In this document: positions 1 through 50,069 of the stretch, in pieces | Position numbering within the stretch: the first letter of the stretch is position 1 | Layout: each line of letters starts with the position of its first letter | Source of the DNA: Minisyncoccia bacterium | Lineage (GTDB): Bacteria > Patescibacteriota > Minisyncoccia > UBA6257 | Direction of reading: 5' to 3' | Length of the DNA: 50,069 bases | Assembly (NCBI GenBank): GCA_049969555.1 | Contig: JBMFOQ010000002.1 | Coordinates: 1 to 50,069 of the forward strand | Position numbers and translations under genes: made by a program | Notes under the pieces: generated by a model | What the model was told of the DNA's origin: nothing | Databases searched by the model: none | Seen by the model: only the letters and a program-made list of their open reading frames with translations

Positions 1-461
1 TGAAAGAACCATCTAAAACTAAAAAAACCACTGCTAAAAAAACCGAAGAACAATTGGGAAAAATTCAGGTAAATAAAAAATATGTGGAGGCAATTGGCAG
101 AAGAAAAGAAGCTACTGCCAGAGTTAGGCTTTATGAAGATAAACCAGGAATAATGATTAACCAAAAAACCCTTAAAGACTATTTTCCTCTTCCTGAATTT
201 CAAAATAAAGTTCTTGAGCCATTTTTAAAAGCTTCGATTGAAAACAAATATTTTATAAGTGTTCAAGTAAAAGGTGGAGGGGTGACTGGTCAGGCAGAAG
301 CAATAAGATTGGGAATTAGTCGGGCTTTGGTAAAATTAGATAAAAACTTAAAACCAGTTTTGAAGAAATTTAAATTATTAACAAGAGATAGTCGGGTAGT
401 GGAAAGAAAGAAATATGGATTCAAGAAAGCAAGAAAGAGGCCTCAATGGGCAAAAAGATAA
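1..461 (+). CDS. rpsI: 30S ribosomal protein S9 (5' end probably truncated by the window edge)
   Basis: GRRKEATARV, GGGVTGQAEAIRLGISRAL and ERKKYG...RPQWAKR motifs; the frame stays open back to the window edge (KEPSKTKKTTAKK). Confidence 0.97.
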   Translation, partial: KEPSKTKKTTAKKTEEQLGKIQVNKKYVEAIGRRKEATARVRLYEDKPGIMINQKTLKDYFPLPEFQNKVLEPFLKASIENKYFISVQVKGGGVTGQAEAIRLGISRALVKLDKNLKPVLKKFKLLTRDSRVVERKKYGFKKARKRPQWAKR

Positions 462-487
462 AAAAACGCGGCTTAGCCGCGTTTTTT
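461..487. terminator. Bidirectional intrinsic terminator
   Basis: AAAAAACGCGGC-TTA-GCCGCGTTTTTT between convergent genes. Confidence 0.85.
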
Positions 488-1829
488 AATAAGATACCTC
501 AATTATCCCATTTATAGTTCCAAAATAAATTTTTTTCAAAACTTTATCAAAAAAGAAAATATTATTATTAACTTCTTTATTAACAGGGTAAAAATTATCT
601 GTTTTTAAATCATAAATGCCTAAATTATTATCTTTTATTACTAGCCAATAATTTTTTATTAGAAAATTTACTGGCATTATTTGAGAATTTATTTCTTTTT
701 GATTTTGGTTAATTAAATCATAAATAGTCCATTTACCATCTTCTTTAGTTTTAAAAACAATTGTTTGAGAAATTGAAGAAAAATTACTTTCTTTAACATT
801 ATCTTTAATAACTGTTGGAAAATCTGTAATTTTAGGATTGAAATAATATAGTTTAGAATCACCAGTGATAACTAAAAATTCATCTTGAGTAGGGTGTTTT
901 TTTATTTGAATTTTTTCTAAGTTGTCCTCCCCAAAACTAAAAAGAGAAAGGGAAGAATTAGTTGAAGAAAAAATATCCGCTTTTGTTAATAGTCCGCTTT
1001 GGTCTATAAAATAAAGATTTTTATCTGAAGCAACAAAGGCAGAAGATTTCCCTTGATAAATTAAATTTAGTTTTTCTTCAAGGAGGTCAAAAAGAAAAAT
1101 AGCATCCTCTGTTTTAAGGATTATTTCATTTTCGTTATTTTTTACAAAAACAGCCTGTTTAATATTTTTGCTTAATTGAGGGTTTAATTCCTTAATCTGT
1201 TTTTCAAGGAGATTGTTTAAGGATTGAGCGACGATATTAAGGTCCCTTAAAAGACTTTTAGCCGGCAATATTATTTGCCAATTATTTGGCTTTATTTCGG
1301 CTAAAATTTTTCTTGAAATGAAATCTATATTTAAAGGAAAGGTGTTGGAAGTGAAAATTTCTTCATTTTGTTTTGTTTCTCGGTCGTAAATAAACCAGGA
1401 ATAAGATATTTTTGAATTCTTGTTTTTATTTTCGACAATATAAAGAAGGCGATTTTTATTTTCTGAGAAAAAGATATTTTTAATATTTGGTTTTAAAACA
1501 AGGTTCGTTTTTTTCCAGTTTAAGGGCAAAAGATAGATATCTTCTAAAATAAGTTTTTGTCTTGGCTCGATTTTAATATTTTGTCCATAATTTAAATAAC
1601 CATTAAGAAAGACATTTAAAAGATACTCACCTGATTTAAGTTGAATATTTAAATTACCATTAATTGGATTATAAATTTTATCATTGATTTTAACTAAGCT
1701 ATTAGGGGGATAAACTTTTAGTTTTAGATTTCCTAGAAAACGCTGGCTATTTTTATAGTAATTAAACAAAAACCACCCCCCAAAAATTAGGCTTAGAATG
1801 AGAATAATAATAGCCGCTTTTTTAAACAT
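486..1829 (-). CDS. Membrane-anchored PEGA-domain protein with a probable beta-propeller C-terminus
   Basis: N-terminal TM helix, then a PEGA-like segment (GNLKLKVYPPNS...LKSGEYLLNVFLNGY) and a beta-rich tail. Confidence 0.65.
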   Translation of the reverse strand: MFKKAAIIILILSLIFGGWFLFNYYKNSQRFLGNLKLKVYPPNSLVKINDKIYNPINGNLNIQLKSGEYLLNVFLNGYLNYGQNIKIEPRQKLILEDIYLLPLNWKKTNLVLKPNIKNIFFSENKNRLLYIVENKNKNSKISYSWFIYDRETKQNEEIFTSNTFPLNIDFISRKILAEIKPNNWQIILPAKSLLRDLNIVAQSLNNLLEKQIKELNPQLSKNIKQAVFVKNNENEIILKTEDAIFLFDLLEEKLNLIYQGKSSAFVASDKNLYFIDQSGLLTKADIFSSTNSSLSLFSFGEDNLEKIQIKKHPTQDEFLVITGDSKLYYFNPKITDFPTVIKDNVKESNFSSISQTIVFKTKEDGKWTIYDLINQNQKEINSQIMPVNFLIKNYWLVIKDNNLGIYDLKTDNFYPVNKEVNNNIFFFDKVLKKIYFGTINGIIEVSY

Positions 1830-1905
1830 AATAAATTTTTCTTAATTATATTATATCTTATTTTATTTGAGAAAAAAAGAAAAATATTATAAAATATATT
1901 CAAGT

Positions 1906-2997
1906 ATGGAGAAAAACTATAAAGCGCTGATTGCTTTAACAATTGTCCTCTCAGTTGTGGGAATTTTAGTGCTTTTTAGCGCTTCTGTGATAATCGCCCA
2001 GAAAGAGCATGGTGATGTTTTTTATTTTGTAAAAAAACAAATAGTCCAAGGAATCATTTTAGGAGGTTTTTTGGGGATGATTGCTTATAGGCTCCCCTTA
2101 AATTTTTGGAGAAAATTAGCCCCCCTTCTGCTTTTTTTGAACGTTATTTTAATTATTCTCTGTTTTATTCCGCCCTTTAAAGTCACGAGTGCTTACGCTT
2201 ACCGCTGGCTAAAAATTGGCTCTTTTATTTTTCAGCCATCAGAATTTTTAAAAATTACCTATTTTGCTTTTTTGGCCGCTCTTTTGGCTCGCTATAGCCC
2301 TTTAGAAAAAAAGAAAATTTTTGGAAAACCATTTTTGATTTTTCTTTGTAGTTTGGCTTTAATTAGCGGTTTAATGGTTATTCAACCATCGACTGGCACA
2401 GTAGTAATTATTGGACTTGCAAGTTTTGCTGTTTATTTTGTTTCTGGTTTGAGTTTTAGACAATTTTTGTTTTTGTTGATAATCGCCTCCTTAGCATTTA
2501 GTTATTTAATTAAAGTGAGCCCTTATCGTTTAGAAAGAATAATATCTTATTCTAAGGGAGAAGATCCTTTAAAAAGCGGCTATCATATTCGGCAAGCGTT
2601 AATTGGAATAGGTTCAGGAGGAATTTTGGGAATTGGTTTTCTAAAATCAGTTCAAAAATTTTTTTATCTACCAGAAACCCACACTGATTCAGTTTTTGCG
2701 GTAATGGCTGAGGAGTTTGGATTTTTGGGCTCAATTTTTTTAATTGTTTTATATCTTTCTTTTTTGCTGGCGGGGTATAAAATAGCGGCAAGGGCAAGGA
2801 ATAATTTTAATAAATATTTTGCCATAGGATTAATCTCTTATATTGGGTTTCAGGCGTTTATTAATATGGCGGTGATGACAAAAATTATTCCCACTACTGG
2901 CGTGCCTTTGCCTTTTATAAGTTATGGGAGTTCTTCCTTAGTAGTTACATTTATAAGTGTTGGCATTTTAAGCAAAATCGCTGCTATTGATTCCTAA
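1906..2997 (+). CDS. ftsW: SEDS-family peptidoglycan glycosyltransferase FtsW
   Basis: RWL...FQPSEFLK, LPETHTDSVFAV and GVPLPFISYGSSS motifs; directly upstream of murG; ATG 1906 preferred because TTG 1867 lies in the -35 box. Confidence 0.9.
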   Translation: MEKNYKALIALTIVLSVVGILVLFSASVIIAQKEHGDVFYFVKKQIVQGIILGGFLGMIAYRLPLNFWRKLAPLLLFLNVILIILCFIPPFKVTSAYAYRWLKIGSFIFQPSEFLKITYFAFLAALLARYSPLEKKKIFGKPFLIFLCSLALISGLMVIQPSTGTVVIIGLASFAVYFVSGLSFRQFLFLLIIASLAFSYLIKVSPYRLERIISYSKGEDPLKSGYHIRQALIGIGSGGILGIGFLKSVQKFFYLPETHTDSVFAVMAEEFGFLGSIFLIVLYLSFLLAGYKIAARARNNFNKYFAIGLISYIGFQAFINMAVMTKIIPTTGVPLPFISYGSSSLVVTFISVGILSKIAAIDS

Positions 2998-3018
2998 GAT
3001 ATAAAGAATATAAAAAAT

Positions 3019-4230
3019 ATGATAAAAAGAAATTCAATTTTTAAAATAGTTTTAACAGGCGGGGGAAGCGGCGGTCATGTCTTTCCTCTAATTTCTGTTT
3101 TAAGAGAAATAAAAAAAATTAGTCAGGAAAAAAACTTGTCAATTGAAGTTATTTATATTGGGCCAAATGATTTTACTCTTGATTATTTTAAAAAAGAAGG
3201 AATTGAAATTAAGTCTTTAATTACCGGGAAAATAAGAAGATCATTTGGCCTCTTAGATTTTTTAAATAATATCTTGGATATTTTTAAGGTAATAATTGGG
3301 ATATTTCAGGCGTTTTATTATTTATTTATCATTATGCCTGATTTGGTGTTGGCAAAGGGAGGATATGGTTCTTTCCCTGTAGTTTTTATAAGCACTATTT
3401 TTGTTATTCCAATTTATCTTCATGAAAGTGATAGCGGGCCAGGGTTAGTAAATCATTTAATGGCAAAGTTTGCTAAAAAAATTTTTATTAGTTTTGAAGG
3501 AGCAAAAAATTACTTTCCGAGTCAAAAAACAAAATTAGTTGGCAATCCAATTAGGGAAGAAATTTTTTACAAAGAGGAGGAAAAAGCCGACAAAAAATCA
3601 TTAAGAAAATTTTTAGGATTAGATGAAAAAAGACCGATTATCACTGTTTTAGGCGGTTCTTTAGGTGCTAAAAATATTAATGATTTGGTTTTGGATGCTT
3701 TACCGCGATTAATTAGCGAAACAGAGATAATTCATCAAACTGGAGCTTTAGACTTTGAGAGAGTAAAAAGAGAGGCAGAGATAGTTTTTCGAGAGATTAT
3801 TGGTTCAGAAATAAACAAAAAATATTATCATCCTTTGCCTTTTATTGAAGAATCGCCGTCGGAAAAGGGACAATTTAATTTAAAAGATGTTTATTTTTTG
3901 AGTGATTTAATTGTTGCCCGGGCAGGAAGCGGTTTGATTTTTGAAATAGCCAGAAGCGGAAAACCAGCAATTCTTATTCCTCTTCCTTGGGCGACGGAAG
4001 ACCATCAGAGAAAAAATGCCTACGAATATAGTCGAAGCGGAGCAGCCGTGGTAATTGAAGAAAAAAACCTTCAGCCAAATATTTTTACGGAATTAATATT
4101 TCAAATTATTAAAGACGAGAAAAAGAAGCAAGAAATGGGCCAAAAAGCAATTGAGTTCTCCAAACCACTGGCGGCGAAAGAAATTGCCGAAGAATTAATT
4201 TCTGCTCTTATCAAGGATAAAAATTTATGA
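3019..4230 (+). CDS. murG: Undecaprenyl-PP-MurNAc-pentapeptide GlcNAc transferase MurG
   Basis: TGGGSGGHVFP, KGGYGS, GNPIR, GGSLGA, ARAG and HQRKNA motifs. Confidence 0.95.
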   Translation: MIKRNSIFKIVLTGGGSGGHVFPLISVLREIKKISQEKNLSIEVIYIGPNDFTLDYFKKEGIEIKSLITGKIRRSFGLLDFLNNILDIFKVIIGIFQAFYYLFIIMPDLVLAKGGYGSFPVVFISTIFVIPIYLHESDSGPGLVNHLMAKFAKKIFISFEGAKNYFPSQKTKLVGNPIREEIFYKEEEKADKKSLRKFLGLDEKRPIITVLGGSLGAKNINDLVLDALPRLISETEIIHQTGALDFERVKREAEIVFREIIGSEINKKYYHPLPFIEESPSEKGQFNLKDVYFLSDLIVARAGSGLIFEIARSGKPAILIPLPWATEDHQRKNAYEYSRSGAAVVIEEKNLQPNIFTELIFQIIKDEKKKQEMGQKAIEFSKPLAAKEIAEELISALIKDKNL

Positions 4231-4247
4231 TATAATAATAAAAGAAT

Positions 4248-5756
4248 ATGGCAGATGATTTAGAGCATTCACAATCACTCTTTGGGCCGAGAGTAAGAAT
4301 GGCGCCGAGCCCAACCGGTTATTTTCATATTGGCAGCGCCCGAACTGCTTTGTTTAATTTTCTGTTTGCCAGAAAAAACGGAGGAAAGTTTATTTTAAGA
4401 ATTGAAGACACTGATCCGATTCGCTCAAAAAAAGAATATGAACAAAATATTTTAGAAAGTTTAAAATGGTTAGGATTAGAATGGGACGAAGGGCCTGATA
4501 AAGAAGGAGAATTCGGCCCTTATCGTCAAAGTGAGCGGTTGGATATTTATGAGAAATATCTTAAACAATTATTAGAAGAAGAAAAGGCTTATTATTGTTT
4601 TTGCTCTCAAGAGGAATTAGAGGCTCAGCGCCAGGAAATGATTACGCGGGGAATGGCTCCCCGGTATTCAGGAAAATGTCGAGATTTAAGTAAGCAAACA
4701 GTTGAGCAATATCTTAAAGAAGGGAAAAAGTCAGTTATTCGCTTAAAAATGCCTCAAGAAAAACTAAAGTTTAAAGACATAATTCGTGGAGAAATAGAAA
4801 TTGATTTATCTTTAATTGGTGATGTGGTTATTGCCAAATGTTTAAGAGAACCCTTATATAATTTTAGCGTGGTAGTTGATGATTTTCTAATGGGAATAAC
4901 GCACGTAATTCGCGGAGAAGACCATATTTCTAATACTCCCAAGCAAATAGTCCTTCAACAGGCTTTGGGCTTTCCTAGGCCCATTTACGCGCATTTGCCA
5001 ATGATTTTAGGGCCAGACAGAGCCAAATTAAGCAAAAGGCATGGAGCAATGGCGGTGACTGACTATCGAAAAGCAGGCTATTTGCCAGAGGCAATAGTTA
5101 ATTTTTTGGCTTTATTAGGCTGGCACCCGGTAGGTGATAATGAGATATTAAGTTTAGAAGAAATTATAAATGCTTTTGAGTTGGAACGGGTGCAAAAGGC
5201 TGGGGCTGTTTTTAATCTTAAAAAACTTGATTGGTTAAATAGTCAATATTTAAAAAAGTTAACGCCAGAAGAATTAATGGAGAGATTTTTTGCTTATACG
5301 AAAAATTACTCAGACTATGCTGATTTATTAAAAAAATATAACAAAGAATATTTTCAAAAAGTAATTGAAATTGATTTACCGAGAATTCATAAATTTAGCG
5401 ATGTTTTTTCTTTGTTTGACTTTTTCTTTAGAGAAAAACTTGATTATGATAAAAAGCTTTTATTCTGGAAAGATATGTCTCTTATTGAATTAAAAAAATC
5501 TCTTAATGACTCTTTGGAATTATTAGAACAAATATCTGAAGAAGATTTTAATAAAGTTAATTTGCAGATTAAGTTTTATGAATTTATTGAAAAGGAAGGG
5601 GCTTATCAGGGGAATAGGGGAAAATTGTTATGGCCTTTAAGAGTGGCTTTATCAGGAAAAGATGCCTCGCCCGGCCCATTTGAAATTGCCGAAATCTTGG
5701 GGAAGAAAGTAACTATTCAAAGAGTAAAAGAAGCAATGAAGAAGACAGAATTATAA
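4248..5756 (+). CDS. gltX: Glutamate--tRNA ligase
   Basis: RMAPSPTGYFHIGSARTAL (HIGH-like), KLSKR and YCFC motifs. Confidence 0.96.
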   Translation: MADDLEHSQSLFGPRVRMAPSPTGYFHIGSARTALFNFLFARKNGGKFILRIEDTDPIRSKKEYEQNILESLKWLGLEWDEGPDKEGEFGPYRQSERLDIYEKYLKQLLEEEKAYYCFCSQEELEAQRQEMITRGMAPRYSGKCRDLSKQTVEQYLKEGKKSVIRLKMPQEKLKFKDIIRGEIEIDLSLIGDVVIAKCLREPLYNFSVVVDDFLMGITHVIRGEDHISNTPKQIVLQQALGFPRPIYAHLPMILGPDRAKLSKRHGAMAVTDYRKAGYLPEAIVNFLALLGWHPVGDNEILSLEEIINAFELERVQKAGAVFNLKKLDWLNSQYLKKLTPEELMERFFAYTKNYSDYADLLKKYNKEYFQKVIEIDLPRIHKFSDVFSLFDFFFREKLDYDKKLLFWKDMSLIELKKSLNDSLELLEQISEEDFNKVNLQIKFYEFIEKEGAYQGNRGKLLWPLRVALSGKDASPGPFEIAEILGKKVTIQRVKEAMKKTEL

Positions 5757-5794
5757 ATTTTAAATTAAAAAATTAACAATTAAAATTAAAATTT

Positions 5795-6154
5795 ATGTTA
5801 AATCCGAAATGTGTTTTTTGTAAAATTATTAGAGGAGAAATTTCTTCTAATAAATATTATGAAGATGATAATTTTATTGCTATTTATGATATAGCACCGA
5901 TTACTAAAGGACACTTGGTTTTATTTTCTAAAAATCACTATGTAAATATTAGAGAAATGCCAGAAGAAGAATTTCAGAAATTATGTCTTAAAGCCAGAGA
6001 ATTAGCAGAAAAACAAATGAAAGAAATTGGTTTTGATGGCTATAATCTTTTAATAAATCAAGGAGAAGCAGCTCAATCTGGCGTTCCTCATCGTCCCCAT
6101 ATTCATATTATTCCTCGCAGATTTGGCGATAGAATTAAAATTGACCCAAGATAA
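5795..6154 (+). CDS. HIT family nucleotide hydrolase
   Basis: CVFCKII N-terminus, GH, and HRPHIHIIPR histidine triad. Confidence 0.9.
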   Translation: MLNPKCVFCKIIRGEISSNKYYEDDNFIAIYDIAPITKGHLVLFSKNHYVNIREMPEEEFQKLCLKARELAEKQMKEIGFDGYNLLINQGEAAQSGVPHRPHIHIIPRRFGDRIKIDPR

Positions 6155-6178
6155 AAATTTAAATTTAATAAAACTTTT

Positions 6179-6622
6179 ATGTGCGGTGTTTTATGTCCAA
6201 TTACTATTTCTGTTAGTTTGTGGCTTTCAAGATATTTGGGAATTGATGATTTAACTTTAGGTTTGTGGCTAGGAGCCTTAATTTTGTCTTTAAGTTACCA
6301 GTTTTATTTGTTTTTAAAGAAAAGAAAATTTTCTTTTCCTTTTAGTTTTTTGATAATTTTAATTGTTTTTTGGTTTTTAAGTTTTTTACCAATTTTTAAT
6401 AGAATAAATTGGGCCCAAAAAGAAAGTTTTTTCTGCGGACTGCCGAGAGTGATTTTTGGCTCTTTTTTGGGAATGTTGGCTTTGTTTTTAAGTGATTTTC
6501 TAAATAATAAGTTTTTAGAGAAATACCACGGGGGAAAAGTATATTTTACTTATCAAAGAGTAATTGTTCCCTTGATTATTTTAATAATAATAAGTATAAT
6601 TATTGAAGTTTTTATTTGCTAA
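6179..6622 (+). CDS. Hypothetical multi-pass membrane protein with N-terminal Cys pair
   Basis: Hydrophobic 147-aa ORF starting MCGVLCP...SRYLGIDD; in operon context. Confidence 0.7.
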   Translation: MCGVLCPITISVSLWLSRYLGIDDLTLGLWLGALILSLSYQFYLFLKKRKFSFPFSFLIILIVFWFLSFLPIFNRINWAQKESFFCGLPRVIFGSFLGMLALFLSDFLNNKFLEKYHGGKVYFTYQRVIVPLIILIIISIIIEVFIC

Positions 6623-6650
6623 GAATTATTAAAAGAATTAAATAAAAAAT

Positions 6651-7193
6651 ATGGAAAACTTAAAGTTTGAGCAGATTTTAGAAAAAATAAAAAAATTAAA
6701 AGAAGGAGAACAGCCATTAGATTTATCTTCAAAAGAAGATTTAGCAATTGGGATAATGAATTTAATTTCTTTAGAAGAACATTTAATTTATACTTATAAC
6801 AAAACAAAAGAGGAAAAATATTTGGATTTATTAAATGAAATTCGGGTTTTAAGAATAGAGTTATTAAAACAAATAATTAAAGATTATGAAGGTGAAGTTT
6901 GGTGTATTTCCAAGCATTTACTTTCTTCTTCAATGAGATTAATGGAAGTGGGAACAAAGAAATTAAAAGAAGGAGATACAAAAACAGCCAAAGATTTATT
7001 TGAAAAATCCTATTCTTTGTGGAATCTTTTCTGGGGATTAAATTTAAAAATTATTGAAAATAAAGATATAAAAGCAGAAAAAGATGAAGATATCAATTTA
7101 ATAGATGAGGGCTCTAATAAATCTTCAAAGATTTCTGTTTTTGAAAAATTGTCTTCAATAATTAAAAAAGTTCTTGATTGTTGTCGGGAATAG
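6651..7193 (+). CDS. Hypothetical helical protein ending in CCRE
   Basis: 180-aa ORF with LEEH and WCISKH segments; host-like composition. Confidence 0.7.
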   Translation: MENLKFEQILEKIKKLKEGEQPLDLSSKEDLAIGIMNLISLEEHLIYTYNKTKEEKYLDLLNEIRVLRIELLKQIIKDYEGEVWCISKHLLSSSMRLMEVGTKKLKEGDTKTAKDLFEKSYSLWNLFWGLNLKIIENKDIKAEKDEDINLIDEGSNKSSKISVFEKLSSIIKKVLDCCRE

Positions 7194-7270
7194 GAAAAAT
7201 TTATCTTTAAATTAGTGGTCGATAAATTTAAAAGGTCGAAAATAATAAAATTAAAAATAAATTAAAAAGG

Positions 7271-8221
7271 ATGAAAAAATTTTTTGCTTTTCTAATAGTT
7301 ATTTCTTTGGTTTTACCCCTTTTTAGTCAAGTTCGGGCTGATAGTGCTAGTAAGCGGCTCAATATGGCGTTTGTAGGAAATGTAACTGCTATTAATTCAG
7401 AAGAGAAAAGCTTTGATTTAAAAGTAGGTGGGTTCGCTCAAAGAATCAAAGGATTTTTTGCTGCCTTGTTTTCGTCAGGAAGATTTTTACCATTTGTTTA
7501 TAAAGTTCTTACTAATGAAGACACCTCTTTTAGAAAAAAATCCGTTACTGGCGTAGTAAATGGTTCTTTTGAAGATTTAAAAATAGGATTACTGGTTCAG
7601 GTAAGAGGATCTTTAAGTGCTTCTTCAAATTCTGAGTATAAAGGAGTAATAAAAGCAAATACGGTATTTATTTTGACTCCTTCCTCTACAACAACAACTA
7701 CGAAAGCAACTACAACAACAGAAGAAATTGCTGAGTGCATAGATAATAAAACTAAGAACAAATTAACCCTTGAAGAAGCTTTAAAAATAGCTGAAAGAGA
7801 TTGTGGAAATTTAGGAAAAATAGATTTAAACAAGGAAAAAGGATGTAATTCTTTGACTGGCACTTGGTTGTTGGGTTTTGTGCCAAATGAAATGAAAGAA
7901 GGATGTAATCCTGTGTGCGAAGTTAATGTTAATACCAAGACAGGAAAGATTATTTGGAGGTGTACCGTCTTACTACCTTCATATATTTGTGAAGTAAAAT
8001 GTGATTTAATTGGTTATAAATCTGAAGGGTGGTATGCTTTTTGTAAAGATCCAATAACTGGTGAAACAGCGAGGAGATTAATAAGATTTGATAATTGCAG
8101 AGGTTGTCAAGCTCTTTGTAAGTATCCCGGAACCCCTAAGGAAGGTTGGTACAGCTCTTGTGATAATAAGTTAATTTGGGGAACAAAGTGTTCCTCAGGG
8201 AATGTTCCTCATGAAGAGTAA
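7271..8221 (+). CDS. Secreted multidomain Cys-rich protein
   Basis: Signal peptide, beta-rich DUF5666-like region, Thr-rich linker, and Cys-rich C-terminus with two EGWY modules. Confidence 0.7.
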   Translation: MKKFFAFLIVISLVLPLFSQVRADSASKRLNMAFVGNVTAINSEEKSFDLKVGGFAQRIKGFFAALFSSGRFLPFVYKVLTNEDTSFRKKSVTGVVNGSFEDLKIGLLVQVRGSLSASSNSEYKGVIKANTVFILTPSSTTTTTKATTTTEEIAECIDNKTKNKLTLEEALKIAERDCGNLGKIDLNKEKGCNSLTGTWLLGFVPNEMKEGCNPVCEVNVNTKTGKIIWRCTVLLPSYICEVKCDLIGYKSEGWYAFCKDPITGETARRLIRFDNCRGCQALCKYPGTPKEGWYSSCDNKLIWGTKCSSGNVPHEE

Positions 8222-8261
8222 AGTGGTCTCTTATTAAGGTGTTAACTTTGAAAGTTGGCTA

Positions 8262-8292
8262 TTTTAAACCCACTTTAAAAGTGGGTTTAAAA
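8262..8292. terminator. Near-perfect inverted repeat, probable terminator
   Basis: TTTTAAACCCACTTT-A-AAAGTGGGTTTAAAA just downstream of the 7271-8221 ORF. Confidence 0.6.
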
Positions 8293-8319
8293 ATGAAGAA
8301 ATTTTTATATAATATTTGT

Positions 8320-9732
8320 ATGAAAAAACTTAAAAAAATCCATTTAATTGGTATTGGCGGAGCAGGAATGACTTCATTAGCTAATTTATTAATTAGTCAA
8401 GGTTATAAAGTTTTGGGAAGTGATATAAAAGAATCAAATAATACTAGATACCTAAAAGAAAAAGGGGTAAAAATTTTCATTGGCCATAGAAAAGAAAATA
8501 TTAAAGGAAAAGAAATAGTTGTTTATTCTGCTGCTGTAAGCCAAGACAATATTGAACTAAAAGAAGCAAAAAGAAGGAAATTAAAAATTTATAATCGGTA
8601 CGAGTATTTAATGGAGATTTTAAAAGATAAAAAAATAATTGCTGTAAGCGGCACTCATGGAAAAAGCACTACTTCTACAATGGTTGGTTTTGTTTTGAAA
8701 AAAATGAATTTAAATCCCACGGTTTATATTGGTGCCACTTCAAAATATTTTCCCTATGGCAGTGAATGGGGAAAGGGGGAATTTGCTGTTGTTGAAACTG
8801 ATGAACATGACAAGTCTTTTCTTCTAACCCCTTCTTATTTACCAGTGATTTTAGATGTTGATAATGACCATTTAGCAAAAGATGGGCCTTATAAAGGAAG
8901 ATTTTCTTTATTAAAAAAGTCTTTTGAAGAATTTGAAAAAGTAAGTAATTCTGGCTATTCGGTTTTAAACATAGATGATGAATTTCTAAATGGGTTGAGA
9001 AAAATTTCTAAAAATAAAGTAATTACTTTTGGTTTAAAAAATAGAAAAGCACACTTTCGGGCAGTTAATTTAAAGTTTTTTCCTATTTATAAAAAACATC
9101 TTTCTCAAGGCGAAATTTTGTATCAGAATAAATCTTTTTCTCATTTTAAATTTCAACTTCCGGGAAAAGAAAATGTTTTAAATTTATTGGCAACTTTGGC
9201 GGTGGCGAAAACTTTAGCACTTGATATTAAAAAAGCCCTTCGTATTCTTAAAGATTTTCCTCCGATTAAAAGAAGGTTTAATGTCTTGTATTTTTCTAAA
9301 AATTTGGCTATCATTGATGACCATGCTGACCACCCCACAGAAATAAAGGTTAGTTTAAGAATGATTCGTCAAGTATTACCCGGCTATAAAATTTTTTTAG
9401 TATTACAGCCGCATCGTTATTCGCGGGTTTCCCTTCTTTATAAAGAATATGCAAAAGCAATTAAAGATTGTGATAATTTAGTTCTTTTGCCTTTGGATCC
9501 GGCGTCCGAGAAACCAATTCCTAATGTAGATAGCAAAAGAATTTATGAGGTAATTAAAAAAGAGAAAATAAAGAAAGAAGATAAGGTATTATTATTTGAA
9601 AGAGAAAACAACCAAAAAGTTCTTTTTGAGATTTTAAAAAACATTCCTTGTAAAAAAAGAGCAATTGTTTTTATGGGACCAGGAAAAATCGCCAGTTATG
9701 CTCCAGAATTTGTGAAATATTTAAAGAATTAA
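8320..9732 (+). CDS. murC: UDP-N-acetylmuramate--L-alanine ligase
   Basis: IHLIGIGGAGM, GTHGKSTTS, DHADHPTEI and QPHRYSR motifs; ATG 8320 follows TATAAT at 8308-8313. Confidence 0.93.
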   Translation: MKKLKKIHLIGIGGAGMTSLANLLISQGYKVLGSDIKESNNTRYLKEKGVKIFIGHRKENIKGKEIVVYSAAVSQDNIELKEAKRRKLKIYNRYEYLMEILKDKKIIAVSGTHGKSTTSTMVGFVLKKMNLNPTVYIGATSKYFPYGSEWGKGEFAVVETDEHDKSFLLTPSYLPVILDVDNDHLAKDGPYKGRFSLLKKSFEEFEKVSNSGYSVLNIDDEFLNGLRKISKNKVITFGLKNRKAHFRAVNLKFFPIYKKHLSQGEILYQNKSFSHFKFQLPGKENVLNLLATLAVAKTLALDIKKALRILKDFPPIKRRFNVLYFSKNLAIIDDHADHPTEIKVSLRMIRQVLPGYKIFLVLQPHRYSRVSLLYKEYAKAIKDCDNLVLLPLDPASEKPIPNVDSKRIYEVIKKEKIKKEDKVLLFERENNQKVLFEILKNIPCKKRAIVFMGPGKIASYAPEFVKYLKN

Positions 9733-9737
9733 TTTTT

Positions 9738-10784
9738 ATGGAATTAAAAGAGTTTGATTATTATTTGCCAAAAGAACTAATAGCCCAAGAGCCGGTTATT
9801 CCCCGAGACCATTCCCGATTAATGATTCTTAAAAGAAAAGAGGAGGCGATTATTCATAGAAAATTTTATGAAATTGTTGATTTAGTGGATGAAAACGATA
9901 TTTTGGTTTTTAATAACACAAAGGTAGTGTCGGCAAGATTATACGGAAAAAAAGAAAAAAGTGGAGGAAAAGTCGAAATTATTTTAATTAGACCAAAAAA
10001 TTCAGATATTTTTGATTTTTTAAATTGGCCAAAAGAATGGTTAATAATTGGTAAGCCAAGTTTAAAAATAGGAAGTAAAATCATTTTTGATAAAGATTTA
10101 AAAGGGGAGATTAGAGAAATAAAAAATTATGAAAGAATTATTAGTTTTAATTTAGCAGGAAAAGAACTAAAAGAAAAAATTTTAAAATTAGGGTTACCGC
10201 CGCTTCCGCCATATATTGTTAAACCAACAGAAAAATCCTTTTTAAATTATCAGACTATTTTTGCTAAAAAAGAAGGTTCAATTGCTGCTCCAACTGCCAG
10301 TCTTCATTTTACAGAAGAGCTTTTAGGAAAGATAAAAGCCAAAGGAATAGCAATCCATTTTGTTACCTTACATATTGGTTTAGGCACTTTTTTACCCATT
10401 AAAACATCAACCATTGAAAATCATAAATTACATTCGGAGTTTTTTGAATTGGATATAAAAACAGCCAATGCCTTAAATCAGGCAAAAAAAGAGGGAAAAA
10501 GAATTATTGCTGTGGGAACTACTGTTGTGCGGGTTTTGGAGTATTGCGCCTTAAAAGATAAGAAATTAAAACCCCAAAAAGGATGGACAGATTTATTTAT
10601 TTATCCAGGATTTGAATTTAAAATCGTTGATGCTTTAATTACTAATTTTCATTTGCCAAAATCTTCTCTTCTATTATTAGTTTGCGCTTTTGCCGGCAAA
10701 GATTTGATATTTAGGGCTTACAAAGAGGCAATTAAAGAAAAATATAGATTTTTTTCTTTTGGTGATGCAATGTTTATTGTTTAA
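9738..10784 (+). CDS. queA: SAM:tRNA ribosyltransferase-isomerase
   Basis: FDYYLPKELIAQEP, AAPTASLHF, TNFHLPKS and YRFFSFGDAM motifs. Confidence 0.97.
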   Translation: MELKEFDYYLPKELIAQEPVIPRDHSRLMILKRKEEAIIHRKFYEIVDLVDENDILVFNNTKVVSARLYGKKEKSGGKVEIILIRPKNSDIFDFLNWPKEWLIIGKPSLKIGSKIIFDKDLKGEIREIKNYERIISFNLAGKELKEKILKLGLPPLPPYIVKPTEKSFLNYQTIFAKKEGSIAAPTASLHFTEELLGKIKAKGIAIHFVTLHIGLGTFLPIKTSTIENHKLHSEFFELDIKTANALNQAKKEGKRIIAVGTTVVRVLEYCALKDKKLKPQKGWTDLFIYPGFEFKIVDALITNFHLPKSSLLLLVCAFAGKDLIFRAYKEAIKEKYRFFSFGDAMFIV

Positions 10785-10793
10785 CTACCTAAA

Positions 10794-11918
10794 ATGTTTA
10801 GAATTATAAAACAAGCAAAAAGTTCTTTATTAAAAAAAGGAGAAGTAATAACTCCTCATGGAAGTTTTACAACGCCGGTTTTTATACCACCAGCAACTTA
10901 TGGTGCTTTGCGGGCAACTGATGTTAAAGATTTAGAAGAAATTGGTGTGGAAATTTTGTTAGTCAATGCTTTGCACTTGCATTTTAGGCCGACTGATAGA
11001 TTTATTAAAAAATTTGGCGGAATTCATAAATTTATGAACTGGCCAAAACCTATCTTAAGTGATTCTGGTGGTTTTCAGGCATGGAGTTTTAAAAGAAAAC
11101 AATCTTTAAGCAAAATAAAGGAAAATGGAGTTTGTTTTTATTCACCTTATGACGGAAAGAAAATTTTTTTAACTCCGGAAAAGGCAATTGAGATTCAACA
11201 CAATTTAGGTGTTGATATTATAATGGCTTTTGACGAATGTTCGCCAGATAATGAGGATAGAAATTATGTAGAAAAATCTTTAAGAAGAACTCATTTCTGG
11301 GCAAAGGAAAGTTTAAAAAAACATCAGGAATTATCAAAAAGAAAAGAAAAAAAACCGTTAATTTTCGGCATTGTTCAAGGCGGTCGTTTTTTGGATTTGC
11401 GGAAGAAGTCTTTGGAATTTATTTTAGAATTGCCATTTGATGGAATTGCTTTTGGCGGAGAAACAATCGGCTATAATATGCCAAAAACATTAGAAATTTT
11501 AGATTTTTTAAAAGAGTTTATTCCTCAAAATAAGCCGATTTATACGATGGGATTGGGTGCTTCGCCTTCTGATATAATAGAAGTAACAAAAAGAGGAATA
11601 GATATGTTTGATTGCGTAAATCCCGCAAGAATCGCTCGACATGGAGAACTTTATAATGGGAAAATTCAAAAAGATAAAAAAACAATAACAATAGAATCCG
11701 AATTTAAAGAAGGAATTTTAAAAATTAAACAAAGTAGATTTGTAAAAGATAAAAAACCTGTTGACGAAGATTGCGATTGCTATACTTGCAGGAATTTTTC
11801 TCGGGCTTATTTAAGACATTTATATCTTTTGAAAGAACCTCTCTATTTAAGATTAGCCACTATTCATAATTTGAGATATATTATAAGAGTAATAGAAGCC
11901 ATTAAATCACTATGTTAA
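10794..11918 (+). CDS. tgt: tRNA-guanine transglycosylase
   Basis: DSGGFQ, FDEC, GIVQGG, DMFDCV and CDCYTC...H zinc site. Confidence 0.95.
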   Translation: MFRIIKQAKSSLLKKGEVITPHGSFTTPVFIPPATYGALRATDVKDLEEIGVEILLVNALHLHFRPTDRFIKKFGGIHKFMNWPKPILSDSGGFQAWSFKRKQSLSKIKENGVCFYSPYDGKKIFLTPEKAIEIQHNLGVDIIMAFDECSPDNEDRNYVEKSLRRTHFWAKESLKKHQELSKRKEKKPLIFGIVQGGRFLDLRKKSLEFILELPFDGIAFGGETIGYNMPKTLEILDFLKEFIPQNKPIYTMGLGASPSDIIEVTKRGIDMFDCVNPARIARHGELYNGKIQKDKKTITIESEFKEGILKIKQSRFVKDKKPVDEDCDCYTCRNFSRAYLRHLYLLKEPLYLRLATIHNLRYIIRVIEAIKSLC

Positions 11919-12466
11919 TTCTTCATAGTTGTTGCGCTGGCTGCGCCTTACCAATTATTGATCATTTAATCAAAAACAAAAATTTGGAAATTTTATTATT
12001 TTTCTCTAACTCTAATATTTTTCCTTTTGAAGAGTATCAAAAGAGATTAGGTGATATTTTAAAGATAGCCAATTATTATCGTCTAAAGTTTATAGAGGAC
12101 GAGTATAACCATCAGCAATGGTTAGATTATCTTAAAGCAAGTTTGGATAAACCATTAAATAGTTATCCTGAAAACTCGTTTCGTTGTCAGAAGTGTTATG
12201 AGTTTCGTTTGTTAAAAACAGTTGAATTTTTAAAGAAGAATAATTTCAAAGATTTTGCCACTACTCTCTCGGTAAATCTTTATAAAGACATTGATTATAT
12301 AAATCAATTTGCTCTTAAACTATCAAAAGAAAATAATTTAAATTATATTAAAATAGATTTATTGCCAGGGGTTGCTAAAAGAGAAAGTTTAAGATTATCT
12401 AAAGAACTTAACATTTATCGCCAGAAATATTGCGGCTGTGAGTTTAGTTTAAATAATAATTTTTAA
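11912..12466 (+). CDS. queH: Epoxyqueuosine reductase QueH
   Basis: HSCCAGC, RCQKCYEFRL and YRQKYCGCEFS motifs; follows queA-tgt. Confidence 0.9.
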   Translation: MLILHSCCAGCALPIIDHLIKNKNLEILLFFSNSNIFPFEEYQKRLGDILKIANYYRLKFIEDEYNHQQWLDYLKASLDKPLNSYPENSFRCQKCYEFRLLKTVEFLKKNNFKDFATTLSVNLYKDIDYINQFALKLSKENNLNYIKIDLLPGVAKRESLRLSKELNIYRQKYCGCEFSLNNNF

Positions 12467-12469
12467 AAT

Positions 12470-13093
12470 ATGATTTACTCTTCTTTTGGAAATAGAAAAG
12501 AAAAGAAAATTGCTTTAACTTTTGACGATGGGCCCAACCCGCCAATTACTAATCAAGTTTTAGATATTTTAAAAGATTATAATGTTAAAGGAAATTTTTT
12601 TCTTTTAGGGAATTATGCCAAAGAAAATGAAGCAACAGTTAAAGAAATTTATAGAAGAGGGCATTTAATTGGGGTGCATGGTTATCATCATGAAAAAGGT
12701 GTTAATCCGGAATTTGAGATTGCGGCAGAGATTATTGAAAGAATAACAAAAGAAAAACCTATCTTTTACCGTCCGCCATACGGAGATTTAAAATTGTGCC
12801 TTTTTTCCAATTATTTTCAACTTAATCCTCAATTAAAAATAATTCTTTTTGATGTTGACTCTTTAGATTATAAAAGCAAAAAAGAGGAAATAATTGAAAA
12901 AGTTTTAAAAGAAACTCAGAATGGTTCAATTATAGACTTTCATGATTCTAGTCAACATTTAAAAGAAAAGAAAACAAGGCCCCTTGAAATGTTAAAGGCC
13001 CTGCCGGAAATAATTTTAAAATTAAAAGAAAAAGGGTTTTTAATCTTGAGGTTAGACGAAATGGATTTGATTTTTAAAGAATTTAAAAATTAA
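12470..13093 (+). CDS. Polysaccharide deacetylase (CE4/NodB)
   Basis: LTFDDGP, HGYHH, YRPPYG, DSLDY and FHD motifs. Confidence 0.9.
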   Translation: MIYSSFGNRKEKKIALTFDDGPNPPITNQVLDILKDYNVKGNFFLLGNYAKENEATVKEIYRRGHLIGVHGYHHEKGVNPEFEIAAEIIERITKEKPIFYRPPYGDLKLCLFSNYFQLNPQLKIILFDVDSLDYKSKKEEIIEKVLKETQNGSIIDFHDSSQHLKEKKTRPLEMLKALPEIILKLKEKGFLILRLDEMDLIFKEFKN

Positions 13094-13460
13094 TCGAAAT
13101 TCCTCGGTCAATCGTTTTAAAGTGAATCTTTTTTACGGAAAAAGAATTTTTAATTATTGAAATTACTTTTTTTTCGTCAAAATTGCGGCAGGAAAATAAA
13201 TCAAAAGCAAAATAATTATTTTCCGGCCAGGTATGAATTGAAAGATGAGATTCAGCAACAATACAAAAAGCGGTTAACCCGGAAGCAGTATTCAATGATT
13301 TTTTGTGTTGGGGAAATTTGTAAATAGTAGTTGGCAGTACTGCTTTCATTTTAACCGCCCTGACGATATTTTTAAACAACCCTTTGATAAAATTTGAATT
13401 GTCTAATCCTTTTGGATTTTTGGTAATCGCTTCTACCAAAAGGTGCTTACCGTATTGCAT
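13083..13460 (-). CDS. speD: Pyruvoyl-dependent S-adenosylmethionine decarboxylase family proenzyme
   Basis: YGKHLL, AESHLSIHTWPE (Glu-Ser self-cleavage site) and DLFSC motifs. Confidence 0.85.
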   Translation of the reverse strand: MQYGKHLLVEAITKNPKGLDNSNFIKGLFKNIVRAVKMKAVLPTTIYKFPQHKKSLNTASGLTAFCIVAESHLSIHTWPENNYFAFDLFSCRNFDEKKVISIIKNSFSVKKIHFKTIDRGISINF

Positions 13461-13527
13461 CTGAGTAAGATTTTTTATTTTTAAATTTTTTTTATTTTAA
13501 TAAAACATAAAATTTTTTCTTAATTTC

Positions 13528-13570
13528 ATTATAAGGCTATTTTTATCTTTGTCAAGAGATTTGCTATAAT
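13528..13570. promoter_or_regulatory. Divergent sigma70 promoters for speD (-) and amrS (+)
   Basis: Minus strand TTGACA-16-TATAAT (13555-13528); plus strand TGcTATAAT (13562-13570) 6 nt before the amrS ATG. Confidence 0.65.
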
Positions 13571-13576
13571 AAGAGT

Positions 13577-14596
13577 ATGGAAAAGGCCTTCTTATTTAAA
13601 AAATTAGAAAAAAGCAAAGTTGAGTGTTTGGCTTGTAATCATCATTGTATATTAGAAGAGTCTCAAACGGGAATTTGCGGCGTTAGAAAAAATATCAACG
13701 GTGAATTACGCCTTTTGGTATATAGTAAACCAGTAGCGGTAAATATTGAACCGATAGAGAAAAAACCCTTTTTTCATTTTTTTCCGGGAAAGGCTGCTTT
13801 TTCTTTAGGAACTATCGGTTGTAATTTTGGTTGTGAATTTTGTCAAAATTGGGAGATTTCCCAATTACCAAAAATTTCTAAAAGTTCTCAAATTTTTGAA
13901 ACCGAAGAATGGTCGCCGGAAAAAATTATCGCCTATTGCAAGGAAAACAGTATCCCGATAATTGCCTATACTTATAATGAACCAACGATTTGGACGGAAT
14001 ATGTTTTAGAGATAATGAAGTTAGCAAAAAAAGAAAAAATAAAAAATGTTTGGGTATCTAATGGATTTATGAGCAAAAAAACTATTAAATTAATTAGTCC
14101 CTATCTTGACGCGATTAATATCGATTTAAAAAGTTTTCGTGATGAATTTTATAGAAAAATTTGTAAAGCAAGATTAGAGCCAGTAAAAGAGAATATAAAA
14201 AAAATTTTTGAAATGGGAATTTGGGAAGAAATAACTACTTTAATCATCCCCGGTTATAATGATAGCGAAAAAGAATTAAAAGAAATAGCAAAATTTCTTT
14301 GTAATATTTCTCCGGATTTAGTTTGGCATATTACCGCTTTTTACCCTGCGTATAAAATGCTTGATATACCATCTACCTCTTTAAAAACTTTAATCAAAGC
14401 TTACCAAATAGGAAAAGAAGCTGGCCTTAAATATGTGTATACTGGTAATATTCCTGACAAAAATTTAGAAAGTACTTTTTGCCCAAATTGTCAGGAAAAA
14501 TTGATAGAAAGATGGGGGATAGAGATGATTAAAAATAATTTAAAGAACGGAAAATGTCCGCGATGCGGACAAAAAATTCCAGGAATCTGGAACTAA
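13577..14596 (+). CDS. amrS: AmmeMemoRadiSam system radical SAM enzyme
   Basis: CLACNHHC...CGVR, PIEKKP, CNFGCEFCQNW, YTYNEP and C-terminal CPNC/CPRC motifs. Confidence 0.92.
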   Translation: MEKAFLFKKLEKSKVECLACNHHCILEESQTGICGVRKNINGELRLLVYSKPVAVNIEPIEKKPFFHFFPGKAAFSLGTIGCNFGCEFCQNWEISQLPKISKSSQIFETEEWSPEKIIAYCKENSIPIIAYTYNEPTIWTEYVLEIMKLAKKEKIKNVWVSNGFMSKKTIKLISPYLDAINIDLKSFRDEFYRKICKARLEPVKENIKKIFEMGIWEEITTLIIPGYNDSEKELKEIAKFLCNISPDLVWHITAFYPAYKMLDIPSTSLKTLIKAYQIGKEAGLKYVYTGNIPDKNLESTFCPNCQEKLIERWGIEMIKNNLKNGKCPRCGQKIPGIWN

Positions 14597-14669
14597 ATAA
14601 ATTTTATTTAATAAAAATGAACAGTTTATTTTACAAACTATAAATTAAAGAATTTTAGAATTTTTTATT

Positions 14670-15464
14670 ATGTTTATTCGTCAGCCACAATTTAGCGGAA
14701 CATTTTATCCTCATGAGCCAGAAATTTTAAGAAAAATGATTGAGAATTTTTTGCATCAAGCAGGGATAGAAAAATTAAAAAAGAAACCAAAAGCAATTAT
14801 CGTTCCTCATGCTGGTTATATTTATTCTGGCCCTATCGCGGCCTATGGCTATAAAGCAATTAGCGAATTTGATTATCAAAATATTATTCTTTTGGGGCCT
14901 AGCCATAATTATGTTTTTGAAGGGCTAGCTTTCTCACCATTTAAAAAATGGCTCACCCCCTTGGGAGAAGTTGAGTCTTTGACTTTCCTTGATTTTCCTC
15001 TTTTAAAAGATAATAGATTAGTCAATGAATCAGCTGAGGCGCATCAATTAGAACATAGTTTAGAAGTCCAGTTGCCTTTTTTACAAGTAATTTTTAAAAA
15101 AAGGTCAGATTATAAAATATTGCCTTTGTTAACCGGGGAAATAGATATTTTAGAAGGAAAGAAAATAATAGAATCTTTTTTGGCAGAAGAAAATTTATTA
15201 ATAGTTAGTTCTGATTTAAGCCATTATCTTCCTTTTAATGATGCTTTAAAGCAAGATAAAGTGACAGTTGATGCTATTTTGGATTTAGATTTAGAGAGAT
15301 TTTTAGAATACGGGGAAGCTTGTGGTAAATTAGCGATTGCTATTTTAATTGCTTTAGCCAGAGAAAATGGGTGGATGGCTAAACTTTTAAAATTATCAAA
15401 CTCTGGAGAAACTGAAGGAGGAAAAGAGCAGGTTGTAGGTTATGCCTCTGTTATTTTTATATAA
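14670..15464 (+). CDS. amrB: AmmeMemoRadiSam system protein B (Memo-like)
   Basis: GTFYP, PHAGYIYSG, GPSH, EHSLEVQLPFLQ, SSDLSHY and VVGYAS motifs. Confidence 0.92.
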   Translation: MFIRQPQFSGTFYPHEPEILRKMIENFLHQAGIEKLKKKPKAIIVPHAGYIYSGPIAAYGYKAISEFDYQNIILLGPSHNYVFEGLAFSPFKKWLTPLGEVESLTFLDFPLLKDNRLVNESAEAHQLEHSLEVQLPFLQVIFKKRSDYKILPLLTGEIDILEGKKIIESFLAEENLLIVSSDLSHYLPFNDALKQDKVTVDAILDLDLERFLEYGEACGKLAIAILIALARENGWMAKLLKLSNSGETEGGKEQVVGYASVIFI

Positions 15465-15524
15465 AAAATGGTATAATACTATGAGAGTAAAAAATTATTT
15501 GTTTAGTATTTAAATTCTGTTTTT

Positions 15525-16082
15525 ATGACCAAAAAAGAAAAACAATATCTTTTAAATTTGAGTCGACGGACACTGGAAAAATACCTTAAAGAAAAAAGTA
15601 TTTTAGCGGTAGATGAAGATAGTTTATCTTTTCCTATTCTTAAAGAAAAAAAAGGGATTTTTATCACTCTTTTAAAAAACAATAAATTACGTGGGTGTAT
15701 TGGCAATTTAAGAGGAGACAAACCAGTTTATCAGGCAATAATTGAAAATACTTTGGCTGCCGCTCTTTTTGACCCGCGTTTTTCTCCTCTTGAAGAAAAT
15801 GAATTAAAAGATTTAAAAATTGAAATTTCTTTACTTTCAGAATTAAAACCACTCCCTTACACTCAGGAAAAAGAATTATTAAAATACCTGAAAAAGAAAA
15901 AACCAGGAATAGTAATTAAGAAAAACTTGAAGGAAGCAACATTTTTGCCGCAAGTTTGGAAAGAATTGAAAGACCCCGAGGAATTTTTATCTCAAGTGTG
16001 TTTAAAAGCAGGTTTGAGTGCTGAGGCTTGGAAAAAGCGGGGAATTGAGATATTTGAATATGAAGTAGAGAAAATTTATTGA
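15525..16082 (+). CDS. amrA: AmmeMemoRadiSam system protein A (AMMECR1 domain)
   Basis: LRGCIG, DPRF, ATFLPQVW and CLKAGL motifs. Confidence 0.92.
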   Translation: MTKKEKQYLLNLSRRTLEKYLKEKSILAVDEDSLSFPILKEKKGIFITLLKNNKLRGCIGNLRGDKPVYQAIIENTLAAALFDPRFSPLEENELKDLKIEISLLSELKPLPYTQEKELLKYLKKKKPGIVIKKNLKEATFLPQVWKELKDPEEFLSQVCLKAGLSAEAWKKRGIEIFEYEVEKIY

Positions 16083-17056
16083 GAAAACAAAAAGGGATAA
16101 ATTAAGTTTCTTAATTCTTGTGGATCGATTCCCGGACAGGAAGTTGGCGTTAATCTAATATTTAATTCTTTATGGCCCTTTATAAATTTATCAGAGATTT
16201 CCCGACCAGATAAGTCGGGTTTTTTTAAATAGAGTTCTTTTTGGGAAAAATCCCATTTGTATTCTTTTTTTAGATAAAGAATTAATTTTATTAAAGAATC
16301 TTTCATTTCTTCAGTCATTTGGTCGTGATTTTTTCTAAAATCTCCCATTAAGGCAATACCAATTGTGCCCTTATTATGATAATAAGTATGAGCGCCAACA
16401 GAATATTTTCCTCCTAAAGTCCCTTCAAAAATTCTTCCCTCTGAATCAATAAGAAAGTGATAACCAATATCGCGCCATCTTCTTAAAACAGCATGAAGAA
16501 GATAGATTCTTTGAACCTCTTTGATACTATCTTCATAAGTTTGGGTAAATTTTCCAGCAGTGTGATGAATGATAATTTCTTCTACTGGCAAGTATTGATA
16601 ATTAATCCCATTTTCTTTCCTTTTTGTTTGCAAAAATAAATCATCAAATTTCTCAAAGTTATTTCGATAATTAATTAGAAGACTTCTTGCTTTTAAATAT
16701 TCTTCCTCTAAAAAAGAGTTTTCTGGGTTGTATTCTTCTAAGGAACATCTAATTTTTTCGCATAATTTATTAATAAATTCGGGATTAGCATAATTATTGT
16801 CTGCACCCCATTCTTCGCGACTAATTATTTTTAATTTCTCGTCCCCTAATAATCTTTCACCATAAGTTTGGTAAAAGTCTGTTAAATTAATATGAGAGGG
16901 AATTTCTAAATTATCAGCATACTTTTCTTTTTGTTGGTCTTGATTCTTTGTTTTTTGAGAATAAAGATAAATTTTCGCATGAGATAAAAGAACCGCAAAA
17001 AATATGAGAGTTATTAAAATAATAATAGTTAAAAGATATTTTTTAAGGTCAAACAT
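16076..17056 (-). CDS. N-acetylmuramoyl-L-alanine amidase (PGRP/Amidase_2) with TM anchor
   Basis: ISREEWGA, IIIHHTAG, WRDIGYHFLID, GAHT, GH and TSCPG motifs. Confidence 0.88.
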   Translation of the reverse strand: MFDLKKYLLTIIILITLIFFAVLLSHAKIYLYSQKTKNQDQQKEKYADNLEIPSHINLTDFYQTYGERLLGDEKLKIISREEWGADNNYANPEFINKLCEKIRCSLEEYNPENSFLEEEYLKARSLLINYRNNFEKFDDLFLQTKRKENGINYQYLPVEEIIIHHTAGKFTQTYEDSIKEVQRIYLLHAVLRRWRDIGYHFLIDSEGRIFEGTLGGKYSVGAHTYYHNKGTIGIALMGDFRKNHDQMTEEMKDSLIKLILYLKKEYKWDFSQKELYLKKPDLSGREISDKFIKGHKELNIRLTPTSCPGIDPQELRNLIYPFLFSQ

Positions 17057-17057
17057 T

Positions 17058-17999
17058 TTAGATAAAAATTTTTCCTACTAAATATTTGTTGCCTTTTAAA
17101 AAATCAGAAGCATCCATTTCTTTTTTCCCTTCAGGTTTAATTATCTCAACAACATAAAAACCTTTCCCGCATTTAATCGCTAATTTGCCATTAAATTCAA
17201 AAATTTCTCCAATTTTTTTGTTTTCCGAGATATTGTTGTCATTGAAATTTTCGCCTTTGATAATTTTTATTATTTTATTATCTAAAGTGGTGTAAGTTCC
17301 GGGTTGGGGATTAAATGCCCTTATCTGACGGTCAATCTCAATACTATTTTTTTCCCAATTTATTTTTTCGTCTTCTTTTGTTATTTTGTGACAATAGGTT
17401 GCTAAAGCATCATTTTGGGGTTGGGGAATTATTTTATCTTCAAGCCATAAAGGGATAGTTTTAATAATTAATTCTGTTCCCAGTTGTGCCAATATTTGTG
17501 ATAGTTTGGTATAAGTGATTTTTGTATCTTGTATCTTGTATTTTATATTTTGGATTATTGGTCCATGATCAATTTTTTCATCCATTAAAAATAAAGTAAC
17601 TCCACTTTCTTTGTCGTCATTTAAAATAGCAGTTTGAATTGGGGTAGCGCCCCGCAAACGAGGCAGAAGCGAAGGATGAAGATTTAAAAACCCCTTGGGA
17701 AACATTTTTAAAAGTTTTAAAGGGATAATTTTTCCGTAAGCAGAAAGTAAGGCAAAATCTGCTTTTAAATTTTTAATTTTAGTTAAAAAACTTTTTTCGT
17801 TTAAGTTAGAAGGAGTAAGAACAGGAATATTTTCTTTTAAAGCCAAATCTTCAACAGGGGAGGGAATAAGAAATTTTTTTCTTCCTTGGGGTTTTCTTTC
17901 TGGAGCAACAACTAAAGATGGTTTAAAATTTGCTTTAATTAAACCTTCTAAAATCATTTTTGAAAATTCGCTTGAGCCGAAAAACAAAAAATTTCTCAT
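17058..17999 (-). CDS. fmt: Methionyl-tRNA formyltransferase
   Basis: FFGSSEF, NLHPSLLPRLRGATPIQ and MDEKIDHGPII motifs; follows def. Confidence 0.95.
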   Translation of the reverse strand: MRNFLFFGSSEFSKMILEGLIKANFKPSLVVAPERKPQGRKKFLIPSPVEDLALKENIPVLTPSNLNEKSFLTKIKNLKADFALLSAYGKIIPLKLLKMFPKGFLNLHPSLLPRLRGATPIQTAILNDDKESGVTLFLMDEKIDHGPIIQNIKYKIQDTKITYTKLSQILAQLGTELIIKTIPLWLEDKIIPQPQNDALATYCHKITKEDEKINWEKNSIEIDRQIRAFNPQPGTYTTLDNKIIKIIKGENFNDNNISENKKIGEIFEFNGKLAIKCGKGFYVVEIIKPEGKKEMDASDFLKGNKYLVGKIFI

Positions 18000-18013
18000 A
18001 AAATTATTAAAAA

Positions 18014-18481
18014 TTATAAAGGAGACCGCCCTGTTTCTTTTTTAATATTTTTCGCTTTGTCAATAAAAAGAACCCCATTTAAATGGTCTATTTCGTGCTG
18101 GATAACTCTGGCCAACAATCCAAAAGCCTTAATTTTTATTTTTTTACCATTTTCATTTTGCGCTTCAAGAACAATGGTTTTTGGTCTAATGACTTCGCCA
18201 TAATAACCAGGAAGGCTTAAACAACCTTCGGGAAAAATTTCTTCTTGCTGAGAAAATTTTATAATTTCTGGATTAATAAAAACTTTAAAATTTTCATCTA
18301 TCCGGCAAACAATTACTCTTGAAGGAACGCCAATTTGAATAGCAGCCAAACCTAAAGCATTGTTTTCCTTGATTGTCTTTTTCATTTTTTCAATTAAAGA
18401 AAACACTTCTTGGTTAAAGTGTTCCACCACTTTACTTTTTTGCCGTAATATTGGATTATTTTCTCCAGTGATGATTTCCAT
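18014..18481 (-). CDS. def: Peptide deformylase
   Basis: GLAAIQIG, EGCLS and QHEIDHLNG motifs. Confidence 0.96.
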   Translation of the reverse strand: MEIITGENNPILRQKSKVVEHFNQEVFSLIEKMKKTIKENNALGLAAIQIGVPSRVIVCRIDENFKVFINPEIIKFSQQEEIFPEGCLSLPGYYGEVIRPKTIVLEAQNENGKKIKIKAFGLLARVIQHEIDHLNGVLFIDKAKNIKKETGRSPL

Positions 18482-18568
18482 AAAAATAAATTGTTTAGAT
18501 AATATTTTGCTTTATTAAGTTTTCCTTCGGCCTTAATACCGAGTTTGCTCACTTAATGTCTAATATCT

Positions 18569-19243
18569 TTATTTTATAACTCTCCATTCAATATCTGATT
18601 TTTTGCCAGCGAATTCTAACCATTCACCATTGTCATCAATCACATACCACTTTTTTCGCGTTTCTGAAAAAACCATTGGTTTCCCCTGATAATAGGGCTT
18701 TTTGACGATTTCTTTTGGCTTTAATCTATCTAATTCCAGCCATTTTTTAAATACAGTTTCAATAGCATAGTCCAAATTGCGCGACTTTGCCCATTGGGCT
18801 ACTTTTTCAATTGCTTCTTTCGCTTTTTCAACTGAACCGGCAAGAGTCAATAATTCTTTTGCTGGTTTTGTAAAGCGGGAATAAATTATTTTTTTCTTGC
18901 GGCTATCTTTTTTTAATTGTTCTAAACTAACACCTTTTGTTTTAAAATAATAAGTAATGATATCACGAATAGCGGTTTTTTCTTTTAATTCTTCATAATA
19001 TTTTATTTTTCCTTTTTCTAAATATTCAATAACTTTCGTGGCGATGCTTTTACCTATTCCTTTAATCTCTTCTAGGGCTTTTCTTCCACCTTTTTTATAA
19101 ATATCCTTAATATCTTCTTTTAATCCTTCGATGGCAATGGCTGCTTTTAAATAAGCCCTTGGTTTAAAAGGGACACTGTTTATTTCTAAAAGACGGCTGA
19201 TATCTTTAAGTATTTTTGAAATTTTAAGATTATGGCTAGTCAT
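18569..19243 (-). CDS. PolX N-terminal (8-kDa/HhH) domain fused to an unknown C-terminal domain
   Basis: N-terminal PFKPRAYLKAA...IKGIGKSIATKVIEYLEKGKI mirrors the N-terminus of the PolX at 31880-33643. Confidence 0.75.
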   Translation of the reverse strand: MTSHNLKISKILKDISRLLEINSVPFKPRAYLKAAIAIEGLKEDIKDIYKKGGRKALEEIKGIGKSIATKVIEYLEKGKIKYYEELKEKTAIRDIITYYFKTKGVSLEQLKKDSRKKKIIYSRFTKPAKELLTLAGSVEKAKEAIEKVAQWAKSRNLDYAIETVFKKWLELDRLKPKEIVKKPYYQGKPMVFSETRKKWYVIDDNGEWLEFAGKKSDIEWRVIK

Positions 19244-19806
19244 TTAAAATTTTTAAAATTGAAAGTTTCTAATTCAAGATATTGAGCGCCAAAAGGTGAT
19301 AATTTACTTTCCATTAATTTAAACGATTTTGCCTCAAAATTTAGATTTGTTTTTTTAATAATTTCCTCTCTTATGGGAAGATGTTTTAGGAAGTCTTTCT
19401 TGATTCTTAAAACAGTAATATGGGTTTTAAAGTTTCTCTTTTCTTTATCAAAAGCGATTTTGTTTCTCTCTAATTCTTTTTCTATTTCTCTTTTTAAAGA
19501 AATAAAATTTTTTGGCGCTTCGCCTTCTAACCAAATTAAGCGGGGAGATTTTAAATTAGGCCCATAATCAAATAAGGAAAGATTAAGAGAAAACGGCTGA
19601 TATTTTTGGCTTATTTTGCTTAAAATTTCAATGATTGTTGGAACTTCTTCTTGTTTAACATAACCGAGAAATATCAGGGTTAGATGAAGATTTTCTTTTT
19701 CCACCAATCTAAAACCACGATATTTAGAAACTTCTTTTTGATATTTAAGAATTTCCTCTAATATCTCTTCTGGCGGCTTTATCGCAATAAAGAGTCTTTG
19801 ATTCAT
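19240..19806 (-). CDS. thpR: RNA 2',3'-cyclic phosphodiesterase (2H family)
   Basis: RLFIAI, HLTL and HITV (two HxT motifs), LMESKL. Confidence 0.9.
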   Translation of the reverse strand: MNQRLFIAIKPPEEILEEILKYQKEVSKYRGFRLVEKENLHLTLIFLGYVKQEEVPTIIEILSKISQKYQPFSLNLSLFDYGPNLKSPRLIWLEGEAPKNFISLKREIEKELERNKIAFDKEKRNFKTHITVLRIKKDFLKHLPIREEIIKKTNLNFEAKSFKLMESKLSPFGAQYLELETFNFKNFK

Positions 19807-19852
19807 AATTATATTATAATCGAAATTTTATTTTTTTTCCAGAGAGTAATTT

Positions 19853-19881
19853 TTGACAGTTATTTTTTTTAGAGGTATAAT
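19853..19881 (+). promoter_or_regulatory. Consensus sigma70 promoter of the S41 protease gene
   Basis: TTGACA-17 bp-TATAAT, 12 nt before the ATG. Confidence 0.75.
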
Positions 19882-19893
19882 AGAAATAAATCA

Positions 19894-21132
19894 ATGAAAA
19901 AATCTTTAAAGAAAATTTTTCTTGTTGCCTTAATTCCAATTTTAATTGGCACCGCTTTTTTTATTGGTTTTATTGAAGGCAGCCGTTGGGGCTGGAAAGC
20001 AAACCTTCCTTCACCCTTTGAGAAAATTATTAACAAAGAGCCTCCAAAAGAGTTACCTCTTGGCGATTTATCCTTATTATGGGATGTTTGGCAAGTAATT
20101 TTAGAAAAATATGTAGGAAGAAATAATTTAGATACTCAATCAATGATTGAGGGCGCTGCCAGTGGCTTGGTTCAATCTCTAAATGATCCTTATTCTGAAT
20201 TTTATAATACTACCAGTTCTCGCTATTTAACAGAAGAATTAAGCGGCGAGTTTTTTGGCGTGGGAATGGAAATTGATAAAAGAGATGGTTTTTTAGTGGT
20301 TTTAACCCCCTTGCCTGATACGCCAGCAAGCAGAGCCGGCTTAATGCCTTTTGATAAAATTTTACAGATTGATGATCAAGATACATCTAATTTAACTCCT
20401 TTTGAGGCAGCGCGCTTAATTCGCGGGCCAGAAGGAACAGAAGTTAAACTTTTAATTTACCGCTCAAGTTGGGATAAGGCGAAGGTTTTTAATTTAAAGA
20501 GAGAAAAAATTAGCGTTCCTTCTTTAAAATGGCAGATAATAGATGACAACATCGGCTATTTAAGAATTTATAATTTTAATCAACCTTTGTTTAATAGTTT
20601 TTACCAAACAGCCTTAAAAATTGCTTTTAACAAACCACAGGGTTTAATTATAGATTTAAGAAATAATCCGGGGGGTTATCTCGAAGCAGTAGTTGATGTA
20701 AGTGGTTGGTTCTTGAATAAAGGGGAAGTGGTTTTAAAAGAAGATTTGGGAAACGGAGAAATAAAAATATACCATTCTCCGGGCCCCGGCCTTCTAAAAG
20801 ATATAAAAACTGTGGTTTTAATTAATGAAGGGACTGCTTCTGCTTCGGAAATTTTAGCCGGCGCCTTAAAAGATAATAGGGGAGTAAAATTAATTGGCAC
20901 AAAGAGTTTTGGAAAAGGTTCAGTTCAGGAATTAGTTGCTTTAAAAGATAATAATACCGTAAAAATCACTATTGCCCGCTGGTTGACTCCTAATGGCACA
21001 TTAATAGAAGGCAATGGTTTGTCCCCGGATATCGAAGTTAAAAACGAAGAAGATTTAAGTGCTTATTCAGAAATTAATTTGGCAAAAGACATTCAGTTAA
21101 ATAAGGCAGTTGAAATTTTAAAAGGGCTATAA
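19894..21132 (+). CDS. ctpA: C-terminal processing protease (S41A, PDZ domain)
   Basis: [21 protein letters not shown] and SFGKGSVQ motifs; N-terminal TM helix. Confidence 0.9.
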
Positions 21133-21137
21133 AATCT

Positions 21138-21596
21138 ATGATTAAAGTAGTTCTTTTAAAAGATGTAAAAGGGCTAGGTAATAAAGGAGAAATTAAAGAA
21201 GTAAAAGATGGTTATGCTTTAAATTTTCTTTTTAAGAATAATTTGGCGAAAAAAACAACTGAAACAATTCTTTTGGAGAAACAAAAAGAAGAAGCAAAAC
21301 AAAAAGAACTCAAAGAAAAAAATAGAAAAGAAAAGATACGCGTGGCCGAGGAAATAAGCAAAATAATTTTAGAAATTCCTTTGAAGTTTCAAAAAAAAGG
21401 CGGAGAGGCTTATGATTCTTTAAATAAGCAAAGAATAATCAAAGAACTTGAAAAAAGAGGAATAATTTTAAATGAAGAAGATATTAAATTAGAAAAACCC
21501 TTGAGACAAGAAGGGTTTTATGAAATACCGATTGAATTTTTAAATGATATAAAAACTAAATTAAAAATTAGAATTACTTCTCTTTTAAAGGAATAA
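21138..21596 (+). CDS. rplI: 50S ribosomal protein L9
   Basis: [29 protein letters not shown]. Confidence 0.93.
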
Positions 21597-21861
21597 CATT
21601 TACCACCGCTATTCTCTTTGTTTTGCCAGTAAAAGTAATTTTTCTTTTGTTTTCAAATTTAACAATTCCTTCTTTGAGAGCATAAATGGTGTCATCTTTC
21701 CCCAGTTTGGTATTTTTTCCCGGATGCCATTTAGTGCCTCGCTGTCTTACTAAAACATTCCCCGGTTTTACCAGTTCACCATTAAATTTTTTGACCCCTA
21801 ATCTTTTAGCAGTCGAGTCTCGGCCTAACCTTGTTGAACCACCTGATTTTGTGTGAGCCAT
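21574..21861 (-). CDS. rpmA: 50S ribosomal protein L27
   Basis: [16 protein letters not shown]...KRLGVK...RQRGTK. Confidence 0.97.
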
Positions 21862-21909
21862 AGTAGTAAAAACTTAGGAAAAAATTGTGTTTAATTTATA
21901 ATTAATTAT

Positions 21910-22254
21910 ATGCTAACAAATTTTTGGAAATTTGTCAAAAGAAATTGGATTTTATTATTTTTTGAAATATTGCTTTTAAGCTTGAGTTTTTCTTTGGGAA
22001 TAATTGTTGGCGGGAGATTTTTTCAAAGGCCGCCTCTTATTGTGGAAAAAGATCTACTTTTTAATTTAGAAAATGATAAAAATTTAGTGAATCAAAAAGG
22101 GGAGAGCGGTTATGTTGCCAGTTTGAAAGGAAAATATTATTACCCAATAGATTGTCCATTGGCAAAAATTTTAAGCGAGAAAAATAAAATATATTTTCAA
22201 ACCAAAGAAGAAGCAGAAAGTAGGGGATATATCTATAATTCCCGCTGCGATTAA
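21910..22254 (+). CDS. Membrane-anchored protein with an Ada metal-binding-like C-terminal domain
   Basis: TM helix followed by YVASLKGKYYYPIDC...FQTKEEAESRGY. Confidence 0.7.
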   Translation: MLTNFWKFVKRNWILLFFEILLLSLSFSLGIIVGGRFFQRPPLIVEKDLLFNLENDKNLVNQKGESGYVASLKGKYYYPIDCPLAKILSEKNKIYFQTKEEAESRGYIYNSRCD

Positions 22255-22263
22255 AATAACAAA

Positions 22264-23448
22264 TTATTTCTGGAGTTCTTCCTCTATTTCTTCTTTCGGT
22301 TTATCATTTGCTTCTAAATACCGATATTTTTTTTCAATATTTTTTGCTTTTTCAATTTCTTCCCGCAAAGGAGCGGGAATTTCTTTTAATACTTTTTCTA
22401 ATTTTTGGGAATCAATTATCAATACTTCTTCCCATTTGCCCAAGGGCTCTAAAACTTCTTTAACTTTTTTAAAATCATAAGATACTTTATTAATGATGCT
22501 TTGGCTAAAATAACCATTTTTTCCATAGACCCTCTTTAATCCTTTTGTTAAAGAATAAACATCAATAATATTTTTTAAATCTTTTAATTTTTCTTTAATT
22601 TCTTTTTCTTGTTCTTTAAGAGCGAAATATTCATCTATTTTTTCTTCTATTTCGATATCTTTAATATCTTTTTTGTCTTTGTAATCATACAAATGTCGCC
22701 AAACAGGGCAGATTGATTTATACCCGCACCAGTGGCAAAAAGCGCTTGGTTTTGGTTCAAAAGAGCTGTTTTGAATTTGGTGGATTAAATCTATTATTTT
22801 TTCCTCTGCTTTTTTTATATCTTCCTCTGTTCGCTGGCTTTCTATTTTTTCATTAAATTTAAGGAAGTAAAGACTAAATTTCATTTGTTCATAATTAATT
22901 TTTGGCCAGCGGTGTTTTAAACCGATAGCATAAATAGAAAGCTGAAGATTTTTATCTATTTCACTTTTTGAATTCATTCTTTTTGAAGTTTTATAATCAA
23001 TGATTTCCAAAGAACCGTTGGGCAATTTATCAACTCTGTCAATGATGCCGGTTAAAATATGAAGGCCGCCTGGCTCATTTGGTTTTTCATCAATAACAGC
23101 TTCAAATTTCGTTTCCAAATCTAAAATAATGCTTTTTACCGGAAAGTTTACTTTGTAATAATCCTTTAAAATTCTTAAACCCTCTTCAAAATAGGCTTTT
23201 TCTTCTAAATCTTCTTCCCATTTATACCCTTCACTTTCTTTTGGCCAGTGTTTATAGTAATAATCGATTAGTTCTTCTAGAGTAGGGAAGCGGGGGTCTT
23301 TTTCGTAAAACCATCTTAAAACTTGATGCAAATAATTTCCAAATACTTGCTCTTTTGTTTTTGGTTCTTTTATTTTATCTATCTGGCTGAATTTATATTT
23401 TAAAGGACAAGTTTGAAATGATTCTAAAGCAGAATAAGAAATACGCAT
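22264..23448 (-). CDS. PD-(D/E)XK RecB/AddB/Cas4-like nuclease with a probable Fe-S cluster
   Basis: SYSALESFQTCP, GNYLH, GIIDRVD, IIDYKT, QLSIY and CHWCGYKSIC motifs. Confidence 0.85.
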   Translation of the reverse strand: MRISYSALESFQTCPLKYKFSQIDKIKEPKTKEQVFGNYLHQVLRWFYEKDPRFPTLEELIDYYYKHWPKESEGYKWEEDLEEKAYFEEGLRILKDYYKVNFPVKSIILDLETKFEAVIDEKPNEPGGLHILTGIIDRVDKLPNGSLEIIDYKTSKRMNSKSEIDKNLQLSIYAIGLKHRWPKINYEQMKFSLYFLKFNEKIESQRTEEDIKKAEEKIIDLIHQIQNSSFEPKPSAFCHWCGYKSICPVWRHLYDYKDKKDIKDIEIEEKIDEYFALKEQEKEIKEKLKDLKNIIDVYSLTKGLKRVYGKNGYFSQSIINKVSYDFKKVKEVLEPLGKWEEVLIIDSQKLEKVLKEIPAPLREEIEKAKNIEKKYRYLEANDKPKEEIEEELQK

Positions 23449-23552
23449 AAATTTATCCTCAATGTTAAATTCTAGATCCTAATCGAGTGTTTTATTAATA
23501 ATTTTATCATTTTTTTGTTTATTTTACAACAAAAACCATTGTTTTAATTTAT

Positions 23553-23581
23553 TTGACAAAATATTATATTTATGAGATAAT
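23553..23581 (+). promoter_or_regulatory. Sigma70 promoter of the three-gene islet
   Basis: TTGACA-17 bp-GATAAT with a TG extension. Confidence 0.6.
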
Positions 23582-23663
23582 AAAGCATTCTTGAACTTTG
23601 AAAACTAAATAGATTTATATTTTTATATTTATTTCCCCAAAAAGGGGAAAAAGGAGGATTGAA

Positions 23664-24347
23664 ATGAAAGTAAGAAAGTATTTTTATCAATTGGCTGTGG
23701 AAATTTCCTGTCAAGTGGGAGAGAAAACTGTTTCTTTTAAGAAGAAAGTTATTAGGGTAGTTGCCCCTCAAAAAAACGTCGCCATTGCAATTGCTAAAAA
23801 AATTGCTATTAGAGAGTGTAAAAAGAGATTTCCTTCGGTTAGTGATACTAACATAAAAGTTAAAATAGATAGTCAAAATATTAAAATTACTGGTAGTAAA
23901 TTAGTTGATACAAAAAAGAAAAGAAAACCCCGTTCAAGAATGTTGCCTTTTGGTAAAAATCAAGAAGATAATAGAAATATCGAACTACAGGGTTTACAGA
24001 GGATGGAAAATAAAGTTATTCAAGTTGGGGATAGAGTCATTTTCTATCCCCAATATTTATGGAAGGATTTATACTTGATTTTGTTACCTTCAGAAAAAAT
24101 TGAAGTGATTGACGGCAGGATTATAATTAGAGGACAAAATAATGAGTATGTAAAGATATTAGCAGTTAATCAAGGGGGGGAATACCTTATGTGTAGGTTT
24201 GAAAGAGAAGAATTGGAAAATGGCGATAGGGGTTTTTATCCAGAGTTTTTTGAGGAGGGTACTTTAAGTATGAGACTCTCTAAAGAAGAATATAAGAGAG
24301 TTATGAATTTAGCAAAGATAATTTTAAAAGATAAAGGAGGTGAGTAA
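23664..24347 (+). CDS. Hypothetical protein (islet gene 1)
   Basis: 227-aa ORF with AGGAGG Shine-Dalgarno; no recognised family. Confidence 0.7.
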   Translation: MKVRKYFYQLAVEISCQVGEKTVSFKKKVIRVVAPQKNVAIAIAKKIAIRECKKRFPSVSDTNIKVKIDSQNIKITGSKLVDTKKKRKPRSRMLPFGKNQEDNRNIELQGLQRMENKVIQVGDRVIFYPQYLWKDLYLILLPSEKIEVIDGRIIIRGQNNEYVKILAVNQGGEYLMCRFEREELENGDRGFYPEFFEEGTLSMRLSKEEYKRVMNLAKIILKDKGGE

Positions 24348-25189
24348 TGAAAAAGAAAAGGGAGGTAGGTGAGTTGAGGATAATTGGGACCATTCCTTTT
24401 GGTTCTTCAATATGGGATGCTGATTTTTTAATTTTTATTGATGGAACCATAGGAGAAATTACTAAAAGTGCCCAGAAAAAGGGGTTGATATCATACAAGA
24501 GGAAAATTAGAAATCTTGCCGCCGGAATTAGAATGTATTTAATTCACATTCTAAGTAGGTATATTACAACCTTAAGAAAAATAAAAGGAATAGAAATAAA
24601 ATTCTTGGGAGAGTTGGAAGAATTAGATTTATGGAAACAGAAATTTGGCTCTTTGATAAATGAGTTAAAAAAAGAACCAACGAAAAAATTAGATGTTATT
24701 ATTAATGATATAGAATTATGCAAAGAAAAGGCAGATAAAAAAATTGAGGAAATAAAAAAGAAAGATATAGATATCGGCAAATGGGCCTTAAAAAAAGCAA
24801 AAATACTAATGAAAGAAAAAAAGAGAATTGCAGATATTCTAGAGAAATTTTTTATAGAAATAATAGGGCTTTATGATTCAATAAAAGATGTTGCAGAATT
24901 AAATGCCCTTTGTAGAGAATTTCTTTTTGGGAAAAGCTATTTAAATTTAAAGGAAGTTAAAAATCTCAATACTATTAAAGCCCATTTTATTGATTACCCC
25001 CAAGACCTAGAAAAGATTAGAAGAGTAGAAAAGATAGTATTAAATTTAGAAGAAAAAGAAGTAAGAAAATTGAGACAACAGATAAAGACACTAATAGATT
25101 TAATGATACCTATAATTGAAGGTCCTTTAGAATATAGATTTGATGGTAATAATTATCGAATAGAAGGAGGAAACGTGAAATGTCTATAG
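24347..25189 (+). CDS. Hypothetical protein (islet gene 2)
   Basis: 280-aa ORF with AAGGAGGTG SD and TAATG translational coupling; predicted mostly helical. Confidence 0.7.
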   Translation: MKKKREVGELRIIGTIPFGSSIWDADFLIFIDGTIGEITKSAQKKGLISYKRKIRNLAAGIRMYLIHILSRYITTLRKIKGIEIKFLGELEELDLWKQKFGSLINELKKEPTKKLDVIINDIELCKEKADKKIEEIKKKDIDIGKWALKKAKILMKEKKRIADILEKFFIEIIGLYDSIKDVAELNALCREFLFGKSYLNLKEVKNLNTIKAHFIDYPQDLEKIRRVEKIVLNLEEKEVRKLRQQIKTLIDLMIPIIEGPLEYRFDGNNYRIEGGNVKCL

Positions 25190-25605
25190 GTAAGAAAGCA
25201 TTTGTTGAAATTATTCCCGACATTACAAAAATAGGCGAAATGGTAGGTGTGAAATTTGTTCTTCCAACAGGTGAGGAACTTATTTTTGAGATTTGTAGAA
25301 AATTATCTAATGGAGTAGAAATACTGACAGTGAAAAAAGTTAATGATTTTTTTCTGGAAGATAGTGTTTTGTTTCAGAAATTAAAGAAAAAAGCAATACA
25401 TCTATTAATCACTAATCCTCCTGACTTCTCATGGCTCAAATGTCCATTTTGTAATTCTATTCCTGATGAAATTTTTGATTTGTTAAAAGCAAGGAGGGTA
25501 AAAGAGATTGCAGGGCGTCTTGTAATTAAATGTCCTTATTGTGGGCGTTATTATAAGATTCCCCCCTCTCCTAAAGATTTTTTAGACTATGATATCATAT
25601 TTTAG
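25180..25605 (+). CDS. Hypothetical zinc-ribbon protein (islet gene 3)
   Basis: AGGAGG SD; CPFC...CPYC pairs. Confidence 0.7.
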   Translation: MSIGKKAFVEIIPDITKIGEMVGVKFVLPTGEELIFEICRKLSNGVEILTVKKVNDFFLEDSVLFQKLKKKAIHLLITNPPDFSWLKCPFCNSIPDEIFDLLKARRVKEIAGRLVIKCPYCGRYYKIPPSPKDFLDYDIIF

Positions 25606-25654
25606 ACAAAGATTTTTTAGACTATGATATCATATTTTAGACTATGATATCATA
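25573..25654. repeat. Exact 35-bp tandem duplication with three copies of the palindrome TATGATATCATA
   Basis: AAAGATTTTTTAGACTATGATATCATATTTTAGAC at 25573-25607 and 25608-25642, then TATGATATCATA. Confidence 0.92.
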
Positions 25655-25661
25655 AAAAGAT

Positions 25662-25704
25662 AAAACCGGGCAGAAATAAAGAGGTGATGACTTGCCCGGT
25701 TTTT
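25662..25704. terminator. Probable bidirectional terminator
   Basis: AAAACCGGGCA...TGCCCGGTTTT between the convergent islet and xer gene. Confidence 0.6.
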
Positions 25705-26654
25705 TATTTTAGCTTGCTGCCGCTGTGGAATTTTTTATGAATATCTTTAAGTTGTTTAGAGGTAATATGGGTGTATATTTGAGTAGTGGCAATATTCTTA
25801 TGGCCTAAAAACTCTTGCACTAATCTTAAATCTACTCCTTGGGTTAAAAGGTCAGTGGCAAAACTATGTCTTAAGGTATGAGGGCTGGCTGGGATAGATA
25901 TTCCGGCCTTGATTACGTATTTTTTAACAATATTTTCCACTGAGCGAGGGGTTAATCTGTCTAATGGTGTAGGTCCTTTATAATTTATAAACAAAGCATT
26001 ATTTTTATCTTTTCTTGTTTCTAAATAATCTTTTAGGGCTCTTAATGCGCGGGGTGATAAATAAACAGGCCTAATTCTTCCTCCTTTGCCAATAACATTA
26101 ATTTCTAAATCCTCGTTTAGATTTTCTATTTTAATTTGATCACGATTTAAACTGACTAATTCAGAAACTCTTAATCCAGTAGAAAACAACACCTCTAAAA
26201 TTGCTTTATCCCTTAAACCAATGACATTTGAGACATCTGGCGCATCAAGTAATTTTTGAATTTGCTCTATTGTTAGAAACTTAATACTCCTTCCTTTTTT
26301 TTCTTTAAATAATTTCACTTTTTCTGCGGGCAAGCTTTGAATATCTCTATCAGCAAAATAATTTAATAAACCCCTTAAAGCAATCAGATAATAATTAATT
26401 GAGGTTCTTTTTAATGGTTCTTTTTTGTTTTTGTTATAGGTTTGAGAAAGAAAGACCCGATATTTCCATAAATGCTCAGTAGTTAATTCATGGGGCCTTA
26501 AATCTTTTAGATTATTTTTTTTAAGCCAATCAAGGAATTTTTTAATAAAACGGGAATAGGTAATTTGGCTATTATGAGAAAGACCTTTTTCAATATCTAA
26601 ATATTCAAAGAATTCATCTATTAAATCAATTATTGATTTATTTATTTTTTTCAT
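25704..26654 (-). CDS. Xer-family tyrosine recombinase
   Basis: SAM-like N-domain; STGLRVSEL (R), GKGG (K), HTLRHSFAT (HxxR), LGH and TTQIYTH (Y). Confidence 0.93.
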   Translation of the reverse strand: MKKINKSIIDLIDEFFEYLDIEKGLSHNSQITYSRFIKKFLDWLKKNNLKDLRPHELTTEHLWKYRVFLSQTYNKNKKEPLKRTSINYYLIALRGLLNYFADRDIQSLPAEKVKLFKEKKGRSIKFLTIEQIQKLLDAPDVSNVIGLRDKAILEVLFSTGLRVSELVSLNRDQIKIENLNEDLEINVIGKGGRIRPVYLSPRALRALKDYLETRKDKNNALFINYKGPTPLDRLTPRSVENIVKKYVIKAGISIPASPHTLRHSFATDLLTQGVDLRLVQEFLGHKNIATTQIYTHITSKQLKDIHKKFHSGSKLK

Positions 26655-26764
26655 AAAGAGAATTTTATTTTATAAAATCTATTAATTTTGGTGAATTTTA
26701 AAAATTGGTGGGGAGGAGGAGAAAGAAGTGAGGTATTAAATAGGACTTTATTTAAGTAGGCTTA

Positions 26765-26792
26765 ATTTCGCTAAAGGTATATTATGCGAAGT
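26765..26792. other. Putative dif chromosome-dimer resolution site
   Basis: ATTTCGCTAAA-GGTATA-TTATGCGAAGT: 11-6-11 inverted-arm architecture resembling known dif sites, next to the xer gene at the gene-polarity switch. Confidence 0.75.
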
Positions 26793-26803
26793 TTAATATC
26801 TTT

Positions 26804-26831
26804 ATTATACAGCCAAAAATTAGGCTGTCAA
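26804..26831 (-). promoter_or_regulatory. xer promoter with an inverted repeat across its spacer
   Basis: TTGACA-16 bp-TATAAT on the minus strand; ACAGCC-N8-GGCTGT at 26809-26828. Confidence 0.65.
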
Positions 26832-26901
26832 GTATTTCCCCTATTAAAAATTGAAAAGTGCTCCTGGATTTTAGATTTTAAAATTTTAAAACAAAAGAAA
26901 A

Positions 26902-27096
26902 CTATTTTACCAATGGTTTTAATAACTTAATAATTATTTCTAGAATAGCAACAAGAATTTTCCCTATAGATTTAAGTAAGACTATAAAATGGCTGATAAT
27001 TCCCTCAACAAAGATTTTATTGATAATCAAGTCCAGTTCTTTTAAAACATCTATAAAGAATTGGCTCGCTTGATTAGTAAATTGTCCCCAATCCAT
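26902..27096 (-). CDS. Small hypothetical amphipathic or membrane protein
   Basis: 64-aa ATG ORF 9 nt after the dehydrogenase stop, on the same strand. Confidence 0.6.
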   Translation of the reverse strand: MDWGQFTNQASQFFIDVLKELDLIINKIFVEGIISHFIVLLKSIGKILVAILEIIIKLLKPLVK

Positions 27097-27105
27097 ATAA
27101 TAATT

Positions 27106-28113
27106 TTAAACCAAATTAGTTGGCTGGCCTTTTAAATAATTATAGATATTTTCGACCGAAGTTTGCAAAAGATTATATAACGCCTCATCAGTATGAAAAG
27201 CATTATGGGGAGAAACTATTACATTATCCAAATCAATAAATAGATGATTTAAGATAGTTGTTTTTAAGGTTTCTGGCGAAAGGGTGTTTTTTGTTAAAAG
27301 TTCCTGTTCTTCTTTTATAACCCCCTCCTCTTCTAAAACATCTAAGGCTGCGCCAGCTAAATGATTAGATTTTAAAGCCTCATATAAAGCTTCAGTTTCA
27401 ACTATTCCTCCGCGGCTAGTATTTATTAAATAGGCTCCTTTTTTAATGAGAAAAATATTGGTTTTATTTATTAAATGATGAGTTTCTGAATTGTAAGGAA
27501 CATGAAGGGTAATAACATCAGAGTTTTTTAATAACTCTTCTAAAGAAACATATTTAAATCCCAGTTTTTGCGCTAATTCTTCATTGGGATATTTATCATA
27601 AGATAGAACATTCATTTCAAAACCTTTTGCTATCTTAATTACATTTATTCCAATTTTTCCTGTGCCAATAACTCCAATTGTTTTATTATAAAGTTCTTTT
27701 CCTTTTAAGCCGTCGGTAGTAAAAACTCCAGTTTCTCTTACCCGATGATAAGCATCATATATTTTTCTTATTAAACATAAAAGTAAAGCAAAGGTATATT
27801 CCGCTACTGTATGACTGCCATAAGATGGCACATTAGACACCTCTATCCCCTTTTGTTTGGCATACTCTATATCAATATGGTCAAAGCCGGTTGAACGCGT
27901 AGAAATAAATTTAAGATTAGGAAGTTTATCAATTGTTTCTTTATTTAGTTTTGAGTTAATAAAACAAGAAATAATTTCGTAATCCTGAAATTTTTCTGCG
28001 TTTTCTCCATCTATTTTTTCGCTATATAAATCAGCAATTTCAATAAAATCAGGAAAAGAATTTAAATACTCTTTTTCCCAGCCCGAAGTTTCTACAAAAG
28101 CAACTTTTTTCAT
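27106..28113 (-). CDS. D-isomer-specific 2-hydroxyacid dehydrogenase (D-lactate dehydrogenase-like)
   Basis: RSTGFDHID, NVPSYG, GVIGTGKIG, INTSRG, LDVLEEE and SPHNAF motifs. Confidence 0.9.
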   Translation of the reverse strand: MKKVAFVETSGWEKEYLNSFPDFIEIADLYSEKIDGENAEKFQDYEIISCFINSKLNKETIDKLPNLKFISTRSTGFDHIDIEYAKQKGIEVSNVPSYGSHTVAEYTFALLLCLIRKIYDAYHRVRETGVFTTDGLKGKELYNKTIGVIGTGKIGINVIKIAKGFEMNVLSYDKYPNEELAQKLGFKYVSLEELLKNSDVITLHVPYNSETHHLINKTNIFLIKKGAYLINTSRGGIVETEALYEALKSNHLAGAALDVLEEEGVIKEEQELLTKNTLSPETLKTTILNHLFIDLDNVIVSPHNAFHTDEALYNLLQTSVENIYNYLKGQPTNLV

Positions 28114-28117
28114 AATT

Positions 28118-29359
28118 TTAATATAGTTTAAAAATTTGTATTACCCTCTTATATTTTACCACTCTTTCGGGTGTTTGTGGAGCCCCGGCTTTTAAACCAA
28201 AAGCTTTAGTAGCAACTGCTAAATCAGCAATAAAATCATCCATTGTTTCGGCGCTACGATGAGAAATTATTGTCTTAATTCCCTTTCTTTGAGCCAAACC
28301 AATAGTTTCTAAAGTTTCGGTGATGGTGCCAATTTGTGTTGGTTTTATTATAACTGCCCCAAGAGAATTTTTTTCTATGGCTTTATGGAGTATTTCTTTA
28401 TTTGTTACAGTTAAATCGTCGCCAATAATTAAAGTCCTCTCCCCTATTTTTTTATTTAACTCGCCAAAACTCTCAAAATCATTTTCTTCAAATGGGTCTT
28501 CAATGGAAAAAAGATGATAGAAATCTGAAAGATACTGGTAAATTTCTAATAATTCTGAATTAGTTAAAGATAACCCCGGAGCTAAATGATAATTTTTTTC
28601 TTCAGGACGATAGAAAGAAGAAGCAGCGATATCCAAGCCAAAAGCAATATCTATCTCTAATCTATTTTTATTTTTCATTTCATTTTTGATTTGCTCAAAA
28701 ATTTTAAGTGGCTGTTCGTAATCGTTTTCTGGCAAAAGCGCTCCTCCTTCATCGCCGGTTTGACATTGAGCGTATCTCTGAGTGATATATATTTTAAGAT
28801 TTTGAAAGAATTCTGTTGCGGTGACTAATGACTGGTAAGGGTTATTGGTTAAAGGAATAATAAGGTATTCTTGGATATAAGGACCATAAGGAGCATGTTG
28901 CCCGCCATTTAAAATATTGAAGAAAAAATAAGGCGCTTTTTTATTTTTAGATAAATTTTGTTCAAGGGAAGGATTGAGAATAAAAAATTCTTCTTCTAAA
29001 ATTTGCCAAAGTTCTTTCTGCTTCAACTGAGCTAATAGTTTGGCAAAGGCTTGAGATAAAACTAAAGTTAAATTTCCCCCTAAATTTTGTTTGTTTAAAG
29101 TGCCGTCTAGATTAATTAAAAATTTGTCAAAATCAAATAAAGAGCTAAAAGAATGGTTAAGAATTTGAAATTTAATTTTTTCGAAATTTAGTAAAACTTT
29201 ATCAATTGGCGCTAAAAAAACCTCTTTCTCTCCCCTACTTTTTCCTTTGGGGATACTAGAAGTAGCCGTAAAATTTCCGCTTTTAATTGTTGCTTGCAAG
29301 GTATTTTCATTTCGCGAATCCTTTATAATTTCTAATTTAATTTCTTCAATTTTTACCAT
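28118..29359 (-). CDS. eno: Enolase
   Basis: DSR, NGGQH, GDEGG, GLDIAAS, SIEDPF, GDDL, KPTQIGT and SHRSAET motifs. Confidence 0.92.
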   Translation of the reverse strand: MVKIEEIKLEIIKDSRNENTLQATIKSGNFTATSSIPKGKSRGEKEVFLAPIDKVLLNFEKIKFQILNHSFSSLFDFDKFLINLDGTLNKQNLGGNLTLVLSQAFAKLLAQLKQKELWQILEEEFFILNPSLEQNLSKNKKAPYFFFNILNGGQHAPYGPYIQEYLIIPLTNNPYQSLVTATEFFQNLKIYITQRYAQCQTGDEGGALLPENDYEQPLKIFEQIKNEMKNKNRLEIDIAFGLDIAASSFYRPEEKNYHLAPGLSLTNSELLEIYQYLSDFYHLFSIEDPFEENDFESFGELNKKIGERTLIIGDDLTVTNKEILHKAIEKNSLGAVIIKPTQIGTITETLETIGLAQRKGIKTIISHRSAETMDDFIADLAVATKAFGLKAGAPQTPERVVKYKRVIQIFKLY

Positions 29360-31727
29360 AATTATTAAAATCTTTTTTTGAGAGATAAAGAATGGTTTTT
29401 ATGACAGTATCAGGATTTAAGGAAATGGCGGTAATTCCTTCTTTTACGAGAAAATTAGCAAATTCTTTATAATCACTCGGTGCTTGGCCACAAATTCCCA
29501 CATATTTTTTTCTTTTTCTGCAAACCCGAATAATTTCTTTAATCATCTTTTTTACGGCTTCATTGTTTTCGTTGCCAATTTTAGCTAAGTCAGCATTATC
29601 GCGGTCAATACCCAAAACCAATTGGGTTAAATCATTTGAACCAATACTCATTCCATCAAAAATATCCAAGAACTCGTTAATAAGTAGGGCATTAGAAGGA
29701 ATCTCTGCCATCACATAAATTTTTGTTTCCGGTAAATATTTTTTTATAATTTCTTTTACTAATTTCCCTTCTTTTAATGTCCGGCAGAACGGTACCATCA
29801 CACTGATATTTGTTAAACCAAACTTTTCAATTGCTCTTTTCATTGCCAAGCATTCCATTTCAAAGGCTGGTTTGTATCTTTTGTCATAATAACGAGAAGC
29901 ACCGCGCCAACCCAGCATTGGATTTTCTTCTTCTGGCTCAAACAATTCTCCGCCGATTAATTGACGATATTCATTTGTTTTAAAATCAGAAAACCTAACG
30001 ATAACTTCTTTTGGATAAAAAGCAGCGGCAATTTGGGCAATTCCCTCGGCTAATTCTTTGATGAAGTATTCTTTTTTATCTTGATGTTCAATGGTAATTT
30101 TTTCGATTAGTCTTTTGAGCTTTTTATCTTTTAAAGATTTATAATGATAAAGAGCCAAAGGATGCACTTTAATTTTTTCCGCAATAATAAATTCTTCTCT
30201 GGCTAAACCTACGCCATCATTTGGGATAAAGGAAGTTTGAAAAGCAATATCTGGGGCGCCAATGTTAATTGATATTTTTGTTTTTAAATCAGGAATTTTT
30301 TCTAGTTCGTAAGTTTTTATTTTAAAAGGTACTCTTCCCTGATAAACCTTTCCTTCTGCGCCTGAACTACAATCAACGGTAATTTCCCTTCCTGTTTTTA
30401 ATAACTTTGTTGCTTTTTTTGTACCAACAACGCAAGGAATCCCCAATTCCCTAGAGATGATTGCCGCATGGCAAGTTTTTCCTCCTTCGTCAGTGATAAT
30501 CGCCGAAGCCAAAGGCATTGCTGAAGTCCAATCAGGATCAGTCATTTTTGTCACTAAAACTTCGCCTTTTTTAAGTTTTGGTAATTCTTTTATAGATTTT
30601 ATTACTCTGGCTTTACCATAACCAACCTTGCTGCCTATAGCAATTCCCAAAAGGATAGGTTTCTTTTTAGTTTGAACAATATACTCTTTGTACACATTAC
30701 TATCCTCTCTTGAATGAACAGTTTCAGGTCTTGCTTGAACAATAAATAATTGGCCAGTTTTGCCATCTTTTGCCCATTCAATATCTTGGGGCGTCCATTT
30801 TTTGTTTTTCGTTGAATAATGATTTTCAATCATTACCCCCCAGTTTGCTAAAGTTAAAATTTCTTCATCAGATAAAGAAAATTTATATTGCTTATTTAAA
30901 GAAACAGCAACCTCTTTTATTCCTCCTTTTGGATTATAAATATATTTGATAGTTTTTCTTCCTAAATCTTTTCTAATAATTGCTTTAAAACCTTTTAGAA
31001 GGGTTGGTTTAAACACAATAAATTCATCGGGGGTAATTTTCCCTTTAACAATTAATTCCCCTAAGCCATAAATTCCGTTGATAACAATTACATCTTTAAA
31101 TCCTGTTTCGGTGTCTAAAGTAAACATTACTCCGGAGCTCCCTAAATCAGAACGAACCATTTTTTGCACGCCGGTTGAAATTGCCACTTTTAAATGGTCA
31201 AAGCCCTTTTCTATTCGATAAGTAATTGCCCGGTCTAAAAATAAAGAAGCATAACTTTTTTTAACTGCTTCAAGAAGTTGTTTTTCCCCTCGGATATTTA
31301 AATATGTCTCATGTTGACCTGCAAAAGAGGCGGAGGGTAAATCTTCGGCGGTGGCAGAAGAGCGAACCGCCACATCAACATTTTCTTCTTTGTATTCTTT
31401 TGAAAGGCTTTTATAGGCCTTGATTATTTCTTTTTCTAATTTTTTAGGAAGAGGAGTTTTTAGGATTAAATTTCTAATTTGTTTACCTGCTTTTTGAAGT
31501 TCTTTGATATATTTTAAATTAGTAGTGGCTAAGATATTTTTAATTTCATTGTAAATTCCACCCTCTTTTAAAAAATCAAAATAAGCCTGGGCTGTGATAG
31601 CAAAACCATTAGGGATATTAATCCCCTTTTTAGAAAGAGCGCGAATCATTTCGCCCAAAGAAGCGTTTTTTCCTCCTACCAGAGGAACATCTTTAATACT
31701 GATATCTTTAAACCATTTAATATACAT
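29346..31727 (-). CDS. ppsA: Phosphoenolpyruvate synthase
   Basis: VGGKNASLGEM, VAVRSSATAED, TCHAAIISRE (phospho-His), GSNDLTQ and GICGQ motifs. Confidence 0.96.
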   Translation of the reverse strand: MYIKWFKDISIKDVPLVGGKNASLGEMIRALSKKGINIPNGFAITAQAYFDFLKEGGIYNEIKNILATTNLKYIKELQKAGKQIRNLILKTPLPKKLEKEIIKAYKSLSKEYKEENVDVAVRSSATAEDLPSASFAGQHETYLNIRGEKQLLEAVKKSYASLFLDRAITYRIEKGFDHLKVAISTGVQKMVRSDLGSSGVMFTLDTETGFKDVIVINGIYGLGELIVKGKITPDEFIVFKPTLLKGFKAIIRKDLGRKTIKYIYNPKGGIKEVAVSLNKQYKFSLSDEEILTLANWGVMIENHYSTKNKKWTPQDIEWAKDGKTGQLFIVQARPETVHSREDSNVYKEYIVQTKKKPILLGIAIGSKVGYGKARVIKSIKELPKLKKGEVLVTKMTDPDWTSAMPLASAIITDEGGKTCHAAIISRELGIPCVVGTKKATKLLKTGREITVDCSSGAEGKVYQGRVPFKIKTYELEKIPDLKTKISINIGAPDIAFQTSFIPNDGVGLAREEFIIAEKIKVHPLALYHYKSLKDKKLKRLIEKITIEHQDKKEYFIKELAEGIAQIAAAFYPKEVIVRFSDFKTNEYRQLIGGELFEPEEENPMLGWRGASRYYDKRYKPAFEMECLAMKRAIEKFGLTNISVMVPFCRTLKEGKLVKEIIKKYLPETKIYVMAEIPSNALLINEFLDIFDGMSIGSNDLTQLVLGIDRDNADLAKIGNENNEAVKKMIKEIIRVCRKRKKYVGICGQAPSDYKEFANFLVKEGITAISLNPDTVIKTILYLSKKDFNNYGKN

Positions 31728-31801
31728 ATTTTTTAATTTGGAATTTTTAATTTTATAATTTTAGAATTTTTAATTTTATAATTTTTTAACCAAGTTTCCA
31801 G

Positions 31802-31835
31802 TTATTTTTTCTCTACGATCGTGTGGAAAAAATAA
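31802..31835. promoter_or_regulatory. 34-bp imperfect palindrome, copy 1 (13-8-13, core ACGATCGT)
   Basis: TTATTTTTTCTCT-ACGATCGT-GTGGAAAAAATAA. Confidence 0.55.
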
Positions 31836-31879
31836 AAATTTGGAATTTGAAATTTATTTTCCATAATTCTTAATTCATT

Positions 31880-33643
31880 CTACTCTTCTATCTTTTTAAA
31901 GAACTTTAATAATTGTTCCAATGGCCAACTATTGATAATATCTTCTTTTTTTGCCCAGCCCCTTCTTGCTTGGGCAATGCCAAATTTCATAAATTTTAAT
32001 TGGTCAATGTGGTGGGAATCAGTATTTATTACTAATTTTACCCCAAAATCAATCGCTTTTCTAATGTTTTTATCATTTAAATCTAATCTATCAGGAAAAG
32101 AATTTATTTCTAAAGCCACTTTATACTCTTTGGCGACTCGAAGAATTTTGTCAAAATCTATTAGATATTCATCCCGGCGATTTATTAATCTTCCGGTTGG
32201 ATGAGAAATTATATCAACATTAGGATTTTTAATTGCTTTTATTATTCTTTCGGTCATTTCTTCCTTTGACATTTTCATATTGGAATGAATTCCAGCAATC
32301 ACATAATCAAGTTTAGCCAAAACTTTATCATCGATATCCAATTTCCCGTCATTTAAGATATTTGCCTCGCAGCCATGGAGAAAACGGAATTTTAAATTTT
32401 GATTTTTGAATTTGGAATTTATTTTTTGTATTTCTTTATGTTGGGCTAAAAGTTGTTTTTCATCCAATCCGTGTTCGATCCTTAAAAATTTAGTGTGGTC
32501 AGAAATTCCCATATACTCATACCCCAGAAGCATTGCTGATTTGGCGATTTCTTCAATGGGATTTGCTCCACCATCCCAATTAGAATGGCAATGCAAATCT
32601 CCTTTGATATCATTATAGCCAATTATTTTTGGTAATTGATTTTTTAAAGCCAATTCGATTTCACCAGTATCCTCTCTCATTTCCGGTTCAATATAAGCCA
32701 TTTTTAGCGCCCTATAGATTCCTTCTTCGTCTTTTCCAGCTATTCTTTTCCACTTTCCTTTAATTTTTTTAAACAAGCCATATTCATTTAGTTTCATCCC
32801 TTTTTCAATAGCAATTTTTCTTAAAATAATATTATGCTCTTTTGAGCCAGTAAAATATTGTAAAGCAGAACCAAATTCATAGTCCTCTACCACTCGCAAA
32901 TCAGCATCAATTCCCTTTTCAAATCTTACTGATGATTTTTTAAATCCATAATCCCAGATTTTTATTATGCCATCTAAATTTATAAAAGCATCCATTATTT
33001 TTTTTGCCCCATCTTTTGCTGATTTTTTGATAGTCACCAATAAATCAATATCGCCAATTGTTTCTTTCATTCTCCTTAAAGAACCACAGGCAATAATTTT
33101 TTCCACTTCCTTTAATTCTTTTAATTTTTCAATAATTTCTTCTGCTAAATAATAAGCATCTCCTAAAAGAAATCTTCCCGAAGAACGTTTTAAAAAATTA
33201 ATCGCTTCCAAAATATTTTTTTCGCTTTTTTCGCCAAAACCCTCCAGTTTTCTAATTTTGTGCTTTTCGGCTGCTTTTTCTAAATCTTTTAAATTTTTAA
33301 TTTTCAATTTTTGATATAAAGTTTTAATAGTTTTTGGACCGATTCCTTCAACTTTTATTATCTCCTCTACCTCCACCGGATATTTTTTCTCATATTTTTC
33401 CAGTTCTTTGATTTTCCCTGTTTTGATAAATTCTTCAATTTTGTCTGCTATCCCCTCGCCAATTGAAGGAATTTTTCTTAAGCCTTCTCTTTTTTCTTTT
33501 TGATATATCTCGGAAATATCTTTATCTAAAGATTGAATAATTAAACTCGCCTTTTCATAAGCCTGAGGTTTAAAAGGAATTCCCTCCATCTCTAAAAAAA
33601 ACGCCAGTTTTGCAAATAATTTAGAGAGAGAATCGTTTATCAT
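31880..33643 (-). CDS. polX: DNA polymerase X with PHP domain
   Basis: GSLRRMKETIGDIDLL, YFTGSKEHN, DLHCHS, SDH, HPTGR and NTDSH motifs. Confidence 0.93.
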   Translation of the reverse strand: MINDSLSKLFAKLAFFLEMEGIPFKPQAYEKASLIIQSLDKDISEIYQKEKREGLRKIPSIGEGIADKIEEFIKTGKIKELEKYEKKYPVEVEEIIKVEGIGPKTIKTLYQKLKIKNLKDLEKAAEKHKIRKLEGFGEKSEKNILEAINFLKRSSGRFLLGDAYYLAEEIIEKLKELKEVEKIIACGSLRRMKETIGDIDLLVTIKKSAKDGAKKIMDAFINLDGIIKIWDYGFKKSSVRFEKGIDADLRVVEDYEFGSALQYFTGSKEHNIILRKIAIEKGMKLNEYGLFKKIKGKWKRIAGKDEEGIYRALKMAYIEPEMREDTGEIELALKNQLPKIIGYNDIKGDLHCHSNWDGGANPIEEIAKSAMLLGYEYMGISDHTKFLRIEHGLDEKQLLAQHKEIQKINSKFKNQNLKFRFLHGCEANILNDGKLDIDDKVLAKLDYVIAGIHSNMKMSKEEMTERIIKAIKNPNVDIISHPTGRLINRRDEYLIDFDKILRVAKEYKVALEINSFPDRLDLNDKNIRKAIDFGVKLVINTDSHHIDQLKFMKFGIAQARRGWAKKEDIINSWPLEQLLKFFKKIEE

Positions 33644-34487
33644 TGTTAGTATAACTTAATAATAAATTCGCTTCTTTTTGAAGGGTTTCAATTTCTTCTT
33701 GTTTTAAGCCGATTTTTAAAAGTTTTTTGGCACATTCTTTTCCAATTATGTCTTTAACCAGCATTAAATGATAATTGGCCAAATGTGTCAAAATATGTTC
33801 ATTAATCGAGGGCAAAATAGTAATGGGATAGAGTTTTTCTGACTCAATAAGATATTCTAATCCTCTTAACTCTGGATAACGCCAGCCGATTAAATCAATT
33901 TTATAACACTGGGCATATTGGATAACCTGAGAAGTAAATTTGGTATTAGTTATAAGCATTGTTCGAAGTTTGAGTTTTTTCATTAAATCTGTTTTAAAGA
34001 AGTCGCCATTTTTAATATCAAGGAATCTCGCATAATTTGCTAAAGCAATTTTTAAATCAACACGATTACCCGCTAAAGAATGGTACTTGCATTCGCCAAT
34101 AATCAATTGTTTTTCTTTTTTTGCCAAAAAATCAATTTCATAATTACTGATACATTTGCCATTAACAAATTGATGAAGCAAGACATTGAATCCTAAAGTT
34201 CTAAAAATCGCCCCAATATATTTTTCAAAGGGAAAACCGCTTGGTCCTAAGCGCCTAATCGCTTCTTTTAAAGAATAACGCATTCCGTAAACTGGTTCTT
34301 CTTTAAGCAAGGCCTCGCGAATTTTTTGATAAATTTCTTTAGTGGTAATTCCCGGATAGGCCTCTTGTTGAATTTTTTTAGCAATATTTCTTGCTAATGG
34401 TTTAGATGCCCCGACTCTTTGAGCGCTAATATAAATTTTTTTAAAAGAAAAAGGTTCTTGTTGTCCCTGGCTATTGATTACATACAT
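33621..34487 (-). CDS. ATP-cone domain fused to an Mrr-like PD-(D/E)XK endonuclease
   Basis: N-terminal VINSQGQQEPFSFKKI...ITTKEI (ATP cone); GFPFEKY, EIDF...ECKYH and ITNTKFT. Confidence 0.8.
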   Translation of the reverse strand: MYVINSQGQQEPFSFKKIYISAQRVGASKPLARNIAKKIQQEAYPGITTKEIYQKIREALLKEEPVYGMRYSLKEAIRRLGPSGFPFEKYIGAIFRTLGFNVLLHQFVNGKCISNYEIDFLAKKEKQLIIGECKYHSLAGNRVDLKIALANYARFLDIKNGDFFKTDLMKKLKLRTMLITNTKFTSQVIQYAQCYKIDLIGWRYPELRGLEYLIESEKLYPITILPSINEHILTHLANYHLMLVKDIIGKECAKKLLKIGLKQEEIETLQKEANLLLSYTNNDKRFSL

Positions 34488-34534
34488 AAGTTTAATTTTA
34501 GAATTTATAATTTAGAATTTGGAAAATCTTAAAG

Positions 34535-34568
34535 TTATTTTCTTTAAACGATCGTGAAGAAAAAATAA
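34535..34568. promoter_or_regulatory. 34-bp imperfect palindrome, copy 2 (13-8-13, core ACGATCGT)
   Basis: TTATTTTCTTTAA-ACGATCGT-GAAGAAAAAATAA. Confidence 0.55.
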
Positions 34569-34580
34569 GTGGGAGGTGTT

Positions 34581-34967
34581 TTAACTTTTTGGTTTTAATT
34601 TTTGAAGTTCTTCTTCGGTAAAACCAAGATGATGACCAATTTCATGCCATAAAGTGTTTCTAATCACTTTTTTAATATTTTCAATTTCCCCTCCCGAAAT
34701 CTTCTCGATATTTTTTTGAAAAAGAGAAATTTTATCTGGCAAGGCGCGGTTATAATAACCTCTTTTATTCTGCGGCACTCCTTCATAAAGCCCCAAAAGA
34801 AAGGCATTTCTTAAATATCCTCCTTGTTTTAATTGGTATTTATCCGGTTCTTCTTGAACAACAATAGCGACATTTTTTAGTTTTTCTAAAAATTTTGAAG
34901 GAAGATTTTTTGTTACCTCTATTACTAATTTTTCAAAATCCTCTTTTAACATATTTTGATAACACAA
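34581..34967 (-). CDS. Minimal zincin metallopeptidase (Zincin_1-like)
   Basis: LLGLYEGVP, PDKISLF and HEIGHHLG motifs. Confidence 0.85.
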   Translation of the reverse strand: MCYQNMLKEDFEKLVIEVTKNLPSKFLEKLKNVAIVVQEEPDKYQLKQGGYLRNAFLLGLYEGVPQNKRGYYNRALPDKISLFQKNIEKISGGEIENIKKVIRNTLWHEIGHHLGFTEEELQKLKPKS

Positions 34968-35310
34968 ATATTATATAATAAATTTTTCTTTTAATAAAGC
35001 AATTAAATGATAACAAAGGGCCCTATGATTCTCTTTTTTAGTTTTTATAGGAAAGCGGAAGAAGAAAAGATGACCAGTACTAGCCAAGATGGTTACAATA
35101 ATAATACTTCATTTTTTCTTTTGTTAAAGAGAGATTCAAAAATAAAAAATTGGCGCTTTAAATTGCCAATTTTAAAAAAATTACTTTGAAGAGAGAAAAA
35201 ATTTATTTTACTAATTGACCCTCTGCGGGGCTCAAAGGAAAAATAATCTTCCTTTGAAAATCCTCTTTCTAAAATGCCTTAAATTCGGCATATTTCCCTT
35301 TTGTTTCTTT

Positions 35311-35367
35311 AAAAAATGCACCCATAGGGTCCCCACCGTTTTCAATAGATTCCCTAAGGGTGCATTT
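35311..35367 (-). ncRNA. Putative ~55-nt single-hairpin small RNA
   Basis: TTGACT-17-TAAACT (TG-extended) promoter at 35398-35370; hairpin with minus-strand G-U pairs ending in a U6 tract. Confidence 0.5.
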
Positions 35368-35404
35368 CCAGTTTAGCAAATAAATTTTTAAAAGTCAAGT
35401 CTCT

Positions 35405-35779
35405 TCAAGTATAGCTTATAAGAATTTCTTCTAAAATATCTTGAGGAACAGGAATTGGTTCCCCGCGTTTAGAAACTCCTGGATATTTCCAGGCGCTAAT
35501 AATTATAATTTTTCTTTTTTTAATTTGTTTGGAATTTTTGGATTTGGGATTTGAATTTTGAGATTTTATTTGGTACATCACCCAAATTTCATAAGGGTGT
35601 TTTTTTGAGCCGGCTGGTTGCATTGAGGCAATTGTTTCTGGAACAATTCCTTTCTCAGTTCTTTTTGGAAATTTTAAAACCCTTTTTATTTTGCTTTTTG
35701 ACAATCTATAAAATGCCATTTTTTCTTGTGAATGTTTTGTCCATAAGATATATTTACTTGAGTCAATTGTAAAAATCAC
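35405..35779 (-). CDS. Hypothetical protein, possibly DUF4258/RelE-like fold
   Basis: WTKHSQEKM...EIWVMYQ...IIISAWKYPG pattern; the fold call is tentative. Confidence 0.6.
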   Translation of the reverse strand: MIFTIDSSKYILWTKHSQEKMAFYRLSKSKIKRVLKFPKRTEKGIVPETIASMQPAGSKKHPYEIWVMYQIKSQNSNPKSKNSKQIKKRKIIIISAWKYPGVSKRGEPIPVPQDILEEILISYT

Positions 35780-35818
35780 TGTTAATAATTATTTTTTATT
35801 TTTTAATTTTTTTGAATT

Positions 35819-36103
35819 TTATTTTTTAATTTCAAATTTTTGGCAATTTTGAAGGGTTATATTTTCTTCTTTTATTTCTTCTATGTTTTGTTTATAGAGT
35901 AATTTAAGATAATTAATCAAAGCTTTTATATTTTTTTCTTCTCCTTGGGCAATAACCGTAACAGTGCCTTCTGAGTCATTTTGTACCCAGCCAGTTAGTT
36001 TTAATTTTCGGGCAAAACGCCAAGTGTTAAAACGAAAACCTACTCCTTGGACGTTTCCAGAAAATATTATTTTTTTTGTTTTGATATTGATATCCATAGT
36101 CAT
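35819..36103 (-). CDS. acyP: Acylphosphatase
   Basis: GNVQGVGFR and GWVQN motifs. Confidence 0.92.
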   Translation of the reverse strand: MTMDINIKTKKIIFSGNVQGVGFRFNTWRFARKLKLTGWVQNDSEGTVTVIAQGEEKNIKALINYLKLLYKQNIEEIKEENITLQNCQKFEIKK

Positions 36104-36122
36104 AATAAATTACAAATTTTTG

Positions 36123-37139
36123 TTAGCGATGTTTAATTATTACTACATCTCCGTCTTGAACTATATAATCTTTTCCTTCGATTTTGACTAATCCTTTTTC
36201 TCGTGCTTTGTGCCAATCCCCTATTTCCAATAATTTTTGCCAGTTAATCACTTCGGCTTTTATAAACTTTTCTTGAAAATCAGAATGAATCATTCCTGCG
36301 GCCTCTATCATTTTTGTTCCTTTGGGGATTGGCCAGGCGTGCGCTTCGCTTGTTCCCACAATTGTGAAAAAACTAATTAGATTTAAAATTTCATAGGCCT
36401 TTTTGATTAAATCGCTCAAATCTGGATTTTGACTTAAATCTGCCACAAAATACTCCCCTTTTATTTGTTTAATTTTTTCAATAACTTCTTGGGGTATTTG
36501 TTTGGCTAAAGAATTTGTATTTAATAAATAAATTTGCTTTTTACTAGTTAAAAGATTTAAATCTTTTACCCCCGGCTCTTTTAGAAATTCATCAGCAAAA
36601 ACCGAAAAAAAAAGATTTCCTTTTTCTAATTCATTTTTAATTTGGGTTAAAATTTCTAATTCTTTTTGGGCCTCTTTTTGCCCTGTTTTTGCTTCTTTTT
36701 GAATTTTATTTATTCTTTTATTTAATGTTTCTAAATCTTTTAAAATTAGTTCGGTATTAATAATTTCAATGTCCCGCAAAGGGTTCACTTCGCCTTCTAA
36801 ATGAACTACTGATGGGTCCTCAAAACATCTAACCACCTGAATAAGGGCATTAGTTTCTCTAATCTGCGCTAAAAATTGGTTGCCCAAACCTTCGCCCTTG
36901 TTGGCATTTTTAACTAAACCCGCAATGTCGTAAAATTCAACTACTGCTGGTAGAATTTTTTCTGGTTTAGAAAGCTGGGCTACCTTATCTAATCTTTCGT
37001 CTTTAACTGGTACGACGGCGACATTTGGGTCAATAGTGGTAAAGGGATAGTTTTGAATATTAACCTCTTGCTTGGTTAAAAGCTTAAAAAGAGTGGATTT
37101 TCCTACATTTGGCAAACCAATAATTCCTAAAGAGAGCAT
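36123..37139 (-). CDS. ychF: Obg-family ATPase YchF
   Basis: GIIGLPNVGKST, NYPFTTIDPN, DIAGLV, GEGLGNQFL and EGKDYIVQDGD motifs. Confidence 0.95.
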   Translation of the reverse strand: MLSLGIIGLPNVGKSTLFKLLTKQEVNIQNYPFTTIDPNVAVVPVKDERLDKVAQLSKPEKILPAVVEFYDIAGLVKNANKGEGLGNQFLAQIRETNALIQVVRCFEDPSVVHLEGEVNPLRDIEIINTELILKDLETLNKRINKIQKEAKTGQKEAQKELEILTQIKNELEKGNLFFSVFADEFLKEPGVKDLNLLTSKKQIYLLNTNSLAKQIPQEVIEKIKQIKGEYFVADLSQNPDLSDLIKKAYEILNLISFFTIVGTSEAHAWPIPKGTKMIEAAGMIHSDFQEKFIKAEVINWQKLLEIGDWHKAREKGLVKIEGKDYIVQDGDVVIIKHR

Positions 37140-37175
37140 AATTTTTTTTATTTTCCTTTCCTCTCATTATAAACT

Positions 37176-37206
37176 AAAAACCCGCTCTTTTAAAGAGCGA
37201 GTTTTT
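37176..37206 (-). terminator. Intrinsic terminator after the RRM gene
   Basis: AAAAACCCGCTCTTT-T-AAAGAGCGAGTTTTT hairpin with flanking A/T tracts. Confidence 0.75.
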
Positions 37207-37224
37207 GATAGAAAGCTTTGAAGT

Positions 37225-37515
37225 TTATCTTTCAAATCTTCTATGGAATCTTCTCGGAGGTCTTTCTTTCAAAGGTCTTGCTTCGGAAACAACAATTGTT
37301 CTTCCGTCTAATTCTTTGCCATTAAACATTTCAATAGCTTTTTGGGCTTCTTCTTCTGTTGACATATCAACAAAACCAAAACCCTTTGAACGGCCGGAGA
37401 ATTTGTCGGTAATAATCGTTGCCGAAGTCACTGTTCCTGCCCGAGAGAAAGTATCTTTTAGTCCCTCTTCAGTCGTGTCATAAGAAAGACTTCCAACGTA
37501 TAGTCGAGTATTCAT
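37225..37515 (-). CDS. RRM-domain RNA-binding protein
   Basis: RNP2 LYVGSL and RNP1 KGFGFVDM; Arg-rich tail. Confidence 0.93.
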   Translation of the reverse strand: MNTRLYVGSLSYDTTEEGLKDTFSRAGTVTSATIITDKFSGRSKGFGFVDMSTEEEAQKAIEMFNGKELDGRTIVVSEARPLKERPPRRFHRRFER

Positions 37516-37671
37516 TTTTGAATTTTAGGTGATTTGTCGACCTACTCCGCTTTCCTTACTCAACTAATGGAGCAGGTTTGACTGCTTGTTTATAGCAAGT
37601 CTTTTTATGGAGTATAGCGTCTGCTTAACGCCTCTTTAAGTATACTCCTTTCAATTTTATTGTCAAATAAG

Positions 37672-38289
37672 TTATTGAAGGGGAACAAAAATAAACCCCG
37701 GATATTCTTTTTGTTTAAATTCTTTGGCGCTCATTTTTGTGATTTGAACTATTGAATTATTAATCGGCATTACTAATTTTCCGCCTATTTTTAGTTGATT
37801 TTTTAATTCCTCGGGTATTTTATCGGTACTGGCAGAAACTAAAATTTTATCATAAGGCGCTTCTTTTTTATATCCCATTTCTCCGTCTCCTAAAATAAAT
37901 TTTACTATTCCTTTTTCTATAAAATTATACTTTCTCACATTATTTTCTCCAAATTCTTTTAACTCAGGAATAATTTCTATTGCTATTACTTTACCACCCT
38001 CTCCCACACAATAAGCCAAAAGGGCAGTTGTCCAGCCAGAACCGCTCCCTATATCCAAAATTTTTTCTCCTTCTTCTGGAGAAAGAAGTTCTAACATAAA
38101 AGCAACAACTAAAGGCTGGGAAATAGTTTGGCTAAATCCAATTGGTAAGGCAGTGTTGTAATAAGCCAAATCTTTGTCTATTACAAAATCCTCTCTTTTA
38201 ATTTTTAAAAAAGCCTCAATTATTTTTGAGTTTTTAAGCCAGCCTTCTTCTTTCAAATTTTCTACTAAATTTTCTAAAGTATTCACCAC
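37672..38289 (-). CDS. pcm: Protein-L-isoaspartate O-methyltransferase
   Basis: QTISQP, LDIGSGSGW, APYDKI, LKIGGKLVMP and FVPL motifs. Confidence 0.92.
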   Translation of the reverse strand: MVNTLENLVENLKEEGWLKNSKIIEAFLKIKREDFVIDKDLAYYNTALPIGFSQTISQPLVVAFMLELLSPEEGEKILDIGSGSGWTTALLAYCVGEGGKVIAIEIIPELKEFGENNVRKYNFIEKGIVKFILGDGEMGYKKEAPYDKILVSASTDKIPEELKNQLKIGGKLVMPINNSIVQITKMSAKEFKQKEYPGFIFVPLQ

Positions 38290-38292
38290 AAA

Positions 38293-38511
38293 TTATTTGG
38301 TAGTTTTTTTAACCTCTTTATTTAGTTCTTTTAAAAGTTTTTTCATATCTATATTGTAAGCCTTGCAAACTTCTTTAATAGTTAAATGCTGAATTTCAAA
38401 AATAGCAAAAGGGCAGCTAAGGCAAGGAACATTATATTTTGCGAGGACTTTTAGATAATGCTTGTTATTAAAAAGTTCTCCCAGGGCTGTTTTTTCTGTA
38501 ATTTTTTTCAT
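38293..38511 (-). CDS. DUF1858-like small CxxC protein
   Basis: PCLSCP...TIKEVC motif; own promoter TTGACG-17-TAAAAT at 38565-38537. Confidence 0.7.
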   Translation of the reverse strand: MKKITEKTALGELFNNKHYLKVLAKYNVPCLSCPFAIFEIQHLTIKEVCKAYNIDMKKLLKELNKEVKKTTK

Positions 38512-38569
38512 AAAAATTATTTGTTATTTTATTCAAATTTTATCAGTTAATTTTAAAAACGTCAAAAAT

Positions 38570-38737
38570 AAAAAATGCTGCGCTTTTTCCACCTTGCGGT
38601 TTCAAAAGCGCAGCGTGGTGGTTCTTAGTCGGCTTTTCAGCGTTCTAAGGACCACCATGCTGTCTCTTAGTTACCTTGCGGCTCATAAGGGACAGCGTGC
38701 TACTGCTTAGTTGCCTTTCGGCTTCTAAGCAGCAGCA
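38570..38737 (-). ncRNA. Putative novel structured ncRNA of four tandem GNRA-capped hairpins
   Basis: Hairpins at 38698-38737, 38659-38696, 38615-38658 and 38577-38614; TTGATT-16-TATAAT promoter (38770-38743); 3' U6 tail. Confidence 0.75.
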
Positions 38738-38777
38738 ATTTAATTATAAGCCAAATTTTTTTTAAATCAAGAGTTTA

Positions 38778-38797
38778 TGTGGATAACTTGTGGATAA
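38778..38797. promoter_or_regulatory. Two tandem consensus DnaA boxes
   Basis: TGTGGATAA at 38778-38786 and 38789-38797 (TTATCCACA on the minus strand). Confidence 0.7.
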
Positions 38798-38893
38798 CTA
38801 AAAAGCAACAGAGAAATTCCGACAATTGAAGCCAAAAAGATGGTAAAAGTAATAGCGATTTGATTTAAAGTAGCCAAAATATCTTAAAGTTAT

Positions 38894-40042
38894 TTATTTT
38901 AAAGTCAATGCGTGACGACTGAATTTTATCGCGAAACGATGGGCTTCTTCCCGGCTCTTTAAAAGGGTTTCTTTTTGTTCTTCTATTAAATTTTTAATAG
39001 CCTTTTTTGTTTTTTTAGGAAAAACAAGTTTATCATTTTGATATTTGGAAATTCCCACTAAAGGAATATTGATTTTTGCTTCTTGAAAAAAATTGGCTAA
39101 ATAGTCAATTTGCGGTTTTCCGCCGTCAATGACAATTAAATCAGGCAGCCTCCATTCAGAATGTTTTATTCTTCTTAAAATAACTTCTTTTAAAGCCTCC
39201 AAGTCATTTCTTGGTTGCGCTTCTTTAATTTTAAATAGCCGGTAATTTTCCGGTGATTTTTCGCCATTTATAAAAACAACCATCGAGCCATATGTTCCTT
39301 TTCCTTTGAAATACGAAATATCATAACCTTCTATCCGATAAAATTTGTTTTCCATTAAAAATTCATCTTTAGAAATTAAGGCAACATCTTGAATATGTTT
39401 TAAAGCCTGAATTTTTTCTGGATTTTCTTTTAAAAGTTTTTTAAAAAGAGTTTTCTTTTCTCCTTTAAGAAAAAGAATTAAATTATCAATGTTTTTTTGA
39501 TAATCTTCTTTTGAAATTTTTCCAAGACAGGCGCCGGGACACAAACCAATTTGGTAATCAAAACAAGGTTTAAGAGAGTTTATTTTGCAAGTGCTATAGG
39601 GAAAAATCCTTCTTAAAATCCTTAAAGCAGCGGTTATTAAAGATAAACTTTTGTAAGGGCCAAAAACCTCTGCTTTTTCTGGAGGAAATTTATTAAGTTC
39701 GCGACCGCGGATAATTATTGGGTGAGTAAATTCTTTTTTCGGAATGGCTATATAAACAAACGAACGGTTATCCCTTTCTCTAATATTGTATTTTGGCCAA
39801 TATTTTTTAATTAAATTCGCTTCTAAAATAATTGCCTCTAATAAATTATTGGTAGTAATAAATTCTATTTTTTGAGCCAAATCAACCATCTCTTTAATTC
39901 GCGGATTTAATCCTTTTGAAAAATAATTTTTTATTCTATTTTTTAAATTTACCGCCCGCCCGACATATAAAACTCCGCCTTTTTTATTTTTAAAAAGGTA
40001 TACCCCTGGCTTTTGTGGAATATTTTGGGGGATTTTTTTCAT
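38894..40042 (-). CDS. uvrC: Excinuclease ABC subunit C (short form)
   Basis: GIY-YIG domain (PGVYLF...LYVGRA), Cys cluster, RNase H-like IEGYDIS, PDLIVIDGG and EAHRFA; no C-terminal HhH seen. Confidence 0.88.
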   Translation of the reverse strand: MKKIPQNIPQKPGVYLFKNKKGGVLYVGRAVNLKNRIKNYFSKGLNPRIKEMVDLAQKIEFITTNNLLEAIILEANLIKKYWPKYNIRERDNRSFVYIAIPKKEFTHPIIIRGRELNKFPPEKAEVFGPYKSLSLITAALRILRRIFPYSTCKINSLKPCFDYQIGLCPGACLGKISKEDYQKNIDNLILFLKGEKKTLFKKLLKENPEKIQALKHIQDVALISKDEFLMENKFYRIEGYDISYFKGKGTYGSMVVFINGEKSPENYRLFKIKEAQPRNDLEALKEVILRRIKHSEWRLPDLIVIDGGKPQIDYLANFFQEAKINIPLVGISKYQNDKLVFPKKTKKAIKNLIEEQKETLLKSREEAHRFAIKFSRHALTLK

Positions 40043-40051
40043 AGGGTGTGG

Positions 40052-42547
40052 CTAAAAATATTTTTTGAGATATTTTCCCGTATAAGAATCTTTGTTTTCT
40101 ATTATTTTTTCTGGGGGGCCAAAAGCTATTAATTTACCGCCTTTTTCTCCTCCTTCGGGGCCTAAATCAATAATATAATCAGCATTTTTAATGACGTGCA
40201 TATTGTGTTCTATTAAAACAACCGAGTTTCCTTTTTCAATTAGTTTATTTAAAACTTCTAAAAGCATTTCTACGTCGTAATAATGAAGGCCAACAGTTGG
40301 TTCATCTAAAAGATATAATACTCTTTTACCCAAGGGATGGGTTAATTCTCTCGATAGTTTAATTCTTTGGGCTTCTCCGCCGGACAAAGTAGTGGCTGAT
40401 TGGCCTAATTGAATATAACCTAAACCAACTTCTTTTAACACTTTTAATTTTTCAGTAATTGGATAAATTCCGTCAAAAAACTCAAGTGCTTCCTCAATTG
40501 TTAAGTTTAAAACATCAGCAATGTTTTTATCTTTGTATTTCACTTGAAGTGTTTCACGGTTAAACCTTTTTCCGCGGCAAACTTCACACTCCACCAAAAC
40601 TGGCGGTAAAAAGTGCATCTCAATTAATTTATAGCCAGCGCCTTCGCAGGCTTCACATCTCCCTCCTTTTACATTAAAAGAGAAACGACTGGCAGAATAG
40701 CCTCTGGCTCTTGCTTCCTCAAGAGAAGCGAAAAATTCTCTAATTGGAGTAAAAATACCGGTATAAGTTGCTGGGTTAGAACGGGGAGTTCTCCCAATTG
40801 GCGCTTGGTCAACCATTACCACTCTATCTAAATATTCTGCCCCTAAAATTTTAGAAACATTTTCTAAAGGTTCAGACAGGCGATAAAGAATCTTAACAAG
40901 GTTTTTATATAAAACATCGTAAATTAAAGATGATTTTCCACTGCCAGAAACACCGGTAATAACTACTAATTTTCTTAAAGGAATTTCAACATTAATATTT
41001 TTTAGATTATTGGCTTTTGCGCCAATAATTTGAAGTTTTTCTGTCATTTTCTGCCTTCTTAAATAAGGCAAAGAAATTTTCTTTTCTTTCCTTAAATAAT
41101 CCAAAGTTAAAGATTTATATTTTTTCTCATTTTCTATTACTTTTTCTGTTTCCCCATTTACCACTACATATCCTCCTTTTACTCCCGCTCCCGGGCCTAA
41201 ATCTACCAAATAATCTGAAGAATAAATGGTTTTTTCATCGTGCTCCACAACTATCACGGTATTCTTTTTTTCTTTTAAGGTTTTTAAGATATTAATTAAT
41301 CTCTCAGTATCTCTTTCATGAAGACCAATAGTTGGTTCATCTAAAACGTATAAAGTGCCTGAGAGTTGAGAACCGATTTGCGAAGCTAATCTAATTCTCT
41401 GGGCTTCTCCGCCGGATAATGTTTCTGCTTCCCGGTTAAGAGTTAAATAATTTAGGCCAACCTCTTTGAGAAATCCTAGTCTTTCTTTAATGGTTTTAAT
41501 AAGATCTTTAGCAATAATTTTTTCTCTTTCTTTGAGATTAGCCTCGTATTTTTGGAAAAAATCAAATAAATCATCGATTGAAAGAGCGGTTAAATCATAA
41601 ATATTTTTGCCATTAATTTTTACAGCCAAGGCTTCTTTACGCAATCTTTTTCCTTGACAAACAGAGCAAATTTTATCTAAGAAGATATCTTCTTTTCCCA
41701 AACCATGGCAATGAGGGCAGGCGCCATAAGGACTATTAAAAGAAAAAAGCCGCGGCTCAACCTCCGGAAAAGAAAAATTATCCTTTGGGCAGGTCCATAA
41801 ACCAGAAAGAAGTAGCGAAAAATTTTTTTCGCCAAAAATAATTTTTACTAGCCCTTTGCTATAATGAATAGCATTTTCTACTGCTTCATAAAGTCGGTTT
41901 TGGTCATTAATTTCTGCTTTATCAATAATAATTTCAATAGTATGGGTTTTATAGCGGGAAAGTTCTATTTTTTGATGGAGAGAGTATTTTTTGCCATCAA
42001 TATAGGCTTCAGAATAACCTAAAGAAAGAAAATCATACAATAATTGATAATACTCCCCTTTTCTGCCACGAACAACTGGTGAAAGAATGACAACATCTTT
42101 TATTTTTTCTTCTTTTGCTTTATCTTTTATAATATCAATCATTTCATCAACTGAAAGTTTTTTGATTCTTGAACCGCAAATCGGACAAAAAACCTCACCC
42201 ATCCTTGAAAATAAAACCCTTAAATAATCATAAATTTCTGTTAACGTTCCAACAGTTGAGCGAGGATTATGCGACAAGGCTTTTTGGTCAATAGCAATTG
42301 CCGGCGATAAACCGATAATTTCATCAACATCCGGTTTGTCCATCTGGCCTAAAAATTGCCGGGCATAAGGAGAAAGGGACTCAATATATCTTCTTTGGCC
42401 TTCAGCAAAAATAGTATCAAATGCTAAAGAAGACTTTCCACTCCCTGAAAGTCCAGTAAAAACAATTAATTTATTTTTTGGAAGCTCGAGGTTGATATTT
42501 TTTAAATTATGCACTCGGGCTCCTTTAACGATGATTTTATCCTCCAT
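40052..42547 (-). CDS. uvrA: Excinuclease ABC subunit A
   Basis: Two Walker A motifs (GLSGSGKSS, GVSGSGKSS), two LSGGEAQRI signatures, zinc fingers. Confidence 0.97.
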   Translation of the reverse strand: MEDKIIVKGARVHNLKNINLELPKNKLIVFTGLSGSGKSSLAFDTIFAEGQRRYIESLSPYARQFLGQMDKPDVDEIIGLSPAIAIDQKALSHNPRSTVGTLTEIYDYLRVLFSRMGEVFCPICGSRIKKLSVDEMIDIIKDKAKEEKIKDVVILSPVVRGRKGEYYQLLYDFLSLGYSEAYIDGKKYSLHQKIELSRYKTHTIEIIIDKAEINDQNRLYEAVENAIHYSKGLVKIIFGEKNFSLLLSGLWTCPKDNFSFPEVEPRLFSFNSPYGACPHCHGLGKEDIFLDKICSVCQGKRLRKEALAVKINGKNIYDLTALSIDDLFDFFQKYEANLKEREKIIAKDLIKTIKERLGFLKEVGLNYLTLNREAETLSGGEAQRIRLASQIGSQLSGTLYVLDEPTIGLHERDTERLINILKTLKEKKNTVIVVEHDEKTIYSSDYLVDLGPGAGVKGGYVVVNGETEKVIENEKKYKSLTLDYLRKEKKISLPYLRRQKMTEKLQIIGAKANNLKNINVEIPLRKLVVITGVSGSGKSSLIYDVLYKNLVKILYRLSEPLENVSKILGAEYLDRVVMVDQAPIGRTPRSNPATYTGIFTPIREFFASLEEARARGYSASRFSFNVKGGRCEACEGAGYKLIEMHFLPPVLVECEVCRGKRFNRETLQVKYKDKNIADVLNLTIEEALEFFDGIYPITEKLKVLKEVGLGYIQLGQSATTLSGGEAQRIKLSRELTHPLGKRVLYLLDEPTVGLHYYDVEMLLEVLNKLIEKGNSVVLIEHNMHVIKNADYIIDLGPEGGEKGGKLIAFGPPEKIIENKDSYTGKYLKKYF

Positions 42548-42573
42548 GTTGAATGTTAAAATTTAGAATTGTT

Positions 42574-44400
42574 TTAGTCAATTTCAATCAATTTTTCTAT
42601 TTCCTTTGTAATGCTTTTTGGAATAATTTTGTGTTTTTTATTGTATTCCAATTGAATTTTTCTCCTTCTTTCAGTTTCTTTAATCGCTTTTTTCATTGAT
42701 TCTGTTAACTCATCAGCGTATAAAATAACCTTTCCTTTAACATTTCTGGCAGTTCTTCCCATTGTTTGAATTAAAGAAGTTTCGCTTCTTAAAAACCCTT
42801 CTTGGTCAGCATCCAAAATTGCTACTAGTGTCACTTCGGGCAAATCCAAACCCTCTCTTAAAAGATTTACTCCTACCAAAACATTAAATTCTCCTTTTCG
42901 AAAATCAGTTAATATCTCTGCTCTTTCTAAAGTTTTAATATCAGAATGAAGATAATTTGCCTTGATTTTCTTTTTTAAAAGATAGTCAGTTAAATCTTCG
43001 GCCATTTTTTTGGTTAAAACATTAATGATTGCTCTTTCGTCGTTTTTAACAATTAGTTCTATTTCCTTTAAAACATCATCAATCTGGCTAGTATTAGTTT
43101 TTTTATCAAATACTTTTCTTACTTCAATTGGTGGGTCAACCAAACCTGTTGGTCTAATAATTAATTCTACAATCTGGGTAGATTTTTCTTTTTCAAAATC
43201 TCCAGGCGTAGCAGAAGTAAAAATAGTTTGGTTAATTCTTTCTAAAAATTCTTCAAATTTTAAAGGACGATTATCTAATGCCGAAGGTAAGCGAAAACCG
43301 TATTCTACTAATGTTTCTTTTCGCGAGCGGTCTCCTTCATACATTCCGCGGAGTTGAGGAATAGCAATATGGGATTCATCAATAATAGTCAAAAAATCCG
43401 GCTGGCCGTTTTTATAAGGAAAGTAAGAAAGCAATGTATCCGGTGGCTCGCCGGCTAATTTACCACTTAAATGTCTTGAATAATTCTCAATTCCGTGGCA
43501 ATAGCCAATAGTTTTAAGCATTTCAATATCAAACTTTGTCCTTCTTACCAATCTTTCTGCTTCTAAATAAAGTTTATTTTTCTTAAAGTAATCTAATCTT
43601 TCTTTTAATTCTTTTTTAATTTCTTCAATTGCTCTTTCTCTTTCCGGCTCAGAAGAAACAAAATGCTTTACCGGAAAAATAATTAATTCTTTAAGTCTTT
43701 GAAGAATAGTTCTTTTTAATGGGTCAATCAAATAGATGTTTTTAATTTTTTGCTCGCCAATCTCTATTTGATTAACAACTTCTCCTGAAGCAGGCATTAT
43801 TTCAAAAATATCCCCCCTTACCCTAAAATAACCTGCTTTTAAAGCGCCATTAGTTCTAGTGAATTGAATTTTAACTAATTGACGAATCAAATCTCCCCGC
43901 GTGATTGGTTTATTTATCTCTAAATGAATAGAAGAACTAAAATAATTTAAAGGCACTCCTAAATTATAAATACAAGAAACAGAAGCCACTATTATCACAT
44001 CGCGTCTTGTCATCAAGGATGAAGTGGCTTTATGGCGGAGTTTATCAATTTCTTCATTTATTAAGGCCTCCTTTTCTATATAAGTATCGGTAATCGGTAA
44101 ATATGCCTCTGGTTGATAGTAATCATAATAAGAAACAAAATAATTAACTGAATTTTCGGGGAAAAAAGTTTTATATTCGTGATATAATTGGGCAGCTAAG
44201 GCTTTATTTGGCGCAATTACTAATACTGGCAAATCAAAATGACTAATGACATTTGCCATTACAAAAGTTTTTCCTGAACCAGTCACGCCCAATAAAGTCT
44301 GAAAAGGAAATCCCCTTTTTAGGCCATCAACCAACTTTTTTATTGCTTCCGGCTGACCACCGGCTGGTTTATACGGTGAATGAAGTTTGAAGATTGCCAT
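42574..44400 (-). CDS. uvrB: Excinuclease ABC subunit B
   Basis: GVTGSGKT, YYDYYQPEAY, DESH and LLREGLDLPEV motifs. Confidence 0.97.
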   Translation of the reverse strand: MAIFKLHSPYKPAGGQPEAIKKLVDGLKRGFPFQTLLGVTGSGKTFVMANVISHFDLPVLVIAPNKALAAQLYHEYKTFFPENSVNYFVSYYDYYQPEAYLPITDTYIEKEALINEEIDKLRHKATSSLMTRRDVIIVASVSCIYNLGVPLNYFSSSIHLEINKPITRGDLIRQLVKIQFTRTNGALKAGYFRVRGDIFEIMPASGEVVNQIEIGEQKIKNIYLIDPLKRTILQRLKELIIFPVKHFVSSEPERERAIEEIKKELKERLDYFKKNKLYLEAERLVRRTKFDIEMLKTIGYCHGIENYSRHLSGKLAGEPPDTLLSYFPYKNGQPDFLTIIDESHIAIPQLRGMYEGDRSRKETLVEYGFRLPSALDNRPLKFEEFLERINQTIFTSATPGDFEKEKSTQIVELIIRPTGLVDPPIEVRKVFDKKTNTSQIDDVLKEIELIVKNDERAIINVLTKKMAEDLTDYLLKKKIKANYLHSDIKTLERAEILTDFRKGEFNVLVGVNLLREGLDLPEVTLVAILDADQEGFLRSETSLIQTMGRTARNVKGKVILYADELTESMKKAIKETERRRKIQLEYNKKHKIIPKSITKEIEKLIEID

Positions 44401-44514
44401 AAATTGTTTCTGGACCTATAAAAAAGCCAAAATTAACCACCTTTTTCGGCTTTACCCCCTAATAAAGTGGTTTTTTATATCCTAACTCTTTTATTATAAA
44501 AACTCAATAGAAAA

Positions 44515-45270
44515 TTATTTTATTATTTTTAGATATCTTAAATGATTAAATTGATCTTTAAAAAATTGGTAGTTTGAATAACCCGCTTTTTTTAATAATT
44601 TTTCGAGGAATGTTTTTTGAGAAGAATCAAATTCCAAAAAAATAACCCCGTTTTGCTTTAAATGGTATTTTGCTTGCTGAAGAAATTTTTTTATAAAATA
44701 TAAACCATCTTTTTGAGCAAATATTGCTTTTCGGGGTTCGTATAAAAGAACTGATTTTTGAACCTTTTTAACATTTTTTATTGAAACATAAGGGGGATTG
44801 GCAAAGATAAAATCAAATTTTTCTTTAATGTTAGAAAAGATATCTGATTTAACTATCTTATATTTTTTACTGTTAATTTTATTTAATTTTAAATTTAATT
44901 TAATTTGGTTAATGAATTTTGTATACTTTTCTGCAAAAACAACCTTACTTTTTGGTAAATGTTTTAAAAGAGCAGCTCCAATACATCCAGAACCGCTAAA
45001 AATATCTAAAATATTTAATTTTTGATTATTGGAAAGACGTTGAATTTCCCTTATCGCTTTTTCAACCCAGTATTCAGTCTCTTCTCTTGGAATTAAAGGT
45101 TTAAAAGACAAATCTATATGACAATCCAAAAATTTTCTAAATCCTATTACATAATCTAAAGGTTCGCCCTTTTTAATCCGTTCAATATCTTTAAAATACT
45201 CAGACGTTTTCTTATTGTGATATTTCTCTTCTAATAACCATTTTTTTGCTCTTTTTAAATAATATTTCAT
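44515..45270 (-). CDS. prmC: Release-factor glutamine methyltransferase (HemK)
   Basis: GEPLDYVIG, LIPREETE, LDIFSGSGCIG, ANPPY and YEP motifs. Confidence 0.88.
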   Translation of the reverse strand: MKYYLKRAKKWLLEEKYHNKKTSEYFKDIERIKKGEPLDYVIGFRKFLDCHIDLSFKPLIPREETEYWVEKAIREIQRLSNNQKLNILDIFSGSGCIGAALLKHLPKSKVVFAEKYTKFINQIKLNLKLNKINSKKYKIVKSDIFSNIKEKFDFIFANPPYVSIKNVKKVQKSVLLYEPRKAIFAQKDGLYFIKKFLQQAKYHLKQNGVIFLEFDSSQKTFLEKLLKKAGYSNYQFFKDQFNHLRYLKIIK

Positions 45271-45289
45271 ACTTTTTAATTAAATTATT

Positions 45290-45470
45290 AATTATCGACT
45301 TCAATTATCGACTTCACTTCAATTATCAACTTCAATTATCGACTTTTCAATTATCGACACTTTTCAATTATCGACTTCGTAAGTCGTTAACGACTTACGA
45401 AGTCGATAATTATCGAAGTCGATAATTATATTAACGACTTATATATTAACGACTTACGAAGTCGATAATT
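45290..45470. repeat. 13-mer (AATTATCGACTTC) repeat array with a central perfect 46-bp palindrome
   Basis: Six direct copies at 45290-45378 (some with small indels or substitutions), palindrome at 45366-45411, and three inverted copies (GAAGTCGATAATT) up to 45470. Confidence 0.92.
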
Positions 45471-45550
45471 ATAACTTGCTTGACAAAAAAATAATTGATA
45501 CAATTAAATTAGTACATAAACAATTAAATATAAAATAAAGGGAGGTGTGA

Positions 45551-46054
45551 ATGAAAAAAGATAGCATTGATACTCACCATATTATACCGCTAAGTATCGG
45601 AGGAAGTAATGAAGAGAAAAACAAGATTAGAGTAAATAAAATAAAACATAGCGTATATCACTCACTATTTAATAATTGGCATCCCTCATATATTATAAGG
45701 TTTCTTTTACAAGAAGTATTAAAAGAATACTTCGAGATAAACTTAGACTTAGAAAAAGAACCACTTCGCAGTTTTTTAGAAAATTTTGATATAAAGATGA
45801 AAGAATTAATGGATGATAAATCTTATTATAAACATTTTGAAGAGCAAGAAAAAATTCGTCAAATTGAGATTAATTTTAAAAACAAGAAATTAGAAAATAA
45901 GTTGAAGGATTTATTAGATGCTTGGGAACAACCATTAAACTGGCGACCTACAATAATTATTAAAAAAATGATGGAATGGTTTAAATGCGACGAATATGAC
46001 AAAGAAATGAATGAGGGATTAGATGAGATTCTAAAAATAATAGGAAAGGAATAA
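45551..46054 (+). CDS. HNH-motif (beta-beta-alpha-Me) putative nuclease
   Basis: DTHHIIPLSIGGSNEEKN...H..YH motif; GGAGGTG SD; the only credible plus-strand gene after 25.7 kb. Confidence 0.7.
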   Translation: MKKDSIDTHHIIPLSIGGSNEEKNKIRVNKIKHSVYHSLFNNWHPSYIIRFLLQEVLKEYFEINLDLEKEPLRSFLENFDIKMKELMDDKSYYKHFEEQEKIRQIEINFKNKKLENKLKDLLDAWEQPLNWRPTIIIKKMMEWFKCDEYDKEMNEGLDEILKIIGKE

Positions 46055-46068
46055 GGTAATTACAAACT

Positions 46069-46094
46069 AAAGGGGCAATAATTTGCCCCTTTTT
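46069..46094. terminator. Intrinsic terminator
   Basis: AAAGGGGCAA-TAAT-TTGCCCCTTTTT. Confidence 0.8.
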
Positions 46095-46107
46095 ATTTTT
46101 TCTTTTC

Positions 46108-46386
46108 TTATTTTGTTTTGTTTGCTTCGTAATTATGCCAAGCTTTAACTGCTTGGGGAGCCATTATCTCTAATTCTCCTAAAATTTTATCTCTTAATTC
46201 TAAAGCAGTTACTTTTTCTTGTCCTTCGTACATTTCCATTATTTTTTCGCTAATATAATCAGCCAATTCTTCTTGTTTTAATTCATCCAAACCTGCTTCG
46301 CGGCACGCCCCTCTGACCGCTTTTTTAATTTTTTCAATGTCAAAAGGTTCTTCGACGCCGCTTTTTTTAATGACTGTTGTAACCAT
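46108..46386 (-). CDS. Stand-alone ATP-cone domain protein
   Basis: VIKKSGVEEPFDIEKIKKAV...VTALELRDKILGEL. Confidence 0.85.
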   Translation of the reverse strand: MVTTVIKKSGVEEPFDIEKIKKAVRGACREAGLDELKQEELADYISEKIMEMYEGQEKVTALELRDKILGELEIMAPQAVKAWHNYEANKTK

Positions 46387-46418
46387 AAACTTTATTTTAA
46401 GTTAATTTTTCGACCGAC

Positions 46419-47588
46419 TTAAATTTTTAGTTTCCCTTTTAAACTGCCTGATTTTAAAACTGAAGAATTAAAAGTTGTAATTAATTTATTCTTATCTTTA
46501 TGCCTTTCGAGGGCTAAATCAATAAGTTTTTGAAGCAAATCATTTAATTCTAATCCGCTTTTTTTGAAAAGATGATGATACAAGGTACCGGGCAAAGGAT
46601 TTATTTCGTTAGCATAAACTTTGTTATTTTTTTCATCGTAAAGAAAATCAATTCTTGCTATTCCGTTTCCTCCGATTAATCTAAATATCTTTTTTGCTGT
46701 TACTTGAATTTCTTGAGTGAGTTTTTGAGGAATTTGGGCCGGGATAACAATTTTTTCTAAGGCTTTTCCAGTTTGCGCTCCTCCTTGTTTTAAATATTTG
46801 TCTTCAAAAGAGAAGAAATCTTTTTCATAAAGCGACTCCTGAATAAAGGTGGCAAAGAGGTTATCGTAATTACCTAAAATGGCACAAGTAAAATCTCTTA
46901 CTTTTTCAATACCATTTTCTACTAAAACTTTTTCTTCATAATAAAGAGCAGCTTCAATAGATTCTATTAATTCTTTTTCTTCTTTTACCTTTGTTATCCC
47001 AATTGAAGAACCCAGCCTTGCTGGTTTAACAAATAATGGATAGTGAAGATTTTTATTTATATTTTTAAGAATTTCTTCTTTGGATTTCTCCCATTCGTAA
47101 TTATAAAAATAAACAAAATCAATGGTTGAGATGTTATTAGCCTGATAAAGCAATTTTGTTAAAATTTTATCTTTGGCTATCGCGCAGGCAGAAACATCAC
47201 AGCCAACATACGGGATATTAAATATTTCCCATAATCCTTGGATAGTGCCGTCTTCTCCATATCTTCCATGAAAAGCTGGAAATGCAATATCAATTATTAT
47301 TGTTTTTCCAAAAATTTCTTTTTGTTTTAAAGCTAATTTGCCTTTTGATTTCTCTAAATCAAGATAAAATCTATGCCAATTTTTAAAATCCCAGATATCT
47401 TTTTGGAAAAATGAAAGTTCGCCTAGTTTTTCGTTTATATACCACGTGCCATCTTTGGAAAAATAAACTGGCATTACTTTATAACCCAATCCTTTAAGAC
47501 CGCTAACAATAAGCTCGCCGGTAATAATAGAGATATCATGTTCCGGGCTTCTACTTCCAAAAAATACTCCGATTGTGGGTTTCATCAT
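46419..47588 (-). CDS. ddl: D-alanine--D-alanine ligase family protein
   Basis: FGSRSPEHDISI, FHGRYGEDGTIQG, VKPARLGSSIGI, RIDF and NEINPLPG motifs. Confidence 0.9.
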   Translation of the reverse strand: MMKPTIGVFFGSRSPEHDISIITGELIVSGLKGLGYKVMPVYFSKDGTWYINEKLGELSFFQKDIWDFKNWHRFYLDLEKSKGKLALKQKEIFGKTIIIDIAFPAFHGRYGEDGTIQGLWEIFNIPYVGCDVSACAIAKDKILTKLLYQANNISTIDFVYFYNYEWEKSKEEILKNINKNLHYPLFVKPARLGSSIGITKVKEEKELIESIEAALYYEEKVLVENGIEKVRDFTCAILGNYDNLFATFIQESLYEKDFFSFEDKYLKQGGAQTGKALEKIVIPAQIPQKLTQEIQVTAKKIFRLIGGNGIARIDFLYDEKNNKVYANEINPLPGTLYHHLFKKSGLELNDLLQKLIDLALERHKDKNKLITTFNSSVLKSGSLKGKLKI

Positions 47589-47658
47589 ACTATTATTTTA
47601 ACAAAAGAATTTATAACTAACAAACTTTAATTTAGAGGATTTAACATTTGAGATATCT

Positions 47659-49086
47659 TTAGAAGTAATTATCCGGCCAGTCATTTTGAAAAAGAATCAC
47701 ATCATTGGGTTTAATTATTTCTTTTATTTTTTCTTGAAGCTCTAAAGGATTATTAAATATTATAATTTTTTCTCTATTGAAATTTTTCTCTAATAAACCG
47801 CTAATAATAAAACCTGTTACGCTATTTTGAATTAAAATAACTAAATCAGCAACTGGCGCCAACAGTCTTCCTATTTCTTCGTGAACTTTTTGCGCCTCTT
47901 TTCCCATTTCTACTAATCCCGGCGTCACATAGATTTTCCTTTTATTTTTAAATTTTTTTAAAACCTCAATTGCTGCTTTTGCGCCATTTGGATTGCCGTT
48001 GTAGCTATCGTCAATAATAAGAAAATTCTCTTTCTTGATTGGCTCAAGCCGGTGAGCAATTGGTTTTATTAAACTTATACCTAATTTAATATCTTTATCA
48101 TTTAAGCCTAAATGTTTAGCAATTAAAAACGCGCCAATAATAGTTGAAATTGCATAATCACCCAAAAGTGGAATTTCAATCTCCTTTTTCTCTTTTTCGA
48201 ATTCGATTGTGCATTTTTGTTTGAATCTTTCTTCCTCAAAGATTATATTTGTTATCTTATAGTTTAGAAAACTGGTATTTTCTTTACCATAAAAAATTAC
48301 TTGTTTATTACCAAGATAATTTTTATAATTTTCTACAATTAAATTATTGTCGGCGTTTAAAACAATTAAGGCATTTGGTTTTGAATATTTTACTATTTCA
48401 AATTTCGTTTTAATGGTGTTTTCTATTGTTTTAAATCTTTCTAAATGGCTTTCATTAATACCAGTTATAAGCGCAATATCTGGAGGGGTAATTTGGCACA
48501 AAGTTTTTATATCCCCTTTTTGCCAAGCGCTCATTTCTACTACAAAAATTTCTGTATTTTCGTTTAAGTTTTTTAAAATTACATTGCTAATTCCTAAAGG
48601 GGTGTTTTTATTTTCAGGGGTGAAAACTACTTTATACTTTACTGACAAAATGGTAGCCAAAATTTCTTTAAAAGATGTTTTTCCATAACTTCCAGTAATG
48701 CCGATAATTTTAAGGTTTTTAAATTTTTGAATTTTTCTTTTTGCTTTGAAAATAATTAAATTTTTTATGAGCCAATCTAATGGCATTAGAACAATAACGC
48801 TAATATTTAAGATTAAAGGAAAGAAAAATAAAGAAAGAATTAAAGTTAAAAAAATAATTATTGGCGAATAGTTTATAAAGATTTTGAAATTAAGAAGGAA
48901 AATAATAAAAAATGATAGAAATAAAAGAACAAAAATTTTATTTGTCAAAACCAATTTTTGTCGAGGTTTTTTTAAAGTAAAAGCCTTTTTAAGATAAGCT
49001 CTCCAGAATCTTTTTAACTGGTAATTTTCTAATTGGAGAAAATATAACGGATAGAAGAGAAAAATTTGAAAAACTTTTTTAAACAT
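47659..49086 (-). CDS. murF: MurF-like Mur ligase with N-terminal membrane segments
   Basis: ITGSYGKTS, NTPLG, DDSYNGNP, TPGLVEMG and NDWPDNY motifs; next to ddl. Confidence 0.8.
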   Translation of the reverse strand: MFKKVFQIFLFYPLYFLQLENYQLKRFWRAYLKKAFTLKKPRQKLVLTNKIFVLLFLSFFIIFLLNFKIFINYSPIIIFLTLILSLFFFPLILNISVIVLMPLDWLIKNLIIFKAKRKIQKFKNLKIIGITGSYGKTSFKEILATILSVKYKVVFTPENKNTPLGISNVILKNLNENTEIFVVEMSAWQKGDIKTLCQITPPDIALITGINESHLERFKTIENTIKTKFEIVKYSKPNALIVLNADNNLIVENYKNYLGNKQVIFYGKENTSFLNYKITNIIFEEERFKQKCTIEFEKEKKEIEIPLLGDYAISTIIGAFLIAKHLGLNDKDIKLGISLIKPIAHRLEPIKKENFLIIDDSYNGNPNGAKAAIEVLKKFKNKRKIYVTPGLVEMGKEAQKVHEEIGRLLAPVADLVILIQNSVTGFIISGLLEKNFNREKIIIFNNPLELQEKIKEIIKPNDVILFQNDWPDNYF

Positions 49087-49087
49087 T

Positions 49088-49855
49088 TTAGGAAAGAAAA
49101 TTTTTAATAATTAAATGACATTCAGCAGGGTTATCCAAAAAAGAAAAATGACCACCGTTAATTTCATAAAACTTTGAATTATTAATGAGTTGATGTATTT
49201 TTTTGCCCCAGTTAAGAGGGGTAACCCTGTCGCTTTTTCCCCAAATAATTAAAGTTGGAAGGGAAACTTGTTGAATACTTTTAGTTAAATCTTCACTTAC
49301 TATTTTGGCATAAGTTTTTTGTAGCTCAGGATTAGAAAGATAATCTTCGGAGCCTAATTTACGATAAATTTTTATTCGCAAAGAAGAAAAACAAGGAAGT
49401 TTAAAAATTGGCTTAAATATCTTACTAAAATTTTTAATAAGATACGCTTTTAATCCCCTTTTAACAAAACCCGCACTATCAATTAAAATAAGTTTTTTTA
49501 CTAAATCAGGATATTGAGCGGAAAATTTAATTGCCACTCTTCCGCCAAAAGAATGACCCAAAAGAATGATATTTTCTTTTATTTCTTTCTCTATTAATTC
49601 TTTTATTATTCCTACATAATCATCAAGTTTTAATGGTGTTTTGGGCGAGGGTGATTTACCAAAACCAGGAAAATCAAATAAATAAATCCCAAAATTGTTT
49701 TCCGTCAAAAATTCAGCCAAAGAGTTAAAAATAGAAGAAGAAACACCCCAACCATGAAGCAAAATAACCCAATTTTTTGGTTTTTCTTTTGGTTTTAGGG
49801 AATAAAGGCGAATAAGAAGTTTGTTTAAAATAATTTCTTTTTCTTCCTTGCTCAT
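49088..49855 (-). CDS. Alpha/beta hydrolase
   Basis: LHGWG, DFPGFGKS, GHSFGG nucleophile elbow, WGKSD and GGHF motifs. Confidence 0.9.
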   Translation of the reverse strand: MSKEEKEIILNKLLIRLYSLKPKEKPKNWVILLHGWGVSSSIFNSLAEFLTENNFGIYLFDFPGFGKSPSPKTPLKLDDYVGIIKELIEKEIKENIILLGHSFGGRVAIKFSAQYPDLVKKLILIDSAGFVKRGLKAYLIKNFSKIFKPIFKLPCFSSLRIKIYRKLGSEDYLSNPELQKTYAKIVSEDLTKSIQQVSLPTLIIWGKSDRVTPLNWGKKIHQLINNSKFYEINGGHFSFLDNPAECHLIIKNFLS

Positions 49856-50069
49856 TTTTCATTATTTTATCTCATTTTTTAAAGAAAAGCAAAAGAAAAA
49901 ATTAAATGACCTACTTTCATGTGAAGAAAGACGAAAGGGCATCTTAAAGGACACGGCACAAAATCCCGATTTCTCGCCCCGCATTCCCATAGGCAAGCGG
50001 GAAACCCAAAACGATTTTTCTGTAATGCATTTTTTCTGACGTCCATGGGTATAATAGGCTCCTTCCCCT

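Follow-up and report, generated by a model that had tools for sequence, protein, structure and literature searches.

What kind of element is the compact, hairpin-rich block that lies between uvrC and a small open reading frame on the minus strand of this DNA, and does it act as RNA at all? The window (the whole stretch of DNA that was analysed, 50,069 nucleotides) had been given a sequence-only reading, in which the block was taken for a stand-alone noncoding RNA made up of four stacked hairpins with GNRA tetraloops, possibly a multivalent protein-binding RNA or a precursor cut into unit hairpins. Here we surveyed the structure of the array, its relatives in other genomes, its promoter and upstream region, its gene neighbourhood and its likeness to known RNAs. 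We conclude with high confidence that the region is a real stand-alone structured small RNA gene, and we discuss, in more tentative terms, what its product may do.

The minus strand of positions 38570-38770 was found letter for letter as it had been quoted, and the stack of four GNRA-capped hairpins was confirmed both by reading this strand and by the minimum-free-energy and centroid structures of RNAfold (Table 1). Each unit occupies about 40 nt (38-42 nt) and is composed of an 11-13-bp basal stem, an A-rich, more generally purine-rich, internal loop of 2-3 nt per side and a 3-bp stem capped by GAAA or GCAA. The units are joined by linkers of 1 nt each and are 74% alike. A run of six U residues (38575-38570), preceded by A, follows directly 3' of unit 4, which thus doubles as the intrinsic terminator of the predicted array transcript; a simple terminator scan of the window returned zero sites and missed unit 4 because its pattern disallows an internal loop. 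The predicted transcript is about 168 nt long and consists of four contiguous hairpins and nothing else. The block had also been described as GC-rich, and it has about 50% GC in a genome (525,708 bp in 50 contigs) that has 30.9% GC.

Table 1. Coordinates of the array and of the adjoining features in the window
Feature	Position	Strand	Details
Two perfect tandem DnaA-box nonamers, TTATCCACA	38797-38789 and 38786-38778	minus	end 7 nt upstream of the -35 element
Sigma-70-type promoter, TTGATT-16-TATAAT	38743..38770	minus	10/12 consensus matches; start site inferred
Hairpin unit 1	38698..38737	minus	13-bp stem, AA/AA internal loop, GCC-GAAA-GGC apex
Hairpin unit 2	38659..38696	minus	stem with one C.A mismatch, GCC-GCAA-GGU apex
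Hairpin unit 3	38616..38657	minus	GGUG-type stem with one C.A mismatch, AAC/CGA loop, GCU-GAAA-AGC apex
Hairpin unit 4	38577-38614, A-U6 to 38570	minus	GCUGC-type stem, ACC-GCAA-GGU apex
Promoter-like site of the DUF1858-like ORF, TTGACG-17-TAAAAT (with TG)	38537..38565	minus	consensus scan
DUF1858-like ORF	38293..38511	minus	72 aa; PF08984 at 23.4 bits, below the 32.2-bit cut-off

The folding energy of the minus strand is far outside that of shuffled sequences (-88.0 kcal/mol, z = -11.7, with 0 of 200 shuffles as good), and that of the plus strand is comparable (-89.5, z = -11.05). Folding of the array alone cannot choose the strand, because the plus strand folds equally well, and the strand was therefore settled from relatives. 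The caveat that some basal-stem positions are C-A on the minus strand and G-U on the plus strand holds for one position each in units 2 and 3, while G-U pairs on the minus strand are found in unit 1 and in the apical stem of unit 2.

Copies of the array were tracked by BLAST, by a structural motif scan and by a covariance model, and all three tests gave a single locus in its own genome; the many dispersed copies that would have pointed to a REP/MITE-like DNA repeat were not seen. A BLAST search against 40 relatives located the array in both remaining genomes of the genus (77-78% identity) and gave shorter matches elsewhere in the family, in other genera. The related gene in those genera encodes two hairpins. 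Its promoter has the form CTTGACA-17-(TG)nTATAaT, and hairpin 1, GGUGUUAUUUG-AAA-GCC-GCAA-GGC-CGA-CAAAUAACACC, starts about 7 nt later. Hairpin 2 (GCUGC...GCAGC) comes 1-2 nt after hairpin 1 and is followed by AUUUUUU, and the ending GCAGCAUUUUUU is invariant across the six genomes aligned. The predicted RNA is about 88-90 nt long and is composed of the two hairpins only.

A covariance model of this two-hairpin RNA (R1) was built from six genomes and used to search the family. Matches at E<=0.01 were obtained in 21 of the 27 family genomes, and 12 of these were strong, with more than 60 bits (G000, G001, G002, G006, G007, G008, G010, G011, G012, G022, G024 and G042); the other six genomes gave no match with the model. 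The number of loci per genome ranges from one to four, values which are minima since several copies sit at contig ends; G024 has four genes, and G001 carries a five-hairpin array as well as a separate two-hairpin gene. The weaker matches include one-hairpin forms in genus g2 and part of g13, which have the same promoter, a single terminator-like hairpin capped by CUUG and U6, and a 124-nt relative in G007:C44 and G009:C11. One further match, of 27 bits (G004:C56), looks like unrelated terminators and was set aside.

Outside the family, none of 143 other genomes of the order matched the covariance model at E<=1e-4 and none of 150 other genomes of the class matched a broader model at E<=1e-3; both searches used stricter Infernal filters on sampled genomes, and their results are to be read as not found in those searched. 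Phage and plasmid records gave no blastn match to the array and viral contigs no match to its pattern, and a phage or plasmid origin of the hairpin RNA was rejected on these grounds. Among the genomes searched, the predicted RNA is restricted to one family of ultra-small CPR bacteria within Paceibacterota/Parcubacteria.

The number of hairpins varies within the array genus itself. Four are present in the window and in L058, L060 and L065; in G001, L061 and L063 a duplicated unit 3 brings the number to five, and L064 has six; the arrays of G002, L059 and L062 are cut off at contig ends. R1 gave 89.5 bits with units 3 and 4 of the window, which correspond in the alignment to hairpins 1 and 2 of the two-hairpin RNA, and 52.7-66.5 bits with units 1 and 2. 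Counted across the family, a predicted transcript holds 1, 2, 4, 5 or 6 hairpins, and close strains differ by one unit. The array is, on these alignments, an expanded form of a small RNA of about 90 nt with two hairpins.

Support for the fold was taken from the way its pairs change. In a MAFFT alignment of six genomes analysed by RNAalifold, 30 pairs were predicted and 10 of them carry compensatory changes. In an alignment of 19 distinct rows, which was fitted to the covariance model and so leans towards it, 96.9% of cells are paired as against 87.1% in shuffles, both sides change in 13 of the 30 pairs (4 at most when the partners are slid), and none of 500 shuffles attains these values on any measure; these shuffle statistics overstate the support for the fold, since related sequences are not independent. 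The covariation signal is large despite the lean of the alignment and the kinship of its rows. The same behaviour is seen inside the array, where the differences between unit 1 and the orthologous units of G001, of a G002-like contig and of L058 are compensatory. The check proposed earlier, a covariance-model search and a test for covariation, thus gave both homologues and covarying stems.

The relatives also give the strand. On the minus-type strand there are 36 G-U pairs and 11 A-C cells, the latter being those that would form G-U on the opposite strand. The loops of 37 distinct hairpins (one of which is a misfolded merge of three L064 units) are 28 GCAA, 5 GAAA, 2 CUUG, 1 UUUU and 1 AUAA, so that 33 of 37 are of the GNRA type, and this strand also bears the promoter and the U-run at every locus. 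Because the G-U bias, the GNRA loops, the U-run and the promoter all agree, the RNA strand is taken to be the minus strand of the window. The loops that depart from GNRA belong to hairpin 2 in genus g13 (CUUG) and in G008 (AUAA) and to unit 3 of L058 (UUUU), and the apical module is not strictly required in every hairpin. Linkers between hairpins are 0-2 nt long, and the predicted fold leaves no single-stranded seed.

These observations bear on the simplest alternative, that the block is a DNA palindrome of the REP/BIME or MITE type without any RNA function. An intergenic series of imperfect palindromes, each about 40 bp long and placed in tandem, would look much like this, and several of the copies in relatives do sit at contig ends. 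Against it stand the single locus in its own genome, the promoter and U-run on the same strand at every copy, the covarying pairs, the excess of G-U over A-C and the lack of any match in the phages, plasmids and viral contigs searched. The array does not behave like such a repeat, and we consider this explanation very improbable.

The promoter noted ahead of the array and the U6 at its end were both present as described. Promoter-like sites close to consensus are not enriched in the AT-rich window (3 found, 2.6 expected). In the related loci the corresponding site reads TTGACA-17-TAtAaT, mostly with an extended TG, and stands at a conserved distance from hairpin 1; a near-consensus promoter of its own was identified at every locus of the hairpin RNA.

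The genes that flank the array all lie on the minus strand, in the order uvrA, a short uvrC with GIY-YIG and RNase H domains, the array, the DUF1858-like ORF, pcm, a gene for an RRM protein and ychF. The DUF1858-like ORF is also downstream of the array in G001, and ORFs with similar N-termini, as read from the sequence, follow it in L058, L060, L061, L063 and L065. This ORF had been credited with a promoter of its own, in agreement with the separate promoter-like site that was found ahead of it. It is here regarded as a syntenic neighbour in the array genus and is not counted as part of the element. INDEPENDENCE from neighbours is seen in the gene upstream of the array, which is uvrC in the window and MacB/FtsX in G001 and in metagenome contigs of the genus.

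No neighbour conserved across the family loci was found. Those that recur are hsp20 at three loci (two by Pfam, the third from its translation), uvrC at two and pcm at two, and fpg, mgsA/rarA and radC were seen once each; the recurring neighbours lend the loci an apparent flavour of stress and repair. At the 14 two-hairpin loci the downstream gene is co-directional in 8 and convergent in 6, and a leader role is excluded at the latter six because the downstream gene is convergent.

A cis-acting element, whether a 5' leader or attenuator of the DUF1858-like or pcm genes or a 3' terminator or stabiliser of the gene upstream, has to be weighed at this point. It would account for the DUF1858-like ORF that is always downstream in the array genus, for the ORF of L058 that begins about 20 nt past the U-run, for the pcm gene of G011 that begins 62 nt downstream, and for the eight co-directional loci. 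It would not account for the six convergent loci, for the near-consensus promoter at every locus and the separate promoter-like site of the ORF in the window, or for neighbouring genes that differ widely between loci. We judge a cis element unlikely. The view of the array as a minus-strand RNA gene standing alone, and not a mere leader, has held up, with homologues that have their own promoters in differing gene contexts. The loci combine a predicted promoter, no open reading frame, a hairpin with U6 and varied contexts, as is expected of independent small RNA genes with intrinsic termination.

Upstream of the -35 element lie the two DnaA boxes listed in Table 1, a pair that was absent from the sequence-only reading. 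A DnaA box with at most one mismatch was found upstream in 16 of 28 family loci, in 13 of them perfect, against a background of 0.031 per 85 nt; the 28 loci take in the one-hairpin and 124-nt forms, and the background was counted elsewhere in the same loci. The start of the box is 41-50 nt ahead of the first hairpin, and 6-8 nt separate its end from the -35 downstream. A second box is present 11 nt further upstream in five loci, the box is inverted in two, and 12 of the 28 loci are without one. A dnaA gene was identified in the genome by a match to the C-terminal domain (domain IV) of DnaA.

The array genome has 11 perfect DnaA boxes, and 5 of them are close upstream of a TTGA -35 element, with a spacing of 7-8 nt in four and of 18 nt in the fifth, which is the outer box of the pair in the window. 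The boxes at C3:40620 and C4:8816 are each followed by a very short predicted hairpin transcript, and the box at C3:28335 by a hairpin leader ahead of a gene. As a separate observation, a cluster of five boxes beside a tRNA gene (C6:22505-22750) resembles a replication origin. At the level of sequence the locus has what a DnaA-regulated promoter would be expected to have, namely consensus boxes at a conserved promoter position in a genome that encodes DnaA, and DnaA bound beside the -35 may tune the synthesis of the hairpin RNA and link its level to the status of replication.

The same layout admits a reading at the level of DNA, in which a DnaA box, a strong promoter and a terminator form a cassette for DnaA titration, supercoiling or insulation, and the hairpins are nothing more than terminators. 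The minimal forms in genus g2 and part of g13, which come down to a promoter and one terminator-like hairpin, fit such a cassette, as do the fixed offset of the box in 16 of 28 loci and the recurrence of the box-promoter layout ahead of other very short hairpin transcripts in the array genome. The hairpins themselves speak otherwise: hairpin 1, which is no terminator, is the best-conserved part and covaries, and the number of hairpins other than the terminator has risen to 3-5 per transcript. Moreover, the G-U pairs are biased to the RNA strand, which indicates selection at the RNA level, and 12 of the 28 loci lack the box altogether. We therefore hold the cassette to be improbable as an explanation and continue with the hairpins as an RNA product.

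The next question was whether this RNA belongs to a known class. None had been recognised before, and no Rfam 15 family reached its gathering score anywhere in the window, nor at any of six related loci; the best hit by E-value was mir-276 on the opposite strand, at 26.8 bits against a cut-off of 62. No comparable small RNA of Patescibacteria (CPR) was found in full-text literature searches, and no mention of one was found in a recent preprint on prokaryotic noncoding space.

Several candidates were tried and rejected. SRP RNA was considered because RF00169 had no match in the genome at E<=1, and was rejected because the conserved SRP loops are absent from the hairpins and neither the Ffh M domain (PF02978) nor the SRP54 GTPase was found in the array genome. 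A small peptide was considered for an 11-codon ATG...TAA frame in hairpin 1 of several relatives; the start codon is TTG, GTG, ATA or CTG elsewhere, and the stem changes across the frame are compensatory. A base-pairing small RNA of the Hfq or ProQ type was rejected on the linkers of 0-2 nt, the lack of a seed and the lack of either chaperone gene, as Hfq (PF17209) and ProQ (PF04352) had no match in the array genome.

Among small RNAs that act by repetition, the family of CsrB, RsmY and RsmZ carries repeated short GGA stem-loops and varies in the number of modules and genes. The hairpin RNA is like them in being a stand-alone, non-coding RNA of repeated hairpins with a variable number of modules and paralogues and an intrinsic terminator. 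It is unlike them in its module, which is a long paired hairpin with an internal loop and a GCAA or GAAA tetraloop where theirs is a short GGA stem-loop. The label CsrB-style cannot be kept in its strict sense, as no loop contains GGA and CsrA (PF02599) had no match in the array genome in a search whose controls matched. The sibling small RNAs known as csRNAs, Qrr and LhrC are multi-copy RNAs of about 90 nt with two stem-loops and single-stranded seeds. The streptococcal csRNAs, Qrr and LhrC share with the hairpin RNA the copy number, the size, the two stem-loops and strong promoters with a transcription-factor site just upstream, and differ from it in that they expose seeds which it does not have.

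A local likeness was found in the ribosome. The 16S rRNA of the same genome (C8:3933) contains GCC-GCAA-GGC with A-rich flanking strands, which we take to be the apex of helix 27, the '900 tetraloop' hairpin. This 10-nt apex is the same as that of hairpin 1 in most genera; the match is limited to it, and the flanks differ. The resemblance may be mimicry, or it may reflect just the stability of a GC-rich 3-bp stem with a GNRA loop.

Type III antitoxins of the ToxI kind consist of a promoter, near-identical tandem repeats of about 36-40 nt and a terminator, with toxN downstream. The array has the promoter, tandem units and terminator in common with ToxI, whereas the repeats of ToxI are near-identical and followed by toxN, and the array units are 74% alike with orthologous units that differ by compensatory changes. 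An antitoxin was rejected on the dissimilar repeats and the non-toxin neighbours; ToxN (PF13958) had no match in the array genome in a search whose positive control was also silent.

TIGR arrays are reported as stem-loop arrays of phages and of parasitic and CPR bacteria which are followed by a terminator and processed unit by unit; the loop of each unit has in it two spacers of 8-12 nt that box C/D motifs flank, and an adjacent Tas gene has a Nop domain (PMC12045711). Tandem stem-loops, palindromic stems that differ between units and a terminator after them are shared with the array (PMC12045711). The hairpin RNA is unlike them in having loops of 4 nt, internal loops of 1-4 nt per side and stems conserved between genera. 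A TIGR-Tas array was rejected, as the Nop domain (PF01798) had no match in the array genome, no Tas was found, the tetraloops hold no spacers, and the neighbours are uvrC and the DUF1858-like ORF. On the comparisons made, the hairpin RNA is a previously undescribed modular small RNA of repeated hairpins, with a module that differs from those of the known sponges.

The comparison with these systems leads to the other use foreseen for the array, as a precursor that is cut at its 1-nt linkers into hairpins of about 40 nt acting singly as guides, antitoxins or effector ligands, in a maturation that would resemble that of ToxI or of tigRNA and crRNA. The regular units of 38-42 nt with linkers of 0-2 nt, the change in unit number between close strains and an RNase III-like gene in the genome are all in keeping with it, and unit-by-unit processing is reported for the TIGR arrays of CPR bacteria and phages (PMC12045711). 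However, neither Nop nor Tas was found and ToxN gave no match (its control being silent), and the loops are tetraloops without spacers. The stems do not look like variable guides, because they are conserved across six or more genera, and the commonest form of the RNA has two hairpins only. A precursor of single hairpins is in our view a rather unlikely account, and the intact hairpin RNA is followed below.

For this RNA the following mechanism is proposed. The sigma-70 promoter, with the two DnaA boxes ahead of it, would drive a minus-strand transcript of about 168 nt, in which the functional unit would be the hairpin itself, with its stem, its purine-rich or A-rich internal loop and its 3-bp stem with GCAA or GAAA. 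The number of units is varied both by tandem duplication within one transcript (4, 5 or 6) and by duplication of the whole gene (1-4 loci). The RNA should be unusually stable, because it consists of helix throughout, the 5' end being base-paired and the 3' end being the terminator. The lack of a single-stranded seed and the placement of both ends within helices lead us to infer a role as a multivalent ligand of proteins: long-lived, it would titrate or scaffold a protein with a specificity for the hairpin or for double-stranded RNA. Evolution alters the number of units both within the transcript and through gene copies, as would be expected of an RNA acting by valency or dosage. The statement as a whole, that of a highly stable RNA which binds protein multivalently and is controlled in a DnaA-linked way, is put forward tentatively, with chances that we would place a little under even. 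Of the sponge-like role first suggested, the multivalent part is supported indirectly by the numbers of hairpins and of genes, and the part that made it CsrB-style in the strict sense has fallen away.

Candidate partners encoded in the array genome are an RNase III-like protein (G000:C23:1962-2156), the single dsRBD protein of the genome, and the RRM protein (37225-37515 in the window). RNase III classically binds hairpins that run to about two helical turns and have an internal loop. The nearby RRM protein, once named as a possible partner, is syntenic in two genera, and of 16 genomes from other families, all without the hairpin RNA, 8 also have it; its distribution is thus not restricted together with that of the RNA, which speaks against a specific partnership and neither demonstrates nor excludes binding. 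A more specific version of the model is a decoy coupled to replication, in which a hairpin RNA with a level set by DnaA and an apex copied from helix 27 would titrate a factor of ribosome biogenesis or of double-stranded RNA processing. We think this version improbable as it stands. In it, the single RNase III-like dsRBD protein would be the obvious candidate target.

The finding may be of value in several ways. The hairpin RNA forms a clean RNA family, supported by covariation, that evolves in an unusual way and is confined to one bacterial family. Its module is present 1, 2, 4, 5 or 6 times in a transcript, and a genome has 1-4 of the genes, which suggests that hairpin copy number is important. 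The RNA is short, predicted to be very stable and easily synthesised, and hence amenable to pull-downs and in vitro assays. The usual partners of small RNAs, Hfq, ProQ and CsrA, are apparently missing from the array genome, and the recurrent DnaA box at a fixed promoter position offers a testable link between replication and a noncoding RNA in organisms with genomes of about 0.5 Mb. If the decoy were true, CPR bacteria without Hfq, ProQ and CsrA would gain a global post-transcriptional switch, and the strength of that switch would evolve by the gain or loss of hairpins.

The promoter layout of the array, the minus-strand gene for the four-hairpin sRNA in the window, was found at three further sites of the same genome (G000), which have a perfect TTATCCACA, a spacing of 7-8 nt and the pattern TTGAC(A/T)-17-TA(A/T)A(A/T)T. 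As read from the sequence, two of the three promoters lead to very short hairpin transcripts having U-run ends, and the remaining one leads to a GUAA-capped hairpin leader 5' of a gene. Perfect DnaA boxes stand upstream of a -35 in 5 of 11 cases in G000, the tandem pair of the window included. Five DnaA boxes (TTATCCACA twice, TTATCCCCA, TTATCCACT and TTATTCACA) were also clustered in about 250 bp adjoining a tRNA gene, and this arrangement marks a candidate replication origin, which lies on a different contig from dnaA. The locations of all these features are listed in the table.

Locations of features in G000 and in related genomes (L, locus; C, contig)
Feature	Location	Strand	Remark
DnaA-box promoter	G000:C3:40620	+	perfect TTATCCACA with -35/-10
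DnaA-box promoter	G000:C3:28335	-	perfect TTATCCACA with -35/-10
DnaA-box promoter	G000:C4:8816	+	perfect TTATCCACA with -35/-10
Five-box cluster	G000:C6:22505-22750		candidate origin
dnaA	G000:C14:7559-7765
uvrC-like ORF	window 38894-40042	-	382 aa, short
Doubled ~30-nt motif	L004:1790-1870 (G001:C1)		directly downstream of array
Single gene flanked by two sRNA gene copies	L020:1-951 (G007:C15)
Single gene flanked by two sRNA gene copies	L009 (G012:C22)
Single gene flanked by two sRNA gene copies	L022:72-932 (G042:C49)
124-nt two-domain RNA	L041:1501-1624 (G007:C44)	-
124-nt two-domain RNA	L026:1501-1624 (G009:C11)	+

In L004 the five-hairpin array of G001 is separated from the DUF1858-like gene by two copies of a ~30-nt motif (GTCATTCTGAGC..AGCGAAGAATCTCTCG), the second of which merges into a small TCTCGC-GAAT-GCGAGA hairpin; besides L004, the doubled motif follows the array in L060, L061, L063 and L065. 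GIY-YIG and UvrC RNase H were the only domains detected by Pfam in the uvrC-like ORF. Where two sRNA gene copies flank a single gene, this gene is hsp20 in G042 and an unannotated ORF of 151-169 aa in G007 and G012, conserved between both genomes.

Components of SRP were also searched. RF00169 was absent from G000, and none of the 41 genomes searched within the order gave a match above the cut-off; the sole match reached 21.3 bits (E = 0.021). Neither the Ffh M domain (PF02978) nor, in six-frame motif scans, Ffh/FtsY-type G3/G4 motifs were found in G000. The SRP54-type GTPase domain (PF00448) was detected in none of 41 genomes from the order; across the phylum, 1 of 121 genomes had a weak match, and all 14 control genomes were positive. 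These results reflect either a genuine absence of SRP/FtsY across the phylum or a blind spot of the searches.

Minimal versions of the sRNA gene were found in genus g2 and part of g13 (L030, L031, L032, L034, L027, L028 and L033), in which the conserved sRNA promoter is followed by a lone GCUGUC...GAAG-CUUG-CUUC...GGCAGC hairpin and U6, often with a further CTTGACA promoter no more than ~30-40 nt on. The 124-nt two-domain RNA of L041 and L026 has a DnaA-box promoter and a U-run as in the hairpin sRNA genes, three G-U pairs in its first stem and an internal GAC-GCAA-GUC hairpin. It had no match in Rfam and matched the covariance model of the two-hairpin RNA weakly, at 37 bits, and is either a divergent relative or a member of a second sRNA family.

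Follow-up and report, generated by a model that had tools for sequence, protein, structure and literature searches.

The window (the whole 50,069-nucleotide stretch analysed here) carries a block of short repeats between a prmC-like methyltransferase gene and a gene coding for an HNH-like protein. The latter is followed by a terminator hairpin held in common with an ATP-cone gene that is read from the opposite strand. The start codon of the prmC-like gene lies 19 nucleotides from the array, and the promoter of the HNH-like gene begins 5 nucleotides past the last repeat unit. An earlier sequence-only reading of this DNA described six direct units, a perfect palindrome, and inverted copies, together with a promoter, a Shine-Dalgarno (SD) sequence, an HNH ORF, and a terminator, and all of these features are present where it had placed them (Table 1). 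The TTGCTT hexamer of the promoter has only 3 of 6 consensus matches and is absent from the list returned by a consensus promoter scan.

Table 1. Features of the repeat block and its surroundings (positions are those of the window).
Feature	Position	Strand	Remarks
prmC-like methyltransferase gene	44515..45270	-	MTS 61 bits; PrmC_N weak
Five direct half-units, a run	45290..45365	+	Each with head AATTAT, left stem arm CGACTT, and C; AATTATCGACTTC starts at 45290, 45303, 45321, and 45334; slipped unit AATTATCGACACTTTTC begins at 45349
Promoter-like site within array, facing prmC	45322..45350	-	TTGAAA-17-GATAAT, 10/12, consensus match only
Perfect 46-bp palindrome, REPIN-like doublet	45366..45411	.	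34-nt core identical at 6 genome loci; AATTATCGACTTC start at 45366; reverse unit 45399-45411
Right-hand inverted units	45412..45470	-	GAAGTCGATAATT at 45415-45427 and 45458-45470 (reverse units); TATATTAACGACTTA, two copies, 45427-45456
Resident promoter of HNH-like gene	45476..45504	+	TTGCTT-17-TACAAT; kept in array-free relative
Shine-Dalgarno sequence	45541..45547		GGAGGTG
HNH-like gene, 167 aa	45551..46054	+	N-terminal beta-beta-alpha HNH-type motif (DTHHIIP..GG..N..H..YH), then helical domain
Two-way terminator hairpin	46069..46092	.	Common to HNH-like and ATP-cone genes
ATP-cone gene	46108..46386	-	Shares terminator hairpin with HNH-like gene

The repeat block spans positions 45290-45470 and, as assembled, consists of six direct AATTATCGACTTC units, the palindrome, and inverted units. 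When up to two mismatches are allowed, AATTATCGACTTC matches the window 11 times, and nine of these matches fall within the block. Shuffled versions of the window yield 2.58 +/- 1.58 matches, and none of 100 reaches 11. The direct half-units include slippage variants (an extra ACTTC, CGACTTTTC, and CGACACTTTTC), and the palindrome contributes the sixth direct unit with its left arm. The two arms (45366-45388 and 45389-45411) are 23 nucleotides each, are 100% complementary, and are separated by a gap of 0 nucleotides. The palindrome is composed of two small hairpins in inverted orientation, with CGACTT-CGT-AAGTCG at 45372-45386 and CGACTT-ACG-AAGTCG at 45391-45405. A TTAA joint lies between the hairpins, and AATTAT and ATAATT heads serve as caps. 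Its right half has a second copy at 45446-45470, which includes a third small hairpin (45450-45464). The basic unit comprises a head of the form (A/T)TT(A/C/T)T and, after it, a hairpin with a 6-bp stem and a 3-nucleotide loop, CGACTT-NNN-AAGTCG.

The capacity of the block to fold back on itself, anticipated by the sequence-only reading, is borne out by single-stranded DNA folding of positions 45280-45480, which gives -41.6 kcal/mol compared to -17.4 +/- 3.0 for shuffled sequences (z = -8.1; none of 200 shuffles equals it). The units abut directly, without the unique spacers whose absence had also been remarked on, and a CRISPR array was rejected on these grounds. No Rfam family was found in the window at the gathering score. 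A DnaA-box reading of TTATCGACA at 45351 was likewise rejected, as this is one of 17 one-mismatch matches in the window, where 12.2 are expected.

The protein encoded beside the array scores 15.0 bits against Pfam PF01844, which is below the gathering cut-off of 21.4, whereas short relatives found by the family profile exceed it (P0013, HNH_4 27.1 and HNH 22.5; P0015, 21.9; P0023, 22.1). The HH..N..H..YH pattern is kept across the family alignment. In a Foldseek search of the PDB, similarity was confined to Cas9 HNH domains, was weak and local, and nothing reached E <= 1e-3. There is no match in NCBIfam, and matches among PHROGs are weak, the best being phrog_655 'homing endonuclease' (E 0.015). 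No paralogue of the gene was found in its genome. The suggested internal echo, NWHPSYII and NWRPTIII, looks like chance from the alignment, because NNWHPS is invariant in 10 family members and NWRPTIII is unconserved except for a W that is mostly kept. The gene had also been called foreign-looking. In agreement with this, it is patchy (2 of 40 relatives) and is missing from the same interval in one genome of the same genus (G001), yet a second congener (G002) has it at the same locus.

The latter genome provides the comparison that had been proposed for the interval between prmC and the ATP-cone gene. Its gene order (uvrA-uvrB-prmC, HNH-like, ATP-cone-ddl-murF) is that of the window, and it carries the same promoter and SD sequence with a spacer of 80 nucleotides and no array. 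With synteny, promoter, and SD all retained and the array missing, we regard this interval as an empty site. The window interval is longer by approximately 195 bp, and the repeat copy in the window is extra DNA relative to a syntenic genome of the same genus. The terminator hairpin also follows the ATP-cone gene in both congeners. Upstream of nusA, G002 similarly lacks the array found at C10 and keeps the promoter; the corresponding spacer in G001 is mostly N, so this second empty site rests on G002 only. Both congeners lack the palindrome altogether. Neither of two loci with HNH homologues in other genomes (the syntenic one in G002 and L035 in G009) carries repeats, which is an outcome that the sequence-only reading had named as counting against it.

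In the 526-kb genome to which the window belongs (G000), the repeat is a multi-copy, strictly intergenic family. The 34-nucleotide core is exact at C2, C3 (three loci), C8, and C16, and variants of it are found at C1, C7, C8:9761, and C10. This gives 10 clusters, a cluster being defined by the presence of three or more core hexamers. The genome has 17 CGACTT-N3-AAGTCG hairpins, every one of them within 8 of these clusters, and the remaining two clusters (C1 and C7) have the core hexamers but not the hairpin. Every cluster is intergenic or beside tRNA genes, and two of them touch a stop codon. The heads of the units include AATTAT, AATTCT, and AATTAA, and the units of each locus carry their own private flavour, which suggests local duplication. 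Flanking sequences compared by eye revealed no conserved insertion target beside the units, and the genes downstream of the clusters are functionally unrelated. At five loci, a -35-like hexamer occurs 0-10 nucleotides past the last unit (window 45476; L010:3507, 4751, and 5799; L013:3312). Promoter-like matches in L010 overall are not enriched, with 14 found and 11.4 expected.

The family brackets a single RAYT-like gene, C3:39865-40538, which is the only Y1_Tnp gene found in the genome (Pfam 25.5 bits, cut-off 23). Repeat copies lie on both sides of it, and the two flanks share 44 nucleotides of palindrome. Its best NCBIfam model is REP_Tyr_transpos (NF047646) at 31-40 bits, compared to 14 bits for IS200, although the curated cut-off of 80 bits is not reached. 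A structural model of an orthologue has its best PDB match in 4er8_A, which is TnpAREP with a REP hairpin (E 4.4e-4, probability 1.00; rmsd 3.6 over 146 columns for a model whose pLDDT is only 65), followed by ISDra2, IS200, and IS608 TnpA. In sequence searches of the PDB, ISDra2 TnpA is all that the family profile recovers (E 0.02), and a single orthologue sequence gives only a spurious match (E 0.35). The 8 RAYT-like sequences that cover the HUH motif all have it, as NHYH or NHFH, and all keep YIHxNP downstream, one paralogue having YIHADP. This second motif might carry the catalytic tyrosine, judging from the Y115/N119 spacing reported in PMC3479197. The protein is approximately 225-250 amino acids long, with an extra N-terminal module of about 50 amino acids and a long C-terminal part.

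In this genome, the RAYT-like gene is seen as two pieces, the reading frame changing within an A7G5 run. Unless the split reflects an assembly error or slippage, the genome shows no sign of an intact enzyme at present. The break falls exactly at a linker that, in 18 of 21 loci of the RAYT clade, holds at a fixed position a third, in-frame copy of the gene's own hairpin. The split gene, the NCBIfam score below the cut-off (40 versus 80), the profile match to ISDra2 TnpA only, and the moderate structural model all count against an assignment to the REP-RAYT systems.

Elsewhere in the order, 49 of 200 genomes have a RAYT-like gene, some of them in 2-4 copies, and neither congener does. The genes of relatives are bracketed by hairpins of their own that differ from those described here. 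Among 30 RAYT-like loci fetched from other genomes of the order, 21 have the same palindrome in both flanks, specific to the genome and 17 nucleotides or longer, compared to 9 of 870 pairs in a cross-locus control. Dispersal of the hairpins varies. There are 22 REP loci with one RAYT match in G076, 6 loci in G024, and 3 loci plus 4 variants in G064. The hairpin has hardly spread in G013 (2 loci), G046 (3), and G025 (1), where it is found almost only beside the gene, and this too speaks against a REP-type system.

Taken together, we consider it likely that the block is a locally amplified, BIME-like cluster of a REP/REPIN-type repeat belonging to a REP-RAYT system of a CPR (Paceibacteria-type) genome, and, as part of this same reading, that C3:39865-40538 is the candidate cognate enzyme. 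RAYT-type proteins are single-strand HUH tyrosine transposases that would recognize short hairpin DNA and move it in trans. The doublet might thus have arrived through RAYT-mediated cleavage and transfer of a single strand, entering a slot of approximately 10 nucleotides that separated the start codon of prmC from the -35 box serving the HNH-like gene. Its ends would then have been amplified in place, such that half-units accumulated outward on both sides, always broken at the hairpin apex (CTTC|) and all of the AATTAT flavour specific to this locus. This amplification could have been caused by strand transfer through RAYT or by slippage as the hairpin was replicated. The HNH-like and prmC genes would be bystanders. 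Given where the insert lies, the promoter that now serves prmC should be one within the array or on its far side.

The sequence-only reading had proposed a mobile-element origin, and this general idea holds, although not in any of the three specific forms it was given. One of these was a snap-back scar. The half-unit runs probably do owe their origin to duplication in place at the apex of the hairpin, yet this would be amplification of a REP-type element and not a scar of HNH integration. The other two would make the array an operator or cleavage target owned by the HNH-like nuclease, or else what is left of a hairpin telomere or an origin of replication. Adjacency is the only observation that favours either of them, and we find both exceedingly improbable. 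The nuclease adjoins the array but does not own it, given that the element is found at nine other intergenic loci without an HNH gene and that both homologue loci of the nuclease compared here lack repeats; the prmC-like gene is equally a neighbour outside the element. The element is internal and multi-copy and brackets an HUH gene, there is no adjoining protelomerase gene, and perfect DnaA boxes in the window occur only at 38778-38797, away from the array. An assembly or amplification fold-back artefact might be suspected in a 50-contig assembly with a block so self-complementary. This is very unlikely to be the explanation, because the array sits inside a 50-kb contig between flanks that are unique and syntenic, the core was assembled at five further loci including both sides of the cognate gene, and analogous elements are present in independent assemblies.

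Two other proposals deserve more weight, though neither is favoured. The palindromes could be solo ends (PATE or MITE-like) of an ordinary IS200/IS605-type insertion sequence, which would use the same single-strand hairpin transposition and be selfish and short-lived. The poor dispersal in some relatives, the multiple gene copies in others, and the patchy distribution, with no gene in two congeners, fit such a recent horizontal arrival, and the PDB match by sequence is to ISDra2 TnpA. We nevertheless think this improbable, since the NCBIfam scores and the top fold match point to RAYT proteins, the flanking hairpins are identical whereas typical IS ends are distinct on the left and right, and one gene copy is set against 10 repeat loci. 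The units could also mark a regulon upstream of promoters, either as sites bound by a DNA-binding regulator or as a promoter module that resembles an UP element. Direct and inverted half-sites do look like operator arrays, and the hexamers just past the last unit would suit this proposal. It appears less probable still, because the motif is missing from both congeners while the downstream promoters are kept there, and because the hairpin sequence co-varies across genomes with the RAYT-like gene, on both of its sides. The unrelated downstream genes, the private flavour of each locus, and the lack of promoter enrichment in L010 are also not what a regulon would predict.

The same hexamers bear on the REP-type reading, as they leave room for a transcriptional role instead. 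We offer as a tentative extension that REP hairpins in minimal CPR genomes might be working parts of gene expression in addition to mobile DNA. Hairpins could serve as two-way terminators or insulators, half-unit runs could give rise to new promoters, and the third in-frame hairpin would make RAYT a self-recognising gene, whose loss of the inner hairpin in this genome could have disabled the enzyme and frozen the repeat population. This idea is doubtful and draws on three observations. Clusters at five loci occupy the few bases between the end or start of one gene and the next -35 box, and the promoter-like site within the array faces prmC, whose former upstream DNA was displaced. The RAYT clade has its third hairpin at a fixed linker position, and the frame break of the gene at C3 coincides with that linker.

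If the REP-RAYT reading is correct, it places such a system in an ultra-small Patescibacteria genome; full-text literature searches found none described for this group. A false lead is also removed, in that the HNH-like nuclease need no longer be credited with the palindrome as its target or operator, and the palindrome need not be taken for a telomere or origin. Since the loci number only about 10, one syntenic site is empty, and the congeners are free of the system, these genomes with almost no intergenic space offer a small, tractable case of repeat arrival, in-place amplification, and promoter contact. For annotation, similar arrays in CPR assemblies should be treated as REP clusters, which are able to push a neighbouring gene and its upstream region apart.

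The closest parallel is the 'REPtron' of Escherichia coli, where REP and BIME elements accompany TnpAREP (RAYT, YafM) and a single HUH/Y1 gene is bracketed by scattered intergenic hairpins (PMC3333891 and PMC3479197; PDB 4ER8). RAYT genes are by definition flanked by inverted REPs (PMC2817692), and the gene at C3 is flanked by identical copies on both sides. The repeats are short, hairpin-forming, multi-copy, and extragenic, and like E. coli REPs they have a short conserved 5' head and show local tandem amplification. Strand transfer by TnpAREP can join BIME copies in tandem, and in one proposed model local amplification comes after transposition (PMC3333891). The differences are also clear. 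The head is AT-rich rather than the conserved GTAG (or CGTC) at the foot of REP hairpins (PMC3733652 and PMC3479197), the stem is a perfect 6 bp, and there are 10 loci with 17 small hairpins in 526 kb where classical REPs typically exceed 100 copies (PMC2817692) and those of E. coli number in the hundreds. The protein described here differs from that of E. coli in its extra N-terminal module and long C-terminal part. BIMEs consist of whole REPs, regularly spaced and alternating in orientation, whereas this block has one inverted doublet, a further partial copy, and otherwise truncated half-units, of which those to the left are direct and those to the right inverted. The low copy number, the head, and the half-unit runs each argue to some degree against the REP-type reading.

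The inverted doublet that forms one long hairpin, along with a single-copy RAYT gene, resembles the REPIN-RAYT systems of Pseudomonas (PMC3116915, PMC3337134, and PMC5581495). Unlike in REPINs, the two units have only 4 nucleotides between them, the 46-bp palindrome that they form is perfect, and their population is tiny. The Pseudomonas systems are reported to persist vertically over long periods, whereas the one described here is missing from congeners. The array also shares with IS200/IS605 elements (IS608 and ISDra2) and their miniature derivatives the HUH and tyrosine chemistry on single-stranded DNA hairpins, as reflected in the Pfam Y1_Tnp family. Those elements carry their gene between distinct ends and occur in several copies, whereas here one gene is accompanied by many solo palindromes.

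The block of repeats at 45290–45470 is real and can be explained, although otherwise than the sequence-only reading had proposed. Repeat tools and direct reading recover the units, slipped variants, perfect palindrome and inverted copies that this reading had described, and its promoter, Shine-Dalgarno (SD) sequence, 167-aa ORF and terminator are all in place. The 13-mer AATTATCGACTTC, allowing up to two mismatches, has 11 matches in the window, nine of them inside the block. Shuffled sequences yield 2.58 +/- 1.58 matches, and none of 100 shuffles reaches 11. As single-stranded DNA, positions 45280–45480 have a fold energy of -41.6 kcal/mol (z = -8.1). The 46-bp palindrome is composed of two small hairpins in inverted orientation (6-bp stem, 3-nt loop), each with an AT-rich head, that meet at a TTAA joint.

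Features of the repeat block and the adjoining HNH-like gene (window positions)
Feature	Position	Strand	Description	Source
Direct AATTATCGACTTC units	from 45290	+	head-to-tail, with slipped variants	sequence reading and repeat search
Promoter-like site of array units, TTGAAA-17-GATAAT	45350 to 45322	-	10/12 consensus matches; faces prmC	
Perfect palindrome, 46 bp	45366-45411		arms 23 nt, 0 spacer, 100% complementary	repeat search
Inverted units	45399-45411, 45415-45427, 45458-45470	-		repeat search
TATATTAACGACTTA	45427-45456		two copies	repeat search
HNH-like gene promoter, TTGCTT-17-TACAAT	45476-45504	+	conserved in congener G002	sequence reading
Shine-Dalgarno GGAGGTG	45541-45547	+		sequence reading
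HNH-like ORF	45551-46054	+	167 aa	
Two-way terminator hairpin	46069-46092	both		scan

The palindrome belongs to a multi-copy family of intergenic hairpins, copies of which bracket the single RAYT-like (REP-associated tyrosine transposase) HUH gene of this genome (525,708 bp, 50 contigs, ~30% G+C). With at most one mismatch, the 13-mer occurs 20 times (10 forward, 10 reverse) on contigs C1, C2 (the window), C3, C8, C10, C11 and C16, compared with 3 + 3 matches for a reversed-pattern control. The core hexamers CGACTT and AAGTCG form 10 clusters of at least three matches, all of which lie between ORFs or adjoin tRNA genes. All 17 CGACTT-N3-AAGTCG hairpins of the genome fall within eight of these clusters, and those on C1 and C7 have the core hexamers only. 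The neighbors are unrelated, and include L19 with tRNA-Leu, an HtrA-like protease, nusA, pilin-like genes, the 16S rRNA region and a P-type-ATPase-like gene. A 34-nt core, CGACTTCGTAAGTCGTTAACGACTTACGAAGTCG, is found in exact form at six loci (C2:45372, C3:38432, C3:39706, C3:40741, C8:2336 and C16:10596), and this identity suggests either recent spread or constraint on the sequence.

Extra half-units are present at six clusters, where direct copies always precede the core on the left and inverted ones follow it on the right. The head also varies by locus: AATTAT in the window, AATTCT on C3, ATATTCT on C8 and C16, TTTTCT on C10, and AATTAA at C8:9761. From these locus-private heads and extra half-units, we infer that the runs were amplified in place following arrival.

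The RAYT-like gene (C3:39865-40538; positions 4866-5536 of the fetched C3 region L010 correspond to C3:39865-40535) lies between two exact copies of the 34-nt core, and a third copy is located one gene upstream, directly after tRNA-Leu. The C-terminal 162 aa of its product score 25.5 bits against Pfam Y1_Tnp (cut-off 23) and include PNHYHLL. The N-terminal 66 aa (MKNEITYYHILNRGVDKRKIF...) are encoded in another frame, with the one-base frame change located in an A7G5 run at L010:5031-5042. All examined relatives have a single open frame, with full lengths of 225–250 aa. The split may mean a pseudogene, an assembly error in the homopolymer or slippage, and the broken frame makes present-day activity doubtful. 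Among NCBIfam models, full-length relatives best match REP_Tyr_transpos (31–40 bits, below the cut-off of 80), with IS200 at 14 bits. The PDB entry that best matches an AlphaFold model of the orthologue from the related genome G013 (pLDDT 65) is 4er8_A, in which the REP-associated tyrosine transposase of E. coli is in complex with a REP hairpin (E 4.4e-4; 146 columns aligned at rmsd 3.6). Next come the ISDra2, IS200 and IS608 transposases. By sequence alone, the only PDB entry reached by the RAYT-like profile is ISDra2 TnpA (E 0.02).

RAYT-like genes were found in 8 of 40 relatives and in neither of the two congeners; a wider sample of 200 other genomes from the order has them in 49. The 34-nt core has no match in any of these 40 relatives, congeners included. 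At 30 loci fetched from that sample, we compared the 380 nt to the left of the gene with the 380 nt to its right, counting matches in either orientation. The two flanks of a locus share at least 17 nt at 21 loci and at least 13 nt at 26, compared with 9 and 72, respectively, of 870 control pairs of left and right flanks from different loci. In every case, the shared stretch forms a hairpin private to that genome and built on the same plan, such as GGACTT-GCG-AAGTCC or GGAAGTC-S-GACTTCC. Flanking by inverted REPs is described as the defining layout of RAYT genes (PMC2817692), and the two-sided flanking observed here is that layout. Hairpin and gene change together across genomes. Hairpins are dispersed beyond the gene in G076 (22 loci, one gene match), G024 (6) and G064 (3 plus 4 variants), and little dispersed in G046 (3 loci), G013 (2, in a 67% complete genome) and G025 (1).

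An inner third hairpin copy is present, in frame, in 18 of the 21 RAYT-like loci that have a flank palindrome of at least 17 nt (L041-L066, from other genomes of the order). It occupies gene nt 145-172 (aa 48-57), within a variable linker (e.g. KEVGLPNI, DVRRPNI). The gene studied here is without this inner copy, and its frame break is located within that linker. RAYT-like matches in three genomes of family f7 of the same order (G085, G173 and G060) carry 2–4 in-frame stops, all TGA. In-frame TGA is also found in uvrB of G085 (1) and G173 (2 and 1), with none in G060 and G030. TGA may be read as sense in part of this family, or the genes may be broken. Two tandem RAYT-like paralogues with different palindromes at their outer ends are present at G038 C1:6107-7560 (L028/L032).

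The window copy of the repeat block is an insertion relative to the congener G002 (a 'Candidatus Paceibacterota bacterium' MAG record), whose locus L033 includes one HNH-like relative. The two loci have a common gene order of uvrA, uvrB, prmC (-), HNH-like (+), ATP-cone (-), ddl, murF and hydrolase. In G002 the prmC-to-HNH-like spacer of ~80 nt carries the same promoter and SD sequence without the array, and pairwise alignment leaves ~195 window bases (45271-45465) unmatched. Comparison of the prmC-to-ATP-cone interval in relatives, as the sequence-only reading had advised, yields an array-free counterpart. A second empty site is found upstream of nusA, where G002 has kept a TTGACT promoter without the array of C10; this comparison rests on G002, the spacer of the other congener, G001, reading N in the fetched locus.

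The origins suggested earlier for the block were a nuclease with its own target or operator array, a hairpin-telomere or origin remnant, and a snap-back scar. None of these fits a palindrome that is one of a multi-copy intergenic family bracketing a RAYT-like gene. Nothing ties the HNH-like gene to the palindrome, and inspection of upstream DNA found repeats at neither of two homologue loci: L033 and L035, the latter in G009, which belongs to another genus and has different neighbors. In G001 (L036), prmC directly follows the ATP-cone gene with a terminator hairpin alone between them. Because the HNH-like gene, located in this interval in both the studied genome and G002, is missing there, it is itself an insertion or deletion, independent of the array.

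Among 5.8 billion clustered proteins, the HNH-like protein has just two further relatives of near its length; among 1.84 billion representatives, a threshold of E <= 1e-10 gives seven full-length family members. Pfam HNH models match weakly (13.6–15.8 bits, all below cut-off). The motif DTHH-I-P-S-GG-N-H-YH varies little or not at all among 10 family members. A three-member family profile also matches dozens of 70–110-aa proteins over its first ~55 residues, and 3 of 15 scanned exceed a Pfam HNH cut-off. In the structure model (pLDDT 81), six helices follow a beta-beta-alpha unit. A Foldseek search gave no match at E <= 1e-3, with similarity only local, to Cas9 HNH domains (5vgb_A, rmsd 2.6 over 49 columns). 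The gene probably encodes a small nuclease of the HNH type whose helical domain is uncharacterised.

The array separates the start codon of prmC (45270) from the HNH-like -35 box (45476), which in G002 are only ~10 nt apart. Starting 5 nt past the last unit, the HNH-like promoter is intact, and the former prmC upstream DNA is now ~195 bp more distant. A consensus scan does not list this promoter because its first hexamer matches at only 3 of 6 positions, but its conservation in G002 is better evidence. A -35-like hexamer with a good -10 starts 0–10 nt past the last unit at five loci (window 45476; L010:3507, 4751 and 5799; and L013:3312, in another fetched locus). The latter four sites have 10–11 of 12 matches each, though these are consensus matches in AT-rich DNA, with 14 in L010 overall vs 11.4 expected. 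The same scans flag the palindromes as terminator-like hairpins. The five unit/-35 junctions show no evident common target sequence. Such regularity could arise because very tight intergenic DNA leaves a single permissive insertion slot, or because the units have a role in transcription.

Elsewhere in the window, two perfect matches to the DnaA-box consensus (TGTGGATAA, 11-nt period) stand in tandem at 38778-38799. They lie in a gap of ~600 bp without a long ORF (38290-38893) between a methyltransferase-like gene and uvrC, for which Rfam gives no match. A perfect 35-nt tandem duplication (two copies of AAAGATTTTTTAGACTATGATATCATATTTTAGAC) at 25573-25642 contains the small palindrome ATGATATCAT.

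The doublet most likely arrived through cleavage and strand transfer of the RAYT type, acting on single-stranded DNA, and its ends were probably duplicated outward afterwards. Half-units always terminate at the hairpin apex (…CGACTTC/AATTAT…), as would be expected if replication slipped at a stalled hairpin or if the enzyme itself transferred strands. Strand transfer by the TnpAREP of E. coli is reported to 'assemble tandem BIME copies' (bacterial interspersed mosaic elements) in vitro, and a two-step model of transposition and then local amplification has been proposed (PMC3333891). Cleavage by TnpAREP is described as requiring a 5' head and a CT dinucleotide (PMC3479197).

A full-text literature search for REP or RAYT in Patescibacteria, the candidate phyla radiation or Parcubacteria gave unrelated papers only. 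The main text of PMC6006769 has no mention of Patescibacteria, CPR or Parcubacteria, and its supplements might list such genomes. The system described here probably acts in the manner of REP/BIME-TnpAREP in E. coli and REPIN-RAYT in Pseudomonas. However, it differs from both in its longer, divergent protein that scores under the curated RAYT cut-off, stems that are short and perfectly paired, a very low copy number, arrays built from truncated half-units, and absence from congeners. Moreover, E. coli REPs have GTAG, whereas the head here is AT-rich. The case offers a dispersed, locally amplified repeat cluster with a syntenic empty site.
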